Made by a program: the position numbers and the translations under genes. This document shows positions 1 through 42,811 of a stretch of 42,811 nucleotides of DNA, piece by piece (within the stretch, counting starts at the first letter, position 1; each line of letters opens with the position of its first letter). The notes below the pieces were generated by a model, which was given only the letters and a program-made list of their open reading frames with translations, had not been told where the DNA came from and did no database searches. The DNA comes from Culicoidibacterales bacterium (GTDB lineage: Bacteria > Bacillota_I > Bacilli_A > Culicoidibacterales > JBOFHN01), in NCBI GenBank assembly GCA_051649665.1, contig JBOFHN010000085.1, positions 1 to 42,811 of the forward strand, read 5' to 3'.

Positions 1-852
1 CCTAGCGGCTGTGTTGGAGAAGCATGGTGTATTTCCGGACATGAGGCAGGAAGTACAGTTATTACAGGTGGAGAATATGATGGAATGACATTAAGAAAAT
101 TATATGAGCAACAACGCCAATTATTTGCAAATGATCCAAATGTTGAATTCCCACTTCTTGTGAAAATACTAGATGCGCAGCAAGATTTATCGATTCAAAT
201 CCATCCAGATAACCTATATGCTCAGAAATATGAGAAGAGTTATGGAAAAACAGAATGCTGGTATGTGCTTGATTCAGAGGCACAAACAAATTTAATTCTT
301 GGCCATAATGGTGATAAAAGTGCTGTTCTGAAAGCGATGGAAACAAAAGAATGGAATGATATATTAAGATATCATCCTATTCAAAGGGGAGACTTCTTTT
401 TTGTCCCTGCAGGGACGATTCATGCTATTTGTAAAGGGAGTATTATTTATGAAGTACAACAGTCATCGGATGTAACATATCGAATGTACGATTATGATAG
501 ACTAGAAAATGGTAAATTACGCGAACTTCATGAACAAAAAGCAATTGATGTATTAAAGCCATTTGATATTATGAATACTCGTACTTCAAAAATGCTATTT
601 AAAAATGACTATATAGAACAACACCAATTGGTAGATAGTGATTATTTTGAGGTAGAACACTATATTTTCAAAAAAGGTCAGAGGATAGCAGTGAAAAATG
701 ATAGTTATTTACTATGTAGTGTATTTTATGGAACATTTATTATAAATGGCGAAAATTTTGAACATGGAAATCATTTTATTTGTACAAGTCAATATAGTCA
801 GATGAATGTTGAAGGAGAAGGAGAACTTTTTATTACAAGAGCAAAAATTTAA
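1..852 (+). CDS. manA: mannose-6-phosphate isomerase, class I (5' end off-window)
   Basis: Frame 1 is open from base 1 (PSGCVGEAWCISGHEAGSTV... precedes the track Met at 85), so the gene starts left of the window. Cupin-type PMI motifs are visible: QIHPD, ECWYVL, VPAGTIHA. Confidence 0.85.
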   Translation, partial: PSGCVGEAWCISGHEAGSTVITGGEYDGMTLRKLYEQQRQLFANDPNVEFPLLVKILDAQQDLSIQIHPDNLYAQKYEKSYGKTECWYVLDSEAQTNLILGHNGDKSAVLKAMETKEWNDILRYHPIQRGDFFFVPAGTIHAICKGSIIYEVQQSSDVTYRMYDYDRLENGKLRELHEQKAIDVLKPFDIMNTRTSKMLFKNDYIEQHQLVDSDYFEVEHYIFKKGQRIAVKNDSYLLCSVFYGTFIINGENFEHGNHFICTSQYSQMNVEGEGELFITRAKI

Positions 853-867
853 AAAGAAGGTGCTAAA

Positions 868-1995
868 ATGAAATATGTTATCGCATGTGATTCGTTTAAA
901 GGATCAATTACATCAAGTGAAGCAAATGAGTTGATAAAAAATACAATACAAGAAGTATCTAAATATAATCCAGATATTTATACTTATCAGCTTTCAGATG
1001 GTGGAGAAGGTTTTCTTAATACAGTTCAACAATATTATACAGGTGGGGATATTCATTCTCTAAAAGTACATAATGCAATCGGTCAAATGATAGAAGTAAA
1101 ATACTATTGTAAAAATTACATAGCTTATATTGAATCTGCAGAAGCAATTGGCATTGAAAAAGTAAATGGACAATTAGATATTACCAAAGCAACAAGTTAC
1201 GGTTTAGGTGAAATTTTGGAAGATGCATATCAAAAAGGTATTCGAAATTTTGTTGTTGGACTTGGTGGTAGTGCTACATCAGATATGGGTCTTGGAGTAC
1301 TTCAGGCTTTAGGATGTGTATTGAAAGATGAGCAAGGAAAAGTGCTCGATAAAATGCAAAATAATCAATTTCATACGTATGTAATCATTAAAAGTGCTTT
1401 GTTTGAAAAAATTCAGTCTTGTACGTTCACGATTATTAATGATGTTGAAGGGACACTTCTTGGTCCAAATGGAGCAGCAATGATGTTCTCAAAACAAAAA
1501 GGTGCAACAAGTATTCAACAAAAAAAATTAGAGGAAAAAGCAAGGAAAATAGTAGATTTGTATAATGAATTAGGAGGAGAAGATAAAAGAAATTCCTGTG
1601 CAACGGCAGCAGCAGGAGGGTTAGGATATTTCTTCCAGAGTCTATTTCAATCAGAAAACAAAATGGGCAGTCATTGGTTTATGGAATGTTCAGGTATTAA
1701 AAAAGTCATGACCAAAGATGCGATTCTTATCACAGGAGAAGGAAGTATCGATGAGCAAACACTTCAAGGGAAAGGTCCGGGGGTGATTGCCGGAGTTGCG
1801 AAAAAACAAGGACTATTTGTTATTGGGGTTGCTGGAAAGATATTTCAAAAAGAAGGAGAGGAGAATAGCACTTTTGATGCATTATTTTCAATTCAAAGTG
1901 AACCACGTTCATTAACAGAAGCAATGGAAAGAGAAGTAACACAAAAACAATTACGTTTTACGATAAGACAGTTGATAGCATTGATTGAACGTTAA
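868..1995 (+). CDS. glxK: glycerate kinase
   Basis: The N-terminus MKYVIACDSFKGS plus GLGGSATSDMGLG and ITGEGSIDEQTLQGKGP are glycerate kinase family signatures. An SD (GAAGGTG) sits just upstream of the ATG. Confidence 0.85.
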   Translation: MKYVIACDSFKGSITSSEANELIKNTIQEVSKYNPDIYTYQLSDGGEGFLNTVQQYYTGGDIHSLKVHNAIGQMIEVKYYCKNYIAYIESAEAIGIEKVNGQLDITKATSYGLGEILEDAYQKGIRNFVVGLGGSATSDMGLGVLQALGCVLKDEQGKVLDKMQNNQFHTYVIIKSALFEKIQSCTFTIINDVEGTLLGPNGAAMMFSKQKGATSIQQKKLEEKARKIVDLYNELGGEDKRNSCATAAAGGLGYFFQSLFQSENKMGSHWFMECSGIKKVMTKDAILITGEGSIDEQTLQGKGPGVIAGVAKKQGLFVIGVAGKIFQKEGEENSTFDALFSIQSEPRSLTEAMEREVTQKQLRFTIRQLIALIER

Positions 1996-2065
1996 GGATT
2001 AAGCTATAGAATAATTTTTGAAAGTTGTGTATACAATCAATGCGAATTTAAACACAAACACAAAT

Positions 2066-2113
2066 AAAACGCTAAAGTACATACTGAAAGACAGTGTAGA
2101 CATTAGCGTTTTT
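2066..2113 (+). terminator. probable intrinsic terminator after glycerate kinase
   Basis: AAAACGCTAA (2066..2075) pairs with TTAGCGTTTT (2103..2112), followed by a short T run. The loop is unusually long (about 27 nt). Confidence 0.45.
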
Positions 2114-2211
2114 AAATTTCTTTTTTTGGAAACTATAATGCATATTTTAACACTTTCGAAAATAATCGTGATAGAGTCGATGTATATTTAATATTTAGGA
2201 GTGTGAAAATA

Positions 2212-3561
2212 ATGAATTATCAATTTGATGTTATCTTTATCGGAAGTGGTCATGCAGCATGGCATGGTGCAATGGCGTTGAGTCAAAATGGAAAGCGTGT
2301 TGCGATTGTCGATGGCGATTTGATTGGAGGAACATGTACGAATTATGGATGTGATGCTAAAATTTTACTTGATGGACCATCAGAACTCAACGAACAAGTT
2401 GCTCGTTATGGTGATGTAGCTTTTACTGGTGAAATGAAAATGAACTGGGAAAGTTTAATGGCATATAAGCATGCTGTTATTACACCTTTACCAAATATGT
2501 TGCGCGGACATATTGAACAAGCTGGGATTCAAGTAATCGATGGATTTGCATCGTTTATTGATAACCATACATTAAGAGTTGGCGAAAATGAAATTACAAG
2601 TGAGACGATTGTTATTGCAACAGGTCAAAAAAACAATCGCTTAAATATTCCAGGTAATGAATTAATGACTGATAGCCGTCAATTTTTATCAATCCCAACA
2701 TTACCAAAATCAATTGTATTTGTTGGTGGAGGAGTTATTTCACTTGAATTTGCATCACTGCTTATTCCTTATGGTGTAAAAATCAGTGTTGTTGAATATG
2801 GAGATACTGTTCTTCGTGAATTTAATGGAGAACATGTACAAATGATGATGAAAAAACTCGAAGATGAAGGGGTACAATTTATATTAAATGCATCAGCTGA
2901 ACGTGTTGAAAAAGAAGGAGAGATGCTTACGCTTCATTATAATAAAACAAATTCAGTGAGCGCGGAAATGATTTTAGATGCAACAGGTCGTATAGCGAAT
3001 ATTGAAACCCTTGGACTTGAGAATGTTGGTATTGAACATGACCGTGGTGGAATTATTGTAAATGGGCATATGCAAACAAATGTTTCAAATGTTTTTGCTA
3101 GTGGTGATGTAGTAAGTAAAACCATTGCTCGTTTAACACCAACAGCGACATTTGAATCAAAATATATTGCTCGTTATTTACTTGGTGAAACAAGTGATAT
3201 CATTTCATATCCAGTAGTACCGATGGTTGTCTTTACACTCCCACGCATTGCTCGTGTTGGAGTAAGTGAGAAAGTTGCACTTGAAAATACAGATATGTAT
3301 CATGTTATTCCAGTACCTTATGGTCAACTTCTTGCTTTCCAAATGAAAAATGAACTTGATGCGACAATGAAGTTGATTGTTGACAACAAAAAGCAACTTG
3401 TTGGTGCAGAAATCATTGGTCAAGATGCAGGTGAAGTAATCAATATCCTTGCGATGGTGATTGAACTTGGATTAAGTGGACAACAAATTCAACAATTGAT
3501 TTATGCATTCCCAACACAAGTTGGATCAATTATGAATATTGTGACACGTGTGTTGTCGTAA
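2212..3561 (+). CDS. class I FAD-dependent pyridine nucleotide-disulfide oxidoreductase (glutathione reductase / dihydrolipoamide dehydrogenase-like)
   Basis: GxGxxA FAD fold (IGSGHAAWH), redox-active GGTCTNYGCDAK (CxxxxC), a second dinucleotide fold (VGGGVISLEFA), and a C-terminal dimerisation region. I moved the start to ATG 2212 because AGGAG at 2197..2201 is 10 nt upstream, whereas the track GTG at 2203 is only 1 nt from the SD. Confidence 0.8.
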   Translation: MNYQFDVIFIGSGHAAWHGAMALSQNGKRVAIVDGDLIGGTCTNYGCDAKILLDGPSELNEQVARYGDVAFTGEMKMNWESLMAYKHAVITPLPNMLRGHIEQAGIQVIDGFASFIDNHTLRVGENEITSETIVIATGQKNNRLNIPGNELMTDSRQFLSIPTLPKSIVFVGGGVISLEFASLLIPYGVKISVVEYGDTVLREFNGEHVQMMMKKLEDEGVQFILNASAERVEKEGEMLTLHYNKTNSVSAEMILDATGRIANIETLGLENVGIEHDRGGIIVNGHMQTNVSNVFASGDVVSKTIARLTPTATFESKYIARYLLGETSDIISYPVVPMVVFTLPRIARVGVSEKVALENTDMYHVIPVPYGQLLAFQMKNELDATMKLIVDNKKQLVGAEIIGQDAGEVINILAMVIELGLSGQQIQQLIYAFPTQVGSIMNIVTRVLS

Positions 3562-3570
3562 TATAATATT

Positions 3571-3606
3571 AAAATCCTCCTCAGAATTTTCTGCGGAGGA
3601 TTTTTA
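3571..3606 (+). terminator. intrinsic terminator
   Basis: AAAATCCTCC (3571..3580) and GGAGGATTTT (3595..3604) form a GC-containing stem, followed by a T run. Confidence 0.7.
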
Positions 3607-3712
3607 AATTTTCAATAATACATTTAATATACTATAATTAAACGATATGATTAAAACTAAAATTCATTTTAAATTCACATACGTACGTATAATAAAATAT
3701 GAGGAGGATATA

Positions 3713-4390
3713 ATGAATATATTATTACTTGAAGATGAAAAGATTATTCGCGATGTTATTTTAGAGTATATGCATGAATCGGGATTTGATGCTGATTGTG
3801 CAAGTAATGCGAAAGAAGCGCTTATGTATTTAGAAACACGACCTTATGATGTTGCAATTCTTGATATTATGCTTCCAGGAGAACAAAGTGGGCTTGATGT
3901 TTTGAAGTGGATTCGATCACAAAATATGCAGATACCAGTTATTATGCTTAGCGCATTGAGTGATGAAAAGACCCAAGTTGAAGCATTTGATTACACAGCT
4001 GATGATTATGTGACAAAGCCGTTTTCGCCACAACTTTTACTTAAACGTATGGAAGCAGCAATTCGTCGATATCGCACACTCTCGAATATCACAACAGATA
4101 CATATGGAAAAGATGGTCTTGAACTTGTTGAGGATGCGTATCAATTTTTCTATCGAGGAAAATCACTGGAGTTAACATTGACCGAATTTTTAATTTTAAA
4201 TACACTTTATCAAAATCAAAAAATGATTTTTACACGAGATCATTTACTTGATGTGATATATCGTGAAGATGAGTTTCCAAATGATCGTATTATTGATGCC
4301 CATATTAAAAATATTCGTAAAAAACTACCAATTGATGTGATTCATACATGTAAAGGAATCGGTTATAGATACGAGGTGAAACAGGGATGA
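3713..4390 (+). CDS. OmpR-family response regulator
   Basis: Receiver domain (LLLEDE, phospho-acceptor context AILDIMLPG, KPF) plus a winged-helix C-terminus (LTLTEFLILNTL... GIGYRY). The start is set at ATG 3713, directly after GAGGAGGA. The track's N-terminal extension has no SD. Confidence 0.9.
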   Translation: MNILLLEDEKIIRDVILEYMHESGFDADCASNAKEALMYLETRPYDVAILDIMLPGEQSGLDVLKWIRSQNMQIPVIMLSALSDEKTQVEAFDYTADDYVTKPFSPQLLLKRMEAAIRRYRTLSNITTDTYGKDGLELVEDAYQFFYRGKSLELTLTEFLILNTLYQNQKMIFTRDHLLDVIYREDEFPNDRIIDAHIKNIRKKLPIDVIHTCKGIGYRYEVKQG

Positions 4391-5961
4391 AACTTTCACG
4401 AAAGATATTTTTATACAGTGGAATTTTAATGGCTTTTTTTATGATTTCTTGGTTTACTTATATGTTTATCATGCTTCCATCACTTTACCGTGCACAGGTT
4501 TTATCTGAACGACAAAATAACGTGAAGGAAATTTTATTGGCACATCAAACAAGAGAAACGTGTCAAATTGAAAGAAGTGATAGTGCGTATGAAAGCGTGT
4601 TTATGCCAAAAACAGGTTCGACTGTATATTTGTGTGGGACTTATGGAAAACAGTCGGTTGCTATCAAATCTGATAAATTGAAGGAATCACTTGGAAAATT
4701 ACAACAATTAGATAAAATTGATGATAATATGAAACAAGTATTTACAGAAGTAAAACAAGATGGGATTATGAAAGAAATTCGCGACTCACTTGTATTGCAT
4801 AATCAATATGTTGATATTGGTGTAGAAAGTGGGTTTATTAATACTATTTCTGAGGAACAAGGTGAATATGATGTCAAAATTATTGATAAGAATATTATGA
4901 TTCTGACAGCAACAGTAAAAGCAAAATCAAGTGGTTATTATGCCAATATCATAGGTGTTACAATCACAGATAAAGGAATGATGATGACGCTTGCGCCTTC
5001 AATCATTTCAGATACAGCATCACTTATTCCAACTATTACACAAAGCATACCAATGTTTCTCGTACTCTTTATTTTATTACTTTTTATTTCAACACTCCTG
5101 TTTTTAAGACAACTGGCGCGACCAATAGAAATGATTGCGAAAAGAGCGGATGATTTAAAACATGGAAATGATACACAACCTGTTCAATATAAAGGCAATG
5201 ATGCTATTAAACAACTATCAAATGCTGTTGATGAAATGTATCAGGAAATACATGATAATTACCAGCAGATGAAATTGAAAAATGATGCACTTCAAAAGGA
5301 AAAAGAGCGTCAACGTGCTTTCTTACTCGCCACATCACATGAACTGAAAACACCTGTTGCAACAAGTCGATTGCTTGTCAATAGTATGATTGAAAAGGTC
5401 GGTAAATATAAGGATACAGAGCGTTATTTACCAGAAGTAAGAGACGAGTTGATACGCATGCAACATAGTGTGATGAATATGCTTGATGCTTATGAAACAG
5501 TGACTGCCTCAGAAGAAGAAGTATCAGCTTATAGTGTATTTACGAAGGTGTGTAAGAAATACCAATATTTGTTTAATGAAAAGGATTTGGAAATAGTCTA
5601 TGAAATAGATGAAACTATAATACTTCATACAAGTAGTAAGCTCTTATTTACAATTTTTGATAATATGATATCAAATGCATATCGATATGCTGATGCACAT
5701 ACAGAAATTAATGTTGTAATTTCTAAACATGCACTTACTGTTTTTAATCGCTGTAAACCAATAGCCGAAGAAGTCATTCAAGCACTAGGAAAAGGAAAGA
5801 TTGATTCTCAAAATGAGGAAGGACATGGTCTTGGTATTTATTTAATATATCAATACTGTCGAATACTTGGAATGGAAATGAATGTTCAAAATATTCATGG
5901 GGGTGTAGAACAAATTTTACATTTTAATCGAATTGGAGATGATAATAATGTTAGCAGTTGA
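4387..5961 (+). CDS. sensor histidine kinase (two TM segments, roughly 180-aa extracytoplasmic loop, HAMP, HisKA, HATPase)
   Basis: H-box ATSHELKTPVA, N-box DNMISNAYRYA and G-box EGHGLGIYL are present. The start overlaps the response regulator stop (ATGA), so the two genes are translationally coupled. Confidence 0.85.
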   Translation: MKLSRKIFLYSGILMAFFMISWFTYMFIMLPSLYRAQVLSERQNNVKEILLAHQTRETCQIERSDSAYESVFMPKTGSTVYLCGTYGKQSVAIKSDKLKESLGKLQQLDKIDDNMKQVFTEVKQDGIMKEIRDSLVLHNQYVDIGVESGFINTISEEQGEYDVKIIDKNIMILTATVKAKSSGYYANIIGVTITDKGMMMTLAPSIISDTASLIPTITQSIPMFLVLFILLLFISTLLFLRQLARPIEMIAKRADDLKHGNDTQPVQYKGNDAIKQLSNAVDEMYQEIHDNYQQMKLKNDALQKEKERQRAFLLATSHELKTPVATSRLLVNSMIEKVGKYKDTERYLPEVRDELIRMQHSVMNMLDAYETVTASEEEVSAYSVFTKVCKKYQYLFNEKDLEIVYEIDETIILHTSSKLLFTIFDNMISNAYRYADAHTEINVVISKHALTVFNRCKPIAEEVIQALGKGKIDSQNEEGHGLGIYLIYQYCRILGMEMNVQNIHGGVEQILHFNRIGDDNNVSS

Positions 5962-6832
5962 AAAGATGAAAGTGCACTATGATAAGCACTGTGCCTTAAA
6001 TATTGACGAACGAATCACGATTGAAAAAGGAGATCGATTAGCTGTTATTGGTACAAACGGTGCAGGGAAATCAACGTTTGTTAAAGCGTGTCTTGGAATA
6101 ACACCGTATACAGGATCAATTCAAACAAAATTAAAGCCAGAAGATATGGCAGTGCATTTTCAGGAAAATGCATATTCAGAACGAGTTAGTATTAAAATAC
6201 TTATTGAAACCATTTTAAATACAAACATTAAAGAAAATGAAAAATTAGCTGATTTGATTCACTTTTTTGAATTTGAACCCCATCTTAAAAAGCGTTTTAA
6301 ACAGTTGTCAGGTGGAGAAAAGCAACGATTAACATTGATTTTAGTACTTATGCAAGATACACCTTTGACATTTTTTGATGAAGTAACATCAGGTCTTGAT
6401 TTTGAAACACGAATGAATTTAATGCGAAAAATTTATACATATTATGAAAACAAAGATGCATCAATCGTTTTAATATCGCATTATTATGAAGAAATTGAAG
6501 CATTGGCAAATAAAATATTACTCCTTGAAAAAGGAGAAGTTGTTTGCTATGGTGAGCCGAAGGCACTATTTCAAAAGTATTGTGGAAGATCTGTTTATGT
6601 TATATCAAAAGAGCAAAGTGAAAATTTAGATTTAAGTTTATTTAAACGATTAGAGGCACCGGCACATTTAATTGCGATTTCTTCATATGATGAACAAGAG
6701 GAAAATCAAATCGCACAGTATCTCATTCAAAATCACGTCAACTTTAAACGAAGTGAACAAGATGTTGAGTTACTTGCATATAATGCAAGACGTGTGTTTT
6801 TAATGAGAAAAGGAGTTGATATGTATGTATAA
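5948..6832 (+). CDS. ABC transporter ATP-binding protein
   Basis: Walker A GTNGAGKST, signature LSGGEKQR, Walker B LTFFDEVTSGLD. The start is set at ATG 5948 (GGAG at 5935..5938, 9-nt spacer) and overlaps the HK 3' end. Confidence 0.85.
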   Translation: MLAVEKMKVHYDKHCALNIDERITIEKGDRLAVIGTNGAGKSTFVKACLGITPYTGSIQTKLKPEDMAVHFQENAYSERVSIKILIETILNTNIKENEKLADLIHFFEFEPHLKKRFKQLSGGEKQRLTLILVLMQDTPLTFFDEVTSGLDFETRMNLMRKIYTYYENKDASIVLISHYYEEIEALANKILLLEKGEVVCYGEPKALFQKYCGRSVYVISKEQSENLDLSLFKRLEAPAHLIAISSYDEQEENQIAQYLIQNHVNFKRSEQDVELLAYNARRVFLMRKGVDMYV

Positions 6833-7583
6833 ACGTCTTGTCAAATATGAAATGGAGCAATTGATTCGAGGTGTATTCACACCAGTATTCGGGATTTTAT
6901 TTCCAATTTTTATGCTTGTTATTTTAAGTAAGAGTGCACTATCTGATGTACCTGCAATAGAATATGATGCGGTCCTTGTTTCTGTGTTTACCACACTTGT
7001 TCAAATTGTTCCACTCTCAGTTGGTTTTATAGGATTTACAGCAATTTATGCACAAGAACTTGAACAGAAAATACCATTTCGATTATGCATGTTTGGTATA
7101 AAAGAAAGTCAAATGCTCGTTGGGAAAGTCATTACACTCATATTTGTGTTTACAATTGGATATATCGCTTATACTTTGGTTGCGATATATGGTGTAAATG
7201 TTCCGAATATAACGCTTTGGAATTTACTTATTATGTATGCTTTCTTAACATTTGAAATGATCGGATTCATCATTCTTGGATATACAATTGCAGTGTATTT
7301 TAAAAAATTTGGTCAAGCATATACTGTTGTCACGGTTCTTTATTTTATTATTATGTTTGCAAGCGGTATGATGGGGATGAGAGAAAGCAGTATGCCAGAT
7401 ATTATGCAAAAGATTATTCGCTTCTTCCCATTTTCATACATATCGTTTGATCTGTATAAAATATTTTTGAATCAGTCATATAATTACATGCCACTCATTC
7501 AATCAATGCTATTCTTTATCGGGTTATCGATTGTACTGTGTGCACTCGTAATTCGATTTAAAGGGACAAAAAATGAAGCGTAA
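6825..7583 (+). CDS. ABC-2-type transporter permease (about 6 TM)
   Basis: Polytopic hydrophobic protein that overlaps the ATPase stop. AGGAG at 6811..6815 lies 9 nt before ATG 6825. There is no specific substrate signature. Confidence 0.7.
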   Translation: MYKRLVKYEMEQLIRGVFTPVFGILFPIFMLVILSKSALSDVPAIEYDAVLVSVFTTLVQIVPLSVGFIGFTAIYAQELEQKIPFRLCMFGIKESQMLVGKVITLIFVFTIGYIAYTLVAIYGVNVPNITLWNLLIMYAFLTFEMIGFIILGYTIAVYFKKFGQAYTVVTVLYFIIMFASGMMGMRESSMPDIMQKIIRFFPFSYISFDLYKIFLNQSYNYMPLIQSMLFFIGLSIVLCALVIRFKGTKNEA

Positions 7584-7606
7584 AAGTGTTCTTTGAACAC
7601 TTTTTT
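7583..7606 (+). terminator. intrinsic terminator
   Basis: AAAGTGTTC-ttt-GAACACTTT followed by TTT, immediately after the permease stop. Confidence 0.7.
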
Positions 7607-7708
7607 AATTTCATGAAATTCAATAATTTCACATTATTCCTCGAAAAATAACGGTCTTTAAAATGCTATAATCATTTGAATAGATAAGGTGAATTTTATA
7701 AGGAGAAA

Positions 7709-8695
7709 ATGATGAAAAAACATGAATTTACAAAAAAAGTTGAAAAATTGATTGATCCGATTGAAGTAGGAACAATTCACTTTATGCAATCATATATGAA
7801 ATACATTCCACTGAAGTTTCAAAATAAAATGATGCGTCACGGTGCGAAAAAAAGTCCACATATGGGATTTGTTGTGGAGCCATATAGTTTTTTTCTTTGC
7901 TATGAAGTAAACGATGTATCAATAGCAAATCAGATGTTACCAGATGGATACAGAATGACACGTGTAAAAATATTCGCTGAAGATGCTGAAGAAAAATATT
8001 ACTGTATATTTGGCTGTTTTAATGTCCATACGAGTGCGTTTTTAGGATCGAGAATGGAATGTTCTTTCATTGCTGAAAACAAAAAAACAGGTCTGGTGAG
8101 TTGGGTCATTGTTGACTACGATACAAATACTGTCTGTTTTGATGAGCAACATGGATTACGTGCAGGAAATACAGATCATTGTATTATTACAACAGACTAT
8201 AATGGAACTGTTATCGTCGATATTAAAGGAACAAGAGAACTTCAATTGAGTAGTGATATAACAAATGGTAATATACGAAACCTTGATGCATGTTTGTGGT
8301 TAGAAGGAAATTTCTCTGTGACATATGGGCGAGAACTTTCAAATAATCAAGATACTTCATTTGCGGTCATTTTCAATCCGAAAGAAGTAGAAAAAGCATT
8401 AGATATTCCAATTGAAAATGTATGCATTGATACAAATAATTGGTATTCAGATATTATAGATTTCAAACCTTGCTATGCTGTTTGTTTTCCTTACGCACAA
8501 CATTTTTTAGCTGATAGTCCTGGATATTCAAGCAGCATAAAAAATGCGGATGAACTTTTAGATATTGTGGAGAAAATGAATTTAAAATCAGTACCAAAAT
8601 ACTCAAGTCAATCACTAAAAAAAGCAATGCAATTCGGTCAAATTATTTCACTATTTGTGATTTTGTTACTCCTATTTTTACTTGTGATAAAGTGA
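7709..8695 (+). CDS. hypothetical protein, C-terminal TM anchor, Cys-rich soluble domain
   Basis: 328-aa ORF with AGGAG at 7701..7705; the start may be the second ATG at 7712. There is no N-terminal signal peptide. The single hydrophobic helix is at the extreme C-terminus (IISLFVILLLLFLLVI). I recognise no family motif. Confidence 0.6.
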   Translation: MMKKHEFTKKVEKLIDPIEVGTIHFMQSYMKYIPLKFQNKMMRHGAKKSPHMGFVVEPYSFFLCYEVNDVSIANQMLPDGYRMTRVKIFAEDAEEKYYCIFGCFNVHTSAFLGSRMECSFIAENKKTGLVSWVIVDYDTNTVCFDEQHGLRAGNTDHCIITTDYNGTVIVDIKGTRELQLSSDITNGNIRNLDACLWLEGNFSVTYGRELSNNQDTSFAVIFNPKEVEKALDIPIENVCIDTNNWYSDIIDFKPCYAVCFPYAQHFLADSPGYSSSIKNADELLDIVEKMNLKSVPKYSSQSLKKAMQFGQIISLFVILLLLFLLVIK

Positions 8696-8840
8696 TGAAA
8701 TAAAAAGATTAACACCCTATAATAAGTACATGTATAAAAAAACAGTGAAAAATGTATAAAAATATAAATAAAAAAACCTTCGCTTTTAAACATATTGTTG
8801 TAACGAAAGAGGAATGTTGATTTTTCTTGTTATGTATGCG

Positions 8841-8869
8841 TTGACAATGAATATACTTAAATGTAAAAT
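8841..8869 (+). promoter_or_regulatory. sigma-A-type promoter for the Rgg/ComR-like regulator
   Basis: TTGACA (8841..8846), a 17-nt spacer, then TAAAAT (8864..8869). This lies about 40 nt upstream of ATG 8908. Confidence 0.55.
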
Positions 8870-8907
8870 TGGAACAGGAACAAATACTGCTTATAAGGTG
8901 CGATATA

Positions 8908-9798
8908 ATGGATATAGAAAAATTAGGATGTAATATACGTTTATTGCGAGAAGGGAAAGGTCTAACAAGAGAGCAATTTTGTGAAGGAGAAAATGAACTT
9001 TCAGTTCGTCAATTGATGCGGATTGAAAAAGGGGAATCAACACCAACGCTTGCTAAATTGGTTTTTATAGCAGGCAAATTAGGAATAAGTGTGACAGCGT
9101 TATTTAATGAGAGTGAAAGCATGAGTGTGATACCTCAGCAATACTGGAATTTAAAGTATGAAATTGAGAAGCATAATATTTTTGATGATAGTGAAAAAGA
9201 TAAAAGATTGGCTATTTTGATGGAAATGTACGATTACTACTATGATGAATTACCTTCAGATGAACAATTATTTGTGGATTGTATGATGACCCTTAATGAT
9301 TTATATGAGGCAAGCGATATTTATTTTTTAATACCAGTATTAAGTAAGTATAAATATGTTTTGGATAGAGATGTGTTTCAAGCAAATGAATTGGCATATT
9401 TATCAATATATTTTATCTTCCAAATTGAAACGAGAAATTGGGTAATGAAAAATGATGATCTTATAGAACGGATTTTAACCCAATCTGTGTATGCTGATAG
9501 TATTACAAATGAAATTGCGATTAGAGTGTATATTAATATTATTACATATTGTATAACTAAAGAAGATTATAGAAAAGCTATTGAAGTTGCAGAAGCATCA
9601 GTTCATTTTATAAATTTGTGTAAATCATATCAAAGGATGCCAATTGTATATATGATGTTAGCTAAGAGTTATATAGGCTTAAAAGAATTTGATAAAGGAA
9701 TTATATTTTATCAAAAGGCTTTAGATTTGGCAGAGTTAATTCAATCTGAATCACTGCAGTCAAAAATTCGAAGCGAAAAAGACAACGATGTCCTGTGA
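8908..9798 (+). CDS. Rgg/ComR-like RRNPP-family transcriptional regulator (XRE HTH plus helical-repeat peptide-binding domain)
   Basis: The N-terminal HTH reads LTREQFCEGENELSVRQLMRIEKGESTPTLAKLVFIAGKLGISVTALF, followed by about 230 aa of helical repeats. The ELxVRQLxRIEKGESxPxL string and the later ...YYYDELPSDEQLF... resemble what I recall of streptococcal ComR more than Rgg2/3 (SQISRFERGES). The start is moved to ATG 8908 (AAGGTG at 8895..8900, 7-nt spacer). The track's TTG at 8869 lies inside the -10 hexamer. Confidence 0.8.
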   Translation: MDIEKLGCNIRLLREGKGLTREQFCEGENELSVRQLMRIEKGESTPTLAKLVFIAGKLGISVTALFNESESMSVIPQQYWNLKYEIEKHNIFDDSEKDKRLAILMEMYDYYYDELPSDEQLFVDCMMTLNDLYEASDIYFLIPVLSKYKYVLDRDVFQANELAYLSIYFIFQIETRNWVMKNDDLIERILTQSVYADSITNEIAIRVYINIITYCITKEDYRKAIEVAEASVHFINLCKSYQRMPIVYMMLAKSYIGLKEFDKGIIFYQKALDLAELIQSESLQSKIRSEKDNDVL

Positions 9799-9838
9799 CG
9801 TTGTTGTCCTGTTTCGATATTTGTGACTTTGATATGAT
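9781..9838 (+). promoter_or_regulatory. candidate operator and activator-dependent promoter for the mini-ORF
   Basis: GACAacgaTGTC inverted repeat (9781..9792). TGTCCTGT occurs twice (9789..9796 and 9805..9812). GACAAC (9781..9786) pairs with GTTGTC (9803..9808). Candidate -10 elements are GATATT (9816..9821) and TGaTATGAT (9830..9838), and neither has a good -35. Confidence 0.35.
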
Positions 9839-9873
9839 TTAATCTCAAGACTAAAGTAAAGGAGTTGAGAGAT

Positions 9874-9906
9874 ATGTGGTTTAATTTTTGCTGGTGGTGT
9901 TGTTAA
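9874..9906 (+). CDS. 10-codon mini-ORF MWFNFCWWCC (candidate leaderless peptide pheromone; alternatively a leader peptide or a chance ORF)
   Basis: AAAGGAG (9858..9864), a 9-nt spacer, then ATG TGG TTT AAT TTT TGC TGG TGG TGT TGT TAA TAA. It is on the same strand, 75 nt after the regulator stop. It has three Trp and three Cys in 10 codons and a tandem stop. It is too short to appear in the ORF track. Confidence 0.4.
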   Translation: MWFNFCWWCC

Positions 9907-10084
9907 TAATTAAAAAAGAACAGCTACTACTTTTACAGTGGTGAAGTTAGCACCTCGAGAAAAGGGAAAATGATTTAAGGGAATTGCAAGACGAAATATG
10001 TATGTGAATTAAAATTATAAAAAGTTTAGGGAACTATCTATAGTGTTAATTTTGAGGAACCATCTTTACGTAAATAAATATATA

Positions 10085-10120
10085 AAAAGATTTGAAGCCA
10101 TATCTTCAAATCTTTTTTTT
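10085..10120 (+). terminator. intrinsic terminator closing the regulator/mini-ORF unit
   Basis: AAAAGATTTGAAG (10085..10097), loop ccatat, CTTCAAATCTTTT (10104..10116), then a T run to 10120. Confidence 0.75.
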
Positions 10121-10145
10121 GTCCAAAAATGAAAGCGCTTATTTT

Positions 10146-10174
10146 TTGGAGTTATTTTGATATTACGCTATACT
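10146..10174 (+). promoter_or_regulatory. candidate promoter of the nucleotidase gene
   Basis: TTGGAG (10146..10151), a 17-nt spacer, then TATACT (10169..10174). This would leave a leader of about 150 nt. Confidence 0.4.
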
Positions 10175-10324
10175 GTAAACAGAGGTGATTAGTGAGTGTG
10201 TTTAATTGAAAATATCTAATCTCCTTAGAGATAAAATACGTATTATTGCGTGTTTTTTATGGAGGTGTGTGATTTTAATTGATAAATAAGAGGATAGAAC
10301 TGGTATGAAAGGATATGAAATAAT

Positions 10325-12862
10325 ATGAAAAAAATGTTCAGTACATGTATAGTGATGATTTTAAGCTTACTTATTTGTATTCCACAGACGTTCCACGTAT
10401 ACGCTGCCGAGGATACATTGAGAATTTTAGCTACTAGCGATGTTCATAATCGATTTGTTGGTTATGATTATGCAACAAATGCTCCAACTGCTAAAGGTGG
10501 TTTTTCAAGGGTGGCAACATTGATTGAGAAAAATAGAACAGCAAATACTGTTTTACTTGACAATGGTGATACGATACAAGGAAATAGTGCTATTTTATTT
10601 AATAAAGATGCAGTTCAGCCAATGGTGAAAGCACTTAATTTGATGAATTATGACACATATACAACAGGAAATCATGAGTACAATTATGGTATGGATTTTG
10701 TTGAGCGATTAAAACAGACGTTTAAGGGTGAGTTTTTAACAGCTAATGTGTATAAAGGAGATCCAATTCCAGCTAATCGTATTGCTAAAAATTATACAAT
10801 TTTAAATAAAAATGGAATTCGTGTAGCGGTAATAGGTGTTGTGACACCGCATATTACACGATGGGATGCAGCGAATTTAGCAGGATATACAGTGACAAAT
10901 CCTTATGATGAAGTGAAGTCTGCAGTAAAAGAAATTAAGGGAAGCAATTTGAGCGATGTCATTGTTGTGAGTTTTCACGCGAGTATTGATGGTGAATATG
11001 GAAACGATTCATCAAAAGAAATTGCAAATCTCGTTCCAGAAGTTGATGTTGTAATTGCAGGTCATGCACATGAAACGAGAATTGAACGTTCAAAAAATGA
11101 TTCACTAATCATCGAGCCAGGAAGTAGTGGAAGCCACCTTGCGATGGTTGATTTAAAATTAACGAAGTCTGGCGCAGGATACACGATTAATCGTAAAGAT
11201 GGTATTACTGCTGTTAATTTAGTTTCAGATAGTAAAGTTGCTGAATCACCAATTATTACAAATAATTTAGCTGAAGAACATAAACGAGCTGTGACTGATG
11301 CTTCAACAATTATTGGAAAATTGTCAGGTGGGAATCTTGTCCCAGATGCAGAAGTTTCAGGTATTCCACAAAGTCAACTTCAAGATACTGGTCTGATAGA
11401 TATTATTTTAAATACACAATTAGATGAAGCTAAAAAAGGAATCGGAACTATACCGAACAATGTTCATCATGTTTCATCGGCAGCTGTGTTTAACACATCG
11501 ACAAATGTGCTAGAAGGTGATTTAACTAAATCAGATGTAGCAAAAATTTACCAATTTGATAATACACTAGAAACAATGTCTATAAAAGGGTCAATGTTAA
11601 AAACATTCATGGAAGCAAATATGAAGTATTATAACCAATATCAGCCAGGAGATTTAACGATTTCATTTAATAGTGATATTCGTGCATATAATTATGATAT
11701 CTTTCAAGGCGTTGATTATACTGTTGATATAGCTAAACCAGCGGGTGAACGTGTAGCCTCTCTTGTCTATAGTGATACAAAAGCACCGGTTGGAGACAAT
11801 GACATGATTTATTTAACAGTGAATAATTATCGAGCAAGTTATTTGCGAAATACGTTCCCAGAATTTAAAGATGCGAAGAAAGTATACGAATCACTTGGTC
11901 AACAAACTGACCTTATTCGTGATATGATTAAAAATCGTATTATAAAAGAAAAAACAATTAAACCTGAATATGATAGTAACTGGAAAGTAGTACATCCGGC
12001 ATTTGATCCAATTGATCGACAAATTGTTGAAAAACTCGTTCGAGAAAAACAATTAGAAGTTCCTCGTTCAGCAGATGGAAGAACGCCAAATGTAAAATCA
12101 TTGACGAGCGCTGATATCGCAGACCATAAAAATATCATTCTTGCTACAACAGATGATTTATCAGCAATTAATGAAAATGATACAACACCGTTTGGTAGTA
12201 TGGTTACAAATTATATGAAGGAGGCAACGCACGCAGATGTTGCAGTGCTTTCTAAGTCTTTATTGAGTAATCCATGGAAATCTGGAAATATAACAAACAA
12301 CAGTATTTATACAAGTGTTCCATTTAATCAACCAATTGGTCTTTACACAATTTCAAATGCACAGCTTGAAACATTGATAAAAGAAAATATTGAACCTTCC
12401 AAAATGCATTTAGAATACAGTGGCTTTGCCCTTGAAACGTATGTTGCAAATGATAAAATATCAATTACAAAATTAACAAAAGAAGATGGTTCTGCTCTTG
12501 CAAATGAAATGACAATTGCACTGTCAAAAGATTTAGCATCTAAATATGGATTGAAAGAAGCAAATCCTGATATATTTGATTTACAAGATCTTTTGAAAAA
12601 ACAAATAGAGCCACTTGATCATTTGAAATATCAATATACTGATTTTTATAATGTGAAAGTTGCAGAAAAAGTAACTGAAAAAGAAGTGAATACTAAAGAT
12701 GCAACAAATAATAAAGTTGCAGAAAAAACAATGAAAACTGACACGCTTCCTGATACACGCGGATTAACAGCATTTAATTTATTCGGTATGTTAGGAGTGC
12801 TTATGGCATTCATTGGCTGTACATTAAGTACGCGATTTTATATTCGAAAATTTAAAAAATAG
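10325..12862 (+). CDS. secreted, cell-surface-anchored bifunctional metallophosphatase / 5'-nucleotidase (UshA/CpdB-like)
   Basis: Signal peptide ending VYA-AE. Calcineurin-like metallophosphoesterase motifs are present: DVHNR, GDTIQG, GNHEYN, GHAHE. There is a 5'-nucleotidase C-terminal-type region and a C-terminal sorting-signal-like tail (LPDTRG, hydrophobic helix, RKFKK). Confidence 0.85.
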   Translation: MKKMFSTCIVMILSLLICIPQTFHVYAAEDTLRILATSDVHNRFVGYDYATNAPTAKGGFSRVATLIEKNRTANTVLLDNGDTIQGNSAILFNKDAVQPMVKALNLMNYDTYTTGNHEYNYGMDFVERLKQTFKGEFLTANVYKGDPIPANRIAKNYTILNKNGIRVAVIGVVTPHITRWDAANLAGYTVTNPYDEVKSAVKEIKGSNLSDVIVVSFHASIDGEYGNDSSKEIANLVPEVDVVIAGHAHETRIERSKNDSLIIEPGSSGSHLAMVDLKLTKSGAGYTINRKDGITAVNLVSDSKVAESPIITNNLAEEHKRAVTDASTIIGKLSGGNLVPDAEVSGIPQSQLQDTGLIDIILNTQLDEAKKGIGTIPNNVHHVSSAAVFNTSTNVLEGDLTKSDVAKIYQFDNTLETMSIKGSMLKTFMEANMKYYNQYQPGDLTISFNSDIRAYNYDIFQGVDYTVDIAKPAGERVASLVYSDTKAPVGDNDMIYLTVNNYRASYLRNTFPEFKDAKKVYESLGQQTDLIRDMIKNRIIKEKTIKPEYDSNWKVVHPAFDPIDRQIVEKLVREKQLEVPRSADGRTPNVKSLTSADIADHKNIILATTDDLSAINENDTTPFGSMVTNYMKEATHADVAVLSKSLLSNPWKSGNITNNSIYTSVPFNQPIGLYTISNAQLETLIKENIEPSKMHLEYSGFALETYVANDKISITKLTKEDGSALANEMTIALSKDLASKYGLKEANPDIFDLQDLLKKQIEPLDHLKYQYTDFYNVKVAEKVTEKEVNTKDATNNKVAEKTMKTDTLPDTRGLTAFNLFGMLGVLMAFIGCTLSTRFYIRKFKK

Positions 12863-12877
12863 AATGTGATATTTAGG

Positions 12878-12908
12878 AAAACCACAAGCATTAAGTTTGT
12901 GGTTTTTT
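12878..12908 (+). terminator. intrinsic terminator
   Basis: AAAACCACAA-gcattaag-TTTGTGGTTTT followed by a T run. Confidence 0.75.
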
Positions 12909-12999
12909 AATATGTGAAAAGCACATTGTTTGAAAGCGTAGTTTCTTGTGTGATACACTTCGTAAGAATTTAATGTATGTATAAATAAGGAGAATGAGA

Positions 13000-14352
13000 A
13001 TGGATATAATAAATGACAATGTAAAAAAATTGATATTTAAAATAGGTTTCCCAGCAATGATAGGAATGTTTTTTGTTACGATGTTTAATTTTACAGATAC
13101 TTTTTTTGCATCGAAAATAGTTGGTGTTGATGGGAAGGTGATAAGCGATGCATTGGCGGGGGTGGCAGCCTCATTTCCTCTTTTTATGGTGCTGAATGCC
13201 TTGTCAGGTGGGTTATCTTCAGCAACGGGAGTACTTGTTGGTGAACAACTCGGGAAAAAGGACATTGAAAAAGCGCAAGAAATCATGTTTCACACCATTC
13301 TTGTTGCAGTTGTTTCAGGCGTTGTGGTTGGTCTTGGAATGATTACTATCGCACCACTTTTATTTAAGCTGTTACACCTTGAATCGGGGAAAGGCTTTTA
13401 TGCAACACGGTACATTACTGTATTAATGGCGTGTGCACCAGTATTTAGTTTGAGTGGTGTTATTGGACAACTTTTAAATGTGCAAGGATTGACGAAAAAA
13501 GTTCGCAATTCTTTAATTATCGGTTTTTTTGCGAATATTCTTTTCGATTATTTATTAATTACTGTTATCCCACTTGATGTAGTTGGTCTTGCGATAGCAA
13601 CAGTGACAGTTCAGTTCATACAAGTTCTATATATTTATTTTCATTTGCTCAAGAGTAATTTAGGAAAAGGTTTTAACAAGCGATATCAATTGAATTTTGA
13701 TTATGTAAAATCATTATTTAGACTTGCTATTCCAAGTGGCTTTTCGATGATTATTGTCAGTGTTGGAATTTTCTTGTTGAATCGTTACGCACAAGATCTC
13801 GATCCTGTAAGTGGTGTTTCAGCAGTCGGTATTGGTTTTCGTGTAGAACAAATGTTCTTGATTCTTTTATTTGGAGGTCTTGGTCCAGCGATGATGGCAA
13901 TTGGTTCACAAGCACTCGGTGCAAAGAAGTTGGATCGCTTGAAAGAACTGTATAAATTATCATTGATCATAGGGTTGTTAACACTGAGCTTTGCTTCGGT
14001 TGTTTTGTATTTTGGTGCACCATTTTTTGCAGAACTATTTGCAGAACGTCAATCATCACTGTATTATGCTACTATTCGATATTTACAGATTGAAGCTTTT
14101 ACGATGCCGGCGTATGCGCTACTCACTATTCCAGGCAATATGGTGACAATTTTGAAAAAGCCATCAATTCCAATGTGGATTAATATATCAAGACAACTTG
14201 TTGCACCCCTATTTTTGTATAGTTATACAATTTCTTTGTCATTTACACCGTCAACATTGTGGTGGACAATATTTGCCAATAATTGGTTTCATGGTCTTTT
14301 TGCTTTAATGCTTGTTACAATTATCTTTAAAAAAGAACTTCAAAAAATATAG
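13000..14352 (+). CDS. MATE-family efflux transporter
   Basis: 12-TM protein with a MATE-type N-terminus (KKLIFKIGFPAMIGMFFVTMFNFTDTFF) and an internal duplication. The start is set at ATG 13000 (AAGGAG at 12987..12992, 7-nt spacer). The track ATG at 12994 is only 1 nt from the SD. Confidence 0.8.
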   Translation: MDIINDNVKKLIFKIGFPAMIGMFFVTMFNFTDTFFASKIVGVDGKVISDALAGVAASFPLFMVLNALSGGLSSATGVLVGEQLGKKDIEKAQEIMFHTILVAVVSGVVVGLGMITIAPLLFKLLHLESGKGFYATRYITVLMACAPVFSLSGVIGQLLNVQGLTKKVRNSLIIGFFANILFDYLLITVIPLDVVGLAIATVTVQFIQVLYIYFHLLKSNLGKGFNKRYQLNFDYVKSLFRLAIPSGFSMIIVSVGIFLLNRYAQDLDPVSGVSAVGIGFRVEQMFLILLFGGLGPAMMAIGSQALGAKKLDRLKELYKLSLIIGLLTLSFASVVLYFGAPFFAELFAERQSSLYYATIRYLQIEAFTMPAYALLTIPGNMVTILKKPSIPMWINISRQLVAPLFLYSYTISLSFTPSTLWWTIFANNWFHGLFALMLVTIIFKKELQKI

Positions 14353-14413
14353 TGCAGATGTTTTTAAGCTGATTTAGTATTGTGATATACTTAATAAAAA
14401 GTGGAGGTGTGAG

Positions 14414-15229
14414 ATGAAATTTAAAAATATGTTAATAACGATTCTTTCTTGTGTCCTATTAACTGGTTGTGTCAGTATAAACTATCAAGGAAAACAAACG
14501 AGTGAAGTATTGAAAAAAGACACAATTAAAGTTGGGATGGAACTTGAATATGCACCATTTGAAACAATTGATGGGAACGGGAACCCGACTGGTTTCAGTG
14601 TTGCATATGCAGAAAAACTAGGTATTGCCCTCGGTAAAAAAGTGGAAATTGTTCCAACAAAATACGATGCCCTTATTCCATCACTTGAAAATAAATCAAT
14701 CGATATGATTCTTTCTTCAATGTCTATTACAGAAGAGCGCAAGCAACGAGTTGATTTTTCAGAGAGTTATACAACACCCTCACTCTATGCATTGACTTCA
14801 GAAAATGCAAATATTCAAAATTTAACGCAATTAAATAATACAACTATTACTATTGCCGTGAAAACAGGAACATTGAGTGCTTATTGGGCAACTCAAAATA
14901 CACCAAAAGCAAAAGTGAAATCTTTTGAGAGTATGGATGCAGCACTACTTGATGTAGCAGGTGGGCAATCGCAAGTGGCAATCTATGATCCAATTACAAT
15001 TTACTCATTTCAAGAAAAACACCCACAAACAAAAATTATTCCAACGCCAATAACAAATGTTAATGGCTGGGGAATTGCCATGCCTAAAGGTGATGTAGAA
15101 TTAAAAACAAAAGTTGATGCTTTTATTCAACAGTCGAAAACGGATGGAACATTAGAGAAATTAAAGCAAATGTATTTACAAGAAGAAATGAAAAAATTTA
15201 GCAAGTATGGAATTCCATTTATTTTATAG
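14414..15229 (+). CDS. polar amino-acid ABC transporter substrate-binding lipoprotein
   Basis: Lipobox LLTGC. Family-3 SBP pattern is visible (IKVGMELEYAPFE, DMILSSMSITEERK, VDFSESY). Confidence 0.85.
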   Translation: MKFKNMLITILSCVLLTGCVSINYQGKQTSEVLKKDTIKVGMELEYAPFETIDGNGNPTGFSVAYAEKLGIALGKKVEIVPTKYDALIPSLENKSIDMILSSMSITEERKQRVDFSESYTTPSLYALTSENANIQNLTQLNNTTITIAVKTGTLSAYWATQNTPKAKVKSFESMDAALLDVAGGQSQVAIYDPITIYSFQEKHPQTKIIPTPITNVNGWGIAMPKGDVELKTKVDAFIQQSKTDGTLEKLKQMYLQEEMKKFSKYGIPFIL

Positions 15230-15247
15230 TGAAGTAGGGTATGTTTT

Positions 15248-16093
15248 ATGAAAAAAACCATAAATAAAGGTATAGCAATACTTGTAGCAACATTAATTGT
15301 TGTAATAATTATCATGTATGCACTTTTACAGCAAAACTATATGCTTCCATTATTAGGTGACGCAAAGACAGTGACGATAACAGTGTTCAATTGGAATACA
15401 ACGTTTATCTTACAAGGGACTAAGCCACTTGATTTTACACCCCTCATCCGATTGGGAAGTCAATTGTGGAGTGCTTATATGATGACACTCATCATCGTTT
15501 TTTGGACTGCGTTACTGAGTTTTGGTCTTGGATGGCTTGTTTTTTTCGGTCTTCGTGCAAAAGGTGTGTGGCTTTTTGTTCACTATCTTTTTAAAGCTTT
15601 TCATGATTTTATGCTCGCAGTACCATTAATTGTATTTATTATCATTTTCTATTACTTTATAGCTCCCGCCTACGGTATGAAAGACCCGCTAATCATTGGT
15701 GTATTTATGCTCGCTTTGTATAGTTCCGTGTACATCTATCAAGTGTATGAATCTGCAATTTCAGCTATTCCGACATCTCAATTTGAAAGTGCAAAGATGC
15801 TTGGGATGAATACAATAGATACATATCGATATATTATCATTCCACAAATGATTCGAAATTCCATCCCACCTCTTGTTGGTCAACTTTCAGGAATAATTAA
15901 AAATTCAGCCCTGCTTTCGTATGTTGCTATTTCTGAATTTACGAATGTGGTCAATCAAATTAAGGCGAATTCATTTGTGATTTTTGAGTCATACATTGTT
16001 TTGGCGATAGGTTATTTGATTTTGACGATTCCTTTAATTTATATTGCAAGCTATATTGAGAAACGTCTGCGAGGTGAGAAGAGTGGAGCTTAA
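15248..16093 (+). CDS. polar amino-acid ABC transporter permease
   Basis: Polytopic protein with the His/Glu/Gln/Arg-type EAA loop (ESAKMLGMNTIDTYRYIIIPQMIRNSIPPLVGQ). Confidence 0.85.
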   Translation: MKKTINKGIAILVATLIVVIIIMYALLQQNYMLPLLGDAKTVTITVFNWNTTFILQGTKPLDFTPLIRLGSQLWSAYMMTLIIVFWTALLSFGLGWLVFFGLRAKGVWLFVHYLFKAFHDFMLAVPLIVFIIIFYYFIAPAYGMKDPLIIGVFMLALYSSVYIYQVYESAISAIPTSQFESAKMLGMNTIDTYRYIIIPQMIRNSIPPLVGQLSGIIKNSALLSYVAISEFTNVVNQIKANSFVIFESYIVLAIGYLILTIPLIYIASYIEKRLRGEKSGA

Positions 16094-16811
16094 AATACAA
16101 AATTTAAATAAAGCATTTGGGAAAAATCACGTGCTTAAAGATATTCAATTAGAAATTGGTGATATTTCTAATATTGCCATTATTGGTCCATCTGGTGGTG
16201 GCAAGACAACGCTATTGCGAATTATAGCAGGATTGGAAACTGCTGATGCAGGGGAATTGTTTATTGATGAAGTGAACCAATTGACTAATGATGAAAGACA
16301 CTTGCAAAAATTACGTTCGGAAAAAGGTTTTGTATTTCAGGCACATAGTCTATTTAGTCATATGACGGTCATTGAAAATATTATATTTCCACTCGTGAAA
16401 CTTCAACATAAATCTAAAGAAGAAGCAAAGAAGACAGCGGTTGAATTACTTGAACGATTTGGGCTTTGTGAACATAAAGATAAATTACCCGATCAATTGA
16501 GTGGTGGACAGCAACAACGCGTTGCGATTGTTAGAGCGATTGCACTTGATACGAAATTGATGCTTTTTGATGAACCAACTTCTGCGCTTGATCCAATTTT
16601 AACAGAAGAAGTCCTTACGATGATTGCAGAACTTGGGAATCTCGGTAAAGAATTTATCATTGTGACGCATGCAATTGGATTTGCACGTGATTTTTCAGAT
16701 TATATTCTCTACATAGATCAAGGAAAAATACTAGAGCACGGTCGTGATATTATCCGAAATCCACAAACTGATGAATTGAAATACTTCTTGAGTAAGGTGA
16801 CAAAATTTTAA
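16083..16811 (+). CDS. polar amino-acid ABC transporter ATP-binding protein
   Basis: Walker A GPSGGGKTT, signature LSGGQQQR, Walker B LMLFDEPTSALD. The start is set at GTG 16083 (GAGGTG at 16071..16076, 6-nt spacer) and overlaps the permease stop. Confidence 0.85.
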   Translation: MELKIQNLNKAFGKNHVLKDIQLEIGDISNIAIIGPSGGGKTTLLRIIAGLETADAGELFIDEVNQLTNDERHLQKLRSEKGFVFQAHSLFSHMTVIENIIFPLVKLQHKSKEEAKKTAVELLERFGLCEHKDKLPDQLSGGQQQRVAIVRAIALDTKLMLFDEPTSALDPILTEEVLTMIAELGNLGKEFIIVTHAIGFARDFSDYILYIDQGKILEHGRDIIRNPQTDELKYFLSKVTKF

Positions 16812-16820
16812 TACTTATAG

Positions 16821-16847
16821 CCTTTGATTTTACGTCAAAGGTTTTTT
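16821..16847 (+). terminator. intrinsic terminator
   Basis: CCTTTGA-ttttacg-TCAAAGG followed by TTTTTT. Confidence 0.75.
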
Positions 16848-16874
16848 AATTGTGTTAGAATTTCCTTTTTTACA

Positions 16875-16888
16875 AGAAAACGCTCTCA
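16875..16888 (+). promoter_or_regulatory. cre-like (CcpA) site upstream of arcA
   Basis: AGAAAACGCTCTCA matches TGWAANCGNTNWCA at 13 of 14 positions; only the first T is replaced. It lies about 85 nt upstream of the arcA ATG. Confidence 0.35.
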
Positions 16889-16970
16889 TTTTGTCCGAAA
16901 TGACTTTTAAAAATAGATTACAATGAAATAGACCTGATAAACAAATAATTTATGATAAGGAGGGATTGCT

Positions 16971-18197
16971 ATGGAAGCAATTCATGTTAAAAGTGAAATT
17001 GGTCAATTGAAAAAAGTATTACTTCACCGGCCGGGGAAAGAATTATTAAATTTAACACCGGATACGTTGGAGAGTTTACTATTTGATGACATTCCATTTC
17101 TAGAGGTTGCACAAAAAGAACATGATTATTTTGCAAATGTTCTACGTGATCATGGTGTGGAAGTTGTCTATTTAGAAAATTTAATGGCGGAAACACTTGA
17201 ACACGATCCAAGATTACGTCAAACATTTATTACGCAATATGTAAAAGAAGTCGATGGTCTTTCACATCACCAACAAGAAGCGGTGATTGAGTATTTACTC
17301 GCGATTGAAGATTCGCTCACACTCGTTTTGAAAACAATGGAAGGTGTGCGTGCTTCTGAGATGACTGATTTTCATCGTGAATCACTTGCAGATATGGTAT
17401 ATACAGATCAAACAATGTGGATTCCACCGATGCCTAACTTATATTTTACGCGTGATCCATTTGCTTCAATTGGAACTGGCGTGAGTTTACATCGTATGTA
17501 TTCGGTGACTCGCCGCCGCGAAACAATATATAGTTCATATATATTTCAATATCATCCAGAATATAAAAATAGAGTACCATTCTTATATGATCGCTATTGG
17601 CCAAGTCATGTAGAAGGTGGAGATATTTTAAATATTAGTGATACTGTACTCGCTGTAGGAATTTCACAACGAACAAGCGCTGAGGCAATTGATTTACTCG
17701 CTGCTTCTCTTTTTGGACAAGCATCACAAACAATTGATACTATTTTAGCTTTTTCGATTCCAAAAACAAGAGCGTTTATGCATCTTGATACAGTGTTTAC
17801 ACAAGTAGATCATGATGTATTTACAGTGCATCCAGGTATTCTAGGACCACTTCATGTTTATGAAATGAAAAAAACAGCTGATGATATCATCATTACTGAA
17901 AAAGAAGAAACACTTGAAATGGTGTTAGCGGAAGCATTGAATTTACCGAAAGTAACATTGATTCCTTGTGCTGGAGGAAGTACGATTGAATCAGAACGTG
18001 AACAATGGAATGATGGTTCGAATACACTTTGCATCGCACCGGGGGTTATCGTTGTGTACGATAGAAATGATGTGACAAACCGAATATTAGAAGAAGCAGG
18101 CCTTACTGTATTGAAAGTACCAAGTTCCGAGCTCTCAAGAGGGCGTGGTGGACCACGTTGTATGTCAATGCCACTTTGGCGAGAAGATATAAAATAA
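16971..18197 (+). CDS. arcA: arginine deiminase
   Basis: SEIGQLKKVLLHRPG at the N-terminus, FTRD, and the catalytic-Cys context GGPRCMSMPL near the C-terminus. The SD AAGGAGGG precedes the ATG. Confidence 0.95.
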   Translation: MEAIHVKSEIGQLKKVLLHRPGKELLNLTPDTLESLLFDDIPFLEVAQKEHDYFANVLRDHGVEVVYLENLMAETLEHDPRLRQTFITQYVKEVDGLSHHQQEAVIEYLLAIEDSLTLVLKTMEGVRASEMTDFHRESLADMVYTDQTMWIPPMPNLYFTRDPFASIGTGVSLHRMYSVTRRRETIYSSYIFQYHPEYKNRVPFLYDRYWPSHVEGGDILNISDTVLAVGISQRTSAEAIDLLAASLFGQASQTIDTILAFSIPKTRAFMHLDTVFTQVDHDVFTVHPGILGPLHVYEMKKTADDIIITEKEETLEMVLAEALNLPKVTLIPCAGGSTIESEREQWNDGSNTLCIAPGVIVVYDRNDVTNRILEEAGLTVLKVPSSELSRGRGGPRCMSMPLWREDIK

Positions 18198-18234
18198 TAA
18201 ATACTAAAATTCATTTATAAAGGAGTAAATAAAC

Positions 18235-19227
18235 ATGGGTGTAAATATTAAAAATAGAAATTTCTTAAAATTACTTGATTTTTCATCGGAGGAAATTCGC
18301 TATTTGCTTGATTTATCGATTGATTTCAAACAAATGAAAAGATCGGGGATTCCACATAATTATTTGACAGGTAAAAATATTGTATTATTATTTGAAAAAA
18401 CAAGTACACGAACTCGTTGTGCATTTGAGGTTGCTGGAATGGATCTTGGAATGGGTGTTACATACCTTGATCCAGGAAGCAGTCAAATGGGGAAAAAAGA
18501 AAGTATTGCAGATACAGCACGAGTGTTAGGAAGAATGTACGATGGTATTGAATATCGTGGTTTTGAACAAACAATCGTTGAAGAATTAGCGCAATATGCA
18601 GGTGTTCCAGTTTGGAATGGATTAACAAATGAATTCCATCCAACACAAATGTTAGCTGATTTATTAACAATCGAAGAGCATTTTGGAACACTAAAAGGAT
18701 TGAACTTCACATACTTTGGAGATGGTCGCTTTAACATGGGGAACTCACTCATGGTTGCATGTGCAAAAATGGGTCTCAATTTTACAGGATGTGCTCCGAA
18801 AAATCTCTGGCCAACAGAAGAGTTATACAATACATGTAAAGCGATTGCAGAAGAAAATGGTTGCACTGTTACATTGACAGAAGATACAGATGCAGCAGCG
18901 ACAAATGCTGATGTTGTTTATACTGATATTTGGGTATCAATGGGAGAACCAGATGATGTATGGGAATCACGTATTAAAGAACTTGCACCATATCAAGTGA
19001 ATAGTGCAATTATGAAAAAAGCAAAACCAACAGCTATTTTCATGCATTGTTTACCAAGCTTCCACGATACAAATACAACGATTGGGAAAGAAGTAGCTGG
19101 TAAATTTGGACTTTCAGAAATGGAAGTAACAAATGAAGTGTTTGAATCTCGCCAATCAGTTGTGTTCCAAGAAGCAGAAAATAGAATGCACACAATTAAA
19201 GCTGTGATGTATGCAACGTTGAAATAG
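18235..19227 (+). CDS. arcB: ornithine carbamoyltransferase (catabolic context)
   Basis: [13 protein letters not shown] and HCLP motifs are present. It sits between arcA and arcC. Confidence 0.9.
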
Positions 19228-19240
19228 AGGAGTGGTTGAA

Positions 19241-20179
19241 ATGGGAAAACAACGAATTGTTGTTGCACTTGGCGGAAACGCCCTTGGGAATACACCATCA
19301 GAACAAAAACAACTCGTAAAACAAACGGCGCAATCAATAGTTGCATTATCGAAAAAATATGATGTTGTTGTTGCACATGGGAATGGACCTCAAGTTGGAA
19401 TGATCCAATTGACATTTGATGAAGCGAATAAGCAATCGCTTATTGCTGAAACAATGCCACTGCCAGAATGTGGTGCAATGTCTCAAGGTTACATTGGTTA
19501 TCACCTAACACAAGCGATTAATAATGAATGTATGAAACAAGGTGAAAATAAGCAAGTGGCAACCCTCCTAACACAAGTTGAAGTGGATTTGGATGATGCA
19601 GCATTTTCAAATCCGACAAAACCTGTTGGAAGTTTTTATACAAAAGAGGAAGCAGAAATTTTAGCACAACAAAATAATGAAAAATTTGTTGAAGATAGTG
19701 GTCGTGGATATCGTCGTGTTGTGGCGAGTCCTCTTCCACGAAAAATCATCGAGAAAGATATGATTGAAAACTTGATTCAACAAGGTGCGATTGTTATTGC
19801 ATGCGGTGGTGGTGGTATCCCGGTTGTGAAAAAAGAAACGGGATACGAAGGAATTGCAGCGGTTATTGATAAAGACCGTACAAGTAGTTGCTTGGCAGCA
19901 AATGTTCAAGCGGATAAACTCGTTATTTTAACAGCAGTTGAGCAAGTTGCACTTCGTTTTGGAACGCCTGATGTACAATGGGTGAGCGAAATGACCGTTT
20001 CCGAAGCAAAGCAGTACATTCAAGAAGGTCATTTTGCAGCAGGATCAATGCTTCCAAAAGTTGAAGCATGTATTGAATATGTTGAAACAACGGGAAAAGT
20101 CGCACTTATTACATCGCTTGAAGCGGCAGATCGTGCACTTGAAAATAAAACAGGGACACGAATTATCCCCAATGAATAG
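19241..20179 (+). CDS. arcC: carbamate kinase
   Basis: RIVVALGGNAL and VVAHGNGPQVG are carbamate kinase signatures. The start is set at ATG 19241 (GAGGAG at 19227..19232). Confidence 0.9.
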   Translation: MGKQRIVVALGGNALGNTPSEQKQLVKQTAQSIVALSKKYDVVVAHGNGPQVGMIQLTFDEANKQSLIAETMPLPECGAMSQGYIGYHLTQAINNECMKQGENKQVATLLTQVEVDLDDAAFSNPTKPVGSFYTKEEAEILAQQNNEKFVEDSGRGYRRVVASPLPRKIIEKDMIENLIQQGAIVIACGGGGIPVVKKETGYEGIAAVIDKDRTSSCLAANVQADKLVILTAVEQVALRFGTPDVQWVSEMTVSEAKQYIQEGHFAAGSMLPKVEACIEYVETTGKVALITSLEAADRALENKTGTRIIPNE

Positions 20180-20195
20180 AAGGAAGTGATTCACC

Positions 20196-21596
20196 ATGAA
20201 CACGATGAAAAAGTCAAAAAAAATACAGCTTAGTGCCTTTTCGATTATATTTATTATCTTAATAGGGCTTGCACTGCTTACGTGGATTGTTCCTGATGTT
20301 CAAAAAGCGAATATTTCAAATGTTGTAATGGCGCCGTATTTAGGATTTAAATCAGCGATGGATGTCTGTGTCTTTGTTCTTGTTTTAGGTGGATATTTGA
20401 ATGTTGTTCAAAAAACAGGAACCCTTGACGCGGGAGTTCAAACACTTGTGAAGCGGATGAAAGGTCGAGAAATTTGGTTGATACCAATTTTGATGTGTCT
20501 CTTTGCACTTGGTGGAACAACATATGGTATGAGTGAAGAAACTGTTGCTTTTTATGCACTTATCTGTGTGACAATGGTTGCCGTTGGGTTTGATACTCTT
20601 ACAGCAGTTGGAACAATTCTCTTAGGTGCTGGAATTGGGACGCTTGCTTCAACGGTCAATCCATTTGCTACAGGAATTGCAAGTGATACAGCACAAAAAG
20701 CAGGTGCGAATATTAACCAAGGTGTTGTTATCGGACTTGGGACTGTATTACTCATTATTAACTTAATCGTTTGTATTTGGTTTGTAATGCGCTATGCAAA
20801 AAAAGTTCAAGAACGAGATGGTTCGTTTTTATCAACAAATGAAAAAAGTGCAATGCTTGCAACATTCCGAAAAGATGAAAATGAAATGATGACAACGATG
20901 AATGGAAGACAAAAAGGTGTACTCGCTATTTTTGCTTTTGGATTTATATTTATGGTTTTCTCAGTTATTCCATGGAGTAAATTTGGAGTCGAAATTCCAG
21001 CGTGGACAGGTTTCTTAACTGGTCAAGCACTTGGTGATTGGTGGTTTGGGGAACTGGCTATGTGGTTCTTACTTCTTTCCATCATTGTTGGACTTATAGC
21101 AAAAATGAAAGAAAAAATGATTGTAGATGCTTTTGTTGAAGGTGCCGCTGATATTGTATCAGTAGCATTGATTATCGCAGTGGCGCGTGGAGCGAGTGTG
21201 TTGATGAGTGAGACACATCTTGACCAAGTGATTTTAAGTTCTGCTTCATCGTTACTTGGAAGTGTTCCAGGAGCCGTGTTTGCGCCAGTGTCATATATAT
21301 TTTACCTCCTTATTTCATTCTTTATACCTTCAACAAGTGGCGCTGCAACACTTACGATGCCGATTATGGCACCATTGACAGAAAACTTAGGATATAATCC
21401 TGCAGTAATGATTATGATTTTTAGTGTAGCGAGTGGTATTATTAATCTGTTCACACCGACAAGTGGTGTAGTAATGGGAGGATTAGCCATTTCAAAAGTG
21501 GAATACTCAACATGGATTAAATGGAGTTGGAAACTTGTTGCAACACTCGCCATTATGAACGGGGTAATACTGACAATAGCTTTATTGATTCTTTAG
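20196..21596 (+). CDS. YfcC-family membrane carrier (putative arginine/ornithine exchanger of the ADI cluster)
   Basis: Polytopic protein. The pattern GTLDAGVQTLVKRMKGREIWLIPILMCLFALGGTTYGMSEETVAFY matches what I recall of the YfcC/DcuC-like family. It is the last gene of the arc cluster before a terminator. Confidence 0.7.
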   Translation: MNTMKKSKKIQLSAFSIIFIILIGLALLTWIVPDVQKANISNVVMAPYLGFKSAMDVCVFVLVLGGYLNVVQKTGTLDAGVQTLVKRMKGREIWLIPILMCLFALGGTTYGMSEETVAFYALICVTMVAVGFDTLTAVGTILLGAGIGTLASTVNPFATGIASDTAQKAGANINQGVVIGLGTVLLIINLIVCIWFVMRYAKKVQERDGSFLSTNEKSAMLATFRKDENEMMTTMNGRQKGVLAIFAFGFIFMVFSVIPWSKFGVEIPAWTGFLTGQALGDWWFGELAMWFLLLSIIVGLIAKMKEKMIVDAFVEGAADIVSVALIIAVARGASVLMSETHLDQVILSSASSLLGSVPGAVFAPVSYIFYLLISFFIPSTSGAATLTMPIMAPLTENLGYNPAVMIMIFSVASGIINLFTPTSGVVMGGLAISKVEYSTWIKWSWKLVATLAIMNGVILTIALLIL

Positions 21597-21615
21597 TTAT
21601 ATATATTTTCAAAAT

Positions 21616-21650
21616 AAAAGCGGTTAAATATTTTTAACCGCTTTTGATTT
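21616..21650 (+). terminator. intrinsic terminator
   Basis: AAAAGCGGTTAAA-tatt-TTTAACCGCTTTT followed by T-rich sequence. Confidence 0.75.
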
Positions 21651-21722
21651 GTGATATAAAACGCTATAAATTTGTTTTTACAATCTTTTTTTGGTATTGT
21701 AGATACGAAAGAGTTGAGTGAG

Positions 21723-22931
21723 ATGACAAATATAATAGAAATACAAGCAGGACACATATCACCATTAGAACAACAAATGCCACTGTATTACACGATGGAA
21801 CTTATTCAGGAAACAGCTAATCGCGTTGTTCATGAAGGAGCAAGAATTTGGTATGTAGCAAGAGGAGAAGCCAAATTTTATTTAAATGAACAGTACTTTG
21901 AAATGAAAAAAGGAATGTGTATTGCTATTTTTCCTTGGGATGTTACAATTATTGATCAAGTAATTGAAGAAGTTGAACTTCATATTATCGTTTATCGATT
22001 TTCTGCAATTAATGCTCATATTAGATTGCTGGAAACGCACTTCAATAAAAAAGAACCGATGTTTTTACAATTGAAACAGAATCCCGTCGTTTATATTGAA
22101 GGGAAATTGGAAAACGAAATGTTTCAACTTGTGGAACAAATAGGAAGGTTGCAAGGAAGTGATTTGCTTTATAATGTTATGGAGCAAGAAAGTGTGTTTG
22201 TTCAAATGATTTGCCGCATAGCAAAAGCTAAAACAGTTGGCATTGTTGAGGATAGTAGTCGAGGTGTTGCGTCGGATACAACGCTTGTATTAGCGATTGA
22301 TGTCATGCAGTATATGTCCAGCCATTTTAATGAAAAATTAACACTTGATTATGTCGCCCAACAATTTTTTACGAATAAAACAACGATTGCAAAAGTGATA
22401 AGAGAAGTATTCTCAATGACATTTGTTCAGTTGCTATCGAGAATGAGGTTGCATAAAAGTGTTGAAATGCTTGTGACAACAAATGATACATTAGATGATA
22501 TTGCTCAAATGGTAGGGTATTTTGACAGTGCACATTTTACAAAACAATTTGAATGTGCGTATAATGTGACACCGATTGCATATCGTAAACAGTATACAGG
22601 CGTTGAATCATTGCCGCTTAGTGAAATTGAAAAAGTACTTGAATATATTCGAAATCACTTTAGCGATGAGACGATTCGTGCACATCAAGTGGCAAAACAG
22701 TTTTCGATTTCAGCAACGACACTCAACACATGGATAATGTTTTATACTGAATGTACATTTGATGATTGGATTCATTTGTTGAGAATGCATCATGCGGTAC
22801 GCTTGCTCAGAACAACAAATCATACGATACTTGATATTGCGATCACCGTTGGTTATACGAATACACGAACATTTCAGCGAATATTTGAACAACACTTTTA
22901 CACAACACCTGCACAATATCGGAAGATATAA
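21723..22931 (+). CDS. AraC-family regulator with N-terminal cupin-like domain and two tandem AraC-type DNA-binding domains
   Basis: Two complete ~100-aa AraC HTH modules are visible. The first (22284..22589) runs ...LTLDYVAQQFFTNKTTIAKVIRE...IAQMVGYFDSAHFTKQFECAYNVTPIAYRK. The second (22620..22925) runs ...IRAHQVAKQFSISATTLNTWI...IAITVGYTNTRTFQRIFEQHFYTTPAQYRK. The start is taken at ATG 21723; the upstream TTG extension is unsupported. Confidence 0.8.
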   Translation: MTNIIEIQAGHISPLEQQMPLYYTMELIQETANRVVHEGARIWYVARGEAKFYLNEQYFEMKKGMCIAIFPWDVTIIDQVIEEVELHIIVYRFSAINAHIRLLETHFNKKEPMFLQLKQNPVVYIEGKLENEMFQLVEQIGRLQGSDLLYNVMEQESVFVQMICRIAKAKTVGIVEDSSRGVASDTTLVLAIDVMQYMSSHFNEKLTLDYVAQQFFTNKTTIAKVIREVFSMTFVQLLSRMRLHKSVEMLVTTNDTLDDIAQMVGYFDSAHFTKQFECAYNVTPIAYRKQYTGVESLPLSEIEKVLEYIRNHFSDETIRAHQVAKQFSISATTLNTWIMFYTECTFDDWIHLLRMHHAVRLLRTTNHTILDIAITVGYTNTRTFQRIFEQHFYTTPAQYRKI

Positions 22932-22940
22932 AAGAACTCT

Positions 22941-22972
22941 AACTTTGTACGTTTTTGTACAAAGTTTTTTTT
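22941..22972 (+). terminator. intrinsic terminator
   Basis: AACTTTGTAC-gttttt-GTACAAAGTT followed by TTTTTTT. Confidence 0.8.
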
Positions 22973-23064
22973 ATTGTGATAGAATTTATGATAGAAAAAC
23001 ATCATAAAACATGGTATAATATTGTTATGTGTGTCAAAAAGACAGGACAATTGGAGGAATAATT

Positions 23065-24516
23065 ATGAAACGTGTTCGAACGCGATATGCCCCATCACCA
23101 ACAGGGCATTTGCACATTGGAAATGCACGAACAGCATTGTTTACGTATCTTTATGCAAAACATCATGATGGTGATTTCATCATTCGTATTGAAGATACAG
23201 ACATTGCTCGTAATGTTGAAAATGGTGAAGTGAGTCAATTTGAAAATTTAAAATGGCTTGGAATCAATTGGAATGAAGGACCGGATATCGGTGGTGCATT
23301 TGCACCTTATCGCCAACTTGAACGTCTTGATATTTATCAGAAATACGCAAATGAACTGTTAGCAAAAGGAATTGCTTATAAGTGTTATTGTACAGAGGAA
23401 GAACTTGCAGCAGAACGTGAAGCACAAGAAGCGGCGGGGATAGCTTCACCTCGTTACTCAGGACGTTGTATGAAACTGAGTGATGAAGAACGAAAAGATT
23501 TCGAACAAAATCGCGAATATACAATTCGTATGCATGTTGAAGATGATGCAGTGTACACATTTAACGATATCGTTCGTGGTGAAATTACATTTACAGGAAA
23601 AGATATCGGTGATTGGGTAGCGATTAAACGCAACGGAATTCCAACATATAATTTCGCATGTGCAATAGATGATCACTTAATGGAAATTTCACATGTTTTC
23701 CGTGGAGAAGAACATATCTCAAATACGCCAAAACAAATGCAAATATATGAAGCGTTTGGCTGGGATGTTCCACAATTTGGACATATGGCAATCATCGTGA
23801 ATGAAAACCGTAAAAAATTATCAAAACGCGATGAATCAATTATGCAATTCATTTCTCAATATAAAGATCATGGATACCTTCCAGAAGCGATGTTTAACTT
23901 CATTGGTTTACTTGGTTGGTCACCAACGGGTGAAGATGAAATTTTCTCACATCAGGAATTCATTCAAATTTTTGATGCTGAGCGTCTTTCAACGGCGCCT
24001 GCAATGTTTGATAAAGAGAAGTTGAAATGGGTAAATAATCGCTACATGAAACAGTTAAGTGATGAAGCATATCAAAATTTAACGATCCCTTTTCTAGAAA
24101 AATCAGGAACTGTTGATGGGAAAAGTGATCATTTCAAAACAAGACTTGTATCATTGTTCCAAGATCAATTATCATATGGTGAAGAGATTATTGAATTAGC
24201 ACAACCATTTATTGCTGCGTTTACACTCGGCGCAGAAGAACAACAATTCTTAAAAGAAAATGATGTTCGCGCAACAATTGAAGGATTGAAATTGTGTCTT
24301 GAAAAATCAGAACAAACATATTTTACAAGTGATGAAATGAAACAATTTGTTAATGAAATTAAAGAAGAAACAGGTAATAAAGGGAAAATGCTTTTCATGC
24401 CACTGCGTATTGCTACAAGTGGAATGATGCATGGACCTGATTTAAATTCGGTAATGGCTTTGTTATCAAAACCTGAATTATTGCAACGAATTAACCAAAC
24501 ACTGGAGGTACTATAA
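23065..24516 (+). CDS. gltX: glutamate--tRNA ligase
   Basis: RTRYAPSPTGHLHIGNART (HIGH motif), KLSKR (KMSKS motif), and the class I GluRS body. The start is set at ATG 23065 after GGAGG (23052..23056). Confidence 0.95.
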   Translation: MKRVRTRYAPSPTGHLHIGNARTALFTYLYAKHHDGDFIIRIEDTDIARNVENGEVSQFENLKWLGINWNEGPDIGGAFAPYRQLERLDIYQKYANELLAKGIAYKCYCTEEELAAEREAQEAAGIASPRYSGRCMKLSDEERKDFEQNREYTIRMHVEDDAVYTFNDIVRGEITFTGKDIGDWVAIKRNGIPTYNFACAIDDHLMEISHVFRGEEHISNTPKQMQIYEAFGWDVPQFGHMAIIVNENRKKLSKRDESIMQFISQYKDHGYLPEAMFNFIGLLGWSPTGEDEIFSHQEFIQIFDAERLSTAPAMFDKEKLKWVNNRYMKQLSDEAYQNLTIPFLEKSGTVDGKSDHFKTRLVSLFQDQLSYGEEIIELAQPFIAAFTLGAEEQQFLKENDVRATIEGLKLCLEKSEQTYFTSDEMKQFVNEIKEETGNKGKMLFMPLRIATSGMMHGPDLNSVMALLSKPELLQRINQTLEVL

Positions 24517-24517
24517 T

Positions 24518-25330
24518 ATGAACACTGAAGCAAAACCGTTGATGGATACGTTAGACTATACGGTTTCCAAAAAGGTAGACCTTGTTGAAAAGAGCTGGAT
24601 TCGTTATGCTTGGCGTGCAATCATGGCATCAGTTTGTTTAGGTCTTGGAACAAATGGAATGTTTTTGATTAATGAAAAGTTACATCATGTTGATGCGACC
24701 GGTAGCCTTGGGAAAATTTTTGGTTCATTATTTTTTGGATTTGGTCTTGTTATGATTATATTCCTCAATGCAGAACTTTTTACATCAAACGTTATGTACT
24801 TTGGTGCAGGACTCACACGTAAAAAAGTCGCGTGGGGAAAAGCACTCAAAATTTTAGCGATATGCTACATTGCCAACTTTGTTGGTGCAGTTATTTTTTC
24901 TTGGATTTTTGTTCAAGGTGGTGTCTGGGATGCAGTTGCAAAAGAAGGTGTTCACTCGACAATTTATAAAATAGTTGAACCAAAGATGTATGGGAAAACA
25001 CCGTATCAAATTTTCATGCAAGGAATCATTGCCAATCTTGTTGTAAATATTGGGATTGTTGTTGCGCTTCGTATGAAAAGTGATTCAGCTAAAGTGTCAT
25101 CACTTGTTTTTATCATTTTTATTTTCGTGTTATTTGGACACGACCACGTTATCGCTAACTTTGCATCATTTTCTACAGTATTCTTTGCTTTACACGGTCA
25201 AGGATTTGAACTTATGCCTGTGCTAACGAATTTCTTCTTCTCAACACTTGGAAACATTGTTGGTGGCGGAGTTCTAATTGGCGCGATGTATGCTTGGTTG
25301 AATAGTAAGGATACAAAATATGTGGACTAA
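24518..25330 (+). CDS. formate/nitrite transporter (FNT) family channel
   Basis: About 6 TM, 270 aa, with the FNT-like stretches LNAELFTSN and FGHDHVIANF. It starts 2 nt after the gltX stop, with GGAGG 9 nt upstream. Confidence 0.75.
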   Translation: MNTEAKPLMDTLDYTVSKKVDLVEKSWIRYAWRAIMASVCLGLGTNGMFLINEKLHHVDATGSLGKIFGSLFFGFGLVMIIFLNAELFTSNVMYFGAGLTRKKVAWGKALKILAICYIANFVGAVIFSWIFVQGGVWDAVAKEGVHSTIYKIVEPKMYGKTPYQIFMQGIIANLVVNIGIVVALRMKSDSAKVSSLVFIIFIFVLFGHDHVIANFASFSTVFFALHGQGFELMPVLTNFFFSTLGNIVGGGVLIGAMYAWLNSKDTKYVD

Positions 25331-25916
25331 GTTATTTAAAAAAGAGAGCGCGTTTTCTTATAAACGTCTCTTTTTCGTTTTAATGAGTCTTGTTATTATT
25401 GTCGGAATAGGGTTTAGTATTTACGTCGTTGAAAGCCAAAAGACAGTTCAAGTTCATAAAAAAGAAAGTGAAAACTTCTTTGATGTACATCAAACACAAG
25501 TCTTGACGTACAAACAAAAACGAAATGTTTATATTGAGAAATTTGGGACACCAACAAAGACGAATGTTGATAAAGAACAACGACAAGTGACGGATACATA
25601 TATATCAAAAGATGCAAGTAAAGGTATTACGGTTATGTCTCGATTGCAAGATGATTCGATGGAAAATGCGTATATCATAGGATACCTTATTACAGGTAAA
25701 GAAGTTGATTACGACGAAAATAAATTTGATGATGTTATCGGTCGAAATCTAACGGACGTTATAAATCACTTTGGTAATGGAGAGGTTTTTAGTGAGTCAA
25801 AAACAGATGAAACATTTTCGATTAGTTTTCGTACAAAGAAAGATATATATATATTAAAAGGTGATAAAAATACTGGAATCATTCAAGAAATCCAGAAGAA
25901 ATCCCTTTTTGAATAA
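25320..25916 (+). CDS. hypothetical membrane-anchored protein (single N-terminal TM)
   Basis: The ORF overlaps the FNT gene 3' end by 11 nt. N-terminal helix LFFVLMSLVIIVGIGFSIYVV is followed by a polar ~150-aa domain. No motif recognised. Confidence 0.5.
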   Translation: MWTKLFKKESAFSYKRLFFVLMSLVIIVGIGFSIYVVESQKTVQVHKKESENFFDVHQTQVLTYKQKRNVYIEKFGTPTKTNVDKEQRQVTDTYISKDASKGITVMSRLQDDSMENAYIIGYLITGKEVDYDENKFDDVIGRNLTDVINHFGNGEVFSESKTDETFSISFRTKKDIYILKGDKNTGIIQEIQKKSLFE

Positions 25917-25983
25917 ATAAAAATGTTTAAAAATCGAAACGATGAAAAATTTTTCATTTTTTGAAAAAATATTTCTTTATCGC

Positions 25984-26013
25984 TTGACAAATAATTCGTG
26001 AAAGTGATAACAT
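25984..26013 (+). promoter_or_regulatory. candidate promoter of the PTS gene
   Basis: TTGACA (25984..25989), an 18-nt spacer containing TG (26005..26006), then TAACAT (26008..26013), i.e. an extended -10. A second possible -10, TATAAT, is at 26034..26039. Confidence 0.45.
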
Positions 26014-26026
26014 GAAAGCGGAATCA
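26012..26026 (+). promoter_or_regulatory. cre (CcpA catabolite-responsive element) candidate
   Basis: ATGAAAGCGGAATCA fits WTGNAANCGNWNNCW at all constrained positions. It overlaps the candidate -10/TSS of the PTS EIICB gene. Confidence 0.5.
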
Positions 26027-26078
26027 ATATTTATATAATATTGTATGACGCACTTTTTATATTTTAGGAGGATAATAT

Positions 26079-27737
26079 ATGAAACAGTTTTTTAGTAAGC
26101 TTGGGCAGACATTCATGTTGCCAATCGCGTTACTTCCAGCAGCTGGAATCATGCTTGGTATTGGTGGGTCACTCACATCAGCAGCTACGATTAAAGCGTA
26201 TGGTTGGGAGTCGTTTTTAGGTGTAGGAACACCGCTTAATAGCTTTTTGACAGTAGTGACAAATGCGGGTGATATCGTATTTGCCAACTTACCAGTTATG
26301 TTTGCAATCGCAATTGCAATTGGATTCGCGAAAAAAGAAAAAGGTGCTGCAGCGCTTGCGTCTGTAATGTCTTATCTTGTTATGAACGTTTCACTTGCAA
26401 CAACGTTGAAAGTATTTGGTTTAGTAAAAGTTACAGAAGCAGCAGGTAAAACAACAGCTGTATTACACATTTTTGGAAATGATTTCCCAGGAATGTTAAC
26501 TTCTGCACTTGGTATTTCTAATACACTTTCAATGGGTGTATTTGGTGGTATGATTGCTGGGGGAATTGCAGCAGCATTACACAATAAATATTGTGATGTA
26601 AAATTACCTGATTTCCTCGGATTCTTCGGTGGACCACGTTTTGTACCAATCGTATCTTCATTTACAGCGTTATTTGTAGGTATGGCACTTGTTGTTGTTT
26701 GGCCTCCGATTGGAGTAGGTCTTGCAACTGTAGGGAATGGTCTTGGATGGTTATCAAGTCATAACCTTGGATATTTAGCGTCACTTCTTTTTGGTCTTGT
26801 TGAACGTAGTCTTATTCCATTTGGTCTTCACCATGTATTCTATTTACCACTTTGGCAATCAACAGTTGGTGGAACATATCATATCGGTGGAGCTGATGTT
26901 TTCGGTACGCAAGCAGCATTCTTTGCTTCACTTGCATCAGGAGATTGGAAAGCATTCCCTGCAACAAACTTCATGTCAGGGAAATTCCCATTCATGATGT
27001 TTGGTCTTCCAGCAGCAGCATATGCTATGTATAAATGTACAGATGCAGAAAATCGTAAAGCAACAGGGGGACTTTTATTCTCAGTTGCACTTACTTCATT
27101 CTTAACAGGAATTACAGAACCGATTGAATTTACATTCCTTTTCTTAGCGCCAGTTCTTTACTATGGTTTCCATGTTCCAATCGCCGGTCTTTCATTCATG
27201 TTAATGGATTTACTCGGTGTTAAAGTTGGTATGACATTCTCAGGTGGAGCAATTGACTTTACAATGTTCGGTGTGTTCCAAGGTGCACTTGGCGTACAAA
27301 ATAACTTCTATTTCATTCCAGTAGTAGGTCTTGCACTTATGCCACTTTACTATTTTGGATTTAAATGGTATATTACAAAATTCAATATTGCAACACCAGG
27401 TCGTAATGGTGCTGAAGTTAAAACGATTTCAAAAGCAGAATACAAAGCGGCAAAAGGTGAAGGTGTTGTTGCAACAGCAGTAGATGCTGAGGGAACTACA
27501 TTTGCACACCAAATTATTGAAGGTCTTGGTGGACGTGACAACATTAACGATGTTGATGCATGTATTACTCGCCTTCGTGTAAGTGTTAAAGATGCTGATA
27601 AAGTTCAAAACAATGATTTCTGGACGAAAGAAATGGGAGCATCAGGTCTTGTTAAAAACGGAAAAGCAATTCAAGTAATCTACGGTGCAAAAGCAGCAGG
27701 GTACAAATCTGAAATCAATGAGATTTTAGGTGAGTAG
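26079..27737 (+). CDS. PTS glucose-family transporter subunit EIICB (no fused EIIA)
   Basis: EIIC core with GITEPIEFTFLF and a C-terminal EIIB domain with the phospho-Cys motif DACITRLR. The SD AGGAGG precedes the ATG. Confidence 0.9.
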   Translation: MKQFFSKLGQTFMLPIALLPAAGIMLGIGGSLTSAATIKAYGWESFLGVGTPLNSFLTVVTNAGDIVFANLPVMFAIAIAIGFAKKEKGAAALASVMSYLVMNVSLATTLKVFGLVKVTEAAGKTTAVLHIFGNDFPGMLTSALGISNTLSMGVFGGMIAGGIAAALHNKYCDVKLPDFLGFFGGPRFVPIVSSFTALFVGMALVVVWPPIGVGLATVGNGLGWLSSHNLGYLASLLFGLVERSLIPFGLHHVFYLPLWQSTVGGTYHIGGADVFGTQAAFFASLASGDWKAFPATNFMSGKFPFMMFGLPAAAYAMYKCTDAENRKATGGLLFSVALTSFLTGITEPIEFTFLFLAPVLYYGFHVPIAGLSFMLMDLLGVKVGMTFSGGAIDFTMFGVFQGALGVQNNFYFIPVVGLALMPLYYFGFKWYITKFNIATPGRNGAEVKTISKAEYKAAKGEGVVATAVDAEGTTFAHQIIEGLGGRDNINDVDACITRLRVSVKDADKVQNNDFWTKEMGASGLVKNGKAIQVIYGAKAAGYKSEINEILGE

Positions 27738-28172
27738 ATGAAAGAAAAATTTGCACGATTCGGATCGTTTATGATCGATATGTCAATTATGAATATGTTT
27801 GCTCAAGTACTTTATATATATGTGTTTGGAAATTCACTCTATATTACAAGAACAAACTTTCTACATGATATTAGCGTATCACTGTTTTATCTTCTTTTGT
27901 TGATTAGTGTATGCGTAGGATATCAAGCTATTTGCTATCGATTTTTAAAAAATTCACTCGGAAAACAGTTGTTAGGTTTGAAATACTATCACCTTAACGG
28001 AAGCTCACTTAGTTTTGAAACATTACTCCGACGTGAATTTATGAAATATTATCTTATTTATGTAACGGTTTTAATGTATTTACCGTATTCATTTATTAGA
28101 ATGTATATGAAAGATAGTAAACCACCGTATCATGAAAAAATAACGAAAACACACGTAACGTGGATTCGATAA
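27738..28172 (+). CDS. small membrane protein, RDD-family-like
   Basis: FARFGSFMIDMSI followed by TM segments resembles the RDD-domain N-terminal pattern. It starts directly after the PTS stop (TAGATG) with AGGTGAG upstream. The family call is tentative. Confidence 0.45.
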   Translation: MKEKFARFGSFMIDMSIMNMFAQVLYIYVFGNSLYITRTNFLHDISVSLFYLLLLISVCVGYQAICYRFLKNSLGKQLLGLKYYHLNGSSLSFETLLRREFMKYYLIYVTVLMYLPYSFIRMYMKDSKPPYHEKITKTHVTWIR

Positions 28173-28178
28173 AAATGA

Positions 28179-28213
28179 AAACACTGAGATAATTACTATC
28201 TCGGTGTTTTTTT
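28179..28213 (+). terminator. intrinsic terminator
   Basis: AACACTGAGATA-atta-CTATCTCGGTGTT (one G-U pair) followed by TTTTT. Confidence 0.7.
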
Positions 28214-28283
28214 GTAACCTGTTACTGACATTTGCGCCTATTTCTGTTAAAATGGAATAAATGACGATTATGGAGGATTGTGT

Positions 28284-29480
28284 ATGAGGCAAGAGATGAA
28301 AAGGTTTAAATGTCATATTGGAATGCTCGCATTTGTATATGCATTGACAAATGTATTTATTCAACCTTATACGGCGTTTCTTGGTTTAAACGCGACAGAA
28401 TTCAGTTTATTTCAGACGTTAAACATTTTTGCACTTGCCTCTTCACAATTTGTTTTCGGTTATCTCTGTGATAAATTTCAAACGATTCGAACGTTTTTGC
28501 GCATGATGATGGTGTTTGTCATTGGGCTTGCACTTTTAGTGTTTGTCTCTCAGATGTATTTTCATCTGCCAACATTCTTTATCCTTTGTCTACTCTTACT
28601 CTTACAGTTTTTTCAAGGACCGCTTTTAACCTTGACAGAAAATTGGATTATACTTTCACCGAAGCGTTTAGCACTTTTCTTTGGTAATATTCGCATGTTT
28701 GCTTCATTGACATGGGGAATAGCCTGTTTTGTTTTTGGTATCTTTTTAGTTGGAAGTCGAATCCAATATTTACCGCTTCTTGTTGCTATTTTTTATTTGT
28801 TTCCATTCTTTATCCAATCTCGACTTAATGATATTTCGAATCAACGAACATCTGCTTACCATGCTGATGTTGATTTGAAACTCAGTCAAGATGAGAAAAA
28901 GCGGCTTTTACTTTTTTGTCTTTTTGCGATAACAGCATTGCTCTTTTTCTTATCGGGTCGCTATTTTACTTTTATTGGCTTTTTATTTACGGATTTAGGC
29001 ATTCCACAATCAAGTATTCCAATGTATATTGGTGGAACAGTAGCGTTAATGGCGCTGAGTGAAATCCCGTTGTTCCATTATGGAAAAGTGGTACTTGAGC
29101 GTTTTGGTGCTGCAAAACTTTTTTTTCTGGCTATTGTTGTATCGTTGCTACGTGTTGCTGTTATGGGCTGTTTTCACAATGCAATTGTTTACGTCATATG
29201 TGGAATGTTTCAAGGTTTGATTTATCCATCGTATTTGCTGTCATTGCGCCATATTTCAAAATCACTTGTATCTGAGAAGATTTTTAATACTGTATTCGGT
29301 GTATTTACGCTTGTGTTAACACTCGGTGATATGGTTTTTACGTTGTTGCTTGGAACGTATGTAAATCAACATCGAATGGATATTGTATATTTAGTTTGCG
29401 TAGCATCAGCTATTTTAAGTATTCTCTTTTTTATACTATTTAACTTCCGTAAAAATGTATATATGAAACAAATTAAATGA
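28284..29480 (+). CDS. MFS transporter (substrate unknown)
   Basis: About 12 TM with an internal loop carrying charged residues. The start is set at ATG 28284 (GGAGG at 28272..28276, 7-nt spacer). Confidence 0.65.
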   Translation: MRQEMKRFKCHIGMLAFVYALTNVFIQPYTAFLGLNATEFSLFQTLNIFALASSQFVFGYLCDKFQTIRTFLRMMMVFVIGLALLVFVSQMYFHLPTFFILCLLLLLQFFQGPLLTLTENWIILSPKRLALFFGNIRMFASLTWGIACFVFGIFLVGSRIQYLPLLVAIFYLFPFFIQSRLNDISNQRTSAYHADVDLKLSQDEKKRLLLFCLFAITALLFFLSGRYFTFIGFLFTDLGIPQSSIPMYIGGTVALMALSEIPLFHYGKVVLERFGAAKLFFLAIVVSLLRVAVMGCFHNAIVYVICGMFQGLIYPSYLLSLRHISKSLVSEKIFNTVFGVFTLVLTLGDMVFTLLLGTYVNQHRMDIVYLVCVASAILSILFFILFNFRKNVYMKQIK

Positions 29481-29493
29481 AAGGAAGAATGAG

Positions 29494-30348
29494 ATGAAAC
29501 GTTACTTATCATATAAAGAAGAAAATGTATTATACCTTGTTCCAACACCGATTGGAAATTTGGATGATATGACAGTTCGATCGTTGAAACGTTTGCAGGA
29601 AAGTGACATTATTCTTGCCGAGGACACAAGAAATACAAAGAAACTATGTAATCATTTTGGTATTCATGCTCAACTCATAAGTTTGCATGAACATAATGAG
29701 AATGATCGTATTGATATGGTTGAGGAGTTATTGCGTGAAGGCAAACAAGTGTCGCTTGTAAGCGATGCAGGGATGCCTGCTATTTCAGATCCAGGAGCAC
29801 GTCTTGTAAGAGGGTTACGAGAACGCGATTTACACTCACTTGCACTGCCAGGTGCAAGTGCTTTTGTCAGTGCATATGCAGCAAGTGGTATTGGACAAAC
29901 AGCATTTTATTTCCATGGCTTTTTAGAAAGTAAAGGATCTAAGAGAACGCAAGAACTTCAAATGCTATCACAATTCACGTGTCCAGTCGTTATTTATGAA
30001 TCAGTTCATCGAATTGAACAATTGTGCCGTGATGTAAATAGCGTATTTGGAAGTCAAACAAAAATGATTGTCGCACGCGAAATTTCGAAAATGTATGAGG
30101 AATATATATTTGGAACACCTGATGAAATACGCGATGTTGCGAACACATTAAAAGGTGAGTTTGTAGTGATCATCCATCCTGAAAAGAAAATTGAAGCGTA
30201 TCCTGATGATATTGTTGAACACTATTTACTCGCACAAAAACAGCATGCTACGCTATCAGAAAAAGAATTGATTAAGCACGTAGCAAAAATTCGTGGTGTA
30301 CATAAGAATGATGTATATCAAATCGTTGTGAAGATGAAAGGTGAATAA
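29494..30348 (+). CDS. rsmI: 16S rRNA (cytidine1402-2'-O)-methyltransferase
   Basis: LYLVPTPIGNLDDMT, AEDTR and SDAGMPAISDPG are RsmI / tetrapyrrole-methylase-fold signatures. Confidence 0.9.
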   Translation: MKRYLSYKEENVLYLVPTPIGNLDDMTVRSLKRLQESDIILAEDTRNTKKLCNHFGIHAQLISLHEHNENDRIDMVEELLREGKQVSLVSDAGMPAISDPGARLVRGLRERDLHSLALPGASAFVSAYAASGIGQTAFYFHGFLESKGSKRTQELQMLSQFTCPVVIYESVHRIEQLCRDVNSVFGSQTKMIVAREISKMYEEYIFGTPDEIRDVANTLKGEFVVIIHPEKKIEAYPDDIVEHYLLAQKQHATLSEKELIKHVAKIRGVHKNDVYQIVVKMKGE

Positions 30349-31949
30349 TGATGAAGAATTGGATGAAAATTGGGTTAGTAGGAAGTATTGTTGTTATTTT
30401 ATCAGGCTGTACAGCACAAAATCAAACACCGAAAGAAACGTTTCCGTGTGCTTCATATCAACGCGAAGAAAAACCAACTAAAGAAAAGACACTGAAAGAT
30501 CCGGTAAAAATGTCAGCAGAAGGACAAAAGAAGTACCAATCTGTTTACGAAATCTTTGTTGGTTCATTTAATGATACAAATAATGATGGAGTTGGGGATT
30601 TAAAAGGTGTTATAGAAAAGTTGGATTATATTAAAGATCTTGGCTTTAGTGCGATATGGTTGACACCAGTTCATCCATCATCAACATATCATAAATATGA
30701 TGTAGCAGATTATCAAGCAATTGATCCAAAATTTGGAACAATTGGTGATTATGAAACGCTTATTACAGAAGCACATAGACGAGATATTCGAATAATTCAA
30801 GATCTTGTTGTGAATCATGTTGGTGTTGATCATCCATGGTTTCAAGATCTTGAGAAAAAGGGTAAAGAAAGCCAATACTGCAGTTACTTTGTTATTAAAC
30901 AAAAAGATGCTGAATATAAAAAGATAGACAGCAACTGGTATCCGATAAAAGATGGTCTGGCTTACTATGCTTCTTTTTGGGAGAAAATGCCAGAACTTCG
31001 CCTTGGGAATCCAGCTGTACAAAATGAAATTGATAAAAATATTGCATTTTGGCAACAAAAAGGTGTAGATGGGTTTCGGCTTGATGGAGTCGGTGTATAT
31101 TTTAATCCAGGTGAATATCCAAATACATATGAAGCAAATAGATATGATGCGGTGAATGTCGTAAAACATTTGCATGCAGAAGCGCTTAAACGTAATCCTG
31201 AAACATATTTTGTTACTGAAACATGGGATGCGGCTGACTCGGTTGCTCCATATTATGCGGCAACTGATTCTAGTTTTAATTTTGATTTAGCAAAAGCGAC
31301 ACTTTCGACAGTTCGTGGAACACTTTCAGAAGACTATAAAGTAGCGTATAACCGCTCTAAAAAAGAATATGAAGCAGTCTATCAAAATTATCTCGATGCC
31401 CCATTTTTAACAAACCATGATCAAGATCGTGTAGCTTCTATGTTGCCAACGCTTGCTGAACAAAAAATGGCAGCTTCAATTCTATTTACAACACCTGGGG
31501 TACCTTATGTTTACTACGGTGAAGAGATTGGAATGAAAGGTGAAAAGCCTGATGAACTCATTCGTGAACCAATGAAATGGGAAAATAAACAATTTACCAA
31601 TCCACTTATTTGGAAGGAAGGATTGCGTTTCAATGCGAAAGTTCCATCACTACAAGAACAAATAAATAATCCTGATTCCCTTTATGCCCATTACAAAAAA
31701 ATGCTTGCAGTTCGTAAACAATTAGGAGATATTCAAAAAGCGAAGTTGTCATTTGTTGAAGCACATCCGATGTTGCTCGCGTATACATTTGATAACAAGC
31801 TCGTTGTTCATAATTTAAGTGATGAAACGCGAGTGATGAAAAACGAGTTATTACTTAAAATTAAGCATAAGATTTTAGATGCACCGATAACAGGTGATAG
31901 TGTTTCTCTTGCAGGGAAATCAACATTTATCGTAGAATTAGACAAATAA
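30348..31949 (+). CDS. GH13 alpha-amylase-family glycosidase, lipoprotein
   Basis: Lipobox ILSGC. GH13 regions are present: DLVVNH, GFRLDGV, TETWD, and FLTNHDQDR. The start is either ATG 30348 (TAATG overlap with rsmI) or ATG 30351. Confidence 0.85.
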   Translation: MMKNWMKIGLVGSIVVILSGCTAQNQTPKETFPCASYQREEKPTKEKTLKDPVKMSAEGQKKYQSVYEIFVGSFNDTNNDGVGDLKGVIEKLDYIKDLGFSAIWLTPVHPSSTYHKYDVADYQAIDPKFGTIGDYETLITEAHRRDIRIIQDLVVNHVGVDHPWFQDLEKKGKESQYCSYFVIKQKDAEYKKIDSNWYPIKDGLAYYASFWEKMPELRLGNPAVQNEIDKNIAFWQQKGVDGFRLDGVGVYFNPGEYPNTYEANRYDAVNVVKHLHAEALKRNPETYFVTETWDAADSVAPYYAATDSSFNFDLAKATLSTVRGTLSEDYKVAYNRSKKEYEAVYQNYLDAPFLTNHDQDRVASMLPTLAEQKMAASILFTTPGVPYVYYGEEIGMKGEKPDELIREPMKWENKQFTNPLIWKEGLRFNAKVPSLQEQINNPDSLYAHYKKMLAVRKQLGDIQKAKLSFVEAHPMLLAYTFDNKLVVHNLSDETRVMKNELLLKIKHKILDAPITGDSVSLAGKSTFIVELDK

Positions 31950-31966
31950 AAAGGAGGTGTTCTGCA

Positions 31967-34936
31967 TTGTATATACGATTGAAAACGGATCATAGTTTAC
32001 TTGAAAGTACATTAAATGTGCAAACGGCATTACAATTGACATGTGATGCAGGACTGCCTTTTTTTGCTCTGTGTGAAACAGGTCATTTTGGATCTATCGC
32101 TCAAGCATACACTTTAGCTCAAACGAAAAAAGTTTTATTTGTAGCTGCGATTGAATTACATGTACAAATTGATTCGAATGTTATTCCATTTGTGATAGTC
32201 TGTAAAAATCATGAAGGATATCAAGCACTTTTGCATCATCATCACTTATTTCAAAAACCGATTGATGTAGAATTGTTACACTCTTTTGAACCTTCAAATC
32301 TGATTTTGATTCCGGTTTTGAAACAAATGCAAGTAGAATATGTTGAACATCTTAAACAACGTATTGCTTTTGAATATGTAGGACTGTCTTTTTCTGAGTA
32401 TATTCAGCCATTTGAAGTAGAACGAATAAAAGCGATAGAACAAAGAAACGAAGTTTCATTTTGCATGATGAATTCAATTTTAATGAAAGATGAGAAATCT
32501 CATAAAACGCGTGCTGTACTTCAAGCGATTAAAACCAATAGCCGCGAAATTCTAATTGATACGAGTGTTACAAATACATTTTTACGACGTGATCAAATTG
32601 CTACTTTAGTTGAAAACTATCCTGAATTACTACAGAGAACTGAACAGATAGCGAGCTTGACAAATTTCACATTGGAAGGATCAAAAAAGATTCCTAAATA
32701 TCCATTTATCGGTGAAGATACGAGTGATATATTACTCCAAAAACTTGTAGTTAAAGGTGCGACAAAACGCTACTCAGAGATAACAGAAGCGGTAAAACAA
32801 CGAATTCAAAGAGAGTTATCGGTAATTTCAGAACTTGGATTTGCTGATTACTTCCTTATTTTGTGGGATGCAAAACGGTATGCATTTCAACATGATATTT
32901 TATTTGGGCCTGGAAGGGGTTCATCTGTTGGATCGATTGTGGCTTATTGTCTTGGTATAACGGAAATTGATCCACTGGCTTATGGATTAGTCTTTGAACG
33001 CTTTTTAAACCCTGGACGCAAGAGTTATCCAGATATTGATATCGATGTTGCAGATGATAAACGTGATGAGCTAATCGCTTACGTTCGCAAGCGTTATGGT
33101 GAAGATAAAGTTGCACATATTTTGACGTATGGAACATTCGGTGCCAAATCAGCGTTTCGGGAAGTAGCTCGAATTCATGGATTATCACAGGCTAAAATTG
33201 GCGAAGTAACGAAATATATCTCTCACAGCAAGAAATTAATTGAATCGTATAAAGAAAATCAGCAACTTCAAACATTACTCACGCGTGATGTTCAACTTTT
33301 ACAATGCTATAAAATAGCACTTCAAATAGAAGGGCTCAAACGTAATACATCAACTCATGCGGCCGGAATTATTATCACAGATGATTCCATGTTTACTCAA
33401 ATGCCTGTTTTTGTCGAAAGTGGATGTACAACTGCGTGGGAAATGAAAGAATTAGAAGCGATGGGGTTTTTAAAAATTGATTTTCTCGGTCTGAAAAATC
33501 TTTCGATTTTGGAGAAGTTAGAACAAACCGTTTCAAGTGGAGATGGAACATTTCAAATGCAAGAAATTCCACTTCAAGATACTAAGACATATGAATATTT
33601 AACACTAGGATTAACAAACGGTATTTTCCAACTTGAATCTGATGGAATAAAGAAAGTGCTACGTGATTTAAAACCAACACAGTTTGAGGATATTGTTGCT
33701 GTTTTAGCACTTTATCGTCCTGGTCCAATGGAGAGTATTCCTCTTTTTATTGCTCGGAAGCATGGAAAACTCAAAGTTGAAATGCCACATGACGATTTAG
33801 CTCCGATTTTAGCAGAAACATATGGAGTCATTGTTTATCAAGAACAAATTATGCAAATTGTTAATGTGATGGCGCGCTTTGATTTTGTTGCCGCAGATGA
33901 TTTCAGACGTGCTATTTCAAAGAAAAATGAAAGTTTGTTAAAGTCATCACTTGAATCATTTGAAACAGCTTCAATTGCGAATGGCTATGAAGTTGACGTG
34001 GTAAAGCAAGTGAGTGATTTGATGCTCCAGTTTGCCAATTATGGTTTTGTGAAAGGGCATGCTGTTGCATATGCGATGATTGCATATCGCTTAATGTATT
34101 TCAAAACACACTATGCACGCGCTTTTTATATGGTTTTACTTAATCATCATCTTCAAGATATTGCTAAGATAACGACGTATGTTCAAGAGATGAAACGAAG
34201 AAAAATCATGCTCTTACCACCTGACATTATGTTGAGTACAGAAACATTCAAAATTGAAAAAACAGGGATTCGAATGGGGCTTTGTTCAATAAAAGGAATT
34301 GGTAGACAAACAGCACAACAAATTATCACAATTGTACTAAGTTCTGTTGAAACAACGGCTGATGGTATTATTCGTGCATTGCTTCGAAACAAAATTGCTA
34401 AAGAACATGTTGAAGCTTTAATTTGTGTGGGAGCATTTGATCGTTTTCAAGTGACACGTCAAACACTTGTGATGTTAGTGAGAGAAGGCGAAGTAGGTGG
34501 AGAGTACGGACACCTTGCGGACCTTGTTGATCTTACACAAAAAATAAGCCATTATCCAGAATATGCACTGAAGGACCGTGAACGATTTGAACGTGAATAT
34601 CTCGGTTATCCGTTTTTTCAAAATGTTTTTGTACAGTTTGAAAAAGAATATGCACAAGGTCAGATTATTCCACTGCAAACATTACGAATGCAAAGTGCAC
34701 AGACACATCAGACAGTGGCTCGTGTTGTATCACTTAGAAAACATCGCAATGGAAAAACGCATTTCGTTCAATTGGAAGATAATACGAGTGAAATATCAGC
34801 AGTTGTATTTGATTTCCAAGTGTTGCAAGGAATAACACTCAATTTTGGTGAGGTTTACCACGTAACTGTAAAATGCTCGATTTACAAAGGGAAAACAAGC
34901 TATCAAATTGTTAAGATTTCGCCAATTGTGTCATAA
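31967..34936 (+). CDS. dnaE: DNA polymerase III alpha subunit, DnaE type (short, 989 aa)
   Basis: Pol IIIalpha palm/fingers motifs are present (GPGRGSSVGSIVAYCLGITEIDP, PDIDIDV, KIDFLGLKNLS, LYRPGPM, GYEVDVVKQV..FANYGFVKGHAVAY), with an OB fold at the C-terminus. TTG start at 31967 with AAGGAGGTG 7 nt upstream. Confidence 0.9.
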   Translation: MYIRLKTDHSLLESTLNVQTALQLTCDAGLPFFALCETGHFGSIAQAYTLAQTKKVLFVAAIELHVQIDSNVIPFVIVCKNHEGYQALLHHHHLFQKPIDVELLHSFEPSNLILIPVLKQMQVEYVEHLKQRIAFEYVGLSFSEYIQPFEVERIKAIEQRNEVSFCMMNSILMKDEKSHKTRAVLQAIKTNSREILIDTSVTNTFLRRDQIATLVENYPELLQRTEQIASLTNFTLEGSKKIPKYPFIGEDTSDILLQKLVVKGATKRYSEITEAVKQRIQRELSVISELGFADYFLILWDAKRYAFQHDILFGPGRGSSVGSIVAYCLGITEIDPLAYGLVFERFLNPGRKSYPDIDIDVADDKRDELIAYVRKRYGEDKVAHILTYGTFGAKSAFREVARIHGLSQAKIGEVTKYISHSKKLIESYKENQQLQTLLTRDVQLLQCYKIALQIEGLKRNTSTHAAGIIITDDSMFTQMPVFVESGCTTAWEMKELEAMGFLKIDFLGLKNLSILEKLEQTVSSGDGTFQMQEIPLQDTKTYEYLTLGLTNGIFQLESDGIKKVLRDLKPTQFEDIVAVLALYRPGPMESIPLFIARKHGKLKVEMPHDDLAPILAETYGVIVYQEQIMQIVNVMARFDFVAADDFRRAISKKNESLLKSSLESFETASIANGYEVDVVKQVSDLMLQFANYGFVKGHAVAYAMIAYRLMYFKTHYARAFYMVLLNHHLQDIAKITTYVQEMKRRKIMLLPPDIMLSTETFKIEKTGIRMGLCSIKGIGRQTAQQIITIVLSSVETTADGIIRALLRNKIAKEHVEALICVGAFDRFQVTRQTLVMLVREGEVGGEYGHLADLVDLTQKISHYPEYALKDRERFEREYLGYPFFQNVFVQFEKEYAQGQIIPLQTLRMQSAQTHQTVARVVSLRKHRNGKTHFVQLEDNTSEISAVVFDFQVLQGITLNFGEVYHVTVKCSIYKGKTSYQIVKISPIVS

Positions 34937-35005
34937 GGTGAAATTAAGTGTGAGAAAAAATGAAATACGCTTTAAATGTGTAACAAAATAAAAGTAGATA
35001 AATGA

Positions 35006-35035
35006 TTTACAAACCTATATAAAACGTGATAGAAT
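35006..35035 (+). promoter_or_regulatory. candidate secA promoter
   Basis: TTTACA (35006..35011), an 18-nt spacer, then TGaTAGAAT (extended -10, 35027..35035). Confidence 0.5.
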
Positions 35036-35127
35036 GTTGTAGTAGTATGTAAAGTATAATATATGATAAAAAATAATAAAAACGAGAATAAAGACTCGTT
35101 TAGGATGAAAAGGAGTCATAAATATAT

Positions 35128-37782
35128 ATGTTTAAAGCATTGAAAAAATGGACAGATGATTCAAATCGCGAATTAAAAAAATCACTCAAAGTGGCTGAAC
35201 AAGTTCTTGTACTTGAAGATGAATATACAAAATTAACCGACGAAGAGCTTCAAGCAAAAACGGTGTTTTTTCGTGAACGATTAGAAAAAGGGGAAACTTT
35301 GTCTGATATTATGGCAGAGGCATTTGCAACCGTTCGTGAAGCAGCGTGGCGAGTACTTGGAATGAAACCATTCCCTGTACAGATTCAAGGTGGTTATGTA
35401 TTAAATAACGGTGATATTGCAGAGATGCGTACTGGTGAGGGGAAAACGTTAACTGCAACGATGCCAGTATATTTAAATGCATTATCTGGTAAAGGTGTAC
35501 ATGTTATCACAGTCAATGAATATCTTGCGGCACGTGATGCTGAGGAGATGGGGAAAGTGTATACATGGCTCGGTTTGACAGTTGGTTTAAACTTACAAAG
35601 TTTATCACCAGCGGAAAAGCGTGAAGCATATAACTGTGATGTAACATACGGTATTAATAGTGAATTCGGATTTGATTACCTCCGTGATAACATGGTTGTG
35701 TATAAAGAAGATAAAGTACAACGTGAGTTAAACTATGCAGTTGTCGATGAAGTGGATTCGATTTTTATCGATGAGGCTCGTACACCACTTATTATCTCAG
35801 GTGGAAAACGTGAAAAGACAAAATTATATCGTGAAGCGGATGCATTTGCAAAACGTTTGCAAGAAGAGCATTATACATATGATCCAGAAACAAAAACAGT
35901 TGTTTTAACAGATGCAGGTGTTGATTATGCAGAAAAGCACTTCCGTATTGCCAACTTATTTGAAATTAAACATACTGAACTTTTCCATCGTATTAATCAA
36001 GCGATGCGTGCGAACATCGATATGCACAATGAAGTTGATTATGTAGTTCAAGAGGGAGAAGTACTTATCGTCGATCAATCTACTGGTCGTATTATGCAAG
36101 GACGTCGCTATAACGATGGTCTTCATCAAGCACTTGAAGCGAAAGAAGGTCTTGATTTACAAGAAGAATCAATGACACTCGCAACTGTTACATATCAAAA
36201 TTATTTCCGTCTTTATAACAAACTTGCAGGGATGACTGGGACTGCGAAAACAGAAGAAGAAGAATTCTTAAATACGTACAACCAACGTGTTGTACAAGTG
36301 CCAACAAATAAACCGATGGTTCGTGAAGATGCAGGAGATCTTATCTTTGCAACGAAAGAAGCAAAATACAAAGCATTAATCGCCGAAATTAAAACACGTC
36401 ATGAAAATGGTCAGCCATTATTGATTGGTACTGTAGCAATTGAAACTTCAGAAATTATTAGTGAACTTCTCGAAGAAGAAGGTATTTCACATGAAGTACT
36501 CAATGCCAAACAACATGAGCGTGAAGCAGAAATTATCGCACGAGCAGGTCAAAAAGGTGCAGTGACAATTGCAACGAATATGGCAGGTCGTGGTACAGAT
36601 ATTAAACTTGGAGAAGGTGTTGCTGAACTTGGTGGACTTGCTGTTATCGGTACAGAACGTCATGATTCACGCCGTATCGATCTTCAGTTACAAGGTCGTG
36701 CCGGTCGTCAAGGTGATCCAGGATATAGTCGTTTCTATATTTCAATGGATGATCGTCTTCTTGAACAACACGGTGGAGATTCACTTCGCAAGCGCTTATC
36801 AGCGACACTTGGTGATGAAGCACTTGAAAGTCGTTTCTTCTCAAAAACAATCATCAGCTCACAAAAGCGTGCTGAGGGTCGTCATTATGATGTTCGTAAA
36901 CAACTCGTTGAATATGATGAAGTACTTCGTAAACAACGTGAATTGACTTATGAACAACGTGATCGTATTTTATATGCAGAAGAAAGTATTGACAGTGAAG
37001 TTCAAATTTTAATCAAAGGTTGCGCACGTAATCTTGTAGAAGAATTTTTACCAGAATACGTAGATGAAAAATCACGTGATTATAAAGGACTTGCTGAAGT
37101 TTTAAATACTGATTACTTCCATACAAAAAAATATGTAGAAGAAGATTTCAAAGGTCAAAAAGGAAAAGCAATCGAAGAATTGATTCATGCTGATTTTAAA
37201 GAAGCGATTGAAAAACGTCATGAAGCTGCGCCAGAAGAAGCATATAATGAATTCCAAAAAGTTATTACACTTCATGTAATTGATGAGCATTGGATGAAAC
37301 ATATCGATGCAATGGCACATCTTCGAGAAGGTATTGATTACCGTGCATATGCACAAGAAGATCCACTTCATGCATATGAGGATGAAGCGTTTGTAATGTT
37401 CATCGATTTGAATAAACAAATTGCCAATGAAGTTACACTTTACATGTTAAGAGCTGAAATCCGTGATAACCAACAACGTGAAGAGGTTGTAGAAGGGGCT
37501 TCAACATCTGGTATTTTAACAGAAGATGGTCGTCCAGTAATTCGCCAAATTTGGTCAGTTGACAAAATTAGCCGAAACGGATTATGTCCATGTGGAAGTG
37601 GTAAGAAATTCAAACTTTGCCATGGTAAAGCTGAAAAAGCAGACGAATTAATGAAATTAATTGAAGAAGAACGTAAACAATTAAATATTGCTTCAACAGA
37701 AGCGACAGAGACAGTTGAAACTGTTGAAGTTGAACAGGAAGTAGTAGAAACTGTTCTTCCAGAAGAAACAGAAGAAGTATAA
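35128..37782 (+). CDS. secA: preprotein translocase ATPase SecA
   Basis: DEAD-motor motifs (MRTGEGKTL, VDEVDSI, TNMAGRGTDI) and the zinc-finger CPCGSGKKFKLCHG, followed by a 50-aa acidic tail. Confidence 0.95.
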   Translation: MFKALKKWTDDSNRELKKSLKVAEQVLVLEDEYTKLTDEELQAKTVFFRERLEKGETLSDIMAEAFATVREAAWRVLGMKPFPVQIQGGYVLNNGDIAEMRTGEGKTLTATMPVYLNALSGKGVHVITVNEYLAARDAEEMGKVYTWLGLTVGLNLQSLSPAEKREAYNCDVTYGINSEFGFDYLRDNMVVYKEDKVQRELNYAVVDEVDSIFIDEARTPLIISGGKREKTKLYREADAFAKRLQEEHYTYDPETKTVVLTDAGVDYAEKHFRIANLFEIKHTELFHRINQAMRANIDMHNEVDYVVQEGEVLIVDQSTGRIMQGRRYNDGLHQALEAKEGLDLQEESMTLATVTYQNYFRLYNKLAGMTGTAKTEEEEFLNTYNQRVVQVPTNKPMVREDAGDLIFATKEAKYKALIAEIKTRHENGQPLLIGTVAIETSEIISELLEEEGISHEVLNAKQHEREAEIIARAGQKGAVTIATNMAGRGTDIKLGEGVAELGGLAVIGTERHDSRRIDLQLQGRAGRQGDPGYSRFYISMDDRLLEQHGGDSLRKRLSATLGDEALESRFFSKTIISSQKRAEGRHYDVRKQLVEYDEVLRKQRELTYEQRDRILYAEESIDSEVQILIKGCARNLVEEFLPEYVDEKSRDYKGLAEVLNTDYFHTKKYVEEDFKGQKGKAIEELIHADFKEAIEKRHEAAPEEAYNEFQKVITLHVIDEHWMKHIDAMAHLREGIDYRAYAQEDPLHAYEDEAFVMFIDLNKQIANEVTLYMLRAEIRDNQQREEVVEGASTSGILTEDGRPVIRQIWSVDKISRNGLCPCGSGKKFKLCHGKAEKADELMKLIEEERKQLNIASTEATETVETVEVEQEVVETVLPEETEEV

Positions 37783-37785
37783 AAT

Positions 37786-37809
37786 AAAGCAGCGGTAAGC
37801 TGCTTTTTT
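37786..37809 (+). terminator. intrinsic terminator
   Basis: AAGCAGC-ggta-AGCTGCTT followed by TTTT. Confidence 0.7.
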
Positions 37810-37827
37810 CACAGTTGGAGGTTAGTG

Positions 37828-38925
37828 ATGGAAGCGTATCAAATTATAAAAGCACTTGATCAAATCACAAAAAAAATGGAGATGTTTGCAACTCGCCTTG
37901 AAGAAAACAACACAGTGGAAACGATTGAGACACTTGAACGCGAAATGGAACAACCTGATTTTTGGAACGATAATAAGAAAGCACAAAAGACAATTCAAAC
38001 TTTAAAAGTTCTTAAAAATAAGTATCAAACTTTTTTATCACTTCAATCAACTCAAGCGGATATAAAAGAACTTCTTGCAGAAACAAGTGAAGATGATACA
38101 GAGATATTCGCGATGATTGAATTGGAGTTTATCGATTTTCAGTCAACATTTCAAACGTTTGAAATTGAAATGCTTTTAAGTGGTGAAAATGATAATCAAG
38201 CAGCTATTATGGAAATCAATCCAGGAGCAGGTGGAACTGAATCACAAGATTGGGCTGAGATGTTATATCGAATGTATACTCGATTTTCTGAGAAGGAAGG
38301 ATATAAGGTTGAAGTATTAAACTTTCAAAACGGAGATGAAGCAGGAATTAAAAATGCTACTTTGCGTATTGAAGGACCATATGCGTATGGCTTTTTAAAA
38401 GCGGAAAGTGGAGTGCATCGACTTGTTCGTATTTCACCATTTGATTCTGGTGCACGTCGCCATACTTCTTTTGCTTCCGTACATGTGACACCGGATATTG
38501 AAAATGAAATCGAAATTGAGATTAAAGAAACAGATTTGAAAATCGATACATTTCGTTCAAGTGGAGCGGGTGGACAATCGGTGAATACAACAGATTCAGC
38601 AGTTCGAATTACGCATATGCCCACAGGGATTGTAGTGACGTGTCAAAACGAACGTTCACAAATTTCAAATCGTGATAAAGCAATGCAGATGCTAAAATCA
38701 AAACTTTACCAAAAAGAACAAGAAGAAGCTGCTGCGAAAAAGAAACAACTTGCAGGTGAGAAGGCAGAAATTGGCTTTGGAAGTCAAATTCGTTCATATG
38801 TATTTCATCCGTATTCACTCGTTAAAGATCACCGAACAAATTTTGAAGTGGGAAATGTACAAGCCGTTATGGATGGAGAAATTAAGGCGTTTATTGAAAA
38901 TTACTTACAAAAAACAATGATTTAA
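37828..38925 (+). CDS. prfB: peptide chain release factor 2 (single uninterrupted frame)
   Basis: SPF tripeptide (RISPFDS), GGQ (SGAGGQSVN), and the N-terminal EQPDFWND. The start is set at ATG 37828 (GGAGG at 37817..37821, 6-nt spacer). Confidence 0.9.
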   Translation: MEAYQIIKALDQITKKMEMFATRLEENNTVETIETLEREMEQPDFWNDNKKAQKTIQTLKVLKNKYQTFLSLQSTQADIKELLAETSEDDTEIFAMIELEFIDFQSTFQTFEIEMLLSGENDNQAAIMEINPGAGGTESQDWAEMLYRMYTRFSEKEGYKVEVLNFQNGDEAGIKNATLRIEGPYAYGFLKAESGVHRLVRISPFDSGARRHTSFASVHVTPDIENEIEIEIKETDLKIDTFRSSGAGGQSVNTTDSAVRITHMPTGIVVTCQNERSQISNRDKAMQMLKSKLYQKEQEEAAAKKKQLAGEKAEIGFGSQIRSYVFHPYSLVKDHRTNFEVGNVQAVMDGEIKAFIENYLQKTMI

Positions 38926-38939
38926 AAGGAGGTAACAAT

Positions 38940-39806
38940 ATGACAAAACTAAAATCTGAAACGCTCATACACCACGCTAAAAATACATTACTCGTACTTG
39001 TTGGAGCGTTTTTAGTGGCTGTTTCAATCAATTTTTTCTTTGCACCGTATAATATTATTGCAGGAGGTGTAAGTGGTCTTGCCATTTTGATTGAAGGTGT
39101 GACAAATGGAGCAATTCCAAAAGCGTGGACACTTTTACTTGCAGATGCGATATTGTTGCTTCTTGGATTGATCACCCTTGGGAAATCATTTTTCTTTAAG
39201 ACAGCACTCGGGACACTTGCACTGCCACTGTTCATCGCGTTATTACCAACGGTGAAGTTAAGTGATGATGTATTCTTGGCTGTTATTATCGGAAGTGTCG
39301 TTTCAGGAGTAGGATTAGCACTTGTTTATTATGGACATGGATCAACAGGAGGAACGACTGTTCCACCGATGATTTTACGTAAATATTTCAAATTGAATGT
39401 GAGCGTTGGATTATTTTTATCGGACAGTATTGTTGTTTTACTCGCATTAAGTGTTTTTGGTTGGCAAAGCTTTTTCTATGCAATTATATCAATTGCTATT
39501 GCATCGATACTTGTCGATTATTTAGAAACAGGCTTATTCAGATCAAAGGCTGTATATATTATATCTGATCAAAGTGAAGAAATTAAAAGTGCTATCTATG
39601 ATATTTTTGGCCGTGGTGTGACATACTTTTATGGTGAAAAAACATTCACGGAAAAAAAGACAAATATCATTTTATGTGTCGTTAAGGCATCTGAATTACA
39701 ATATTTAAAAGAGACAGCACATCAAATTGATCCTGCCGCTTTTGTTATTGTCACAACAGTGTCAGAAGTACGAGGAGAAGGTTTTTTAGAAAATAATAGC
39801 TTTTAA
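38940..39806 (+). CDS. YitT-family membrane protein (DUF2179-type C-terminal domain)
   Basis: NFFFAPYNIIAGGVSGLAIL and repeated TM units followed by a soluble ~80-aa C-terminal domain are typical of YitT-like proteins. The SD AGGAGG precedes the ATG. Confidence 0.7.
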   Translation: MTKLKSETLIHHAKNTLLVLVGAFLVAVSINFFFAPYNIIAGGVSGLAILIEGVTNGAIPKAWTLLLADAILLLLGLITLGKSFFFKTALGTLALPLFIALLPTVKLSDDVFLAVIIGSVVSGVGLALVYYGHGSTGGTTVPPMILRKYFKLNVSVGLFLSDSIVVLLALSVFGWQSFFYAIISIAIASILVDYLETGLFRSKAVYIISDQSEEIKSAIYDIFGRGVTYFYGEKTFTEKKTNIILCVVKASELQYLKETAHQIDPAAFVIVTTVSEVRGEGFLENNSF

Positions 39807-39880
39807 ACCTGTTAATATTTGGTGAAATACCATGAAATATGATACACTAATAGTGCAAATTTTAAGAAAAGGTGAACATT

Positions 39881-40714
39881 ATGATCGAATTAAAAAATGT
39901 TTCGAAACTATATAGAAAAAAGATGAAAGCATTGAAAGATGTGAGTGTACGAATTGATAAAGGTGAATTTGTGTATGTTGTAGGTGCATCTGGTGCAGGT
40001 AAATCAACATTTATCAAATTATTATATCGTGAAGAAAAAGCAACATCAGGACAAGTGAAAGTGTTGAATCGTGATTTATCAAAACTTTCAAATTTTCAGG
40101 TACCAAAATATCGTCGAGAAATCGGTGTTGTTTTCCAGGATTATAAATTACTTCAGCATAAAACAGCTTATGACAATGTTGCATTTGCGCTTGAAGTTCA
40201 TGGAGAGAAACCAACAATTATTCGTAAGAAAGTGCGTGAAGCATTAGAACTTGTTGGTTTAGGAGATAAAGGAAAGCAACTTCCGTCACAAATGTCAGGT
40301 GGGGAACAACAACGAATTGCAATTGCTCGAGCAATTGTAAATAATCCAGCGTTACTCATTGCGGATGAACCGACAGGAAACCTTGATCCTGAAACGTCAC
40401 AATCAATTATTGATGTACTTGAACGCATTAATAGTCGTGGAACAACAGTTGTAATGGCAACACATGATGTAAATATCGTTGAAACATCTCGTCATCGTAC
40501 TTTGACATTCCAAAATGGAGTAATCATTGGTGATGAGTTTGACGGTGGATATTTCACATCAGAACTCCGATTAACTGGTGAATTCCGTATGGGGAATACC
40601 GCTGCTATAATGGCAGGACATACAGGTGTATTATATCAAGCAGAGTTAAAAGAATTAAGAGATGCAGAAATGCAAAAAAAATCTGAGCGTCGTGAATTGC
40701 GTCGTCGAAGTTAA
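39881..40714 (+). CDS. ftsE: cell-division ABC ATPase FtsE with ~49-aa C-terminal extension
   Basis: The N-terminal ~230 aa closely follow the FtsE pattern as I recall it from Bacillus: GEFVYVVGASGAGKSTFIKLLYREEK, IGVVFQDYKLL, LSQMSGGEQQRIAIARAIVNNP, IADEPTGNLDP, GTTVVMATHD. The start is set at ATG 39881. Confidence 0.85.
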   Translation: MIELKNVSKLYRKKMKALKDVSVRIDKGEFVYVVGASGAGKSTFIKLLYREEKATSGQVKVLNRDLSKLSNFQVPKYRREIGVVFQDYKLLQHKTAYDNVAFALEVHGEKPTIIRKKVREALELVGLGDKGKQLPSQMSGGEQQRIAIARAIVNNPALLIADEPTGNLDPETSQSIIDVLERINSRGTTVVMATHDVNIVETSRHRTLTFQNGVIIGDEFDGGYFTSELRLTGEFRMGNTAAIMAGHTGVLYQAELKELRDAEMQKKSERRELRRRS

Positions 40715-40736
40715 GCGTGTTATAAACACGCTTTTT
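40714..40736 (+). terminator. intrinsic terminator
   Basis: AGCGTGTT-ata-AACACGCT followed by TTTT, overlapping the ftsE stop. Confidence 0.7.
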
Positions 40737-40760
40737 ATATAGCGTGAAGGAGGTTTTGAT

Positions 40761-42719
40761 ATGGATTTTAAATTACACACACCTTATCAACCCAGTGGAG
40801 ATCAACCAACTGCGATAACGACACTTGTACAAAATTTAACAATTGGTGAAAAAGAGCAAATACTCCTAGGAGCAACAGGAACAGGGAAAACATATACGAT
40901 TGCACAGACAATTGCACAAAATAATAAGCCAACCCTTGTTCTGGCGCATAATAAAACGCTGGCAGGTCAATTATATAATGAACTTAAAGAATTTTTTCCG
41001 GAAAATGCAGTCGAATATTTTGTAAGTTATTTTGATTATTATCAGCCAGAAGCGTACGTTCCATCAAGTGACACATATATTGAAAAAGACTCTAAAACAA
41101 ATGATGAAATTGAAAAACTGCGCTATTCAGCGACTACTTCTCTTTTAGAGCGCCGTGATGTAATTGTTGTTTCAAGTGTATCGTGTATTTATGGAATTGG
41201 ATCACCTGAATTATATGTTAACCAAGTTATGACTCTCAAAGTAGGTCAAGAGATTGATCGTCAAGAATTTATTCGAAAATTGCTTGATATTCAATATAAA
41301 CGAAATGATGTTGCATTTGAGCGTGGAACATTTCGTGTGAGAGGGGATGTAATAGAAATCATCCCGATTCACGAGTCTGAAAAAGGGCTGCGTGTTTCAT
41401 TTTTTGGTGATGAAATAGAAGAATTAATCGAATTTGATGTTCTAACAGGTAAAAAAATTTCATCTCAAACCCTTGCGCTTGTTGTTCCAGCTAATCACTA
41501 TGTAACGGATAAAGCAGTACTTGATCAAGCCATTATTGATATTAAAGCAGAATTAAAAGATCGACTTCAAGTCCTGCACGCGGAAAATAAATTATTAGAA
41601 GCTCAGCGTCTTGAACAACGTACGCAATATGATATAGAAATGTTGGAAGAAATTGGATTTTGTAGTGGAATTGAAAATTATTCACGTCATCTCACACAGA
41701 GAAAAGTAGATGAAACACCATATACATTAATTGATTATTTCCCAGATGATTTTCTCTTTATTGTCGATGAATCACATGTTTCTATTCCACAAATTGGTGG
41801 AATGTATAACGGAGATCGAGCACGAAAAGAAGTGCTCGTGAATTATGGTTTCCGTTTACCATCGGCACTTGATAATCGTCCACTGAGATTTAGTGAATTT
41901 GAGGAAAAGGTGAATCAAATTATCTATGTTTCAGCGACTCCAGGTGATTATGAGTTAGGTCGTGTAAAGCAAGAATGTATTGCAGAACAGGTTATTCGAC
42001 CAACCGGTTTGATTGATCCAGAAATTCAAATTATACCATCTTCTGGCCAAATTGACCATCTGATGAATGAAATACATAAAGTCATTCAAAATGGAAATCG
42101 GACACTCATCACGACTGTAACAATTAAAATGGCTGAGGATTTAACACGTTATTTACAAGAACATGGAATTAAGGCGACATATTTACATAGTGAAATTTCA
42201 ACGCTTGAGCGGATTGTTATTTTACGCGATTTACGAATTGGGAAATATGATGTACTTGTTGGAATTAACCTTCTTCGCGAAGGACTTGATTTACCAGAAG
42301 TAGAACTGGTTGCGATTCTTGATGCAGATAAAGAAGGATTCTTGCGTTCACATCGTTCATTAATTCAATTGATTGGTCGTGCTGCCCGAAATAGCGATGG
42401 TTATGTTTTAATGTATGCAGATAAAATGACCAAGGCGATGACCGTCGCTATTGACGAAACAAAACGAAGAAGGGACAAGCAAATTGCATATAATACATTA
42501 CATGATATTACACCAATGACAATTAAGAAAAAAATTCATGATTCAATCCAAACAATTGCTTCAAGTAGTGATGGGAAAAAATCGAAAAAAATGAAAAAAG
42601 ATGAATTAGCATTACAAATTGAGCGAATTGAAAAGGAAATGAAAGAAGCAGCTAAATTACTTGATTTTGAAACAGCAGCAGAACTTCGAGATGTTCTTAT
42701 TGAATTGAAAGGAATGTAG
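40761..42719 (+). CDS. uvrB: excinuclease ABC subunit B
   Basis: Walker [25 protein letters not shown] box, helicase C motifs, and the C-terminal UVR domain ([11 protein letters not shown]). Confidence 0.95.
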
Positions 42720-42790
42720 ATGTTACGAAGTTGTTTTGACTTCAAAATAGGGAAACAATATGATATAATATAGTCTAAGGAAGTGAAGAG

Positions 42791-42811
42791 ATGCAAAATT
42801 TAGATTATCGA
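42791..42811 (+). CDS. start of a further ORF (possibly uvrA), truncated by the window end
   Basis: AAGGAAG, a 7-nt spacer, then ATG CAA AAT TTA GAT TAT CGA. Only 7 codons are visible. The uvrA guess rests solely on the usual uvrB-uvrA adjacency. TGaTATAAT at 42761..42769 could be its promoter. Confidence 0.25.

Follow-up and report, generated by a model that had tools for sequence, protein, structure and literature searches.

A probable ComRS-type peptide-signalling cassette with an ultrashort comS gene in an uncultured, deep-branching member of the Bacillota

Introduction

In many streptococci, competence and bacteriocin production depend on ComRS as their master switch. To our knowledge, this system has hitherto been treated as an invention of the streptococci, or of the Lactobacillales, with precursors which bear a leader. 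Leaderless signalling, as far as we know, has so far been tied to receptors of the RopB clan.

The ComR receptor is best described in S. thermophilus. Its residues R35 and R39 recognise the GACA half-sites, K100 is the anchor of the peptide carboxylate, and both the PTY loop and R92 are important for activation. In the ComR-XIP structure, the peptide's C-terminus lies buried and its N-terminus is oriented toward the solvent. In the streptococcal comS promoter, GACANNNNTGTC and the -10 element are about 24 nt apart (PMC11848300), and the core sequence of the ComR box is also available for reference (PMC5131891). The types of XIP are defined in bioRxiv 2022.10.14.512260, where the signature of Type II is WW. 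According to the same source, the peptides of orphan ComR paralogues were overlooked for years, as they did not fit expectations; the peptides later found for them are presented there as comS genes which give C-terminal XIPs.

LCPs are a second class of interest. They are encoded by ultrasmall ORFs of about 8–10 codons, which contain no secretion or processing sequences. Examples are SIP (MWLLLLFL) and LCPss (MWLILLFL) (PMC10518010).

The DNA we have analyzed, called the window in what follows, is a contig of 42,811 nt from a Culicoidibacterales bacterium. A first-pass annotation had proposed that it contains a minimal ComRS-like signalling module outside the streptococci. The family of the receptor, its DNA-reading arginines, the geometry of the ComR box, the conservation in orthologues and the host all agree with this proposal. 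In our opinion, the locus is probably a ComRS-type autoinducing peptide-signalling cassette of an uncultured, deep-branching member of the Bacillota.

The ComR receptor

The receptor gene, comR (8908..9798, plus strand), starts with ATG and codes for a protein of 296 aa; all orthologues have 296–297 aa. As already seen in the first pass, it has its own promoter, TTGACA-17-TAAAAT (8841..8869, plus strand), with 11 of 12 matches. A ComR box is absent upstream, and the promoter is presumably constitutive. The protein consists of an XRE HTH (about aa 1–66, 8908..9105, plus strand) and a linker followed by a peptide-binding domain with five TPRs and a CAP (about aa 75–296, 9130..9795, plus strand).

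This regulator is a true ComR-family protein, as seen by Pfam, by PDB sequence comparison and by fold comparison. The Pfam profile ComR_TPR (PF18710) matches it with 3.8e-30 and 105.7 bits (cutoff 26.5) over all of its 222 positions, and HTH_3 matches with 3e-06; no Rgg-type NCBIfam match was found. A phmmer search of the PDB (threshold E<=1) gives full-length matches of the RRNPP type with ComR entries only, 5fd4, 5jub and 6hu8 (1e-28 to 1e-24). The remaining matches are short stretches of generic TPR or HTH proteins with E>=0.01, and no RopB or Rgg chains are found among the matches at this threshold. The AF2 model (pLDDT 88.4) gives the same picture: the top 10 Foldseek matches are all ComR, from 9e-13 to 2e-07, with the best at about 1e-12. 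Other receptors follow, such as PlcR (1e-6), Rgg (about 1e-5) and the LCP receptor NrpR (1.1e-4); the scores of PlcR, Rgg, PrgX and NrpR are 6–8 orders of magnitude below that of ComR (about 1e-12). The regulator had been called ComR-like from the appearance of its HTH, which is thus borne out by profile and structure comparison: ComR is closest, Rgg-type models are weaker or absent.

The residues which read DNA are conserved. R34 and R38 of the window protein align with R35 and R39 (S. thermophilus numbering), and the equivalents of these two arginines are invariant in 35 ComR homologues. The position of R51 is occupied by K in the window. A basic residue is kept at the K100 position, which is R, K, R and R in the four syntenic ComRs. 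The PTY positions are NIF, SNY, SSF or NSF, where of PTY just the aromatic residue is retained, and the R92 position is D or E. Since neither the PTY loop nor R92 is conserved, the details of activation may differ from those of S. thermophilus ComR.

ComR boxes and the comS promoter

Two ComR boxes are found at the end of comR, neither with an assigned strand. Box 1, GACAACGATGTC (9781..9792), lies within the last comR codons (D-N-D-V) and is only present in the four syntenic loci. Box 2, GACGTTGTTGTC (9797..9808), the predicted activating site, starts within the TGA stop of comR; one of its half-sites is GACG instead of GACA. Exactly 24 nt downstream of box 2 we find the TATGAT of an extended -10, TGATATGAT (9830..9838, plus strand), in which all four syntenic loci share CTTTGnTATGAT. 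There is no recognisable -35 hexamer, which indicates that the comS promoter is activator-dependent.

This architecture is not restricted to the window. GAC[AG]N4TGTC, exactly 24 nt, TAnnnT, and then an SD and an ORF containing WW are found in this order in 6 of 6 loci. The geometry agrees with the streptococcal architecture of PMC11848300 and with the box core of PMC5131891. The window contains a single double ComR box, for which the expectation is 0.01. The full arrangement of box, 24 nt and -10, expected 0.16 times per shuffled window, is found at comS only. No further ComR boxes are present in the 42.8-kb window or in related contigs, and no comX/sigX, opp, pptAB or eep gene is found in them.

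Boxes 1 and 2 can be read as one extended palindrome (9781..9808, plus strand), which at the 3' end of the comR mRNA would fold as a hairpin of 12 bp. Its folding energy is -17.7 kcal/mol in the window (z -5.0), -21.7 in L006 (z -6.1), -11.2 in L003 (z -2.6) and -8.8 in L001 (z -1.3). A role of this hairpin as insulator or stabiliser is possible.

A promoter-like match at 9829..9857 was considered as an alternative promoter and discarded for want of conservation in the orthologues. We should also note that the ComR box, the LCP class of leaderless peptides and the pherotype-type divergence hotspot described below had been overlooked in the first pass.

The comS gene

The stop of comR ends at 9798, and a gap of 75 nt comes after it. 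The SD is AAAGGAG (9858..9864, plus strand), with a spacer of 9 nt to the ATG at 9874; in the orthologues it is AAGGAGG, placed 6–8 nt before the ATG. An in-frame TTG at 9865 was also considered as a start, but it directly abuts the SD, so ATG 9874 stands. The gene (9874..9909, plus strand) reads ATG TGG TTT AAT TTT TGC TGG TGG TGT TGT TAA and codes for MWFNFCWWCC, with Trp or Cys in 6 of its 10 codons. Direct reading, ORF listing and scripts give the coordinates proposed before for the regulator, the SD, the spacer and the ten-codon ORF, as well as the Trp/Cys content and the tandem stop. The proposed end at 9906 corresponds to the first stop; the second TAA (9907..9909) falls outside it.

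Comparison with other genomes shows that this ORF is a conserved gene. The three syntenic orthologues code for MRFTWWNVNWWDCG, MFSWWNLNWWQVG and MFSWWNVNWWQVV, all of them preceded by an SD and 13–14 codons long, so that SD, frame and WW are all kept; the proposal thus passes the conservation test which the first-pass annotation had itself named as able to refute it. A core W[WF]N[VLF][NC]WW is common to the four peptides. Another case is L169, a distant member of the clade whose ComR is 34% identical and whose context is different: behind a perfect ComR box it has an independent ten-codon comS, MWNLLVMWWG. In two members of the clade, both on short contigs, we have not found comS: L007, a short contig with neither the box nor a WW ORF, and L168, whose contig ends at the ComR stop.

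Two features highlighted in the first pass have to be qualified. A length equal to that of a mature pheromone is found in the window and in L169 (10 aa each), while the peptides of the sister species have 13–14 aa. The CxxCC arrangement does not define these peptides: the last residues of the orthologous peptides are DCG, QVG and QVV, so CxxCC is an allele-specific feature. None of these ComS, neither the 10 aa peptides of the window and L169 nor the orthologous ones of 13–14 aa, has an N-terminus which is first basic and then hydrophobic over a stretch. Canonical comparators do have leaders, for example the 21-aa MKK... ComS of metagenome loci and the 34-aa ComS of L170.

With both strands of the 42.8-kb window considered, comS is the only ORF of 5–45 aa which contains WW and has an SD before it. 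TGGTGG appears in 6–9% of the shuffles of each 300-nt downstream region; it is found in frame, near the C-terminus of an SD-preceded ORF, in 6 of 6 loci from three independent lineages. The evidence for coding selection from synonymous sites is thin, because Trp has a single codon. WW is followed by 1 to 3 residues within the clade, compared with 2 in Type II XIPs. Such variation speaks against one fixed register of binding, or else hints at C-terminal trimming.

The downstream region

The comS transcript has a non-coding 3' tail (9910..10083, plus strand) with short conserved blocks. No supported structure or conserved ORF is found in it: Rfam gives no match at E<=1, and folding of the tail alignment shows no conserved structure besides the terminator hairpin. 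The strong terminator reported after the mini-ORF is present, as a bidirectional intrinsic terminator (10084..10120) with a hairpin at 10084..10117 and a T-run, which ends a monocistronic comS transcript. The hairpin is kept in 4 of 4 syntenic loci. In L003 and L006 it also ends a convergent XRE gene.

Host and distribution of the clade

The best named matches of SecA are a Culicoidibacterales MAG (57%) and Bacillaceae (55–56%); none of the top 120 is from Lactobacillales. UvrB, compared with a pattern-limited sample, is 63–64% identical to Bacillus and Paenibacillus, but all the matches listed are in the 57–64% range, which is uninformative for the placement. The best hits of SecA suggest that the host is, approximately, a deep-branching member of the Bacillota and not a streptococcus. 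The ComR of the window belongs to a clade separate from all named streptococcal ComRs. A scan of JGI metagenomes with a ComR profile gave only streptococcal-type ComRs with about 30% identity, and no new members of the clade. The upstream protein of 328 aa has no Pfam, NCBIfam or PDB match, and its single-sequence AF2 model has a pLDDT of 37.

Divergence between related strains

Comparison with L001, a near-identical strain, reveals a divergence hotspot (9100..10045, plus strand), detected at both the DNA and the protein level, which includes the ComR TPR domain, the comS promoter, comS and the 3' tail. In this block of about 950 bp the DNA identity is 47–75%, compared with 95–100% to its left and 85–97% to its right. 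The flanking proteins are 91–98% identical in amino acid sequence and ComR only 61.5%; within ComR, the HTH is 94% identical and the TPR domain 52%. Nearly identical peptides are found in the two species whose TPR domains are most alike (66%). The block formed by TPR domain, comS and 3' tail looks like a pherotype cassette, and its divergence between near-identical strains is as expected for a signalling "dialect". Exact-match look-ups of the upstream neighbours of the window gave no more alleles on record.

Proposed mechanism

We propose that comR, transcribed from its own sigma-A promoter, would provide the apo receptor, while comS, with an extended -10 and no -35, would give a low basal level of the 10-aa MWFNFCWWCC. 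The TPR pocket of ComR would take the peptide by its C-terminal segment containing WW, and R100, which corresponds to K100 of S. thermophilus ComR, would anchor the carboxylate. Binding would free the HTH and drive dimerisation. The dimer would then occupy box 2 (GACGTTGTTGTC), at the -35 position and 24 nt upstream of the -10, and activate comS in a positive feedback. Other promoters with a box elsewhere in the genome would presumably be activated as well.

The precursor is too short for the basic-hydrophobic leader of export and processing of the PptAB/Eep type, so MWFNFCWWCC is most likely active after little processing or none at all, like the LCPs of RopB receptors. The mode of binding would allow this, given the orientation of the peptide in the ComR-XIP structure and the fact that unprocessed 17-aa ComS activates S. 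mutans ComR (PMC6211226). The peptide would be exported and re-imported. An ABC-2 pair had been mentioned as a candidate exporter; nothing links it to export, it has no ComR box and it is not PptAB/EcsB-like. Finally, the TPR domain and comS would be inherited jointly and would diversify jointly, as a specificity (pherotype) cassette.

There is a wider reading, which we offer as tentative, at slightly less than an even chance: a hitherto unrecognised ComR clade outside Streptococcus, and probably outside the Lactobacillales, which would use leaderless, unprocessed pheromones of about 10 aa, would export its signal by means other than PptAB/Eep, and would swap a pherotype cassette of about 1 kb, TPR domain plus mini-gene, between strains. 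Leaderless peptide signalling would in this case have originated independently of the RopB/LCP lineage.

Alternative explanations

The most serious alternative is a cell-autonomous loop, in which ComS is never exported and ComR/ComS work as a bistable intracellular switch, either a timer or a noise generator. The absence of a leader in comS and of an exporter nearby is consistent with it, as is a monocistronic, self-activating comS transcript. In S. mutans, moreover, endogenous ComS, still unprocessed, activates ComR with neither export nor import; its externalisation depends on lysis (PMC6211226). On the other hand, a private loop would give little reason for the sharp diversification of the TPR domain and comS, which is expected where signals pass between cells and have to be told apart, and peptides of comparable size, the LCPs, are secreted and re-imported in spite of having no leader (PMC10518010). 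We regard such a loop as rather unlikely.

The mini-ORF might also be an effector under the control of ComR, for example a small peptide with antimicrobial or membrane activity, or the core of a RiPP, with the ComR ligand encoded elsewhere. According to bioRxiv 2022.10.14.512260, streptococcal ComR paralogues directly control bacteriocin genes, and the peptide is very hydrophobic and aromatic, besides being rich in Cys in the window allele. Nevertheless, no genes for modification, immunity or export are co-transcribed with it, since the unit stops at the terminator, and a length of 10–14 aa without leader is far below that of class II bacteriocins or of RiPP precursors. In position, promoter and WW motif it corresponds exactly to comS, and it co-diverges with the peptide-binding domain of ComR. 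An effector is thus improbable.

A Trp/Cys leader peptide sensing tRNA charging, also considered in the first-pass annotation, would here control read-through of 10084..10120 into the downstream 5'-nucleotidase gene. Tandem Trp codons are found in trpL, and a terminator does lie downstream. We reject this explanation as very improbable, mainly because the gene past the terminator is convergent in two orthologues, L003 and L006. In addition, the Cys codons are not conserved, about 180 nt separate the stop of the ORF from the terminator with no conserved alternative pairing between them, the 5'-nucleotidase gene has a conserved promoter and leader of its own, there are no adjacent genes for Trp or Cys biosynthesis or transport, and the ORF lies behind a ComR box.

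Short ORFs are common in AT-rich intergenic DNA and this one has only 33 nt, but a chance open frame, the other possibility raised at first, is refuted practically beyond doubt by conservation: SD, ATG, frame, WW and stop are kept in three species despite the divergence of the surrounding intergenic DNA, the ORF recurs with the same promoter in the unrelated context of L169, it is the sole one of its type in the window, and the frequency of TGGTGG per locus has to be multiplied over three independent lineages.

Significance

The ComRS-type cassette which we favour would have several consequences. A ComR clade with the same DNA box and promoter geometry in deep-branching, uncultured Bacillota widens the range of the family, and a pheromone gene of ten codons puts the minimal size of ComS below the previous view. 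The locus also suggests that leaderless signalling is not limited to one receptor lineage. ComRS and leaderless peptides are themselves already known; what is novel is a ComR-clade system with an ultrashort, probably unprocessed ComS.

Conserved ultrashort ORFs behind a ComR box may offer a search route to the ligands of orphan ComRs. If our interpretation is true, the "missing" peptides of streptococcal orphan ComR paralogues might be ultrashort ORFs overlooked by annotation and peptide-hunting pipelines. The sharply bounded block in which the TPR domain and comS diverge could provide natural specificity-swap alleles for the study of the rules of receptor-peptide recognition.

Comparison with known systems

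Streptococcal ComRS (Type II, S. mutans and S. pyogenes) is the closest system. It shares with our locus a ComR with an HTH and five TPRs, recognised by both sequence and fold, the R35/R39 residues, a basic residue at the K100 anchor position, and a GACA-N4-TGTC box 24 nt upstream of the comS -10. [quoted passage not shown] Allelic diversity of the pherotype type is also found in S. suis (PMC4072589). The differences are considerable. ComS has here 10–14 aa and no basic-hydrophobic leader, compared with the 17 aa of S. mutans ComS; there is an additional upstream box within the coding end of comR; neither the PTY loop nor R92 is kept; the host lies outside the streptococci and, by best hits, outside the Lactobacillales, with its ComR placed in a separate clade; and the comX target is not found in the window or in related contigs.

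The RopB/LCP systems resemble this locus in their ultrasmall ORF, with a signal at or near its mature length and a strong SD, in the adjacent gene for a cytosolic receptor of the RRNPP type, and in autoinduction, which is here a prediction. Like the LCPs, the peptides of the window and L169 start with MW. Nevertheless, the receptor belongs here to the ComR clade and not to that of RopB, the predicted binding site is a ComR box, and the peptide gene is co-directional and downstream, while in LCP systems it is usually divergent. The peptides are rich in Trp, Asn and Cys (W/F/C/N) instead of being aliphatic (L/I-rich).

Finally, S. salivarius and S. mutans have extra, orphan ComR paralogues (ScuR/SarF type, Type IV ComRS), which are also members of the ComR family, and as in their case the receptor described here may control functions other than competence. 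Those paralogues are streptococcal; in our locus the peptide gene can be identified, and it is ultrashort.

ComR and the comS mini-ORF

The first-pass annotation described a 296 amino acid regulator followed by a ten-codon peptide gene, and this layout is borne out. The comR gene spans 8908..9798 by direct reading, ORF list and scripts, behind its claimed TTGACA-17-TAAAAT promoter (8841..8869, 11/12 positions matched). The SD announced 75 nt on from comR, AAAGGAG, is found at 9858..9864 by direct reading and scripts. After a 9 nt spacer comes the mini-ORF (comS), which reads MWFNFCWWCC codon for codon as claimed (9874..9906) and ends in a tandem stop, with the second TAA at 9907..9909. The strong terminator is a bidirectional hairpin (10084..10120), and no further SD-preceded ORF lies between it and the mini-ORF. 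In the whole 42.8-kb window, both strands included, the mini-ORF is the only SD-preceded ORF of 5–45 amino acids which contains WW.

The HTH of the regulator had been called ComR-like, and profile and structure comparisons agree: Pfam, PDB sequences and Foldseek all point to ComR. Pfam ComR_TPR (PF18710) matches across the full profile (3.8e-30, far over the curated cutoff), and an XRE HTH model also matches. The only full-length receptor matches among PDB sequences (E<=1) are the ComRs of S. suis (5fd4, 1e-28), S. thermophilus (5jub, 8e-26) and S. vestibularis (6hu8, 1e-24). No Rgg, RopB, PlcR or PrgX chain is found at E<=1, the other matches are short stretches of generic TPR or HTH proteins (E>=0.01). 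The AlphaFold2 model, for which 35 homologues were used, reaches a mean pLDDT of 88. Its top ten Foldseek matches in PDB are all ComR (~1e-12), and the TPR domain by itself gives TM 0.82 and rmsd 3.2 Å. Other receptors are well behind: PlcR (1e-6), Rgg (1e-5), PrgX and the LCP receptor NrpR (1e-4). In S. thermophilus ComR, the GACA half-sites are read by R35 and R39 (PMC5131891); the aligned equivalents in the window, R34 and R38, are invariant in 35/35 homologues. Judging by sequence and predicted structure, the regulator is a ComR.

The comS promoter

The core of the ComR box is GACA-N4-TGTC (PMC5131891), found in streptococcal comS promoters about 24 nt 5' of the -10 element (PMC11848300). 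The window has two boxes. Box 2, GACGTTGTTGTC (9797..9808), starts within the comR TGA stop codon. Box 1, GACAACGATGTC (9781..9792), lies within the last comR codons, 4 nt upstream of box 2. The distance from box 2 to TATGAT is exactly 24 nt, TATGAT is preceded by TGn (an extended -10), and the window comS promoter has no -35 hexamer. Across the window, the double box is seen a single time (0.01 expected). The complete box-24-nt-(-10) pattern, expected about 0.16 times per shuffled window, is absent elsewhere, both from the rest of the window and from all related contigs. The mini-ORF is thus placed behind a canonical promoter of the ComR-dependent type.

The two boxes form an extended palindrome, with a predicted hairpin at the 3' end of the comR mRNA: -17.7 kcal/mol (z -5.0) in the window, -21.7 (z -6.1) in the related contig L006, and weak in another, L001. 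This hairpin may insulate comS from comR read-through.

Conservation of comS

Among 5.8 billion proteins there are only four close ComR homologues, all in Logan assemblies. Three of them (62%, 57% and 52% identity; L001, a near-identical strain, L003 and L006) share the gene order of the window: two-component system, ABC-2 transporter pair, an uncharacterised protein of ~330 amino acids, ComR, 5'-nucleotidase and MatE. The SD, the frame and WW are kept downstream of these orthologous regulators: Each locus has a double box, 24 nt, TATGAT, AAGGAGG and a short ORF (MRFTWWNVNWWDCG in L001, MFSWWNLNWWQVG in L003, MFSWWNVNWWQVV in L006). Their peptides align to that of the window over a core W[WF]N[VLF][NC]WW.

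More distant relatives were added by profile search. L169, whose ComR is 34% identical to that of the window, has an unrelated gene context. Its promoter contains one perfect box, ACATGACATGGATGTCATGT, 24 nt and TACAAT, followed by GGAAGGAG and a 10-codon comS, MWNLLVMWWG, with its own terminator. By neighbour joining, the L170 ComR (34% identical) falls among the streptococcal-type ComRs; the same promoter is followed by a canonical leader-bearing ComS of 34 amino acids, MSKNTFRYYVLLALPLIVKVGEVVIERGWWGVGR. Metagenome streptococcal-type ComR loci have the same architecture, with a 21 amino acid ComS and an MKK leader. The neighbour-joining tree also has a new ComR clade, within which the window, L001, L003 and L006 form a group that is sister to L007, L168 and L169. 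Since the streptococcal-type loci give leader-bearing ComS behind the same promoter, the ultrashort ComS is a property of the new clade and not an artefact of detection.

When each 300-nt downstream region is shuffled, TGGTGG turns up in only 6–9% of cases; in three independent lineages it is found in frame, near the C-terminus of an SD-ORF. A chance open frame, one of the earlier alternatives, is excluded by the conservation of the mini-ORF across loci.

The ComRs of L007 (188..1096) and L168 (435..1346), also of the new clade, are 33–39% identical to that of the window. They stem from the sequencing projects that yielded the syntenic loci, and may represent second ComR paralogues of the same organisms. 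Neither a box nor a WW ORF was found downstream of the L007 ComR, and the L168 contig stops at the ComR stop codon. In L090, L095, L106, L119, L152 and about 15 more metagenome streptococcal-type loci, a box is found ~20–25 nt past the ComR stop. There, the box, 24 nt and TATACT precede, and would drive, an ABC-transporter ATPase gene (MTNLIVAKQLSKEF...) instead of comS. No peptide gene is evident in these loci, which look like "orphan" ComR paralogues.

Co-divergence of ComR and comS

Proteins flanking the cassette are 91–98% identical between the window and L001: ABC-2 permease 98.4%, 5'-nucleotidase 96.3%, MatE 96.2%, the 328 amino acid protein 92.7% and SBP 90.8%. ComR is only 61.5% identical, with 94% in the HTH domain and 52% in the TPR domain. 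DNA identity, mapped at 60 nt, is 95–100% up to ~9040, 47–75% from ~9100 to 10045 (TPR domain, comS promoter, comS and 3' tail) and 85–97% from 10045 onward. L003 and L006, whose TPR domains are the most alike (66%), carry peptides that are almost the same. Pherotype diversification is documented for ComRS of S. suis (PMC4072589), and the divergence block has the signature of such diversification or of allelic replacement. This co-divergence is the strongest in-silico evidence we have for a functional partnership between the product of the mini-ORF and the TPR pocket.

Neighbouring genes

A perfect palindrome, TTTACGTAAA, is found at 10065..10074 (L001 ~3672, L003 ~9183, L006 ~9196). It lies within a conserved ATCTTTACGTAA, directly upstream of the bidirectional terminator in 4/4 syntenic loci, just inside the high-identity right-hand edge of the divergence hotspot, ~20 nt beyond the recovery of identity. 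In L003 (9230..9649, minus strand) and L006 (9244..9666, minus strand), a convergent XRE-family HTH gene of 139–140 amino acids separates the comS terminator from the 5'-nucleotidase; the window and L001 lack this gene.

The 5'-nucleotidase/phosphoesterase (845 amino acids, secreted, LPxTG-like) has its own promoter, with ACGCTATACTGTAA conserved in 4/4 loci. Promoter and leader correspond to 10125..10324 in the window, 3740..3929 in L001, ~9830..10053 in L003 and ~9850..10085 in L006. The leader (~150 nt) ends in a terminator-like hairpin and a T-run just 5' of ATGGAGGTGT. It may represent an attenuator or riboswitch of a kind not yet described; the window copy has no Rfam match at E<=1.

Directly upstream of comR, in 4/4 syntenic loci, is the gene for the 328 amino acid protein (7709..8695, plus strand), with a C-terminal transmembrane helix. 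Searches of Pfam, NCBIfam and PDB sequences give no match to it, and a low-confidence AF2 model from the single sequence (pLDDT 37) hints at a beta-rich N-terminal region. A conserved four-gene module (3647..7583, plus strand) codes for an OmpR-type response regulator, a histidine kinase, an ABC ATPase and an ABC-2 permease. The ABC-2 pair had been put forward as a speculative candidate exporter, a suggestion that finds no support: The permease matches ABC2_membrane_3, not EcsB/PptB, no ComR box is found near the module, and nothing links it to peptide export.

Proposed mechanism

A ComRS autoinduction loop is the best-supported model. The extended -10 would allow basal comS expression, the ComR TPR pocket would bind the peptide, and ComR would then dimerise on box 2, which takes the place of a -35, and activate comS. 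Distant box-bearing promoters would presumably also be activated.

Ten amino acids are too short to hold the basic-hydrophobic leader of canonical precursors. A peptide of this length would also be expected to be unable to span a membrane, as intramembrane (Eep-type) processing requires. For these two reasons, we infer that the peptide acts essentially as made. Given the general specificity of methionine aminopeptidase, Met is probably retained, since the next residue is Trp, Phe or Arg. The crystal structure of ComR with XIP and DNA shows XIP with a buried C-terminus, its carboxylate bonded to K100, and with the N-terminus oriented toward solvent; at the K100 position, the four syntenic ComRs have R/K/R/R. 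For S. mutans ComR, activation by the unprocessed ComS of 17 amino acids has been shown both in vitro and in E. coli (PMC6211226). An unprocessed peptide is plausible because of this activity and the solvent-facing XIP N-terminus. MW opens the window and L169 peptides, and also two validated leaderless ones, SIP (MWLLLLFL) and LCPss (MWLILLFL).

A serious variant of this loop is a purely intracellular feedback switch, although the pherotype-type diversification favours exchange between cells. The mini-ORF product might also be an effector peptide and not a ligand, which is unlikely given its position, motif, monocistronic unit and co-divergence. The Trp/Cys attenuation leader proposed earlier is rejected, because the gene past the terminator is convergent in L003 and L006, the Cys codons are not kept in the orthologues, an alternative RNA pairing finds no support, Rfam gives no match, and the 5'-nucleotidase gene is preceded by a promoter and leader of its own.

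Comparison with known systems

The window is an ordinary stretch of chromosome (gltX, dnaE, secA, prfB, uvrB, arc operon; 32–36% GC). The named SecA matches are led by a Culicoidibacterales MAG (57%) and Bacillaceae (55–56%), with no Lactobacillales among the top 120 matches; close relatives (93% and 73%) are Logan assemblies only. NCBI taxonomy has Culicoidibacterales as its own class within Bacillota. Placed by best-hit identities, the locus appears to be an exception to the usual ComRS host taxon. In the literature searched, we found no account of a ComS that is leaderless or ultrashort, or of a ComRS system from outside Lactobacillales.

Leaderless communication peptides of 8–10 amino acids are known for RopB-clan Rgg receptors only, and are mostly divergently encoded and aliphatic; ComR is nowhere mentioned in this work (PMC10518010; PMC13361665, review). 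The window cassette would work like these LCP systems, but its receptor is outside the RopB clan. With respect to streptococcal ComRS, the PTY loop and R92 are not conserved in the four syntenic ComRs, WW is followed by 1–3 residues instead of two, and box 1 is an additional feature. The cassette does not amount to a new category of system. ComRS is well known, and the module proposed at first reading shows the ComRS features that could be tested, save a leader-bearing precursor and the host taxon.
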